A DNA stretch of 64,000 nt from assembly GCF_003790525.1 (NCBI RefSeq), contig NZ_CP033635.1; one strand, given 5' to 3'. Below are positions 1 through 64,000 of this stretch, in pieces. A program made the position numbers and the translations under genes. Source of the stretch: Escherichia coli (GTDB taxonomy: Bacteria; Pseudomonadota; Gammaproteobacteria; Enterobacterales; Enterobacteriaceae). Below the pieces are notes generated by a model. That model was given only the letters and a program-made list of their open reading frames with translations, searched no databases and had not been told where the DNA came from. Positions within the stretch are counted from its first letter, which is position 1, and the number at the start of each line of letters is the position of its first letter.

Positions 1-28
1 TATGACGACAGGGAGTGTTTGTAGAAAC

Positions 29-58
29 GCAAAAAGGCCCAGTCTTCCGACTGGGCCT
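29..58 (-). terminator. rho-independent terminator downstream of 5S rRNA
   Basis: Inverted repeat ggcccagtc / gactgggcc (36-57) with 4-nt loop, followed on the minus strand by a T-run; 14 nt past the 5S 3' end. Confidence 0.75.
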
Positions 59-71
59 TCTGCTTAATTTG

Positions 72-191
72 ATGCCTGGCAGTTCCCTACTCTCGCATGG
101 GGAGACCCCACACTACCATCGGCGCTACGGCGTTTCACTTCTGAGTTCGGCATGGGGTCAGGTGGGACCACCGCGCTAAGGCCGCCAGGCA
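72..191 (-). rRNA. rrfB: 5S ribosomal RNA
   Basis: 120 nt whose reverse complement matches E. coli 5S rRNA (tgcctggcggc...gggaactgccaggcat); operon assigned as rrnB because murI lies immediately upstream. Confidence 0.93.
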
Positions 192-283
192 AATTCTGTT
201 TCATCAGACCGCTTCTGCGTTCTGATTTAATCTGTATCAGGCTGAAAATCTTCTCTCTTCCGCCAAAACATCTTCGGCGTTGT

Positions 284-3187
<2,904 letters not shown>

Positions 3188-3380
3188 TCACAACCCGAAG
3201 ATGTTTCTTTCGATTCGTCATCGTGTTGCGAAAATTTGAGAGACTCACGAACAACTTTCGTTGTTCAGTGTTTCAATTTTCAGCTTGATCCAGATTTTTA
3301 AAGAGCAAATATCTCAAACGTCACCCGAAGATGAGTTTTGAGATATTAAGGCAGGTGACTTTCACTCACAAACCAGCAAG

Positions 3381-3456
3381 TGGCGTCCCCTAGGGGATTC
3401 GAACCCCTGTTACCGCCGTGAAAGGGCGGTGTCCTGGGCCTCTAGACGAAGGGGAC
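3381..3456 (-). tRNA. gltT: tRNA-Glu in the 16S-23S spacer
   Basis: 76 nt; reverse complement is gtccccttcgtctagaggcccaggacaccgccctttcacggcggtaacaggggttcgaatcccctaggggacgcca, with CCA end. Confidence 0.93.
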
Positions 3457-3541
3457 GTATCAGTCTGCTTCGCAAGACGCCTTGCTTTTCACTTTCTATC
3501 AGACAATCTGTGTGAGCACTTCAAAGAACGCTTCTTTAAGG

Positions 3542-5083
<1,542 letters not shown>

Positions 5084-5254
5084 AAAAGTTTGATGCTCAA
5101 AGAATTAAACTTCGTAATGAATTACGTGTTCACTCTTGAGACTTGGTATTCATTTTTCGTCTTGCGACGTTAAGAATCCGTATCTTCGAGTGCCCACACA
5201 GATTGTCTGATAAATTGTTAAAGAGCAGTGCCGCTTCGCTTTTTCTCAGCGGCG

Positions 5255-5295
5255 CGGGGTGTGCATAATACGCTTTCCCGCTACAGAGTCAAGCA
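5255..5295 (-). promoter_or_regulatory. rrnB P2 promoter
   Basis: On the minus strand, -35 ttgact (5287-5292) and -10 tattatgc (5263-5270); matches the recalled rrnB P2 sequence. Confidence 0.75.
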
Positions 5296-5369
5296 TTTTT
5301 TTGCTTTTCTCTGTTGAGATTCTCAGGAGAACCCCGCTGACCCGGCGGCGTGTTTGCCGTTGTTCCGTG

Positions 5370-5435
5370 TCAGTGGTGGCGCATTATAGGGAGTTATTCC
5401 GGCCTGACAAGAGGAAATTTAAAATAATTTTCTGA
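5370..5435 (-). promoter_or_regulatory. rrnB P1 promoter with AT-rich UP element
   Basis: On the minus strand, -35 ttgtca (5405-5410), -10 tataat (5383-5388), GC-rich discriminator, and UP element agaaaattattttaaatttcct (5412-5433). FIS sites would lie further upstream, overlapping the murI 3' end. Confidence 0.85.
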
Positions 5436-5455
5436 CCGCGCAACATTCAACCAAA

Positions 5456-6313
5456 TCAGCCTAAAACTGCCAGTTTTTCGAGCGTTTCGAAGCCGTAACG
5501 CTGTAAAACGGGCAATAATTGTTCAGCTTCTGGCGTCATTGCCATACAAAAGGCAATATTCGCATCGGCAGATTTTGCATCCGGGGCTTCATGTTCTAAC
5601 AGCCAGGCCGTTCGGCGAGCAATCGCTGCGCCAGAATCCACCAGCCGGGTTCCCTCTGGCAGCACCTGTAACAGTTCTTCTTGTAGTAGAGGGAAATGGG
5701 TACACCCCAGTACAACGGTATCTGGCGGCTCTTTCATTCTTAACCACGGACGCAAGATACGTTTTAGCGCATCCAGAGAAACATCTTCGCCATGCAGCTT
5801 CGCTTCAGCCAACTCAACCATCTCTGCCGAACCCAGCATTTCTATCTGGCATTCATTAGCGAAACGCGCGATCAGCTCATGAGTATAAGAACGTTTAACT
5901 GTTCCGCGGGTTGCCAGTAATCCGACAATGCCATTTGCCGTCAGACGTGCAGCAGGTTTAATCGCCGGCACGACACCAACAACCGGGAAGTCGAACTTTT
6001 CGCGTAATGCAGGAAGTGAAACGGTACTGGCAGTGTTGCAAGCGACCACAGCCAGCGCAAGGGGATAACGTTTTTGCACTGCGGTGACAATTGCCACCAC
6101 TCGCTCAACAATAAACGCTTCGCTTTTTTCGCCATACGGGAAAGCGACGTTATCGAAAGCATAAATGTAATGGAGATCCGGTAAGAGATGCCGGATCTCG
6201 TCATAGACCGACAACCCACCGACGCCGGAGTCAAACACCAGCACGGTGGGACGTGGTTCAGAAGGTGTAGCTGCCAGACAAGGTGTATTCCCGTCCTGCA
6301 GTTTGGTAGCCAT
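5456..6313 (-). CDS. murI: glutamate racemase
   Basis: ORF 5456..6325; product [33 protein letters not shown]... recognised as MurI; start placed at the K-12 methionine (285 aa). Confidence 0.93.
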
Positions 6314-8102
6314 AGACTGTCTCATAATCTTTGTCGAACAGGTTGGCTATTTTACCACGAACTGTCAGATGAGAGGTGACCGGATACGCAACCGCAAGAT
6401 CCCACAAGCTCACACCGCCCATTTTAACGGTTTGATAAGGATAAGATGAGTAATCCTTATCATAGCGAGTGCCTAAATACTGATAAGTAATACCCCAGTC
6501 GAAGTCATACAATTGCCAGTCGAGCTGGTATTTCACCTGCTGTTTAGCACGGCGTAACAACGGCACGTCGGTAATCGCATTACGCGCATCGACATAATCA
6601 TAACTCACAGTATGCGTCAGTGGTCCGGTATCAAAATTGGCGGTCGCCTCGACCCCCTTAATCCGCGCTTTCCCTTCGTTGTAATATTTCAGGGTGTGAT
6701 CATCATAATCGATCAAATCACTGACATCGTTACGATATCCGGAAATACGCCAGTTCACCCCAGCGGTTAAGCCTTCAAACGCGCCTTCCCACTGTTTGCT
6801 TTTCTCAGGATTCAGATTCGGATTTCCGTAGAAACCATACAGTTGCCCAAGATTAGGTGCCTTGTACGACGTGCCATAAGAAGCGATAAAACGATAGCCT
6901 TCGATGAATTCCCAACCGGCACTCGTTTGCCAGGTTCCATGACGACCAAACTGTGAGTTATCGTCGCTGCGGGCTGCGCCTTCAAATGTAAAATCGCCGA
7001 CTTGTTGCAATCCGGTCAGATAGATACCAGTGTTACGTTGATCATACCCATCCTCAACATAACCAGTACCCGGCGTCGTAGTCTGTTTCTGCCAGTCAAC
7101 GCCCGCACCAATATTACCGTGGCCAACGGTAACGTTATTTGCCCACTGGACGGTGTACTGCTTCATCTCATCCAGCGTCGCGGACGAATCATAACGACCA
7201 TAATGGGGATCGTAGTTGTAATCTTTGCTATGGCTATAGCTGGTAATGAGTTGTGATTTAATCAGTTCACCGTTATAGCGCAGCCCGGCGTCCCAACTTT
7301 GGCTATAGAGTTTACGGGTATCGAGCAACGGTGAGCCGGGAGAATAATACGCGTCATAATTGGTACGGTTATCATAGCCATAGCCGCGCACAAAGCCGCT
7401 CCAGGCATCAGTAAAGTTATGCTCCAGCGCGCCATAAAGCGTTTTACTTAAAAAACCATCGTTATCTGTCTGCGCTTGCGTTCCGGTATTACCATAGGCA
7501 ACAACATCATAACCATGAGTATGGGCATAATCGCCCAACAGCGTTACCCGTGTCTTATCCCCCAGTTGTTGCTGCGTGGAGACATCATAGTTCTGATAAC
7601 TATTGCTTCCCCACCCTGCTGAAATTTCCGTTCCGGGTTCATCGCGCGTCGTGATGATATTCACCACCCCGCCTATTGCATCGGAACCATAAACAGCGGA
7701 GCGCGGTCCACGGATATATTCAATACGCTGGACAAGCGCAATAGGGAACTGGCTAAGGTCGGCAGAACCACTCACTCCCGCCAGATTCAGGCGGACGCCA
7801 TCAATTAACACCAGCACATGACTGGCATTTGTACCGCGAATAAAAATAGATGAGAGCTGACCTGAACCGCCGTTTTGGGTGATATCGACGCCCGGAAGAC
7901 GGCGCAGCACATCATTGACCGAGGTCGACTGCCAGCGGTCGATATCCTGACGGGTCACAACGGTGGTTGGTGCAAGCACAGTGCTGCGCGGCTGTTCAAA
8001 ACGGTTAGCAGTAACGACGAGAGTATCCGGGCTGGTATCCTGTGCCCAAGCAGAAAAGGCTGTGACAGAACACGCCGTCAGCAGCGAAGCTTTTTTAATC
8101 AT
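6258..8102 (-). CDS. btuB: TonB-dependent vitamin B12 outer-membrane transporter
   Basis: ORF 6258..8147; product from [38 protein letters not shown] (614 aa), C-terminal F typical of a beta-barrel. The 3' end overlaps murI by 56 nt. Confidence 0.95.
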
Positions 8103-8342
8103 TGTAAAGCATCCACAATAGAAGAAGGATGCCGCAGGTTTCATCAATATTACGCGATGATGAGAACCAGATGCGACGTTAGCCGGCAGGTCTTCGGGCT
8201 TGGAGGGGTATCTAAGATACTAAGAGATGATGACTTCCCACCGGATGGCAGTGTCCGCATAACGCAATCATCGCACCTTTCCTTACCGCTGCGCGTCAGC
8301 TCCAGATTCGCACTGGATTCCCTATTAACTCACAGGACCGGC
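8103..8342 (-). promoter_or_regulatory. btuB 5' leader containing the cobalamin (B12) riboswitch
   Basis: Minus-strand leader gccggtcctgtgagttaatagggaatccagtgcgaatctggagctgacgcgcagcggtaagg... matches the recalled btuB leader upstream of the btuB start. Confidence 0.8.
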
Positions 8343-8470
8343 AAGTGGATGCTACAGGTTGTAACAAGTTACTGTCCAGACGTAGCTCACAAATAGGAAT
8401 TCATCAAGATCTGGACATCTGATGAGCAATCCCTACAATCGCCGCGTACTTTAATTTTTCAGGATACATC

Positions 8471-9571
8471 ATGACCCCCGAACACCTTCCAACAGAACAG
8501 TATGAAGCGCAGTTAGCCGAAAAAGTGGTACGTTTGCAAAGTATGATGGCACCGTTTTCTGACCTGGTTCCGGAAGTGTTTCGCTCGCCGGTCAGTCATT
8601 ACCGGATGCGTGCGGAGTTCCGCATCTGGCACGATGGCGATGACCTGTATCACATCATTTTCGATCAACAAACCAAAAGCCGCATCCGCGTGGATAGCTT
8701 CCCCGCCGCCAGTGAACTTATCAACCAGTTGATGACGGCGATGATTGCGGGTGTGCGTAATAATCCCGTTCTGCGCCACAAGTTGTTCCAGATTGATTAC
8801 CTCACCACGCTGAGTAATCAGGCGGTGGTTTCCCTGCTGTACCATAAGAAGCTGGATGATGAGTGGCGTCAGGAAGCGGAAGCCCTGCGCGACGCACTGC
8901 GAGCGCAGAATCTGAATGTGCATCTGATTGGTCGGGCAACGAAAACCAAAATCGAGCTGGATCAAGATTACATCGATGAACGTCTGCCGGTCGCAGGGAA
9001 AGAGATGATCTACCGTCAGGTAGAAAACAGCTTTACCCAGCCGAACGCGGCGATGAATATTCAGATGCTGGAATGGGCGCTGGACGTAACCAAAGGCTCA
9101 AAAGGCGATTTACTGGAGCTGTACTGCGGCAACGGTAACTTTTCATTAGCACTGGCGCGCAATTTTGATCGGGTATTAGCCACCGAAATCGCTAAGCCGT
9201 CGGTCGCTGCCGCGCAATACAACATTGCCGCTAACCATATTGATAACGTACAAATTATTCGTATGGCGGCAGAAGAATTTACTCAGGCGATGAATGGCGT
9301 ACGCGAGTTTAACCGCCTGCAAGGGATCGATTTAAAGAGTTATCAGTGCGAAACCATTTTTGTCGACCCACCACGCAGCGGTCTGGACGGTGAAACCGAG
9401 AAAATGGTGCAGGCGTATCCACGTATTCTGTATATCTCCTGCAATCCGGAAACGTTATGCAAGAATCTGGAAACATTAAGTCAGACGCACAAGGTCGAAC
9501 GTCTGGCTCTGTTTGATCAGTTCCCCTACACGCACCATATGGAGTGCGGCGTATTACTGACCGCGAAGTAA
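8471..9571 (+). CDS. trmA: tRNA (uracil54-C5)-methyltransferase
   Basis: 366-aa ORF; product [19 protein letters not shown]... recognised as TrmA. Confidence 0.95.
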
Positions 9572-9578
9572 AACCCAT

Positions 9579-9600
9579 GCCGGATGCATCAGCATCCGGC
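9579..9600. terminator. REP-like hairpin between convergent trmA and yijD
   Basis: Inverted repeat gccggatgc / gcatccggc; lacks a clear T-run, so it may be a REP element rather than an intrinsic terminator. Confidence 0.5.
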
Positions 9601-9610
9601 ATGATACCGA

Positions 9611-9970
9611 TTACTCAGCAACTTCCTGCTTACGGTTACGCATCTTCGCGCCAATCCAGAACACCATAATGACGGACAGTACTGCCGGGAAGAAGTTAGA
9701 GCCGATATCCGGATACTCCGCACGAACTACCGTGCTGTACAGCAGTACGCCGAGAATAAAACAGGCAGCTGCCAGACCCGGCAAGCCTACCGGCATAGTG
9801 CGATTAAGATAACGTTGATGCAGGCAGTAAACCGTCAGCACCAGGGAAATAATCGGGAATACAGAAAATGGCACAATGGAGCTAAACAGCGCTGCGAAAG
9901 TACCATTAATCGATAAGCCAGCAACTAACGCCAGCAGCAGCGTACCTCTATCTTGATTTGCTTGTTTCAT
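9611..9970 (-). CDS. yijD: inner-membrane protein YijD (DUF1422)
   Basis: 119-aa hydrophobic ORF directly downstream of fabR; the start codon overlaps the fabR stop (atga at 9970). Confidence 0.88.
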
Positions 9971-10617
9971 TACTCGTCCTTCACATTTCCCGGAATAATT
10001 GCGGTTTTCTCTTGTTCACGGCGATACCAGTAATAAGCCCCTTTCGAAATCATTCGCAGTTGCAGTACCAGTCGCTCTTCTAATTGCCGACGTTGTTCAA
10101 CGCCGACGTCCAACGCCTCGGCACCCGCACTGAAGACAATCGTCACCATGGCTTCGGCTTGCGCTTCAGTAAACGCACGCGGCATATGGTTTTCGAGTTC
10201 CAGATAGTCCGCAAGTTCCGCAATGAAGTGCTGAATTTCACGCGCAACGGCGGCACGAAACGCAGCGGAGGTACCGGAGCGTTCCCGCAATAATAACCGG
10301 AAGGCGTTAGGATTATTACCGATGAACTCCATAAATGTGGAGACCGAGGTGCGGATCACACTCCCGCCTTTGGCGATACGCTGACGCGCCTGGCGCATGA
10401 GTTGGCGTAGCATTAAACCGCTCTCATCAACCATGGTCAGACCCAGTTCGTCTACGTCGCGGAAATGCCGATAAAAAGAGGTGGGAGCAATGCCCGCTTC
10501 ACGCGCCACTTCACGCAAACTCAGGCTGGCGAAGCTGCGTTCAGCACTTAATTGGCTAAATGCGGCTTCCACCAGCGAACGGCGGGTTTTTTCTTTTTGT
10601 TGCGCTCTTACGCCCAT
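9970..10617 (-). CDS. fabR: TetR-family repressor of unsaturated fatty acid synthesis
   Basis: ORF 9970..10713; product [29 protein letters not shown]... recognised as FabR. Start is uncertain: in-frame upstream ATGs would give 234 or 247 aa. Confidence 0.85.
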
Positions 10618-10951
10618 CACGATGTCTGAATCCTTGCCAAAAGTACTGCTGGCACTATACCAGAGAATGAACATACTGGATTGCTCCAGTGTTGTGAATG
10701 AACGGTAACGCAATAAAACATATTTACTGCAATTCTTTGGCCGGTTCTTTTACGTACAACGGAAACCTGCCGCTTAAACGGAGAGTATCGTCGATAAAAA
10801 TCCAATAAAACGTTCAGGTCAAAAGTAAGAAACAGACAAAGCAAAGGCCGCTCACGATATAGCCAGATAAATGACGGGGATCAATTGGCTTACCCGCGAT
10901 AAAATGTTACCATTCTGTTGCTTTTATGTATAAGAACAGGTAAGCCCTACC

Positions 10952-12352
10952 ATGCCACATTCCTACGATTACGATGCCATAGTAATAGGTTCCGGCCCCG
11001 GCGGCGAAGGCGCTGCAATGGGCCTGGTTAAGCAAGGTGCGCGCGTCGCAGTTATCGAGCGTTATCAAAATGTTGGCGGCGGTTGCACCCACTGGGGCAC
11101 CATCCCGTCGAAAGCTCTCCGTCACGCCGTCAGCCGCATTATAGAATTTAATCAAAACCCACTTTACAGCGACCATTCGCGACTGCTCCGCTCTTCTTTT
11201 GCCGATATCCTTAACCATGCCGATAACGTGATTAATCAACAAACGCGCATGCGTCAGGGATTTTACGAACGTAATCACTGTGAAATATTGCAGGGAAACG
11301 CTCGCTTTGTTGACGAGCACACGCTGGCGCTGGATTGCCCGGACGGCAGCGTTGAAACACTAACCGCTGAAAAATTTGTTATTGCCTGCGGCTCTCGTCC
11401 ATATCATCCAACAGATGTTGATTTCACCCATCCACGCATTTACGACAGCGACTCAATTCTTAGCATGCACCACGAACCGCGCCATGTACTTATCTATGGT
11501 GCTGGAGTGATCGGCTGTGAATATGCGTCGATCTTCCGCGGTATGGATGTAAAAGTGGATCTGATCAACACCCGCGATCGGCTGTTGGCGTTTCTCGATC
11601 AAGAGATGTCAGATTCTCTCTCCTATCACTTCTGGAACAGTGGCGTAGTGATTCGTCACAACGAAGAGTACGAGAAGATCGAAGGCTGTGACGACGGTGT
11701 GATCATGCATCTGAAGTCGGGTAAAAAACTGAAAGCTGACTGCCTGCTCTATGCCAACGGTCGCACCGGTAATACTGATTCGCTGGCGTTACAGAACATT
11801 GGGCTGGAAACTGACAGTCGCGGACAGCTGAAGGTCAACAGCATGTATCAGACCGCACAGCCGCACGTTTACGCGGTGGGCGACGTGATTGGTTATCCGA
11901 GCCTGGCGTCGGCAGCCTATGACCAGGGGCGCATTGCCGCGCAGGCGCTGGTGAAAGGTGAAGCCAACGCACATCTGATTGAAGATATCCCTACCGGCAT
12001 TTACACCATCCCGGAAATCAGCTCTGTGGGCAAAACCGAACAGCAGCTAACCGCGATGAAAGTGCCATATGAAGTGGGCCGCGCCCAGTTTAAACATCTG
12101 GCACGTGCACAAATCGTCGGCATGAACGTGGGCACGCTGAAAATTTTGTTCCATCGGGAAACAAAAGAGATTCTGGGTATTCACTGCTTTGGCGAGCGCG
12201 CTGCCGAAATTATTCATATCGGTCAGGCGATTATGGAACAGAAAGGTGGCGGCAACACTATTGAGTACTTCGTCAACACCACCTTTAACTACCCGACGAT
12301 GGCGGAAGCCTATCGGGTAGCTGCGCTAAATGGCTTAAACCGCCTGTTTTAA
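10952..12352 (+). CDS. sthA: soluble pyridine nucleotide transhydrogenase
   Basis: 466-aa ORF; [25 protein letters not shown]... with an FAD/NAD dinucleotide-binding GxGxxG motif. Confidence 0.95.
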
Positions 12353-13252
12353 CACTTTATCGAAATGGCCATCCATTCTTGCGCGGATGGCCTCTGCCAG
12401 CTGCTCATAGCGGCTGCGCAGTGGTGAGCCAGGACGATAAACCAGGCCAATAGTGCGGCGTGGTTCCGGCTTAATGCACGGCAGATAAACAACCCCATCG
12501 CGTTTGCGTTCCGGCGGCACAGCCAGCGCAGGCAGTAAAGTGATTCCGCTACCTGCCGCCACCATGTTGCGCAGCGTCTCCAGGCTGGTCGCGCGGAAGT
12601 GTGTATCTTCATCCGCCCCGGCTTCAAAACAGAACCCCATTGCCTGATCGCGCAAACAGTGACCATCTTCCAGCATCAGCAGTTTTTCTCCTGCCAGATC
12701 GGCCATCGGTACGCATTCGCGGTTCGCCCACGGGTGATCTTCATAGATAGCCAGCAACATTGGCTCATCAAACAACGGCACTTCAATGAATGCTTCGCTC
12801 TCTTTCACCAGCGCGAGGATCACGCAATCGAGCTTGCCGCTGTCCAGTTGCGCCAGTAACTGGTGGGTCTGTGCTTCATGCAGATACATTTCCAGCTTTG
12901 GAAAGGTCTGGTGCAGCATCGGGATAATATGCGGTAGCAGATACGGTCCAACCGTGGGAATCAAACCAATATGCAGCGGCCCGGACATCGTCTCGCCCTG
13001 CTGGCTTGCCATCTCTTTAAGGACTTTCACCTCACGCAGCACGGTACGCGCCTGATCCACCAGCAGCATTCCCGCCTGGGTGAACAATACTTTACGGCTG
13101 GTCCGCTCCAGCAACATCACGCCCAGCTCATCTTCCAGCTTACGAATTTGCCCGCTAAGCGTCGGCTGGCTAACGTGGCAGGAATCTGCCGCACGCCGAA
13201 AATGGCGGTGTTCAGCCAATGCCACCAGGTACTCAAGATCACGAATATTCAT
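12335..13252 (-). CDS. oxyR: LysR-family oxidative-stress regulator
   Basis: ORF 12335..13297; product from [44 protein letters not shown] (305 aa). The 3' end overlaps convergent sthA by 18 nt. Confidence 0.95.
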
Positions 13253-13347
13253 TATCCATCCTCCATTGCCACGATAGTTCGCGGCGATAGGTAGCATAGC
13301 AACGAACGATTATCCCTATCAAGCATTCTGACTGATAATTGCTCACA
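13253..13347. promoter_or_regulatory. oxyR-oxyS divergent promoter/OxyR operator region
   Basis: Intergenic segment between the oxyR start and the oxyS 5' end; the OxyR site is known to lie here in K-12, but the exact footprint was not mapped. Confidence 0.6.
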
Positions 13348-13462
13348 GAAACGGAGCGGCACCTCTTTTAACCCTTGAAGTCACTGCCCGTTTCGAGAGT
13401 TTCTCAACTCGAATAACTAAAGCCAACGTGAACTTTTGCGGATCTCCAGGATCCGCTTTTTT
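13348..13462 (+). ncRNA. oxyS: OxyS small regulatory RNA
   Basis: gaaacggagcggcacctcttttaacccttgaagtcactgcccgtttcgagagtttctcaactcgaataactaaagccaacgtgaacttttgcggatctccaggatccgcttttttttt matches recalled OxyS and ends in an intrinsic terminator; 3' end approximate. Confidence 0.88.
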
Positions 13463-13518
13463 TTTGCCATAAAAAGCCCAGCGATAAGCCAGGCTCAAAT
13501 TAATACATATAAATGTTC

Positions 13519-14892
13519 TTACCCCAACCGAGCCTGCGCAAAAGCAATCGCCTGCGCCACCTGCTGCGGTGAGACGCCGCCTTTTGCCGCACGCTTGTCG
13601 AGGCACGATTGTAGCGACAGAATCGGATAGACATCTTCGCCAATCACCTGACTGAATTTCTGCAACTCACTGAGCGGTAGTTCTTCCAGCGGTTTGCCCT
13701 GACGAATGGCTTCCACCACCGCTTCACCCACAATATGATGCGCCTCGCGGAACGGTACGCCTTTCGCCACCAGGTAATCCGCCAGTTCAGTGGCGTTCGC
13801 ATACCCCTGCTGCGCCGCTTCCTGGCAACGCGGACGTTTCACCTGAATGCCGTCCAGCACCAGCGCCGCCATATGCAGGCAGTCCAGCCAGGTATCGAGC
13901 GCGTCGAACAGACCTTCTTTGTCTTCCTGCATATCTTTGTTGTAAGCCAGCGGCAAACCTTTCAGCGTCATCATCATGCCGGTTAACGCACCCTGCACCC
14001 GGCCGCATTTACCGCGAATCAGCTCCAGCGCATCCGGGTTTTTCTTCTGCGGCATTAATGATGAACCGGAAGTCACGCGGTCCGAAAGCTCGACAAACCC
14101 CGCTTCGCCGGTGTTAAAGAAAATCAGATCTTCAGCAAAACGCGACAGATGCACCATGCCGATAGCGGCAGCAGAAAGCAGTTCCAACACATGGTCACGG
14201 TCAGAAACGCTGTCGAGACTGTTACGGGTCGCCGAAGCAAAGCCCAGCCAGCCTGCTAACTGTTCTCGGTCGATTTCATAGGCCGTTCCTGCCAGTGCGC
14301 CACAGCCTAGCGGGCTGACATCCAGACGCTTAAGCGCGTCCTGCAAACGGCTTTCATCACGCGCCAGCATCTCAACGTAGGCCAGGCACCAGTGCGCGAA
14401 CGTCACCGGTTGAGCACGTTGCAGGTGAGTGTAACCCGGCATCACCGCGTCCTGATTGTTCTGCGCGGTCTCGACCAGAGCGGATTGTAACTGCCGGTTA
14501 GCCGTCAGCAACTCGCTAACGGTATCTTTGCACCACAGTTTCAGGTCAGTTGCTACCTGATCATTACGGCTACGCCCGGTATGCAGTTTTTTGCCTAACT
14601 GACCCACTTTGTCGATCAGTTTACCTTCCACCCAGCTATGGATATCTTCGGCGTCGCTTTCAAGGATTTGTTGTGGCCTGGCGCGAACATCTTCCAGCAG
14701 CACGTTCAGCGCCTCTTCCAGTTGCGCCTGCTCTTCTGCGGTTAACACGCCGACCGTTACCAGGGCTTTGGACCAGGCCACAGAGCCAACAATATCCTGC
14801 TCCGCCAGACGGTAATCAAAGCGCAGTGAGTCGTTGAATTGTTTGAACCGTTGATCTGCTGCCTGGGTAAAACGCCCGCCCCAAAGTGCCAT
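13519..14892 (-). CDS. argH: argininosuccinate lyase
   Basis: 457-aa ORF; [37 protein letters not shown]... Confidence 0.95.
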
Positions 14893-14952
14893 AACTCTGT
14901 TTCCTTATTTTGAAATTCAATGCCGGAAAGCTGCGCCTCCGGCCAACAAAAC

Positions 14953-15729
14953 TTAAGCTAAAATCCGCGTACCCATCGGCATACCGTTAAACAGTGCCGG
15001 AAGCTGTTCCGCATGACGCCAGGAGGCGATATCCACCGGGCGGCCCAGCGTGCGCGCAGCATCCAGCGCCGCGTTCACTTTCACTATCATGCCGTCAGTA
15101 ATAATGCCCTGCTCAATCAGTTGTTCTGCTTTCGCGGCGGTCATTTCGGCAATACGTTGCCCTTTGCCGTCGAGAATGCCGCTGACGTCGGAGAGCAAAA
15201 TCAGATCCGCGCCCAGCGTTGCCGCCAGCGCCGTTGCCGCCTGATCGGCATTGACGTTCATCAGTTGCCCTTCGTCTGTTACGCCAATGGAGCTGACCAC
15301 CGGCAGATAACCGTTCTCCAGCAAGGAGTTGATAAGCTTAGGCGAACCTGGCTGCGCCAGTCCAACATGGCCTAACTCTTCATCAAGCTGGGTCACTTTG
15401 ACGCTGTCGCCGTCACCGAGAAACAAACCTACGGCCGCAATCTGATGTTTCTTCGCCCATGCCAGCAGGGTTTTATTTGCCGTTCCCGCCAGTGCTCCGG
15501 TGATAATGTCAATCTGATCAGCAGGCGTCACCCGCAGGCCGTTTTTCTTTTTCACCGGCAGATTCAGCCCTTTCATCAGCTCATCCACCACGCAACCGCC
15601 GCCGTGCACAATCACCAGCGGACGCTGATGTGACACACGATAATTCACCAGTGCACTAAACAGACGTTCCAGCGCCTCTTCACTATCCAGCAGTACGCCG
15701 CCCAGTTTGATAATTAATGGATTCATCAT
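14953..15729 (-). CDS. argB: acetylglutamate kinase
   Basis: ORF 14953..15762; product from [24 protein letters not shown] (258 aa). Confidence 0.93.
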
Positions 15730-15736
15730 TGCACCC

Positions 15737-16741
15737 TTAAATAAGAGACTGCGTTTCCGCATAGCCGAAACGAATATTGGCGCACTGTACCGCTTGTGCC
15801 GCCGCGCCTTTCAGTAAGTTGTCTTCGGTCGTCACAATAATCAGATGCTCGCCCTGAACGGCAAACCCGATATCGCAAAATGGCAGCCCAACGACATTTT
15901 TCAGCGCCGGAACGCCTTTGTCATACAGCCGCACCAGCGGTTTATGGGCATACGCCTGCTGTAACACTTGCGCGACTTGCGCCTGGGTCACACCCGATTT
16001 CAGGCGGCAGGTAATGGTTTCGAGAATGCCGCGCGGGAAATTGCCCAGATGCGGGGTGAAGATAACGTCAGCACCGAGATGTGTGGCGATCTCTGGTTGA
16101 TGGCGATGGGTAAAGACGCCATACGGTTGCAGGCTAACTTCACAAAAACTATTTGAAATCGCTGCCTTACGTCCTGCACCGCTCACGCCGCTGGTAGCGT
16201 TGATCACCGGCCACTGAATGAGGTCAAGAAGATCGGCATCAATCAACGGTTTCAGCGCCAGCTGTGCTGCCGTCGGATAACAGCCTGGCACCGCAATCAA
16301 GTTTGCTTCTTTTAATTTATTACCGCACCACTCCGCCAGACCGTAGGCTGCCTGTTCCAGCAGTTCCGGGTATTGATGGGTAAAGCCGTAATATTTTTCA
16401 TAGAAGGCGGCGTCGTTAACACGAAACGCGCCGGAAAGGTCGAACACCACGCAGCCGGCTTCAAGAAATTGCGGCGCTAAATCGTGGCTAACTTCATGGG
16501 CGGTGGCGAGAAACACCACGTCCACCCCTGGGCTAAACTCGCTGATATCCGACATCGGCTGCAACGGCAGATCAACGATGCCTTTTAGCTGCGGATGCAA
16601 ATCGGAGATTAACTTTCCCGCATCATTGCTTTGCGCTGAAACAGTCAAAGCGGTTATGTTCATATGCGGATGGCGATTTACATAGGTCACTAGCTCTGCG
16701 CCAGCGTAGCCGCTGGCACCCACAATCAGCGTATTCAACAT
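15737..16741 (-). CDS. argC: N-acetyl-gamma-glutamyl-phosphate reductase
   Basis: 334-aa ORF; [35 protein letters not shown]... Confidence 0.95.
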
Positions 16742-16894
16742 CGGGGCTATTCACCTTCTTATGTCTGGTTGCCAGGTTAAACGTAAAACATTCACCTTAC
16801 GGCTGGTGGGTTTTATTACGCTCAACGTTAGTGTATTTTTATTCATAAATACTGCATGAATATTGATACTATCATGACCAGAGGTGTGTCAACA
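16742..16894. promoter_or_regulatory. argE / argCBH divergent control region with ArgR operator
   Basis: Intergenic region between divergent argC and argE; AT-rich palindromic segment attcataaatactgcatgaatattgatact (about 16841-16870) resembles ARG boxes. Exact boxes not resolved. Confidence 0.6.
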
Positions 16895-18046
16895 ATGAAA
16901 AACAAATTACCGCCATTTATCGAGATTTACCGTGCTCTGATTGCCACACCTTCAATAAGCGCCACGGAAGAGGCACTCGATCAAAGCAATGCAGATTTAA
17001 TCACTCTGCTGGCGGACTGGTTTAAAGATTTAGGCTTCAATGTGGAAGTGCAGCCTGTGCCAGGAACTCGCAACAAATTTAATATGCTGGCAAGTACCGG
17101 ACAGGGGGCTGGCGGTTTGTTGCTGGCGGGGCATACCGATACGGTGCCATTTGATGACGGACGCTGGACGCGCGATCCGTTTACACTGACGGAGCATGAC
17201 GGCAAGCTTTACGGCTTAGGCACCGCCGACATGAAAGGCTTTTTTGCGTTTATCCTTGATGCGCTACGCGATGTCGACGTCACGAAGCTTGCAAAACCGC
17301 TCTACATTCTGGCGACTGCCGATGAAGAAACCAGTATGGCCGGAGCGCGTTATTTTGCCGAAACTACCGCCCTGCGCCCGGATTGCGCCATCATTGGCGA
17401 GCCAACGTCGCTGCAACCGGTACGCGCCCATAAAGGTCATATCTCTAACGCCATCCGTATTCAGGGCCAGTCGGGCCACTCCAGCGATCCAGCACGCGGA
17501 GTTAACGCTATCGAACTGATGCACGACGCCATCGGGCATATTTTGCAATTGCGCGATAAGCTGAAAGAACGTTATCACTATGAAGCGTTTACCGTGCCAT
17601 ACCCCACGCTCAACCTCGGGCATATTCACGGTGGCGACGCTTCTAACCGTATTTGTGCTTGCTGTGAGTTGCATATGGATATTCGTCCGCTGCCGGGCAT
17701 GACACTCAATGAACTTAATGGCCTACTCAACGATGCGCTGGCTCCGGTGAGCGAACGCTGGCCGGGTCGTCTGACGGTCGACGAGCTGCATCCGCCGATC
17801 CCTGGCTATGAATGCCCGCCAAATCATCAACTGGTTGAAGTAGTTGAGAAATTGCTCGGAGCAAAGACCGAAGTGGTGAATTACTGTACCGAAGCGCCGT
17901 TTATTCAAACGTTATGCCCGACGCTGGTTCTGGGTCCTGGCTCAATTAATCAGGCTCATCAACCTGATGAATATCTGGAAACACGGTTTATCAAGCCCAC
18001 CCGCGAACTGATCACCCAGGTGATTCACCATTTTTGCTGGCATTAA
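16895..18046 (+). CDS. argE: acetylornithine deacetylase
   Basis: ORF 16856..18046; product from [48 protein letters not shown] (383 aa). Confidence 0.95.
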
Positions 18047-18049
18047 AAC

Positions 18050-18099
18050 GTAGGCCAAACAATGTCGGATGCGATGCTTGCGCATCTTATCCGACCTAC
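18050..18099. repeat. REP element downstream of argE
   Basis: Imperfect palindrome gtaggccaaacaatgtcggatgcg ... gcgcatcttatccgacctac typical of REP sequences. Confidence 0.6.
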
Positions 18100-18347
18100 A
18101 CCTTTGGTGTTACTCGAGGCGATTTTTTAACATTCCCATAAGTTACGCTTATTTAAAGCGTCGTGAATTTAATGGCGTAAATTCCTGCTATTTATTCGTT
18201 TGCTGAAGCGATTTCGCAGCATTTGACGTCACCGCTTTTACGTGGCTTTATAAAAGACGACGAAAAGCAAAGCCCGAGCATATTCGCGCCAATGCGACGT
18301 GAAGGATACAGGGCTATCAAACGATAAGATGGGGTGTCTGGGGTAAT

Positions 18348-20999
18348 ATGAACGAACAATATTCCGCATTGCGTAGTAATGTCAGTATGCTCGGCAAAGT
18401 GCTGGGAGAAACCATCAAGGATGCGTTAGGAGAACACATTCTTGAACGCGTAGAAACTATCCGTAAGTTGTCCAAATCTTCACGCGCTGGCAATGATGCT
18501 AACCGCCAGGAGTTGCTCACCACCTTACAAAATTTGTCGAACGACGAGCTGCTGCCCGTTGCGCGTGCGTTTAGTCAGTTTCTGAACCTGGCCAACACCG
18601 CCGAGCAATACCACAGCATTTCGCCGAAAGGCGAAGCTGCCAGCAACCCGGAAGTGATCGCCCGCACCCTGCGCAAACTGAAAAACCAGCCGGAACTGAG
18701 CGAAGACACCATAAAAAAAGCAGTGGAATCGCTGTCGCTGGAACTGGTCCTCACGGCTCACCCAACCGAAATTACCCGTCGTACACTGATCCACAAAATG
18801 GTGGAAGTGAACGCCTGCTTAAAACAGCTCGATAACAAAGATATCGCTGACTACGAACACAACCAGCTGATGCGCCGCCTGCGCCAGTTGATCGCCCAGT
18901 CATGGCATACCGATGAAATCCGTAAGCTGCGTCCAAGCCCGGTAGATGAAGCCAAATGGGGCTTTGCCGTAGTAGAAAACAGCCTGTGGCAAGGCGTACC
19001 GAATTACCTGCGCGAACTGAACGAACAACTGGAAGAGAATCTCGGCTACAAACTGCCCGTCGAATTTGTTCCGGTCCGTTTTACCTCGTGGATGGGCGGT
19101 GACCGCGACGGCAACCCGAACGTCACTGCCGATATCACCCGCCACGTCCTGCTGCTCAGTCGCTGGAAAGCCACCGATCTGTTCCTGAAAGATATTCAGG
19201 TGCTGGTTTCTGAACTGTCGATGGTTGAAGCGACCCCTGAACTGCTGGCGCTGGTTGGCGAAGAAGGTGCCGCAGAACCGTATCGCTATCTGATGAAAAA
19301 CCTGCGTTCTCGCCTGATGGCGACACAGGCATGGCTGGAAGCGCGCCTGAAAGGCGAAGAACTGCCAAAACCAGAAGGCCTGCTGACACAAAACGAAGAA
19401 CTGTGGGAACCGCTCTACGCTTGCTACCAGTCACTTCAGGCGTGTGGCATGGGTATTATCGCCAACGGCGATCTGCTCGACACCCTGCGCCGCGTGAAAT
19501 GTTTCGGCGTACCGCTGGTCCGTATTGATATCCGTCAGGAGAGCACCCGCCATACCGAAGCGCTGGGCGAGCTGACCCGCTACCTCGGTATCGGCGACTA
19601 CGAAAGCTGGTCAGAGGCCGACAAACAGGCGTTCCTGATCCGCGAACTGAACTCCAAACGTCCGCTTCTGCCGCGCAACTGGCAACCAAGCGCCGAAACG
19701 CGCGAAGTGCTCGATACCTGCCAGGTGATTGCCGAAGCACCGCAAGGTTCCATTGCCGCCTACGTGATCTCGATGGCAAAAACGCCGTCCGACGTACTGG
19801 CTGTCCACCTGCTGCTGAAAGAAGCGGGTATCGGGTTTGCAATGCCGGTTGCTCCGCTGTTTGAAACCCTCGATGACCTGAACAACGCCAACGATGTCAT
19901 GACCCAGCTGCTCAATATCGACTGGTATCGCGGCCTGATTCAGGGCAAACAGATGGTGATGATTGGCTATTCCGACTCAGCAAAAGATGCGGGCGTGATG
20001 GCAGCTTCCTGGGCGCAATATCAGGCACAGGATGCATTAATCAAAACCTGCGAAAAAGCGGGTATTGAGCTGACGTTGTTCCACGGTCGCGGCGGTTCCA
20101 TTGGTCGTGGCGGCGCACCTGCTCATGCGGCGCTGCTGTCACAACCGCCAGGTAGCCTGAAAGGTGGCCTGCGCGTGACTGAACAGGGCGAGATGATCCG
20201 CTTTAAATATGGTCTGCCAGAAATCACCGTCAGCAGCCTGTCGCTGTACACCGGGGCGATTCTGGAAGCCAACCTGCTGCCACCGCCTGAGCCGAAAGAG
20301 AGCTGGCGTCGCATTATGGATGAACTGTCAGTCATCTCCTGCGATCTCTACCGTGGCTACGTACGTGAAAACAAAGATTTTGTGCCTTACTTCCGCTCCG
20401 CTACGCCGGAACAAGAATTGGGCAAACTGCCGTTGGGTTCACGTCCGGCGAAACGTCGCCCAACCGGCGGCGTCGAGTCGCTGCGCGCCATTCCGTGGAT
20501 TTTTGCCTGGACGCAAAACCGCCTGATGCTCCCCGCCTGGCTGGGTGCAGGTACGGCGCTGCAAAAAGTGGTCGAAGATGGCAAGCAGAGCGAACTGGAA
20601 GCCATGTGCCGCGATTGGCCATTCTTCTCGACGCGTCTCGGCATGCTGGAGATGGTCTTCGCCAAAGCAGACCTGTGGCTGGCGGAATACTATGATCAAC
20701 GTCTGGTAGACAAAGCACTGTGGCCGTTAGGTAAAGAGTTACGCAATCTGCAAGAAGAAGACATCAAAGTGGTGCTGGCGATTGCCAACGATTCCCATCT
20801 GATGGCCGATCTGCCGTGGATTGCAGAGTCTATTCAGCTACGGAATATTTACACCGACCCGCTGAACGTATTGCAGGCCGAGTTGCTGCACCGCTCCCGC
20901 CAGGCAGAAAAAGAAGGCCATGAGCCGGATCCTCGCGTCGAGCAGGCGTTAATGGTCACTATTGCCGGGATTGCGGCAGGTATGCGTAATACCGGCTAA
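18348..20999 (+). CDS. ppc: phosphoenolpyruvate carboxylase
   Basis: 883-aa ORF; [41 protein letters not shown]... and C-terminal ...MRNTG. Confidence 0.96.
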
Positions 21000-21013
21000 T
21001 CTTCCTCTCCTGC

Positions 21014-21046
21014 AAACCCTCGTGCTTTTGCGCGAGGGTTTTCTGA
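21014..21046 (+). terminator. ppc intrinsic terminator
   Basis: Hairpin aaaccctcg...cgagggtttt followed by T residues, 15 nt after the ppc stop. Confidence 0.7.
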
Positions 21047-21181
21047 AATACTTCTGTTCTAACACCTTCGTTTTCAATATATTTCTGTCTGCATTTTATT
21101 CAAATTCTGAATACACCTTCAGATATCCTTAAGGAATTGTCGTTACATTCGGCGATATTTTTTTCAAGACAGGTTCTTACT

Positions 21182-22915
21182 ATGCATTCCACAGAAGTCC
21201 AGGCTAAACCCCTTTTTAGCTGGAAAGCCCTGGGTTGGGCACTGCTCTACTTTTGGTTTTTCTCTACTCTGCTACAGGCCATTATTTACATCAGTGGTTA
21301 TAGTGGCACTAACGGCATTCGCGACTCGCTGTTATTCAGTTCGCTGTGGTTGATCCCGGTATTCCTCTTTCCGAAGCGGATCAAAATTATTGCCGCAGTG
21401 ATCGGCGTGGTGCTATGGGCGGCCTCTCTGGCGGCGCTGTGCTACTACGTCATCTACGGTCAGGAGTTCTCGCAGAGCGTTCTGTTTGTGATGTTCGAAA
21501 CCAACACCAACGAAGCTAGCGAGTATTTAAGCCAGTATTTCAGCCTGAAAATTGTGCTTATCGCGCTGGCCTATACGGCGGTGGCAGTTCTGCTGTGGAC
21601 ACGCCTGCGCCCGGTCTATATTCCAAAGCCGTGGCGTTATGTTGTCTCTTTTGCCCTGCTTTATGGCTTGATTCTGCATCCGATCGCCATGAACACCATC
21701 ATCAAAGGCAAACCGATTGAAAAAACGCTGGATAGTCTGGCATCGCGAATGGAACCCGCAGCACCATGGCAATTTATTTCCGGCTACTACCAGTACCGCC
21801 AGCAACTTAACTCGCTGACCAAATTACTCAACGAAAACAATGCGCTGCCGCCGCTGGCTAATTTCAAAGATGAATCGGGTAACGAACCGCGCACCTTAGT
21901 GCTGGTGATTGGCGAGTCGACCCAGCGTGGACGCATGAGTCTGTACGGTTATCCGCGTGAAACCACGCCGGAGCTGGATGCGCTGCATAAAACCGATCCG
22001 AATCTGACCGTGTTTAATAACGTGGTGACGTCTCGTCCGTACACCATTGAAATCCTGCAACAGGCGCTGACCTTTGCCAATGAAAAGAACCCGGATCTGT
22101 ATCTGACGCAGCCGTCGCTGATGAACATGATGAAACAGGCGGGTTATAAAACCTTCTGGATCACCAACCAGCAGACGATGACCGCCCGCAATACCATGCT
22201 GACGGTATTTTCGCGCCAGACCGACAAGCAGTACTACATGAACCAGCAACGTACACAGAGTGCGCGTGAATACGACACTAACGTGCTGAAGCCGTTCCAG
22301 GAAGTGCTGAAGGACCCTGCGCCGAAGAAACTGATCATCGTTCATCTGCTGGGTACGCATATCAAATACAAATACCGCTACCCGGAAAATCAGGGCAAGT
22401 TTGATGGCAATACCGATCATGTCCCGCCGGGGTTAAACGCGGAAGAGCTGGAGTCATATAACGATTATGACAACGCTAACCTGTATAACGATCATGTGGT
22501 TGCCAGCCTGATTAAAGACTTTAAAGCGGCAGACCCGAACGGATTCCTGGTTTACTTCTCTGACCACGGTGAAGAGGTTTACGACACGCCGCCGCATAAA
22601 ACCCAGGGGCGTAATGAGGACAACCCGACGCGCCACATGTACACCATTCCGTTCCTGCTGTGGACGTCGGAAAAATGGCAAGCGACTCATCCGCGTGATT
22701 TCTCACAGGATGTTGATCGTAAATACAGCCTGGCGGAATTGATCCACACCTGGTCAGATTTAGCGGGCTTATCTTACGACGGTTACGACCCAACCCGTTC
22801 AGTGGTGAATCCGCAGTTCAAAGAAACTACCCGCTGGATTGGTAACCCGTACAAGAAAAACGCGCTGATCGATTACGACACGCTGCCGTATGGCGACCAG
22901 GTAGGTAATCAGTAA
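21182..22915 (+). CDS. eptC: phosphoethanolamine transferase (LPS core modification)
   Basis: ORF 21137..22915; product from MHSTEVQAKPLFSWKALGWALLYFWFF... (577 aa): N-terminal TM helices plus sulfatase-like domain. Confidence 0.92.
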   Translation: MHSTEVQAKPLFSWKALGWALLYFWFFSTLLQAIIYISGYSGTNGIRDSLLFSSLWLIPVFLFPKRIKIIAAVIGVVLWAASLAALCYYVIYGQEFSQSVLFVMFETNTNEASEYLSQYFSLKIVLIALAYTAVAVLLWTRLRPVYIPKPWRYVVSFALLYGLILHPIAMNTIIKGKPIEKTLDSLASRMEPAAPWQFISGYYQYRQQLNSLTKLLNENNALPPLANFKDESGNEPRTLVLVIGESTQRGRMSLYGYPRETTPELDALHKTDPNLTVFNNVVTSRPYTIEILQQALTFANEKNPDLYLTQPSLMNMMKQAGYKTFWITNQQTMTARNTMLTVFSRQTDKQYYMNQQRTQSAREYDTNVLKPFQEVLKDPAPKKLIIVHLLGTHIKYKYRYPENQGKFDGNTDHVPPGLNAEELESYNDYDNANLYNDHVVASLIKDFKAADPNGFLVYFSDHGEEVYDTPPHKTQGRNEDNPTRHMYTIPFLLWTSEKWQATHPRDFSQDVDRKYSLAELIHTWSDLAGLSYDGYDPTRSVVNPQFKETTRWIGNPYKKNALIDYDTLPYGDQVGNQ

Positions 22916-22987
22916 ATGACCTTTGTATCGCGTCTGGCGCTATTTGCCGGATGCGATACTGTCGCAATGTTTACATCGAACTCCCCT

Positions 22988-23017
22988 CAGGCCACACTTT
23001 TCAGGTGGCCTTTTTTC
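22988..23017 (+). terminator. eptC intrinsic terminator
   Basis: Hairpin ggccac...gtggcc followed by tttttt. Confidence 0.7.
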
Positions 23018-23063
23018 ATAATGCCAGTTACTGTTTTCCCGTCTACATACCTAAGGGAATAAC

Positions 23064-23915
23064 ATGTATCACGACGTCAGCTATCTGCTCTCCCGCCTGA
23101 TCAACGGCCCGCTGTCCCTGCGCCAGATTTACTTTGCCAGCAGTAACGGCCCGGTGCCCGATCTTGCGTATCAGGTCGATTTTCCACGACTGGAAATTGT
23201 GCTGGAAGGTGAGTTTGTTGATACCGGCGCTGGAGCAACGTTAGTTCCCGGCGATGTGCTGTACGTTCCCGCTGGTGGCTGGAATTTTCCACAATGGCAA
23301 GCCCCCGCCACTACCTTTAGCGTGCTGTTTGGCAAACAGCAACTCGGCTTCAGCGTCGTGCAATGGGATGGCAAACAATATCAAAATCTGGCGAAGCAAC
23401 ACGTCGCCCGACGCGGCCCGCGCATTGGTTCTTTTCTGCTACAAACGCTCAATGAAATGCAAATGCAGCCGCAGGAGCAGCAAACGGCAAGGCTTATCGT
23501 CGCCAGCCTGCTTAGCCACTGCCGCGATTTGCTCGGCAGCCAAATCCAGACCGCCTCACGTAGCCAGGCTCTATTCGAAGCTATTCGCGATTATATCGAC
23601 GAACGCTATGCCTCCGCGCTTACCCGCGAATCTGTCGCACAGGCATTCTATATTTCGCCAAATTACCTCTCGCACCTGTTTCAAAAAACGGGGGCCATTG
23701 GTTTTAACGAATACCTGAATCACACGCGACTGGAGCACGCTAAGACGTTATTGAAAGGCTATGACCTGAAGGTAAAAGAAGTGGCGCACGCCTGCGGCTT
23801 TGTCGACAGCAACTACTTCTGCCGTCTGTTTCGTAAAAATACCGAACGCTCACCGTCGGAATATCGTCGGCAGTACCACAGCCAACTGACAGAAAAACCG
23901 ACTACTCCAGAATAA
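23064..23915 (+). CDS. yijO: AraC-family transcriptional regulator
   Basis: 283-aa ORF with C-terminal AraC-type HTH region (…YISPNYLSHLFQKTGAIGFNEYLNHTRLEHAKTLL…); position between eptC and frwD as in K-12. Confidence 0.88.
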   Translation: MYHDVSYLLSRLINGPLSLRQIYFASSNGPVPDLAYQVDFPRLEIVLEGEFVDTGAGATLVPGDVLYVPAGGWNFPQWQAPATTFSVLFGKQQLGFSVVQWDGKQYQNLAKQHVARRGPRIGSFLLQTLNEMQMQPQEQQTARLIVASLLSHCRDLLGSQIQTASRSQALFEAIRDYIDERYASALTRESVAQAFYISPNYLSHLFQKTGAIGFNEYLNHTRLEHAKTLLKGYDLKVKEVAHACGFVDSNYFCRLFRKNTERSPSEYRRQYHSQLTEKPTTPE

Positions 23916-24243
23916 GATGGGTTTGCTGCGGCGCAGAAAGCACTTTGCGTACTGCGCTCATCACCCGCTGCGGCTCACGCAGGAAAGCGTAGATGCTGCA
24001 TTGCACGTAGCGGCAATGTTCAAATCGCTCGGCACCGGCAAGCTCGATATCCGTAATCAACAGAGCAACATCCGCCCGACGGATATCCTCGTCCGCTAAA
24101 CGATTCTCCGTTCCCAGCGCGCCCTGAGTTTCAATGCTGACGCCCCACTTCTCTAACAGGCACAACTTTTCCAGCCGTTCCGCCGCCATATAAGTATGCG
24201 CCACGCCGCTGACGCAGGCGGTTACTGCCACCAGGTATGCCAT
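23902..24243 (-). CDS. frwD: PTS fructose-like enzyme IIB component
   Basis: ORF 23902..24306; product from MAYLVAVTACVSGVAHTYMAAERLEKL (113 aa) with the EIIB active-site Cys motif. Convergently overlaps the yijO 3' end. Confidence 0.9.
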   Translation of the reverse strand: MAYLVAVTACVSGVAHTYMAAERLEKLCLLEKWGVSIETQGALGTENRLADEDIRRADVALLITDIELAGAERFEHCRYVQCSIYAFLREPQRVMSAVRKVLSAPQQTHLILE

Positions 24244-24244
24244 T

Positions 24245-25123
24245 TTAACCTCCCACGGTAACCTGAAATCCGGCCCGCTCTGCCATTTCACGCATCGTTG
24301 CCACATCGGCTGACGACGGCGCAGACACCTCTTTCATCGACCATGTTTTCCCCAGCAGGCGGTATTTCGGTTCGCCGTACTGATGAAACGGTAACAGATG
24401 GATCTGCCTGATATTCAGCGGGATCAGCACGTCCAGCGCCTGCTGCATATTCTCCCGGCTGAGCGTGAAACCAGGGATCAGCGGTAAACGCGGGATCACG
24501 TTGACGCCCTCACTCACCAGCAAACGCAGATTCTCCAGCACGCGTGGCAGGTTCATCTTCACCACATCCCGCGCCTGAGTCGCGTCCATAATTTTTAAAT
24601 CGAACAACACTTCATCGCACAATTTCGCCAGCGGTAACAGCTTGCTGGCTGGCGCGTCTCCGGCAGTTTCGATGGCGCATGACACACCCCACAACCGCAG
24701 CCGCTGTAAAAAAAGAGTAGCAAACTCCGCCTGCATTAACACTTCGCCGCCAGAAAGCGTGACGCCGCCGCCGGACGTGCGAAAGAAAATGTCATCTTTC
24801 ATCACTTCCCGTTCCAGAGCGTCAAGGCTGATATCGCGACCAATCCGTTCAAACGCACCGGAGGGGCATTCATCCGCATCACGCAAACATTTCGCACAGT
24901 GCAGACATTTCGCCTCTCTGCGTACAGTCTGGATTTTGCCGGAGATCGACTCCGGATTAGCACACCACGGGCAAAGATGTGGACAGCCTTTAAAAAAGAC
25001 CACCGTACGAATGCCCTCGCCGTCATTCAGTGAATAACGCTGAATGTTGAAAATGCGCGCCACATCATTGCGGCGCGTTTCCACAACGTTACAGCTGATG
25101 CGCTGTCCGGCGGATGATGTCAT
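24245..25123 (-). CDS. pflC: glycyl-radical enzyme activating protein (radical SAM)
   Basis: ORF 24245..25192; product from MTSSAGQRISCNVVETRRNDVARIFNIQRYSLNDGEGIRTVVFFKGCPHLCPWCANPE (292 aa), CxxxCxxC radical-SAM cluster motif. Confidence 0.92.
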   Translation of the reverse strand: MTSSAGQRISCNVVETRRNDVARIFNIQRYSLNDGEGIRTVVFFKGCPHLCPWCANPESISGKIQTVRREAKCLHCAKCLRDADECPSGAFERIGRDISLDALEREVMKDDIFFRTSGGGVTLSGGEVLMQAEFATLFLQRLRLWGVSCAIETAGDAPASKLLPLAKLCDEVLFDLKIMDATQARDVVKMNLPRVLENLRLLVSEGVNVIPRLPLIPGFTLSRENMQQALDVLIPLNIRQIHLLPFHQYGEPKYRLLGKTWSMKEVSAPSSADVATMREMAERAGFQVTVGG

Positions 25124-27386
25124 CCTGGATCTCCTTCGACAATTCGACAAAGAAGGCGCTGTATCCGGCAACGCGCACCACCAGCCCGGCATAATCTTGT
25201 GGGCGCTGTTGCGCTTCCCGCAACGTGTCGGCGTTCACCACGTTAAACTGAATATGCTGCAACTTAAGCTGGGTAAACGCCCGTAAGAAGTCGGCCAGTT
25301 TGCGTAATCCCGCTTCACCTTCCAGGGTCGCCGGAGTGAATTTCACGTTCAGCAACGTACCGTTAGACAGCAGCGTATTATCGAGCTTACTGACTGACTT
25401 CAGTACCGCCGTTGGCCCTTGTGCGTCCTGGCCCAGCATGGGTGACAAGCCGCCGTCTGCCAGCTGTTCTCCGGCAAAACGACCGTCTGGCGTCGCGCCA
25501 ACCACCGATCCCAACGGGACGTGAGCAGAAACGGTATACGATCCCGGCGTGAAGTAGCCGCCGCGCGGGTTCTGGTATTTTTCCACTTCTTTGCAGTAGT
25601 GGCGTAACAGTTCGGCGCTGATGTTATCCACCTCGTCGATATCGTTACCGTATTTCTCGAAGCGGTTAATTAAGCGAGCACGGACTTTTTCGCCTTCTGG
25701 CGTTGCGAAGTTGGCTTTTAATACCGACAGCAATTCGTCAAAACTTAAACGCTGTTGCTCAAAAACCATACCTTTCAACGCATGGAGAGAATCGCTCAGG
25801 TTGGCGATACCGATCCCCTGTACGCCGGAGAAGTTATAACGCGCACCGCCATCGGTAATATCGCGGCCTTTTTCCAGACAATCGCTGATAAACGATGAGA
25901 GCAGCGGTACAGGTGCCCAGTCACGGTGACCGATATCGCAAATATTGCTGCCCTCAACCATCAGGGTGATGTAGTGGCTGATCTTGGCGCGGATCTGCTC
26001 CAGTAAACCTTCATAAGTCAGCGCAGCATTGCCTTCATTTTCATGCAGGCAGATTTCCATCACTTTCAGCAGATTAAACATCGCGATGTCATGCAAGCCG
26101 TAGGTTCTGCCGGGAATAGATAATTCCACACAGCCCACTACGGAATAGTCGCGTGCATCTTCCAGCGAAACGCCACGGTTGAGGAACGCTGGCACCACTA
26201 CTTCATCGTTAAAGATTTGCGGAATACCGGTGCCGAGGCGAATGGTTTCGGCGGTTTTCATCAGGAACGGCGTGTCGATCAAGGCGTTAGTGCGCACCCC
26301 CAGGTTCGGTTGCGGTAATTGCACGCTTTGATAGGCGTCAAGGCAAAGGAACGAAAGCACGTTCACCGCGCTACGTCCGTTCTCGGTTAACCCGCCGAGC
26401 AGTGCGGTATAGCCGGTCGGGAAACCGGCGAAATAACGCGCGCTACTGGTGGAGCGCAACAGCACGATGTCGTTGCATTTCACCCATAAAGATTCGAGCA
26501 GTTCTTTCAGGAACGCCGGATCTTCGCCCTGGGTTAATGATGCCTGATAGAACGGCAACATATACTGGTCGAAGCGCCCTAAAGACAGCGAACTGGCGTT
26601 GGATTCGTATTGCAGAATGATGTTCATGTACCAGAATAACTGGCACGCCTGCCAGAACGTCTGCGGCTTATGTTCGGCGTTATGGCGGGAGATCTCCGCA
26701 ATAGTCAGCAGTTCTTCGCGACGCTGGCCATCAGTGCAGCTTGCCGCCATCGTTTCCGCCAGTTCGGCGTAACGCAAAATATGTTTCTGCGAGGCTTCCA
26801 GCAGTAACAGCGCTGCCTGATAAAAGTGATTCTCCGGCTGTTGCTGACAATGTTGCTGCATCTGTGCCACCAGCTCCCCCAGCCCGTGATTCAGCAGGCG
26901 CGGGTAATCAATAATAATGTGCCCCTGGCCTTTATCCGTCTGGTTGATGCTGAAAATCTGCGTGCTGGTCGCGGCTTTTACTTCATCCGTCATCTGCCCG
27001 TTAATGAAATCTTTCATCGAACGTTTTTCCCAGTACGGGAACAACTCTTCGCGGTAGATACGTTTATCTTCTTCGCTGATAGCAAAGCGGTCCTGCGGAC
27101 GCGTCGGGAATTGATCCAGCTCTTTCAGCAGCCAGTAAGGGTCCATTTCCGGCGACATAATCCCGGCGCGTGGTTTTACGGTGCGGTTACCGGCAATCAG
27201 TTCTTCATCACGAATCGAAATTTCAACGTGTTCAAGGATATACGCTGTTGCTTTCGCCCGGCGCAATATCACCGGTTCGCCTTCGGTTTGCCGATGGCTG
27301 GCGGTATAAAGCAGCGCCCGCTCCAGCGAGATTTCACGGGTATTGGCAAACAGTGCAGTTTTGAGGCGAGAGATACGATTCGTCAT
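25089..27386 (-). CDS. pflD: formate acetyltransferase 2 (glycyl radical enzyme)
   Basis: 765-aa ORF; C-terminal glycyl-radical motif ...VRVAGYSAFFVEL...; overlaps the pflC start by 35 nt. Confidence 0.94.
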   Translation of the reverse strand: MTNRISRLKTALFANTREISLERALLYTASHRQTEGEPVILRRAKATAYILEHVEISIRDEELIAGNRTVKPRAGIMSPEMDPYWLLKELDQFPTRPQDRFAISEEDKRIYREELFPYWEKRSMKDFINGQMTDEVKAATSTQIFSINQTDKGQGHIIIDYPRLLNHGLGELVAQMQQHCQQQPENHFYQAALLLLEASQKHILRYAELAETMAASCTDGQRREELLTIAEISRHNAEHKPQTFWQACQLFWYMNIILQYESNASSLSLGRFDQYMLPFYQASLTQGEDPAFLKELLESLWVKCNDIVLLRSTSSARYFAGFPTGYTALLGGLTENGRSAVNVLSFLCLDAYQSVQLPQPNLGVRTNALIDTPFLMKTAETIRLGTGIPQIFNDEVVVPAFLNRGVSLEDARDYSVVGCVELSIPGRTYGLHDIAMFNLLKVMEICLHENEGNAALTYEGLLEQIRAKISHYITLMVEGSNICDIGHRDWAPVPLLSSFISDCLEKGRDITDGGARYNFSGVQGIGIANLSDSLHALKGMVFEQQRLSFDELLSVLKANFATPEGEKVRARLINRFEKYGNDIDEVDNISAELLRHYCKEVEKYQNPRGGYFTPGSYTVSAHVPLGSVVGATPDGRFAGEQLADGGLSPMLGQDAQGPTAVLKSVSKLDNTLLSNGTLLNVKFTPATLEGEAGLRKLADFLRAFTQLKLQHIQFNVVNADTLREAQQRPQDYAGLVVRVAGYSAFFVELSKEIQDDIIRRTAHQL

Positions 27387-27436
27387 GAGGAACTCCTGTG
27401 GGAAAGCGAACCCGCCCTTACGGGCGGGATAAGAAC

Positions 27437-27757
27437 TTAAGCGGTTTGTGCCAGGTGAGCTTCAATTTTGCTCATAATGGCATCAGCGCGTTTTACCGCG
27501 TCGCTGATGTTGACGCGCACGATGGTCTTGCCAGCAAAACGCTCTTCAAACTTGATGCCGATATCTTTGGTCAGAATCACCATATCGGCGCTCGCCACGT
27601 CTTCCGCAGTCAGTTCATTTTCCAGACCAATCGAGCCCTGGGTTTCTACTTTCACTTCCCAGCCTTTCGCTTTCGCGGCACTTTCCAGCGCCTCTGCCGC
27701 CATATAGGTATGGGCAACACCAGATGGACACGCGGTTACTGCAATAATTTTCGTCAT
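27437..27757 (-). CDS. frwB: PTS fructose-like enzyme IIB component
   Basis: 106-aa ORF; MTKIIAVTACPSGVAHTYMAAEALE..., paralogous to frwD. Confidence 0.92.
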   Translation of the reverse strand: MTKIIAVTACPSGVAHTYMAAEALESAAKAKGWEVKVETQGSIGLENELTAEDVASADMVILTKDIGIKFEERFAGKTIVRVNISDAVKRADAIMSKIEAHLAQTA

Positions 27758-27771
27758 GGCTCGTTCCTCAA

Positions 27772-28851
27772 TTAATTAATTTCAAAATCCAAATCCAGGT
27801 CGTCTTCTTTTTCATCAGTCGAAGACCCATTTTTACGCGCCAGACTTTTCAGCACGTTCACACAAACAGCCGTCACCACTGCTCCGACAGCCACTGCTGC
27901 GATATAACCCAGCTTGCCTTCAACCACCGGCAGCACAATCAGACCACCCCAGCCTGCATAGCACTGCGCACCGACCAGCGCCGCAGTTACTGCACCACAA
28001 ACTGAACCGATCATGATGGAAGGAATAACACGCAGCGGATCGGCAGCGGCGAAAGGAATCGCCCCTTCAGTAACCCCAACACAGCCCATCACCAGTGCCG
28101 CCTTGCCGGTTTCGCGCTCTTCTGCGGAGAAATTTTTACGACCAATCAGCGTCGCCAGCCCCATCCCCAGCGGTGGAACACAAATCCCAACAGCGGCAAT
28201 AGCCACCACGGTATAAACACCCTGAGCAACGCAAATCAGCATGAAGGCATAGGCCACTTTGTTAACCGGGCCGCCCATATCGAACGCCAGCATCAGACCC
28301 ATGATCACCGCCAGCATAACAATGCTGCCCTGCTGCATCCCCTGAAGCCACTGAGTCAGGCTGTTGGTCAACGCCCCTACAGGCTCGCCCAGCCCCCACA
28401 TCATGACGCCAGCGGTAATCAGTGTGCCGACGATAGGAATGATGAAGATTGGCATCACCGAGCGCAGAACTTTATGCACCGGAATTTTCTTCAGGTAATG
28501 CACCACGATGCCGCCGATAATCCCGGCGATCAGTGCACCAAAGAAGCCCGCACCAAAGCTGTTACCAACCCAGGCACCGATAGCGCACGGAGCCAGCGCA
28601 GAGCGTTCTGCAATGGAATAACCGATGTAAGCGGCGAGGAAAGGCACCATCAGCGTCAAACCTGCAACGCCGATATCAAACAGTTTTTTCAGATTCGGAT
28701 CGGCGACGGCATCCGGCACTGCGCCTTTGCCATACAACATGACGGAAACCGCCAGCAAAATACCGCCCGATACCACGAAGGGAATCATGTGTGAAACGCC
28801 CGTCATTAAATGCTGACGAGTATTTTTCAGGATCTGCACCAACTCATTCAT
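27772..28851 (-). CDS. frwC: PTS fructose-like enzyme IIC permease
   Basis: 359-aa polytopic membrane ORF upstream of frwB. Confidence 0.92.
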   Translation of the reverse strand: MNELVQILKNTRQHLMTGVSHMIPFVVSGGILLAVSVMLYGKGAVPDAVADPNLKKLFDIGVAGLTLMVPFLAAYIGYSIAERSALAPCAIGAWVGNSFGAGFFGALIAGIIGGIVVHYLKKIPVHKVLRSVMPIFIIPIVGTLITAGVMMWGLGEPVGALTNSLTQWLQGMQQGSIVMLAVIMGLMLAFDMGGPVNKVAYAFMLICVAQGVYTVVAIAAVGICVPPLGMGLATLIGRKNFSAEERETGKAALVMGCVGVTEGAIPFAAADPLRVIPSIMIGSVCGAVTAALVGAQCYAGWGGLIVLPVVEGKLGYIAAVAVGAVVTAVCVNVLKSLARKNGSSTDEKEDDLDLDFEIN

Positions 28852-29159
28852 AAGCTGCTCCCGGGCTTGCGAAAGCCCATGTCCATATTTTTGATGGAAG
28901 AAACAATAGGCAATCGCAGGCGGAGCAAACAGTGGATAAAAAGGCCATTTACTGGACTTTTGTAATATCAGTACAAAAATGCGATCCGCCTCATAACTTG
29001 CGATAACCCGGAAGCATGCCGCAAAACGGCGTCTTGTGAGACGCGTCGCAAATTGGCGGTTACATTACATTTGTCCAGCTTTTGGCAGATTTGTCACATG
29101 GCAGGCCGTTGCCGTGCGCTCTTATCCTGTAAACAGAAAACCGTACCGGGAGAGAGGCA

Positions 29160-31661
29160 ATGGCCCTGATTGTGGAATTTATTTGTGAGCTACCTAACGG
29201 CGTACATGCGCGTCCGGCAAGCCACGTTGAAACGCTGTGTAATACTTTTTCATCACAAATTGAGTGGCATAACCTGCGCACTGACCGCAAGGGCAACGCC
29301 AAAAGCGCCCTTGCGCTGATTGGCACCGATACGCTGGTGGGCGATAACTGCCAGTTACTGATTTCCGGGGCCGACGAACAGGAAGCGCACCAGCGTTTAA
29401 GCCAATGGCTGCGCGATGAATTCCCCCACTGCGACGCACCGCTGGCGGAAGTAAAATCTGACGAACTGGAACCACTGCCGGTTTCACTGACCAATCTGAA
29501 TCCGCAAATTATCCGTGCCCGCACCGTGTGCAGCGGTAGCGCAGGCGGCATTCTGACGCCGATCTCTTCTTTAGATCTCAATGCGCTGGGTAATCTTCCC
29601 GCAGCCAAAGGCGTTGACGCCGAACAATCCGCACTGGAAAACGGTCTGACGCTGGTACTGAAAAACATAGAGTTTCGTCTGCTGGATAGCGACGGTGCTA
29701 CCAGCGCGATTCTGGAAGCGCACCGATCCCTGGCTGGCGATACTTCCCTGCGCGAACATTTACTGGCAGGTGTCAGCGCCGGATTAAGCTGCGCCGAAGC
29801 GATTGTTGCCAGTGCGAATCACTTTTGCGAAGAGTTCGCCCGTTCCAGCAGCAGCTACCTGCAAGAACGTGCCCTGGACGTACGCGACGTCTGCTTCCAG
29901 TTACTCCAGCAAATCTACGGTGAGCAACGCTTCCCGGCACCGGGCAAACTGACGCAGCCCGCCATTTGTATGGCTGATGAACTGACCCCCAGCCAGTTCC
30001 TCGAACTGGATAAAAATCACCTCAAAGGATTGTTGCTCAAAAGCGGCGGCACCACCTCACATACGGTGATCCTTGCCCGTTCGTTCAACATTCCGACGCT
30101 GGTTGGTGTGGATATTGATGCCCTCACTCCGTGGCAGCATCAAACGATTTATATCGACGGCAACGCTGGGGCGATTGTGGTTGAGCCAGGGGAATCCGTG
30201 GCCCGTTATTATCAGCAAGAAGCCCGCGTACAGGACGCTCTGCGTGAGCAACAGCGTGTCTGGCTGACCCAACAAGCCCGTACCGCTGACGGTATCCGCA
30301 TTGAAATTGCTGCTAACATCGCTCACTCCGTGGAAGCGCAGGCCGCATTCGGCAATGGTGCGGAAGGCGTTGGTTTATTCCGCACTGAAATGCTCTATAT
30401 GGATCGCACCAGCGCACCGGGCGAAAGCGAGCTGTACAACATTTTTTGTCAGGCGCTGGAGTCCGCCAACGGACGCAGCATTATTGTGCGCACTATGGAT
30501 ATTGGCGGTGACAAACCCGTTGATTATCTGAACATTCCCGCAGAGGCAAACCCGTTCCTCGGTTATCGCGCCGTGCGTATTTATGAAGAGTACGCGTCGT
30601 TATTTACCACACAACTACGGTCGATTCTCCGTGCCTCCGCTCACGGCAGCCTGAAAATCATGATCCCGATGATCTCCTCAATGGAAGAGATCTTATGGGT
30701 AAAAGAAAAACTGGCAGAAGCCAAACAGCAACTACGTAACGAACACATTCCGTTTGATGAGAAGATCCAGCTCGGCATTATGCTGGAAGTGCCGTCGGTG
30801 ATGTTCATCATCGATCAATGCTGCGAAGAGATTGATTTCTTTAGTATCGGTAGTAATGACCTGACGCAATATCTGCTGGCAGTGGATCGCGATAACGCTA
30901 AGGTTACTCGTCACTATAACAGCCTGAATCCGGCCTTCTTGCGGGCGCTCGATTACGCCGTGCAGGCGGTGCATCGCCAGGGCAAATGGATTGGTCTGTG
31001 CGGTGAACTGGGAGCGAAAGGTTCCGTGCTGCCTTTGCTGGTCGGTTTAGGGCTGGATGAACTCAGCATGAGCGCACCATCAATTCCGGCGGCGAAAGCG
31101 CGGATGGCGCAACTTGATAGCCGTGAGTGCCGCCAGTTGCTCAACCAGGCAATGGCCTGCCGTACGTCGCTGGAAGTGGAACACCTGCTGGCGCAATTCC
31201 GCATGACCCAACAAGACGCACCGCTGGTCACCGCCGAGTGCATCACACTGGAAAGCGACTGGCGCAGCAAAGAAGAAGTGCTCAAAGGCATGACCGATAA
31301 CCTGCTGCTGGCGGGCCGCTGCCGCTATCCGCGTAAACTGGAAGCCGACTTGTGGGCGCGCGAGGCCGTTTTCTCTACCGGTCTGGGCTTTAGTTTCGCC
31401 ATTCCCCACAGCAAATCAGAACACATTGAGCAATCCACCATCAGCGTGGCGCGTCTGGCAGCGCCGGTGCGCTGGGGCGATGATGAAGCGCAATTCATCA
31501 TTATGTTAACCCTGAACAAACATGCTGCGGGCGATCAGCACATGCGCATTTTCTCGCGCCTCGCTCGTCGCATCATGCACGAAGAATTCCGTAACGCGCT
31601 GGTTAACGCCGCCTCTGCCGACGCTATCGCCAGCCTGCTGCAACATGAACTGGAACTGTAA
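29160..31661 (+). CDS. ptsA: PTS multiphosphoryl transfer protein (HPr-like, enzyme I and EIIA domains)
   Basis: 833-aa ORF divergent from frwC; N-terminal HPr-like [23 protein letters not shown], central PEP-utilising enzyme I region. Confidence 0.92.
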
Positions 31662-31672
31662 AAGGAAACATC

Positions 31673-32335
31673 ATGGAACTGTATCTGGACACCGCTAACG
31701 TCGCAGAAGTCGAACGTCTGGCACGCATATTCCCGATTGCCGGGGTGACAACTAACCCGAGCATTATCGCTGCCAGCAAGGAGTCCATCTGGGAAGTGCT
31801 GCCGCGTCTGCAAAAAGCGATTGGTGATGAGGGTATTTTGTTTGCTCAGACCATGAGTCGTGACGCGCAGGGTATGGTGGAAGAAGCGAAGCGCCTGCGC
31901 GACGCCATTCCGGGCATTGTGGTGAAAATCCCGGTAACTTCCGAAGGTCTTGCCGCCATAAAAATGCTGAAAAAAGAGGGTATTACTACACTTGGCACCG
32001 CTGTATATAGCGCCGCACAAGGGTTATTAGCCGCGCTGGCAGGGGCAAAATATGTTGCTCCGTATGTTAACCGCGTCGACGCCCAGGGCGGTGACGGCAT
32101 TCGTACGGTTCAGGAGCTGCAAGCGCTGTTGGAAATGCACGCGCCAGAAAGCATGGTGCTGGCAGCCAGCTTTAAAACGCCGCGTCAGGCGCTGGACTGT
32201 TTACTGGCAGGATGTGAATCCATCACCCTGCCCTTAGATGTAGCGCAACAAATGCTCAACACCCCTGCGGTAGAGTCAGCTATAGAGAAGTTCGAACACG
32301 ACTGGAATGCCGCATTTGGCACTACTCATCTCTAA
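31673..32335 (+). CDS. fsaB: fructose-6-phosphate aldolase 2
   Basis: 220-aa ORF; [33 protein letters not shown]..., transaldolase-like fold. Confidence 0.94.
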
Positions 32336-32345
32336 AGGAGCAATT

Positions 32346-33449
32346 ATGGACCGCATTATTCAATCACCGGGTAAATACATCCAGGGCGCTGATGTGATTA
32401 ATCGTCTGGGCGAATACCTGAAGCCACTGGCGGAACGCTGGTTAGTGGTGGGTGACAAATTTGTTTTAGGTTTTGCTCAATCCACTGTCGAGAAAAGCTT
32501 TAAAGATGCTGGACTGGTAGTAGAAATTGCGCCGTTTGGCGGTGAATGTTCGCAAAATGAGATCGACCGTCTGCGTGGCATCGCGGAGACTGCGCAGTGT
32601 GGCGCAATTCTCGGTATCGGTGGCGGAAAAACCCTCGATACTGCCAAAGCACTGGCACATTTCATGGGTGTTCCGGTAGCGATCGCACCGACTATCGCCT
32701 CTACCGACGCACCGTGCAGTGCGTTGTCTGTTATCTACACCGATGAGGGTGAGTTTGACCGCTATCTGATGTTGCCAAATAACCCGAATATGGTCATTGT
32801 CGACACCAAAATCGTCGCTGGCGCACCTGCACGTCTGTTAGCGGCGGGTATCGGCGATGCGCTGGCAACCTGGTTTGAAGCACGCGCCTGTTCCCGTAGC
32901 GGCGCTACCACCATGGCGGGCGGCAAGTGCACTCAGGCGGCGCTGGCACTGGCAGAACTGTGCTACAACACTCTGCTGGAAGAAGGCGAAAAAGCGATGC
33001 TTGCCGCCGAACAGCATGTAGTGACTCCGGCGCTGGAACGCGTGATTGAAGCGAACACCTATTTGAGCGGTGTTGGTTTTGAAAGCGGCGGGCTGGCGGC
33101 GGCACACGCGGTACATAACGGCCTGACCGCTATCCCGGACGCGCATCACTATTATCATGGTGAAAAAGTGGCATTTGGTACGCTGACGCAGCTGGTACTG
33201 GAAAATGCGCCGGTGGAGGAAATCGAAACCGTAGCTGCCCTTAGCCATGCGGTAGGTTTGCCAATAACGCTCGCTCAACTGGATATTAAAGAAGATGTCC
33301 CGGCGAAAATGCGAATTGTGGCAGAAGCGGCATGTGCAGAAGGTGAAACCATCCACAACATGCCTGGCGGCGCAACGCCAGATCAGGTTTACGCCGCACT
33401 GCTGGTAGCTGACCAGTATGGACAACGTTTCCTGCAAGAGTGGGAATAA
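32346..33449 (+). CDS. gldA: glycerol dehydrogenase
   Basis: ORF 32307..33449; product from [25 protein letters not shown] (367 aa). The upstream in-frame ATG at 32307 would overlap the fsaB end. Confidence 0.94.
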
Positions 33450-33459
33450 CCTACTCCAA

Positions 33460-33484
33460 ACTCCCGGCTTGTCCGGGAGTTTGA
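33460..33484 (+). terminator. gldA intrinsic terminator
   Basis: Hairpin ctcccggcttgtccgggag followed by ttt. Confidence 0.65.
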
Positions 33485-33495
33485 ACGCAAAATTG

Positions 33496-33596
33496 CCTGA
33501 TGCGCTACGCTTATCAGGCCTACGCAATCTCTGCAATATATTGAATTTGCGTGCTTTTGTAGGCCGGATAAGGCGTTCACGCCGCATCCGGCACTC
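33496..33596. repeat. REP/BIME element
   Basis: Paired REP-type palindromes gcctgatgcgctacgcttatcaggcctac and gtaggccggataaggcgttcacgccgcatccggca. Confidence 0.8.
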
Positions 33597-33723
33597 TGTG
33601 CCAGTAATCTGAAACTCCCACGTTGTTCAGGAATTTTTTATCCGCTTCTGGACATTTTCTCTACAGAACAATCGTTAGCCCGGAAGGTCGAATCTGTGAC
33701 TCTTATTTTCACGGACGAACCAG

Positions 33724-34341
33724 ATGAAAGCTTCACTGGTGCTGGTCAGCCTGCTAACGGCAATTACCAGCCACTCCTTAAAATCTCCCGCCGTTCCACC
33801 AACCGTGGTACAGATCCAGGCCAACACCAACCTTGCCATCGCAGACGGTGCCAGACAGCAAATCGGCAGCACGCTATTTTACGATCCGGCGTATGTGCAG
33901 CTTACCTATCCTGGCGGTGATGTCCCGCAAGAACGCGGCGTATGTTCCGATGTGGTGATCCGTGCATTGCGCAGCCAGAAGGTCGATTTGCAGAAACTGG
34001 TGCACGAAGATATGGCGAAGAATTTTGCTGCGTACCCGCAAAAATGGCAGTTAAAGCGCCCGGACAGCAACATCGATCACCGTCGGGTGCCTAATCTGGA
34101 AACCTGGTTTACCCGCCACGATAAAACACGCCCCACCAGCAAGAACCCCAGTGACTATCAAGCGGGCGATATTGTCTCCTGGCGATTAGATAACGGGCTG
34201 GCACATATTGGGGTGGTGTCAGATGGCTTTGCCCGCGACGGTACGCCGCTGGTGATACATAACATTGGCGCAGGCACGCAGGAAGAAGATGTACTGTTTA
34301 GCTGGCGGATGGTGGGGCACTATCGGTATTTTGCTAAATGA
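33724..34341 (+). CDS. yijF: DUF1287-family protein YijF (secreted)
   Basis: 205-aa ORF with N-terminal signal peptide (MKASLVLVSLLTAITSHS); position between gldA and yijE as in K-12. Confidence 0.88.
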   Translation: MKASLVLVSLLTAITSHSLKSPAVPPTVVQIQANTNLAIADGARQQIGSTLFYDPAYVQLTYPGGDVPQERGVCSDVVIRALRSQKVDLQKLVHEDMAKNFAAYPQKWQLKRPDSNIDHRRVPNLETWFTRHDKTRPTSKNPSDYQAGDIVSWRLDNGLAHIGVVSDGFARDGTPLVIHNIGAGTQEEDVLFSWRMVGHYRYFAK

Positions 34342-34365
34342 GCGCTCGCCCCACATGTAAAAAAT

Positions 34366-35271
34366 TCAGATCCTTTTTACGCTGACGGCTTCTTTTTTCT
34401 TACGGCTCACCAGCGCCAGTGCCAGCACAATCAGCACAATGCCGCTACCTTCAACGGCCCCCGGATTTTCACCGAGCAGCCACCAGGAAAAGAGTACGCC
34501 GCAAACGGGAACGGCCAGTGTGCTTAAGCTGGCAATACTGGCAGGCAAGTTTTTCAATACAAACAACCATAAGCTCCACGCCAGCGCTGTCGCCAGAATC
34601 GCACTGTAGGCCAGCGCCCAGAACACGGTGGGTTGCCAGTCAATTTCACGTTGCGGCACCAGTAAAGCGACCACGCTCATCACCAGCGCCGCATACAGCA
34701 TCTGCCAGGATGTTAGCGACAATAAATCCACGCGCGGATGGCGGGCATACAGACGTTTAGCAACAATCGCGCTCGCCCCCCAACTCACACCGGAGAGGAT
34801 TGCCAGCATGGCGCTTTTCATCGAAGAGAAATCGAGTTGCCACGGCTGCAACACCAAAAATAAGCCGAAAGCGGCAATCAGAATCGCGAAATATTGTCCG
34901 CGTCGCAGGCGTTCACCGAGAAACAACGCGGCGAAAATTACCACCCAGAACGGCATGGTATAGCTCAGGATTGCCACCTTCCCCGCTCCTCCGCTGACCA
35001 GCGCCCACTGCGCCAGGCCGACCATCCCGCAGGTTTGTAACAGGGCAATGGCTAAGGTGTATTTAAACGGCGTCGGGCGCATGCCGCGACCGCGTAATAA
35101 AAGGACGATGAATAAAACGAGAGCGCCGAAAATGCAGCGTAAGGCGGTAAAGTCGAAGGCACCGATGTAGCTGGTGACTTGCTTCATGAAAATCCAGCTA
35201 TAACTCCAGATAAGTGTGAGCACAACCAGGCCACTGATTGCCAGTGGGTTGCTCTTTCCTGCGGCAGACAT
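34366..35271 (-). CDS. yijE: EamA/DMT-family inner-membrane exporter
   Basis: ORF 34366..35304; polytopic membrane protein; start placed at the second in-frame ATG (301 aa) by analogy with K-12. Confidence 0.85.
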
Positions 35272-35322
35272 GAGAGATCCAGTGTGTAGTTTTCCTGTGG
35301 ACACTATACGCCGGTAAAGAAA

Positions 35323-35355
35323 CTTCAGCGACTGCCTGAAAGGCAGTCGCTGAAG
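35323..35355 (-). terminator. katG intrinsic terminator
   Basis: Perfect inverted repeat cttcagcgactgcct / aggcagtcgctgaag just downstream of the katG stop. Confidence 0.7.
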
Positions 35356-35364
35356 AAGGTCAGA

Positions 35365-37599
<2,235 letters not shown>

Positions 37600-37873
37600 T
37601 TATAATTGAATTAATCCACGGATGCGATAGTTGAGATCTTACATATTGTTGGTTAAAGAGATGTAGATCAAATTGATCGTAATTAAGCTTTTTTGATTAT
37701 GTCCGAATTCGGACAAATGCTTTATAAAAAAGGATTTTAGCTTCATATCCTTCAAGTAATGAGGGAGAAAACAAGGCTGACAACCTTATTTTCCCGCCCT
37801 CATTTCGAGGCAGCATTTTGTGCTCTGTTTAAAATTTGTGATCACTGTGTGATTTTCACAAAAGCCACACTAT

Positions 37874-38767
<894 letters not shown>

Positions 38768-38804
38768 TTACCTCATCAATCGCTTGTAGTTATATGTTGT
38801 GTTG

Positions 38805-38838
38805 TGAACATCTATCCATTTAGACGTCCAGATGTAAA
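38805..38838. promoter_or_regulatory. MetJ operator (tandem met boxes) upstream of metF
   Basis: Consecutive 8-bp repeats resembling AGACGTCT (tagacgtc cagatgta ...) 40-75 nt upstream of the metF start. Confidence 0.7.
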
Positions 38839-39145
38839 GATGAAGGAAAAGCCGAGGGGCGTCAACCGAAAAATGACCAATGATGGTGAGGAAAAATCAG
38901 GGAAGTTGAAAAAAACTCATCTTAATTAGAGGCGATAAAAGATTTCTCTATAGCGCAATCCACCTCGCACGTTTTGACTGATATTCTGACAACACAGCGA
39001 CACCTGGGCTTATTCGAAAAACAACGTCCTGCCACCGGATGGTGATGCTAAGGCATCTGATTCGGCCTGCGCCCTCGCGTAGGCCGAATACTGGATCTGC
39101 AAAATCAACTGGTAACAAACAGATGAATCAACTCAATACGTACTT

Positions 39146-40705
39146 TTACTTGATATCTTTCACGCGCATACCGTTGATCTGTTCATCCGTGATGGTGTTA
39201 CCCGCTTTGAAGTAATCAACCACGGCGTGATAAACGTAATAACCGCCCGTTGTGTTACGCGCTTTCCCTTCGGTAAAGGCGGTAAAACCATCTCCACCAT
39301 CAGCAAGGAAACTCTGAGTAGCAATGTGGTAAATCGTCGCATCTTCAATGGGTTTGCCATTCAGAGTCAGCGTGATTACCCGCTGACCAACCGGCTTACT
39401 GCTGTCGTACTTCATTTCCAGGCCTTTCGATACCTGTAAAACGCCATTACTCAAACTTGCGCCGTGTTCCATCAAACTGCGTAATTGTTTACCCGTGAGA
39501 TCCATCGTCACCAGTTCGTTGGGGAACGGGAAGGTACTGATGACGCCACCCATCGTAATTGCACCCGCCGGGATCTCATTGCGAATCCCGCCAGAGTTGG
39601 TTAACGCCAACTGGGTATTTTTACCCGCCGCTGCCAGCAAAGCGTCTGCCGCCAGGTTCCCGAGAGAAGCTGATTCACCATAGGCACGTTTTAGTTCAAC
39701 CGGCGATTGCGCCACCGTTTGTTGCACGACTTCATCCAGCTTTTTGTTCCAACTATCAATCACCTGTTTCGTTTGCGGATCGGGCTTCCACTCATCGGCG
39801 TAAAGGGTTTTAAGCTCGAAGTTTTTCACCGTAAAAGTGTGCGGCTTCTCTTTGTAGTCGAGAACCAGTTTACCGACATCAATCCCGCCGCTGTCAGTGG
39901 AGAGGATTAACGTATTGCCGACTTTAATCGGTTCCGGCGTACCCACATGTGCATGCCCGGTGATCAAAATATCCAACCCTTTCACCTGACTTGCCGTCTG
40001 AATATCTTTATCCAGTGCGCGACGCACATCCGTGCCTCCCATACTGGACTGGCGGGCCGGAACACCTTCGTGGATCAGGGCGACGGTTAGATCAACCTTG
40101 CCTTTGAGTTCATCGATATAACGTTGTAGCCATTTAATTTCATCACGCGCCTCAATACCCACTCGCGTTGCCGCAGATACCGTATCATTAAAGGCAAATA
40201 CACCGTGCAAACCAATCACGCCAATTTTCACGCCGTCTTTTTCAATGATGGTATAGGGCTTATCCCAGAATGATTTACTGCTGTTCTGATAAAAAACATT
40301 ACCCTGCACAATCGGGAATTTTGCCTGACTCAACTGTAATAACGTATTGTCCCAGCCGTGATCAAATTCATGATTACCTATAGTGACCGCATCGAATGGC
40401 ATGGTATTCATAATATCGATAATCGCCTTGCCTTTAGTCAGGCTGCTGATATACGGTCCGGTAAAATAGTCACCCGCATCAAAAAACCAGGTCGCTTTGT
40501 TTTTAGCTTTTTCTTGTTTAACAAGCGTAGTGATATTTGCCCAGCCGCCAATATCCCGTTTACCGTCAGCAATCCACGGCACTTTATAAGGCTCTACATG
40601 TGCATGGAGGTCGTTGGTATAAATGATGGTGACATCTTTGGCGCAAGCCCAAAACGGCAGTGTTAATGCGATACCCGCAGCAAGCATTTTAATTTTCATA
40701 AACAA
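39146..40705 (-). CDS. secreted bifunctional metallophosphatase / 5'-nucleotidase (UshA/CpdB family), paralogue 1
   Basis: 519-aa ORF with N-terminal signal peptide, calcineurin-like motifs ([23 protein letters not shown]) and a C-terminal 5'-nucleotidase-type domain. Absent from this position in K-12 as I recall it. Confidence 0.85.
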
Positions 40706-40831
40706 TCCCTTCCAGTGAGATAAAGGATTGCTACATTACGTTCTGAAAGGCTTTTTTATGTGAGAATACTCACATCCAGAGGCGATAACTGTAGGACAAA
40801 ATCAACGACCTTATGAAATCGTTGGTGATAT

Positions 40832-41959
40832 ATGTCAAATCTGTTTGCGATTAATGTCTGTAAAACGTTCGGTTGTCGAAATTTGGGATTGGCCTCATCG
40901 GAAGATTACAGTTGGCCAGACTATAAACTGGGTTTTCCGGCACTGCACTGCCAGGCATGCGGAAGTTACCCCCCTTTGTTTGATGAACAACAATTTCGTG
41001 ACTGGTTGTCAGTTCACATGACTGCGTGTGCCATAGAAACAGGGCATTTTTGTCCATCATGCTATTGTAAAGAAAAGATTTTTTATGGCCACAACCCGCA
41101 GGGAACACAACGCGTTCAATGCCGTTCATGCAAAAAAGTCTGGACTCCGAAACAGCAGCCAGCAAGAGAAATTACGTATCCCCAGTCCATTGAAACCGTT
41201 CAACTGTTCATGCCCTTTCAAGGAGCCAGCGCAGTACAAAAGCTCTATGTTTTAGTCAGTCTTGACGCCACTCGTGGCAACATCCTTCATCTCTCCACGA
41301 ATTATACGCAACATCAGACAGGAGACAGTCTGCGGTACAGTTACAGAGGCAATACAGAACCAACTGAGCACCATAGCGATATTGTGCAGAGGGTAGATAT
41401 GCGTGAAGCGCAATTCTTGCGCCGGAGCCAGTTCGATGAAATTCAGTATGGCAGTGCTGTGCTCAAGCGCAACGGCAAGGGAGCCATACTACGCCCGGTT
41501 ATCACGGCACACGGGCATTTCAGAATACTGAAAATCCGCTTTCCACATGTCAAAACGCATATCATTTCACACGAATGTTTTCTGAGAGGCGCAATTATTA
41601 CAGCCTGGGCAGATCAGTTCCGCCAACAACAAGGCGAACTTTGGTTCGTAGAAGAAGAAATCAGCGACCGTAACGCTGATATTCCCTGGCATTTTCAGGG
41701 AACGACATACCATGGTTGGTGGCAAAATCAGTGGCAACGCTGGGGGCAGGGGAATAACAGCAAGATGGTCTGCCTGCTCACAGGAGTCTCCTTAGAAAGG
41801 GGCGCAAATGTTTCTCTGGCAACCAGTCGTTGCTTTATCACATGGCTGACAGACCAACACGACTTTACCCAAAGCGCGTTATTATCCGCAGGTCGCGTAA
41901 CGAAAATGCTGACCTCACTGGCGTTAAAATACAATGAATCGCTCACTCCATCTTGTTAG
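40832..41959 (+). CDS. hypothetical Cys-rich protein with N-terminal zinc-ribbon-like motifs
   Basis: 375-aa ORF divergent from paralogue 1; first 100 residues contain C-x4-C, C-x2-C, CPSC-x-C and C-x2-C spacings; remainder unassignable by eye. Confidence 0.55.
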   Translation: MSNLFAINVCKTFGCRNLGLASSEDYSWPDYKLGFPALHCQACGSYPPLFDEQQFRDWLSVHMTACAIETGHFCPSCYCKEKIFYGHNPQGTQRVQCRSCKKVWTPKQQPAREITYPQSIETVQLFMPFQGASAVQKLYVLVSLDATRGNILHLSTNYTQHQTGDSLRYSYRGNTEPTEHHSDIVQRVDMREAQFLRRSQFDEIQYGSAVLKRNGKGAILRPVITAHGHFRILKIRFPHVKTHIISHECFLRGAIITAWADQFRQQQGELWFVEEEISDRNADIPWHFQGTTYHGWWQNQWQRWGQGNNSKMVCLLTGVSLERGANVSLATSRCFITWLTDQHDFTQSALLSAGRVTKMLTSLALKYNESLTPSC

Positions 41960-42188
41960 TCAATACACTCGACAAACGACCATAAATTAATGGGATCACT
42001 ATTTCTCATTTAATTAAATATATGAATATATGACTGAAAAATATAATCACAGTCAATGTTTAATTAATAACATTATTTGTTACCAAGATCACATAATACT
42101 TTCCTGACCTATGCTTACATAAAAATAAGACACGGTGTTCCTTTTATTTAAATAATTCAACCAATGTAACAACCCCTATCAAGGAGGG

Positions 42189-43741
42189 ATGATGAGAACT
42201 GTATTTACGACTTTATCAGTCATATTCAGCGTGATGTTTTCTCACAGTATACTAGCTCAGGACGTTACTATTTATTATACGAATGATATTCACGCACATG
42301 TCAATCCGGCAAAAATTCCCGCTGTTGATAAGAACAGACTTGTAGGTGGTATGGCTAATATTGCAGGCATCGTTAATGAAGCGAAGAAAAAAAACAAAGA
42401 TGTCTTTTTCTTTGATGCAGGCGACTATTTTACCGGTCCGTATATCAGTACCCTGACCAAAGGTGAAGCTATTATTGATATCATGAACACCATGCCCTTT
42501 GATGCGGTGTCCGTTGGTAATCACGAGTTCGATCACGGCGTGCCCAATATGGTATCTCAGTTATCAAAAGCAAAATTCCCCATTCTGCTGGGAAATATTT
42601 ACTACACCGATACAAATAAACCAGTTTGGGATCATCCGTGGACCATTATCGAAAAAGATGGTTTAAAGATTGGTGTGATTGGATTGCATGGTGCATTCGC
42701 TTTCTATGATACAGTCGCGGCAAAAGCACGTGAAGGCGTAGAAGCCAGAGACGAAATTAAATATTTAAATAAAGCACTTGCAGAATTAAAAGGTAAAGTC
42801 GACATTACCGTTTTGCTAATTCACGAAGGTGTTCCGGCGCGTCAATCAAGCTTTGGTAGTAAAGATGTGGAGCGGCTACTACAGGCAGATATTGAGACAG
42901 CTAAAAAAGTGAATGGTGTTGATGTCTTAATTACCGGTCACGCACATGTCGGAACACCGCAACCAATAAAAGTTAATAACACATTAATTGTATCTACCGA
43001 TGCATACGGCACCGACATCGGAAAACTTGTGCTTGATTACAATCCGAAAACAAAGAAAATTGATAGTTATAATGGTGAGTTAATCACCATCTTTGCAGAT
43101 CAATTTAAACCTGACACCATCGTTAAAATACTATCGATAAATGGAGCGTAAAGCTTAACAAAATAACACAGGAAGTTGTCGGCCATTCTCCCGTAGTTTT
43201 AACACGTGAGTATGGCAGTTCTTCTTCTACCGGTAATCTTATTCTGGATGCAATGATGGAAAAAACACCTGATGCCATTGCCGGATTTCAAAATAGCGGT
43301 GGGATGCGAGCTGATTTTCCTAAAGGTGATATCACACTGGGAGATGTTATTAGCACATTCCCCTTTAATAATGACCTCATCGAGATGGATTTGACGGGCC
43401 GCGATCTCAAATCGTTGATGACGCATGCAACCAATCTAACTAACGGTGTGTTACAGGTTTCAAAAAGCGTTGCGGTTGTCTATGACAGCAAAAAACCACT
43501 CAACCAACGGTTAATCTCTTTCACCATTAACGGCAAACCCGTGGAAGATAATCAAACATATCGTATTGCCACGCACTCCTTTTGTGCCAGTGGTGGTGAC
43601 GGTTTTGAAGCATTTTTGAATGGAAAAAATGTGAAGACGATACCGGGAACAACCTCGGCGGAATCTATCATCGATTATTTCAAAAATCATAAACCTGTCA
43701 CCCCAGACTTAACTAAACGAGTCATGGACGTCGCCAAATAA
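42189..43741 (+). pseudogene. frameshifted UshA-family 5'-nucleotidase, paralogue 2
   Basis: ORF 42189..43151 (320 aa; signal peptide and metallophosphatase motifs) stops at taa 43149-43151; homology to paralogues 1 and 3 continues in the +2 frame from about 43127 through ORF 43253..43741. The frame break lies near 43128-43140. Confidence 0.75.
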
Positions 43742-43775
43742 AATATCATTTATCAGTCTATATATTTAACAAGGA

Positions 43776-45401
43776 ATGCGAATGAAAACAGTGCAGCGTA
43801 CTTTACTTGCCGCAACATTGCTGACTATTTTTTCGGTCTCAGTCATGGCGCAGGATGTCACGATTATTTATACAAATGATCTTCACGCTCATGTGGATTC
43901 TTATAAAGTGCCGTATATCGCAGACGGAAAACGCGACATTGGCGGCTTTGCCAATATATCTACTTTAGTAAAACAGGAGAAAGCGAAAAATAAAGCCACC
44001 TTTTATTTTGATGCTGGAGACTATTTCACCGGCCCTTATATCAGCAGTCTGACAAAGGGCGAAGCAATAATTGACATTATGAATACCATGCCTTTTGACG
44101 CAGTATCAATCGGTAATCATGAGTTTGACCATGGCTGGGATAATGCCCTGCGACAATTAAGCAAAGCGAATTTTCCTGTTTTATTGGGCAATGTTTATCA
44201 TAAAGAGAGTGAGAACCCCTTCTGGAACAAGCCCTACACCATCCTGGAAAAAGATGGCATCAAGATTGGTATTATTGGGCTACACGGCGTATTTGCATTT
44301 AATGATACGGTCTCGGAGCTCTCTCTCCAGGGACTCGATAATGACAATAATAACCGCTTTGATAAATCTTCCGAGACCCTTAAGAATCAGGGGATTGAAG
44401 CACGTGATGAAGTGAAGTATTTGCAGCATTATATCGACGAGTTACGTGATAAGGTTGACCTCACTGTGGCGCTGGTTCATGAAGGCGTTCCGGCGCGTCA
44501 GTCCAGCATTGGCAATACAGATGTTAGACGCGCTCTTGATAAAGATATTCAAACCGCTAGCAAGGTGAAAGGATTGGATATTCTGATTACCGGGCATGCC
44601 CACGTCGGAACGCCAGAACCAATCAAAGTCGGCAACACCTTAATCCTTTCAACTGATAGTGGAGGTATCGATATTGGTAAATTAGTCCTTGATGTCAACC
44701 CTACAGCTCGTACCCATAAAATGAAGAGCTTTGAGCTGAAAACAGTTTATGCCGATGAATGGATACCCGATCCAACGACACAAAAAGTTATCAATGGCTG
44801 GAATAAAAAACTGGCGGATATTGTACGCCAACCAGTGGGTGAATCATCGATTGCATTAACTCGCGCCTATGGTGAGTCATCGCAACTAGGCAACCTGTTT
44901 ACCGATGCAATGCTTGTCGCTGCTCCGACTGCACAGATTGCATTGATAAACTCCGGCAGCTTACGTGCGGATATAAATGCAGGCACGATTACCTTTGGCG
45001 ACATTACCAGTACATTCCCCTTCAAGAATGAACTTACTGAAATGGATCTCAGCGGTAAGGATCTGCGTAACCTACTGGAACACGGGGCATCGCTTACCAA
45101 TGGCATCCTGCAAATGTCAAAAGGCGCAGAAATGCGCTATACCCCGCAGAAACCAGTAGGTCAGCGCATAGTATCTTTTAAAATTAATGGTGAAGAGATC
45201 GTTGATACGAATATTTACCATGTTGCAACAACGACTTTCCTTGCACTGGGGGGCGATGGTTTTCTGGCATTCAAAGAAGGGAAAAATGTTCAGGTCCGCG
45301 CCGGAAATAACATGTCCGATGTCGTGATCGATTATTTGAAGAAAGGCCACAAGATTACGCCTGCACAGGTAAATGAAATGCGGGTGGACGTTAGCAAATA
45401 A
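43776..45401 (+). CDS. secreted bifunctional metallophosphatase / 5'-nucleotidase (UshA/CpdB family), paralogue 3
   Basis: 541-aa ORF; signal peptide (…SVMAQD), NDLHAH / GDYFTG / GNHEFDHG motifs; closely similar to paralogue 1 apart from a ~20-aa insertion. Confidence 0.85.
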   Translation: MRMKTVQRTLLAATLLTIFSVSVMAQDVTIIYTNDLHAHVDSYKVPYIADGKRDIGGFANISTLVKQEKAKNKATFYFDAGDYFTGPYISSLTKGEAIIDIMNTMPFDAVSIGNHEFDHGWDNALRQLSKANFPVLLGNVYHKESENPFWNKPYTILEKDGIKIGIIGLHGVFAFNDTVSELSLQGLDNDNNNRFDKSSETLKNQGIEARDEVKYLQHYIDELRDKVDLTVALVHEGVPARQSSIGNTDVRRALDKDIQTASKVKGLDILITGHAHVGTPEPIKVGNTLILSTDSGGIDIGKLVLDVNPTARTHKMKSFELKTVYADEWIPDPTTQKVINGWNKKLADIVRQPVGESSIALTRAYGESSQLGNLFTDAMLVAAPTAQIALINSGSLRADINAGTITFGDITSTFPFKNELTEMDLSGKDLRNLLEHGASLTNGILQMSKGAEMRYTPQKPVGQRIVSFKINGEEIVDTNIYHVATTTFLALGGDGFLAFKEGKNVQVRAGNNMSDVVIDYLKKGHKITPAQVNEMRVDVSK

Positions 45402-45413
45402 TAAAAAAATTAT

Positions 45414-45447
45414 AATGCCATTCATTCACTGAATGGCATTATTTTCT
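45414..45447 (+). terminator. intrinsic terminator after paralogue 3
   Basis: Hairpin aatgccattca ... tgaatggcatt followed by attttc. Confidence 0.65.
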
Positions 45448-45478
45448 CTAAATCAACAATAGATAATGAGATATATTT

Positions 45479-46339
45479 ATGTGTATAAAAAAGCACGGGA
45501 TAGCTTTATCGATTCTATTAATACCTTGCATTGGAAACGCTCAGGAAATTAAAAGTGAGGAAGGCTGGTTACATCAAAGCTTGAATGTCATTGGTCGCAC
45601 AGACTCTCGCTTTGGCCCAAGGCTGACTAACGACCTCTACCCTGAATATACTGTAGCAGGAAGAAAAGACTGGTTTGATTTTTATGGTTATGTTGATCTA
45701 CCAAAATTCTTTGGCGTCGGCAGTCACTATGATGTTGGGATCTGGGATGAGGGCTCACCACTATTTACGGAAATAGAACCTCGGTTTTCCATTGACAAAT
45801 TGACCGGATTAAATCTTGCGTTCGGCCCTTTTAAAGAATGGTTCATTGCAAACAACTATGTCTATGATATGGGTGACAACCAGTCATCCCGGCAAAGTAC
45901 ATGGTATATGGGGCTTGGTACAGATATCGACACGGGTCTACCAATTAAGCTTTCTGCCAATATATACGCCAAGTATCAGTGGCAAAACTATGGTGCCGCT
46001 AATGAAAATGAATGGGACGGATATCGATTCAAAATAAAATATAGCATTCCTCTTACCCATTTATTCGGAGGGCGATTGGTATACAATAGTTTTACTAACT
46101 TTGATTTTGGCTCCGATCTTGCGGACAAATCACACAATAATAAACGAACCAGTAATGCTATTGCTTCAAGCCATATCCTTTCCCTGCTATATGAACACTG
46201 GAAATTTGCATTTACACTACGTTATTTTCACAACGGTGGACAATGGAATGCTGGGGAGAAAGTTAACTTCGGAGATGGTCCATTTGAATTAAAAAACACA
46301 GGATGGGGAACCTATACTACTATTGGTTATCAATTTTAA
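45479..46339 (+). CDS. Tsx-family nucleoside-specific outer-membrane channel
   Basis: 286-aa ORF with signal peptide; strong similarity to E. coli Tsx ([69 protein letters not shown]-terminal ...GYQF). Confidence 0.88.
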
Positions 46340-46518
46340 ATCAGGTGATGTTTTAGATATTTTTACTTAATGCCATTTTGTAATTGTCATAAATAACTTC
46401 ACCATTCACACTGTGAATTCATCGCTCAACACAAAAGCCCCCTTATTACCGGGGCACTGACCAAAGGCAAAATGACAATCAATCACCACCTCCGCAGGAG
46501 GTGGTTTAGAGGTGACAA

Positions 46519-46548
46519 CAAAAGCTGGCAACTGCCAGCTTTTGTTCA
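46519..46548. terminator. bidirectional intrinsic terminator between the Tsx-like gene and metL
   Basis: Inverted repeat caaaagctggca / tgccagcttttg flanked by A/T runs on both strands. Confidence 0.7.
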
Positions 46549-46555
46549 ATAATCA

Positions 46556-48988
46556 CTACAACAACTGCGCCAGACGGTTAATATCCGACTGAATCGCCCC
46601 GGCGGTGACATCGCGCCCTGCACCTGGCCCGCGGATCACCAGCGGGTTGTCGCGATACCAGCGGCTTTCGATGGCAAAGACGTTATCGCACGGTAGTAGT
46701 GATGCCAGCGGATGGTCTTCTCGCACCGCTTCCACGCCTACTCGCGCTTTGCCGTTGGCATCGAAACGCGCCACGTAGCGCAACACCAGCCCCATTTCAC
46801 GGGCCGCTTCCAACCGTTGTACCATCTGCTCATTAAGTTCATCGCCATTTTCAAAGAAATGGTCGATGCTTCCACCTTCGCAATGGGTTGGCACCAGTGA
46901 TTCAACACGCACCTGGTCCGGTTCAATGTTGTAACCCGCTTCACGCGCCAGAATCACCAGCTTGCGCATCACGTCTTTGCCGGAAAGGTCATCACGCGGA
47001 TCAGGCTCGGTTAAGCCCTGCTGCCACGCCTGATCCACCAGCTCGGTAAACGGCACGCTACCGTCGAATTGCAGGAACAGCCAGGAGAGCGTGCCAGAGA
47101 AGATCCCACTGATCGACAAAATGGTATCGCCGCTGTCGATCAGATCGCGCACGGTATGGTTGATCGGCAAACCCGCACCGACAGTGGCATTGTACAGCCA
47201 GTGACGCCCGGTTTTTTCGAAGGCGTCGTGGATCTGGCGATATTTATTGCTGTCGCTGGCTCCCGCCAGTTTGTTGGCGCTGATGACGTGGAAACCGTGG
47301 CTGGCAAAATCGAGATACTGATCAGCAAGCTGCTGGCTGGCGGTAACGTCCAGCACCACTAAATCATCATACGGATGGGCGCGCATCCACAGGAACAGCG
47401 ACTCTTCATCCTGCTCGACCGCTTCATCGTTGAAGAAGGCTAACGCGCGGCTGGCGTCCAGCCCGTCATAGCTCAACAGGCTGCGGCGGCTGTCCACCAC
47501 GCCTGCCAGCACAAATTCAAAGCCGGTACGCGCCGAAAGCGTGCTCTGCTCACGGGCGAACAGTTCCAGCCAGCGGGAACCGATATTGCCCTTGCCGAAC
47601 AATACCAGGCCGATGCGTTTTTCCGCGCGAAAGACGGACTGATGCAGACCCTGAATCAGGCTTTCGGTCGGCCCGGTGCGCAGTACTGCCACCAGGCTGA
47701 TGCCGTCATCGGACTGCCAGGTAAATTCGACCGGCTGGCCTTTCAGTTGCTGCCAGAAGCGGTGGCAATGCAGCGGGTTACGGGTTACGCCCGCCCCAAC
47801 CATCGCCACCAGCGCCAGCCCCTGACGCAGGCGCAGTTCGCCAGGTAATCCCGCTTCGTCGAGAATTTTCAGCGCACTGTCAGCGACTTCTGAGGTGTAG
47901 CAAAATTGCAGCAACTGGCGATCGTTATGTACGCCAACCGCCAGTGGGCGCACCTGAGCACGTTTCAGGATCTGGTCGATCTCTTTATGCGCCAGTTTGA
48001 AATCCTGACTGGCGGGCACCTGAAACTCAATCAAACAGACATCATCGTGGCTGGTGACAATACGCGCGCCAGTACCTGAGGCCAGCACGCGTTCAATGCG
48101 CGTGGAACCTTGATCCGGCGTGTAGCTACAGCGCAGTTGCAGGTCGATTTCACTACCGGATACTGGCTGTAAAGTACGGGCGTGAAGAACGGGGGCCGCC
48201 AGACGCGCCAGTTCACTGGCTTCATCAAGACGCAGCAATGGCAGCAGACAGGCATCTTTCACTTTACGCGGGTCGGCGCTGTATACCCCGGCGACGTCGC
48301 TCCAGATGGTTACGCGAGAAACACCCGCCAGCGCACCGATTTGTGTCGCGGAATAGTCGGAACCGTTACGCCCCAGCAGCACCGTTTCACCGGCGTTGTT
48401 ACGGCTGATAAACCCGGTCACCACCAGACGTTTGCCCGGATGTTGTACCAGTAGCTGTTGCAGCAACGGGTAAGAAAGCCCTTCATCAACCTGCGGCTGC
48501 GCGGCGCGTTCAGCGCGTAAAAACTCGCGGGCATCAAGCCAGGCCGCTGGCAGCCCTTGTTGATTAAGTACCGCAGACATCAGGCGCGCCGACCACACTT
48601 CACCGTGGCCCACCACTTCTGCATACACCGCATCGTTAATACCGCTGTCGAGCAGCGCCGCCAGGCGTTCCAGATCGCTGACAAAAGCGCTAATGAGGCT
48701 ATCGGCTTCTTCAGCGGGTAGCAGGCCGCTAATCAGATCGCACTGATAACGACGTAGCGTTTGTTGAACCTGATGCGCAGAGAGACGATCGGTCTGGCTT
48801 AGTTTCAACCAGTTAATCAACTGGTTAGTGGTGCTACCGGCGGCGGAAACCACCATCATATCGTCAGGCTGAGAGTACTCCGCCATAATGCCCGCGACAC
48901 GCAAATAACACTTCACATCAGCCAGACTACTGCCACCAAATTTATGCAGTTGACGACCTTTCGCCCCTGCCTGCGCAATCACACTCAT
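46556..48988 (-). CDS. metL: bifunctional aspartokinase II / homoserine dehydrogenase II
   Basis: 810-aa ORF directly downstream of metB. Confidence 0.95.
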   Translation of the reverse strand: MSVIAQAGAKGRQLHKFGGSSLADVKCYLRVAGIMAEYSQPDDMMVVSAAGSTTNQLINWLKLSQTDRLSAHQVQQTLRRYQCDLISGLLPAEEADSLISAFVSDLERLAALLDSGINDAVYAEVVGHGEVWSARLMSAVLNQQGLPAAWLDAREFLRAERAAQPQVDEGLSYPLLQQLLVQHPGKRLVVTGFISRNNAGETVLLGRNGSDYSATQIGALAGVSRVTIWSDVAGVYSADPRKVKDACLLPLLRLDEASELARLAAPVLHARTLQPVSGSEIDLQLRCSYTPDQGSTRIERVLASGTGARIVTSHDDVCLIEFQVPASQDFKLAHKEIDQILKRAQVRPLAVGVHNDRQLLQFCYTSEVADSALKILDEAGLPGELRLRQGLALVAMVGAGVTRNPLHCHRFWQQLKGQPVEFTWQSDDGISLVAVLRTGPTESLIQGLHQSVFRAEKRIGLVLFGKGNIGSRWLELFAREQSTLSARTGFEFVLAGVVDSRRSLLSYDGLDASRALAFFNDEAVEQDEESLFLWMRAHPYDDLVVLDVTASQQLADQYLDFASHGFHVISANKLAGASDSNKYRQIHDAFEKTGRHWLYNATVGAGLPINHTVRDLIDSGDTILSISGIFSGTLSWLFLQFDGSVPFTELVDQAWQQGLTEPDPRDDLSGKDVMRKLVILAREAGYNIEPDQVRVESLVPTHCEGGSIDHFFENGDELNEQMVQRLEAAREMGLVLRYVARFDANGKARVGVEAVREDHPLASLLPCDNVFAIESRWYRDNPLVIRGPGAGRDVTAGAIQSDINRLAQLL

Positions 48989-48990
48989 TT

Positions 48991-50151
48991 TTACCCCTTG
49001 TTTGCAGCCCGGAAGCCATTTTCCAGGTCGGCAATTAAATCTTCGCCATCTTCAATACCGGTGGAGATACGCAGCAGCGTCTCGGAGATCCCGGCGGCAG
49101 CACGCGCTTCTGGTGCCATGCCTGCATGTGTCATGGTTGCGGCGTGAGAGATTAAACTTTCCACTCCCCCTAATGATTCCGCCAGCGTAAACAACGACAG
49201 CCCACCCAGGAAACGACGCAGCGTCTGCTCATCGCCATCCAGTTCAAAACTCAACATTGCGCCAAAGCCTTTTTGCTGGCGCGCGGCAATTTCATGCCCC
49301 TGATTTTCCGGCAGCGACGGGTGATACAGTTTTTTCACCAACGGCTGGGTTTGTAGATATTTCACAATCGCCTGCGCGTTGCGCTGGGCCAGCTCCATAC
49401 GCGGCACCAGCGTTCGCAAACCACGTAGCAGCAGATAGCTGTCAAACGCGCCGCCCGTCACGCCAATATTGTTTGCCCACCAAGCAAGTTCAGTGACAAC
49501 GTCCGGGTCTTTAGCAATCACCACGCCAGCCACCACGTCTGAGTGACCGTTCAGATATTTCGTGCATGAATGCAACACCAGATCGGCACCTAATGCCAGC
49601 GGATTTTGTAATGCCGGGCTTAAGAAGGTGTTATCCACCACGCTCACCGCCCCGGCTTCCCTTGCCAGATGGCAGATTTTCGCAATATCCACGACGCGTA
49701 ACAATGGATTACTTGGGCTTTCTACCAGTACCAGTTTGGGGTTTTCTGCCAGCGCTGCCCGTAATGCCTGTTCATCGCCTTGATCAACAAACAACACGCG
49801 ATAGCAACCGCGTTTTGCCAGACTGTCGAACAGGCGATAGCTACCGCCGTAGCAGTCGTGCGGCGCAACCAGCAGATCGCCAGGTTTCAAAAAGACGGTC
49901 GTTACCAGGTGAATCGCGGACATGCCGGTATTAGTAAGTACGGCACCGGCACCGCCTTCCAGTTCTGCCAGCGCACGCTGAACCACATCGCGCGTTGGGT
50001 TGCCACGACGCGAGTAATCATGCGCGCGCGGTTCATTAAATCCGGTAAAGTTATAGGTGCTGGAAAGATGGATGGGAGGGACAACGCAACCATACTGTTC
50101 GTCGTCATTTAACCCGCTACGCACTGCGATGGTGGCCTGTTTACGCGTCAT
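48991..50151 (-). CDS. metB: cystathionine gamma-synthase
   Basis: ORF 48991..50328; product from MTRKQATIAVRSGLNDDEQYGCVVPPIHLSSTYNF (386 aa); the 59-codon upstream extension would run through the met operator and is rejected. Confidence 0.95.
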   Translation of the reverse strand: MTRKQATIAVRSGLNDDEQYGCVVPPIHLSSTYNFTGFNEPRAHDYSRRGNPTRDVVQRALAELEGGAGAVLTNTGMSAIHLVTTVFLKPGDLLVAPHDCYGGSYRLFDSLAKRGCYRVLFVDQGDEQALRAALAENPKLVLVESPSNPLLRVVDIAKICHLAREAGAVSVVDNTFLSPALQNPLALGADLVLHSCTKYLNGHSDVVAGVVIAKDPDVVTELAWWANNIGVTGGAFDSYLLLRGLRTLVPRMELAQRNAQAIVKYLQTQPLVKKLYHPSLPENQGHEIAARQQKGFGAMLSFELDGDEQTLRRFLGGLSLFTLAESLGGVESLISHAATMTHAGMAPEARAAAGISETLLRISTGIEDGEDLIADLENGFRAANKG

Positions 50152-50213
50152 GTGATGAAGTTCCCTGGGCTTGGTCGGTGAAATGTCAGGCACCAGAGTA
50201 AACATTGTGTTAA

Positions 50214-50245
50214 TGGACGTCAATACATCTGGACATCTAAACTTC
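50214..50245. promoter_or_regulatory. MetJ operator (four tandem met boxes) in the metB-metJ divergent region
   Basis: tggacgtc aatacatc tggacatc taaacttc: four contiguous 8-bp repeats resembling AGACGTCT. Confidence 0.8.
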
Positions 50246-50427
50246 TTTGCGTATAGATTGAGCAAATCCCAAATAGCCGTTAAAATTATATGCATTATCA
50301 CGCCGACAGGTGCATTACACGATGTCACGGTAGCGCCTGTACGGTAAACTATGCGGGTTTACGGTCAGTACCCACATTAACTATGTGGTCTGGTCTCAAT
50401 TTATTGACGAAGAGGATTAAGTATCTC

Positions 50428-50745
50428 ATGGCTGAATGGAGCGGCGAATATATCAGCCCATACGCTGAGCACGGCAAGAAGAGTGAACAAGTCAAAAAGA
50501 TTACGGTTTCCATTCCTCTTAAGGTGTTAAAAATCCTCACCGATGAACGCACGCGTCGTCAGGTGAACAACCTGCGTCACGCGACCAACAGCGAGCTGCT
50601 GTGCGAAGCGTTTCTGCATGCCTTTACCGGGCAACCTTTGCCGGATGATGCCGACCTGCGTAAAGAGCGCAGCGACGAAATCCCGGAAGCGGCAAAAGAG
50701 ATCATGCGTGAGATGGGGATTAACCCGGAGACGTGGGAATACTAA
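50428..50745 (+). CDS. metJ: methionine repressor
   Basis: ORF 50290..50745; product from [66 protein letters not shown] (105 aa). Confidence 0.95.
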
Positions 50746-50804
50746 AGCGGAAAAGAGCGGCGCGGAGTTAACCAGCCGCTTTTTTCATACATGGACGTTT
50801 AACG

Positions 50805-51413
50805 ATGAAAATCAGGCTACTGATCCTCAGCCTGCTGGTTTCTGTGCCTGCCTTTGCCTGGCAGCCGCAAACTGGCGACATCATCTTTCAAATCTCTCGC
50901 TCATCGCAAAGTAAAGCGATCCAACTGGCGACCCATTCCGATTACAGCCACACCGGTATGCTGGTGATGCGTAACAAAAAGCCCTACGTTTTTGAAGCGG
51001 TCGGCCCGGTGAAATACACCCCGCTCAAGCAGTGGATCGCCCACGGTGAAGATGGCAAATACATTGTTCGCCGCGTTGAAGGTGGGCTGAATACCGAACA
51101 ACAGCAAAAACTGGCGCAAACGGCAAAACGTTATCTCGGCAAACCGTATGACTTTAGTTTCTCGTGGAGCGACGATCGCCAGTACTGCTCGGAAGTCGTT
51201 TGGAAGGTTTATCAGAACGCGCTGGGAATGCGCGTGGGCGAGCAGCAGAAGTTGAAAGAGTTCGATCTCAGCAACCCGCTGGTCCAGGCAAAGCTCAAAG
51301 AACGTTACGGCAAGAATATTCCGCTTGAGGAAACGGTAGTTTCACCACAAGCCGTTTTCGATGCGCCACAACTCACTACGGTCGCCAAAGAATGGCCGCT
51401 GTTTTCGTGGTAA
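50805..51413 (+). CDS. yiiX: YiiX-family putative lipid-binding hydrolase (secreted)
   Basis: 202-aa ORF with signal peptide (MKIRLLILSLLVSVPAFA); position between metJ and rpmE as in K-12. Confidence 0.88.
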   Translation: MKIRLLILSLLVSVPAFAWQPQTGDIIFQISRSSQSKAIQLATHSDYSHTGMLVMRNKKPYVFEAVGPVKYTPLKQWIAHGEDGKYIVRRVEGGLNTEQQQKLAQTAKRYLGKPYDFSFSWSDDRQYCSEVVWKVYQNALGMRVGEQQKLKEFDLSNPLVQAKLKERYGKNIPLEETVVSPQAVFDAPQLTTVAKEWPLFSW

Positions 51414-51432
51414 TACGACCAAAATTCAGGCA

Positions 51433-51461
51433 CAAAAAAAGCGCCGTGCGGCGCTTTTTTC
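51433..51461. terminator. bidirectional intrinsic terminator between yiiX and rpmE
   Basis: aaaaaaagcgccgtgcggcgctttttt: GC hairpin flanked by A-run and T-run. Confidence 0.8.
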
Positions 51462-51473
51462 GGAAATCCGGTC

Positions 51474-51725
<252 letters not shown>

Positions 51726-51729
51726 CTAA

Positions 51730-54087
<2,358 letters not shown>

Positions 54088-54242
54088 ACCGCTCACGATG
54101 CGAGGCGGATCGAAAAATTCAATATTCATCACACTTTTCATGAAAATTCTGTAACCGTTTTCACGCGCTATCTGCTAAAAATGTTGCCGATGTGAAGTAA
54201 ACATGGATGTAGTACGCCTGACGTGCCAGGCGAGGAGTGAGT

Positions 54243-64000: not shown

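Follow-up and report, generated by a model that had tools for sequence, protein, structure and literature searches.

The Tsx protein of Escherichia coli K-12 is a nucleoside-specific channel and the receptor for phage T6 and colicin K. Nucleosides pass through it; nucleotides ordinarily enter the periplasm through general porins. Nucleoside genes under CytR control typically carry tandem CRP sites flanking a CytR operator, an arrangement found at P2 of K-12 tsx. In Vibrio cholerae, the use of extracellular DNA and nucleotides brings together the nucleases Xds and Dns, the periplasmic enzymes UshA and CpdB, the Tsx-family protein OmpK and NupC, and there the genes for nucleotide utilisation are scattered and largely under phosphate-starvation control. 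The 64-kb stretch of E. coli DNA analysed here, which we call the window, holds a second Tsx gene, tsx2, in an island between metF and metL. GR 31 (metL..metF) of APEC strain BEN2908 is the same island, and a scavenging role has already been proposed for it there in silico (PLoS One 2026, PMC12928451). A literature search for experimental work on the island returned only this descriptive paper, and no expression, activity or phenotype data for the island genes.

The island (38915–46555, no strand assigned) is an accessory insert of 7.6 kb that separates the metF promoter region from the stop codon of metL; blastn against the K-12 spacer shows that 199 bp have been replaced there. Its GC content of 0.34–0.48 sets it apart from flanks of 0.54–0.60, and DNA this low in GC may be largely silenced. 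It encodes Tsx2, three signal-peptide-bearing 5'-nucleotidase paralogues (nt5-A, nt5-B and nt5-C) and a 375-residue cytoplasmic protein, hyp375; wherever other strains have identical DNA, RefSeq makes the same gene calls. The preliminary description of the window had included neither the nucleotidase gene nt5-A nor the 375-residue gene. Among strains, the site may be empty or may hold a short or a long form of the island. Its borders carry no direct repeats, no insertion-sequence ends or signature and no tRNA signature, the only repeats being those of the nucleotidase paralogues themselves. Nothing in Rfam matched the whole island at E values up to 1, so it has no known riboswitch or leader.

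The gene tsx2 (45479–46339, + strand) is intact, with an ATG start, and its 286-residue product had been taken for a Tsx paralogue in the preliminary description, an assignment that profile and structure comparisons bear out. Against the NCBIfam model NF011686, 'nucleoside-specific channel-forming protein Tsx', Tsx2 scores 491.8 bits (curated cutoff 311), its residues 2–286 covering profile positions 6–289 of 289, and residues 29–286 align with the solved E. coli Tsx (1TLW/1TLY/1TLZ) at E = 1e-114. Pfam PF03502 is assigned to all the Tsx2 homologues listed. The mature protein is identical to K-12 Tsx at 168 of 264 positions (~64%); the precursor begins with a signal-peptide-like stretch (predicted signal peptide ~1–21) and closes on ...GYQF, with a final Phe. 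An AF2 model has 11 strands at pLDDT 75–93; residues 1–45, which include the expected first strand, are unmodelled. Strands β3 to β8 are almost identical to those of K-12 Tsx, with β6 and loop L4 100% identical, and at 129 of the 155 positions where 92 orthologues of canonical Tsx reach 90% conservation or more, Tsx2 has the canonical residue. Mutation of F27, G28, S217, G239 or G240 is reported to abolish nucleoside transport by Tsx (PMC6499177), and in an alignment to 1TLW all five residues are identical in Tsx2.

Two of the three nucleotidase genes are intact in the window. nt5-A (39146–40699, − strand) encodes 517 residues from the RefSeq ATG, the mechanical open reading frame starting at a TTG at 40705, and its product is ~98% identical to PDB 3IVD/3IVE, 'Nucleotidase', a construct that begins at the predicted mature end. 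nt5-C (43776–45401, + strand; RefSeq start 6 nt downstream) encodes 541 residues and carries a 20-residue insert in its N-domain. nt5-B (42189–43741, + strand) is the second 5'-nucleotidase paralogue and is frameshifted here into open reading frames at 42189–43151 and 43253–43741, through the deletion of one C that alignment with Nissle 1917 places at 43125. The gene is intact (516 residues) in SMS-3-5, Nissle 1917 and Citrobacter enshiensis, and with the missing base restored it encodes an uninterrupted product in which every motif is present. Either a real frameshift or an assembly error, this deletion is the sole gap relative to SMS-3-5 across 8 kb, which rules out an old pseudogene and rules out, too, that the window is a verbatim copy of SMS-3-5.

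All three enzymes, and their orthologues, have the Metallophos plus 5_nucleotid_C architecture (PF00149 + PF02872), and nt5-A, nt5-C and the repaired nt5-B each contain the metallophosphatase motifs DxH, GD, GNHE, H and GHxH. The substrate-pocket motifs of the C-domain, NSGG(I/M)R, FPF and GGDGF, are found in nt5-A and the repaired nt5-B; nt5-C has FPF and GGDGF, with NSGSLR as its first motif (GSLR in place of GG(I/M)R). The C-terminal, substrate-binding domains of the paralogues are the more divergent, which suggests that their substrate ranges differ. Their N-termini are basic and then hydrophobic, with small residues at −3/−1, heuristic features of a signal peptide, and the Nt5 proteins appear to be periplasmic, with no surface anchor. 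What had been said of the adjacent signal-peptide-bearing phosphoesterases therefore stands for their family and their signal-peptide-like N-termini, with the correction that one of them, nt5-B, is frameshifted in the window. The suggestion of NAD or cyclic nucleotides as substrates gains no specific support, for the nucleotidases fall far below every NCBIfam equivalog cutoff concerned: 154.8 against 600 for UshA, 121–134 against 436 for NadN and about 100 against 486 for CpdB. On sequence, these enzymes stand apart as a subfamily of their own, in which just one member has been studied, the structural-genomics entry 3IVD/3IVE.

nt5-A and hyp375 are read divergently from a control region of 132 bp (40700–40831, no strand assigned). 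A pattern search picks out a perfect candidate CRP box in it, TGTGAGAATACTCACA (40759–40774), ~66–67 bp from the start codons of nt5-A and hyp375, and the spacer also contains the inverted repeats CCTTTCAG/CTGAAAGG and CAACGA/TCGTTG. Candidate boxes with 0 or 1 mismatch occur in the equivalent spacer of three other loci (L005, L007 and L009), and alignment of 33 orthologous spacers reveals invariant blocks, the CRP box being a conserved block. nt5-B is preceded by 229 bp of AT-rich DNA that holds a second CRP-like box, TGTTACCAAGATCACA (42078–42093, + strand, 1 mismatch), and the corresponding site in the alignment retains a box in Nissle 1917 (with 1 mismatch) and in C. enshiensis (with 2 mismatches). 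The full 64 kb contains three matches to the CRP pattern, two of which fall in the island promoter spacers, 361 bp in all. A tandem arrangement, sought at up to 2 mismatches, did not emerge: each island spacer has only one box. From the predicted CRP boxes, conserved across genera, we predict catabolite control of the island.

Two further elements are predicted at the level of RNA. Between nt5-C and tsx2, a 13-bp stem followed by a T-rich run (45412–45442, + strand) folds at −20.5 kcal/mol (z = −4.25) and is kept in C. enshiensis with a compensatory change from C-G to T-A; we read it as an intercistronic element, either an attenuator or one that stabilises the mRNA. Beyond the end of the convergent metL lie two GC-rich hairpins (46485–46546, − strand), likely to be metL terminators that also close the tsx2 transcription unit.

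hyp375 (40832–41959, + strand) is a protein rich in Cys, in which two zinc ribbons at the N-terminus are followed by an RNase-H-like core of the transposase/integrase type, whose fold matches DDE transposases and integrases, and by a C-terminal helical bundle. Relatives of hyp375 are automatically annotated 'IS1 family transposase'. Against the IS1-family transposase model NF033558, hyp375 itself reaches 20.4 bits, below the cutoff of 100, and its match to Pfam Zn_ribbon_InsA is sub-threshold (E = 0.043). No D or E is invariant in its alignment, where conserved acidic residues are confined to positions 145 (72%), 202 (85%) and 248 (100%). Flanking or terminal repeats were not found, and the gene is present in single copy per genome and syntenic across genera.

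The neighbours of hyp375 are telling. Genomes were scanned with a 9-sequence hyp375 alignment, and it is divergently paired with a nucleotidase gene in all 35 testable loci. Six of the seven distant homologues examined flank genes for the uptake or catabolism of nucleotides or nucleosides. At 29–41% identity, homologues adjoin other nucleotidase genes, or NupC with a nucleoside phosphorylase; others are found with a DeoB-like gene, a phosphorylase and a NupG-type symporter, or with a porin, a class-B acid phosphatase and a class-II cyclic-nucleotide phosphodiesterase. One homologue lies in an operon of Tsx-family, sulfatase and radical-SAM genes that is not nucleotide-related. From context and fold alone, hyp375 is probably the regulator of the nucleotidase/tsx2 module.

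tsx2 is carried by 660 of 5426 complete E. coli genomes (12%), always alongside canonical tsx. The set of nucleotidase, Tsx paralogue and hyp375 is also present at metF–metL in C. enshiensis, and again at a second, unrelated locus in Enterobacter (E. hormaechei and E. asburiae), the C. freundii group and some Escherichia, where the Tsx protein is only 56–59% identical. In an NJ tree, the nucleotidase-linked Tsx proteins group with the clade of protein P0004 as an accessory clade (86% bootstrap). Because the set recurs at two loci across genera, we consider the linkage functional. All intact island genes are under purifying selection, with dN/dS of 0.03 for nt5-A, 0.06–0.08 for nt5-C and 0.05–0.12 for tsx2. 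Taken with the conserved CRP boxes and the transport-critical residues kept in Tsx2, this recurrence and selection strengthen the case for a functional module, as had been suggested from the window at the outset. The explanation we favour, with rather better than even confidence, is that Tsx2 is a functional accessory 12-stranded Tsx-type channel in an optional, catabolite-controlled module for scavenging nucleotides and nucleosides.

What we infer of export, enzyme activity, substrates, CRP dependence, the regulatory role of hyp375 and the solute of Tsx2 can be laid out as a chain of steps. High cAMP-CRP, under carbon limitation, would turn on the divergent nt5-A and hyp375 promoters and the nt5-B–nt5-C–tsx2 unit, with hyp375, a transposase-derived zinc-ribbon protein, serving as the module-specific DNA-binding regulator. 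In the periplasm, as many as three 5'-nucleotidase paralogues, exported by Sec, would remove phosphate from nucleotides. Tsx2, beside canonical Tsx, would boost the permeability of the outer membrane to nucleosides at low concentration, and the core inner-membrane nucleoside transporters would finish uptake.

One feature of this scheme counts against it. Tsx passes nucleosides and the enzymes need nucleotides, which general porins ordinarily supply; the enzymes have no evident need of the channel. Tsx2 might instead have been respecialised to admit anionic nucleotides, or a phosphorylated or modified nucleoside derivative, and so feed the co-encoded nucleotidases with which it is inherited at two independent loci; we think this unlikely, though worth keeping in mind. 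The 26 canonically near-invariant positions that are altered in Tsx2 cluster on the adjacent staves β1, β2, β11 and β12, one face of the barrel, and its specificity may therefore differ from that of canonical Tsx. Among these changes, three lose negative or gain positive charge: E40 becomes T (R in the second clade), S22 becomes R and H228 becomes K. F42 is also replaced by A, and W13 by L. Strand alternation would turn all five towards the lumen, but this placement comes from a sequence pattern and the first strand is absent from the AF2 model. V232 to T is a further substitution of note for the channel. The constriction residues defined genetically are unchanged, and it is well established that mononucleotides already pass general porins, both of which count against a new solute.

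Other partners for the enzymes can be imagined outside the cell. The enzyme family includes, by its family matches, ecto-5'-nucleotidases that generate adenosine, and Nissle 1917 has the long form of the island, as do strains that come from birds and humans. The module might then target signalling nucleotides of the host or community, converting extracellular ATP or ADP to adenosine or acting on cyclic di- or oligonucleotides, as an ExPEC-type trait of colonisation or immune modulation. In keeping with this, the BEN2908 paper (PMC12928451) lists the island among regions common to intestinal and extraintestinal model strains. We nonetheless regard such a role as quite improbable, since the enzymes look periplasmic and unanchored, the short form occurs widely in Enterobacteriaceae, environmental as well as commensal, and the CRP boxes, like the catabolic and uptake partners of the hyp375 homologues, indicate nutrition.

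The extracellular loops are the most divergent parts of Tsx2 (49 of 87 positions identical, plus 13 gapped columns), and they bear on its standing as a receptor. Five residues are deleted inside the 198–207 region of L5, implicated in T6 reception, and in L6 the T6-critical Asn254 is replaced by Pro, with Asn249 kept. It had been suggested that an extra Tsx-like porin could alter phage or colicin susceptibility; for T6 the idea is weakened, as these determinants are not conserved. On the sequence evidence, the classical Tsx phages probably do not use Tsx2 as their receptor, a point of relevance to phage therapy and to reasoning about resistance. The same two changes, with the loop divergence, would fit a spare nucleoside channel that evades Tsx-targeting phages, colicin K or albicidin and leaves canonical tsx free to be lost or down-regulated. 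This is very improbable: carriers have not given up canonical tsx, which is kept in 5424 of 5426 complete genomes; Tsx2 partly conserves L1, a loop in which mutations alter sensitivity to albicidin and phage; and the conserved linkage to the nucleotidases and hyp375 would be left unexplained. That the island genes are chance neighbours of one insertion history, with no joint function, is scarcely credible, for although this is low-GC accessory DNA of variable content (empty, short and long forms), the same combination occurs at two loci in several genera, with Tsx proteins of 56–59% identity, purifying selection is strong and the control region is conserved.

With Tsx2 as the channel of a scavenging module, a broader idea suggests itself, one that we hold tentatively and at somewhat less than even confidence. 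hyp375 may found an undescribed transposase-derived family, with an InsA-type zinc ribbon and an RNase-H fold, in Enterobacteriaceae and Vibrionaceae, domesticated as dedicated regulators of envelope scavenging modules. Such modules would be built from Tsx or porin channels, periplasmic nucleotide phosphoesterases, nucleoside transporters and phosphorylases. The regulators, perhaps sensing nucleosides or nucleotides, would act with cAMP-CRP on the 132-bp region, and Tsx2 would be the channel arm of the regulon, maybe shifted towards charged nucleotides. What is new here is this probable regulator family.

The probiotic Nissle 1917 is among the roughly one in eight E. coli strains with complete genomes that carry a second Tsx and up to three extra nucleotidases, predicted to be periplasmic. 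If they are active, what carriers can obtain from nucleic-acid-rich settings such as gut mucus, urine and the biofilm matrix would be altered, and the island could also alter uptake of nucleoside antibiotics and albicidin. The larger pay-off is hyp375, which may exemplify a transposase turned host regulator, complete with a compact, conserved control region.

How, then, does the island compare with systems already described? Tsx2 shares with K-12 Tsx (b0411; 1TLY/1TLW/1TLZ) its family, its strand layout where modelled and its C-terminal Phe. Unlike that core protein, it is accessory (12% of genomes) and embedded in a nucleotidase operon, and nothing at its gene suggests the tandem CRP sites usual in CytR-controlled genes. 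The nt5 enzymes resemble UshA, NadN, CpdB and YfkN in two-domain architecture, metal-binding and catalytic motifs, the Phe clamp and GGDGF pocket motifs and predicted signal peptides; they differ from UshA, NadN and CpdB in scoring far below the equivalog cutoffs and in comprising three tandem-type paralogues. The island would follow a plan like that of V. cholerae, in which periplasmic nucleotide phosphatases, a Tsx-family channel and inner-membrane nucleoside transporters support growth on external nucleotides; in E. coli the island genes form an accessory cluster, seem to be controlled by CRP and have a dedicated transposase-derived protein as partner. The account of BEN2908 (PMC12928451) is purely descriptive and, in its accessible text, silent on the 375-residue gene, the CRP boxes, the second locus, the short form and the channel and receptor residues. 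In hyp375, finally, an InsA-type zinc ribbon precedes an RNase-H-like core, as in the IS1-family transposase (InsA/InsAB'). Unlike that transposase, it is single-copy and syntenic, lacks terminal repeats and an invariant DDE triad, carries a further zinc ribbon at the N-terminus and a bundle of helices at the C-terminus, and keeps company with nucleotide and nucleoside genes (35 of 35 loci; six of seven distant homologues).

Between metF and metL, the E. coli chromosome in our window (gene order metF, insert, metL, metB, metJ, yiiX, rpmE, priA) carries an insert, 38915-46555, that stands in place of 199 bp of the K-12 spacer. Its GC content is 0.34-0.48, against 0.54-0.60 outside, and a search of its borders for repeats, IS ends and tRNA genes found none. 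Five genes lie inside: the 5'-nucleotidase paralogues nt5-A (39146-40699, minus strand), nt5-B (42189-43741, plus) and nt5-C (43776-45401, plus; intact); hyp375 (40832-41959, plus), encoding a 375-aa Cys-rich cytoplasmic protein overlooked in the preliminary description; and tsx2 (45479-46339, plus). For island-free strains, RefSeq has a 44-aa hypothetical ORF (1641-1775 of the K-12 derivative locus L004) within the metF-metL spacer, a spacer of which the island takes the place of a part.

The 286-aa product of tsx2 had been called a Tsx paralogue, and so it proved. The ORF runs from an ATG at 45479 to a stop at 46339. Its product matches the NCBIfam Tsx profile NF011686 end to end at 491.8 bits (curated cutoff, 311 bits), crystallised E. 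coli Tsx (1TLW/1TLY/1TLZ) aligns to it with E = 1e-114, and 168 of 264 aligned residues of the mature protein are identical to K-12 Tsx. The N terminus is signal-peptide-like (charge, hydrophobic core, small -3/-1 residues; 21 residues, then QE) and the C-terminal residue is Phe, the residue with which outer-membrane barrels end. RefSeq lists tsx2 of SMS-3-5 (L057, NC_010498.1, 7501-8346) as a partial pseudogene "missing C-terminus", a label that looks like an annotation artefact: over its 861 bp the gene matches both the EC17CM2 copy, annotated as intact, and the window ORF without a difference.

Substitutions at F27, G28, S217, G239 and G240 abolish nucleoside transport by Tsx (PMC6499177). 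Alignment finds all five unchanged in Tsx2, and 129 of the 155 positions at least 90% conserved among 92 canonical Tsx orthologues are unchanged in the tsx2 clade. Identity to K-12 Tsx is 99/142 over all strands, 20/27 in periplasmic turns and 49/87 in extracellular loops, the last with 13 gapped columns. Strand beta-6 (13/13) and loop L4 (7/7) are fully identical; the most divergent staves, beta-11 (4/11), beta-2 (3/8), beta-1 (7/13) and beta-12 (8/13), are adjacent in the barrel (the AF2 model of Tsx2 leaves out residues 1-45). Several of their changes lie on the polar register, which presumably faces the lumen. Of these, E40T (an Arg in the second clade, E40R), S22R and H228K take away negative or bring positive charge; F42A and W13L are others. 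With such changes, the specificity of Tsx2 may be altered. The extra channel had also been proposed to affect susceptibility to phage T6. Tsx2 is unlikely to be a T6 receptor, because it has a 5-residue deletion in the 198-207 loop region of K-12 Tsx and Pro for Asn254; Asn249 is retained.

The adjacent products had been described as signal-peptide-bearing phosphoesterases. All three nucleotidase paralogues of the insert have signal-peptide-like N termini, the two-domain 5'-nucleotidase architecture and complete metal-binding and catalytic motifs (DxHxH, DAGD, GNHEFD, (I/V)HEG, GHAH); in the pocket of the C-domain, FPF and GGDGF are kept by all three. A further pocket motif, NSGG(I/M)R, is unaltered in nt5-A and nt5-B; nt5-C has NSGSLR there. 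All three score far under the UshA, NadN, CpdB and SoxB equivalog cutoffs of NCBIfam and are therefore a subfamily of their own. The structural-genomics entries for nt5-A (about 98% identity) are 3IVD/3IVE, which we take to contain uridine and cytidine. The paralogues share 62-79% identity in the catalytic N-domain versus 48-56% in the substrate-binding C-domain, a divergence that suggests different substrate ranges. nt5-B has lost a single C, at 43125, which shifts its reading frame; this is the sole difference from SMS-3-5 across 8 kb. Since the base is present in SMS-3-5, EC17CM2, Nissle 1917 and C. enshiensis, the lesion is either private to this genome or an error of sequencing or assembly. 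In EC17CM2 (L001, 7379-8076) an IS1 element lies inside nt5-B of an otherwise identical island, a second, independent inactivation of this gene.

That adjacency marks a module, as first proposed, is upheld in other genomes. All five genes occur at metF-metL in C. enshiensis. A second, unrelated locus is used in Enterobacter hormaechei and in Citrobacter freundii. There, nt5-A (91%) and a homologue of hyp375, which in E. hormaechei is 67% identical, form a divergent pair, accompanied by additional nucleotidases and by a Tsx paralogue sharing 59% identity. A one-genome-per-species scan gave 36 hyp375 loci in about a dozen genera, and a nucleotidase gene is the divergent neighbour in 35 of the 35 with the upstream side present. 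About two dozen of the 35 have the short form, metF-[nt5-A, hyp375]-metL (Citrobacter, Klebsiella, Kosakonia, Phytobacter, Kluyvera, Superficieibacter, Pseudocitrobacter, S. enterica arizonae, Escherichia spp.), five have the long form, with its Tsx gene, at the second locus, and both loci occur together in two genomes. On these comparisons we take the nucleotidase-Tsx-hyp375 linkage to be meaningful. Some Escherichia genomes (E. coli SCPM-O-B-8794, L026 and L031; Escherichia sp. MOD1-EC7003, L024 and L049) combine the short metF-metL form with an entire second-locus module, made up of hyp, several nucleotidases and a Tsx paralogue. They thus have a pair of hyp375 paralogues and as many as five additional nucleotidases.

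A neighbour-joining tree of 109 Tsx sequences gives 100% bootstrap to the tsx2 clade and to the nucleotidase-linked clade of Enterobacter and C. freundii; both, with a small P0004 clade, split from canonical Tsx at 86%. P0004, the closest paralogue outside the tsx2 clade (68% identical), is encoded between sprT/endA and galP (L006, Logan SRR35171898 contig 46, 8001-8849): another Tsx copy beside a nucleic-acid-degrading enzyme, the periplasmic endonuclease I (EndA).

Family searches assigned hyp375 to none (the Pfam InsA zinc ribbon gave E = 0.043, and NCBIfam IS1 scored 20 bits where the cutoff is 100), and its own family is small, with 123 representatives among 1.8 billion. The confident AF2 model (pLDDT 94, pTM 0.93) has two zinc ribbons (C10/C15/C40/C43 and C74/C77/C97/C100), a mixed alpha/beta core and a helical C terminus. 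AFDB relatives, from Enterobacteriaceae, Serratia, Proteus, Vibrio and Photobacterium, are uncharacterised entries labelled either "IS1 family transposase" or "cytoplasmic protein". R198, H229, H247, W297 and W301 are among the conserved residues; a check for invariant D or E found none, and the gene is single-copy and syntenic. Among distant homologues (29-41% identity), two separate ones neighbour a divergent 5'-nucleotidase, one a NupC-type transporter and nucleoside phosphorylase, and one a DeoB-like mutase, phosphorylase and NupG-type symporter. Another (29%; L011/L012, GCA_006755885.1, AAGEJW010000026.1, 2023-7389) is divergent from an operon for a general porin, class-B acid phosphatase and class-II cyclic-nucleotide phosphodiesterase, possibly a cyclic-nucleotide scavenging module of the same design. 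From context and fold, hyp375 is most simply read as a former transposase, domesticated to bind DNA and regulate genes for envelope scavenging. The exception among the contexts is a 29% homologue (L018, GCA_032052055.1, 2519-7628) whose operon also encodes a short Tsx-family channel, sulfatase, radical-SAM/SPASM maturase and arylsulfotransferase fragment; the second-locus modules of Enterobacter and Citrobacter also adjoin assT and a radical-SAM gene, a possible link to sulfated substrates. hyp375 is unusually divergent within E. coli: the proteins of different island forms (window versus L002/L003) are 89% and 74% identical, and Nissle differs from C. enshiensis with a dN of 0.26. The adjacent nt5-A remains 97-98% identical; the regulator-like gene evolves much faster than its partner.

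A pattern search for TGTGA-N6-TCACA (at most one mismatch) gave three matches in the 64-kb window, two of them in the island's two promoter spacers, together 361 bp. The perfect box at 40759-40774 lies some 66-67 bp from the nt5-A and hyp375 start codons alike, which would fit a single CRP dimer acting on two divergent promoters of class-II type, and L005, L007 and L009 each have their sole CRP box in this spacer. Across 33 orthologous spacers, all about 132 bp, alignment shows the box and invariant blocks CTAC.TTACGTTCTGAAAG and CAAAATCAACGACC-N5-AAATCGTTGGT; these, with their repeats CCTTTCAG/CTGAAAGG and CAACGA/TCGTTG, may be operators. Upstream of nt5-B, the second box (42078-42093) is shared with Nissle and, at two mismatches, with C. 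enshiensis. Between nt5-C and tsx2, a 13-bp hairpin with a T-rich tail (-20.5 kcal/mol, z = -4.25) is retained in C. enshiensis with a compensatory change; an Rfam search of the island gave no match.

Among 5426 complete E. coli genomes, tsx2 occurs in 660, one chromosomal copy each, the whole island (at least 80% covered) in 658, the nt5-A + hyp375 pair in 1844 and canonical tsx in 5424. The metF-metL locus therefore has empty (K-12), short and long states, and Tsx2 adds to canonical Tsx and does not replace it. In comparisons among the window, Nissle and C. enshiensis, tsx2 has a dN/dS of 0.05-0.12, nt5-C one of 0.06-0.08 and nt5-A one of about 0.03. At synonymous sites, divergence from C. 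enshiensis is 1.1-1.6 and so resembles the value for metF, about 1.2, which would fit old residence at metF-metL followed by repeated loss.

GR 31 of BEN2908 is the same island, and its description already gives the same in silico interpretation (PMC12928451). New here are the evidence that linkage is kept at both loci, the prediction of CRP control, the missing T6 receptor determinants and the clustered barrel substitutions in Tsx2, and the transposase-derived partner family of hyp375, which is worth pursuing by itself. The identification of tsx2 is correct, and it belongs to an accessory, uncharacterised version of a known system. K-12 and Vibrio cholerae both have a Tsx-type channel, periplasmic nucleotidases and inner-membrane nucleoside transporters, and the island, with its Tsx-type channel and periplasmic nucleotidases, is a system of that kind.
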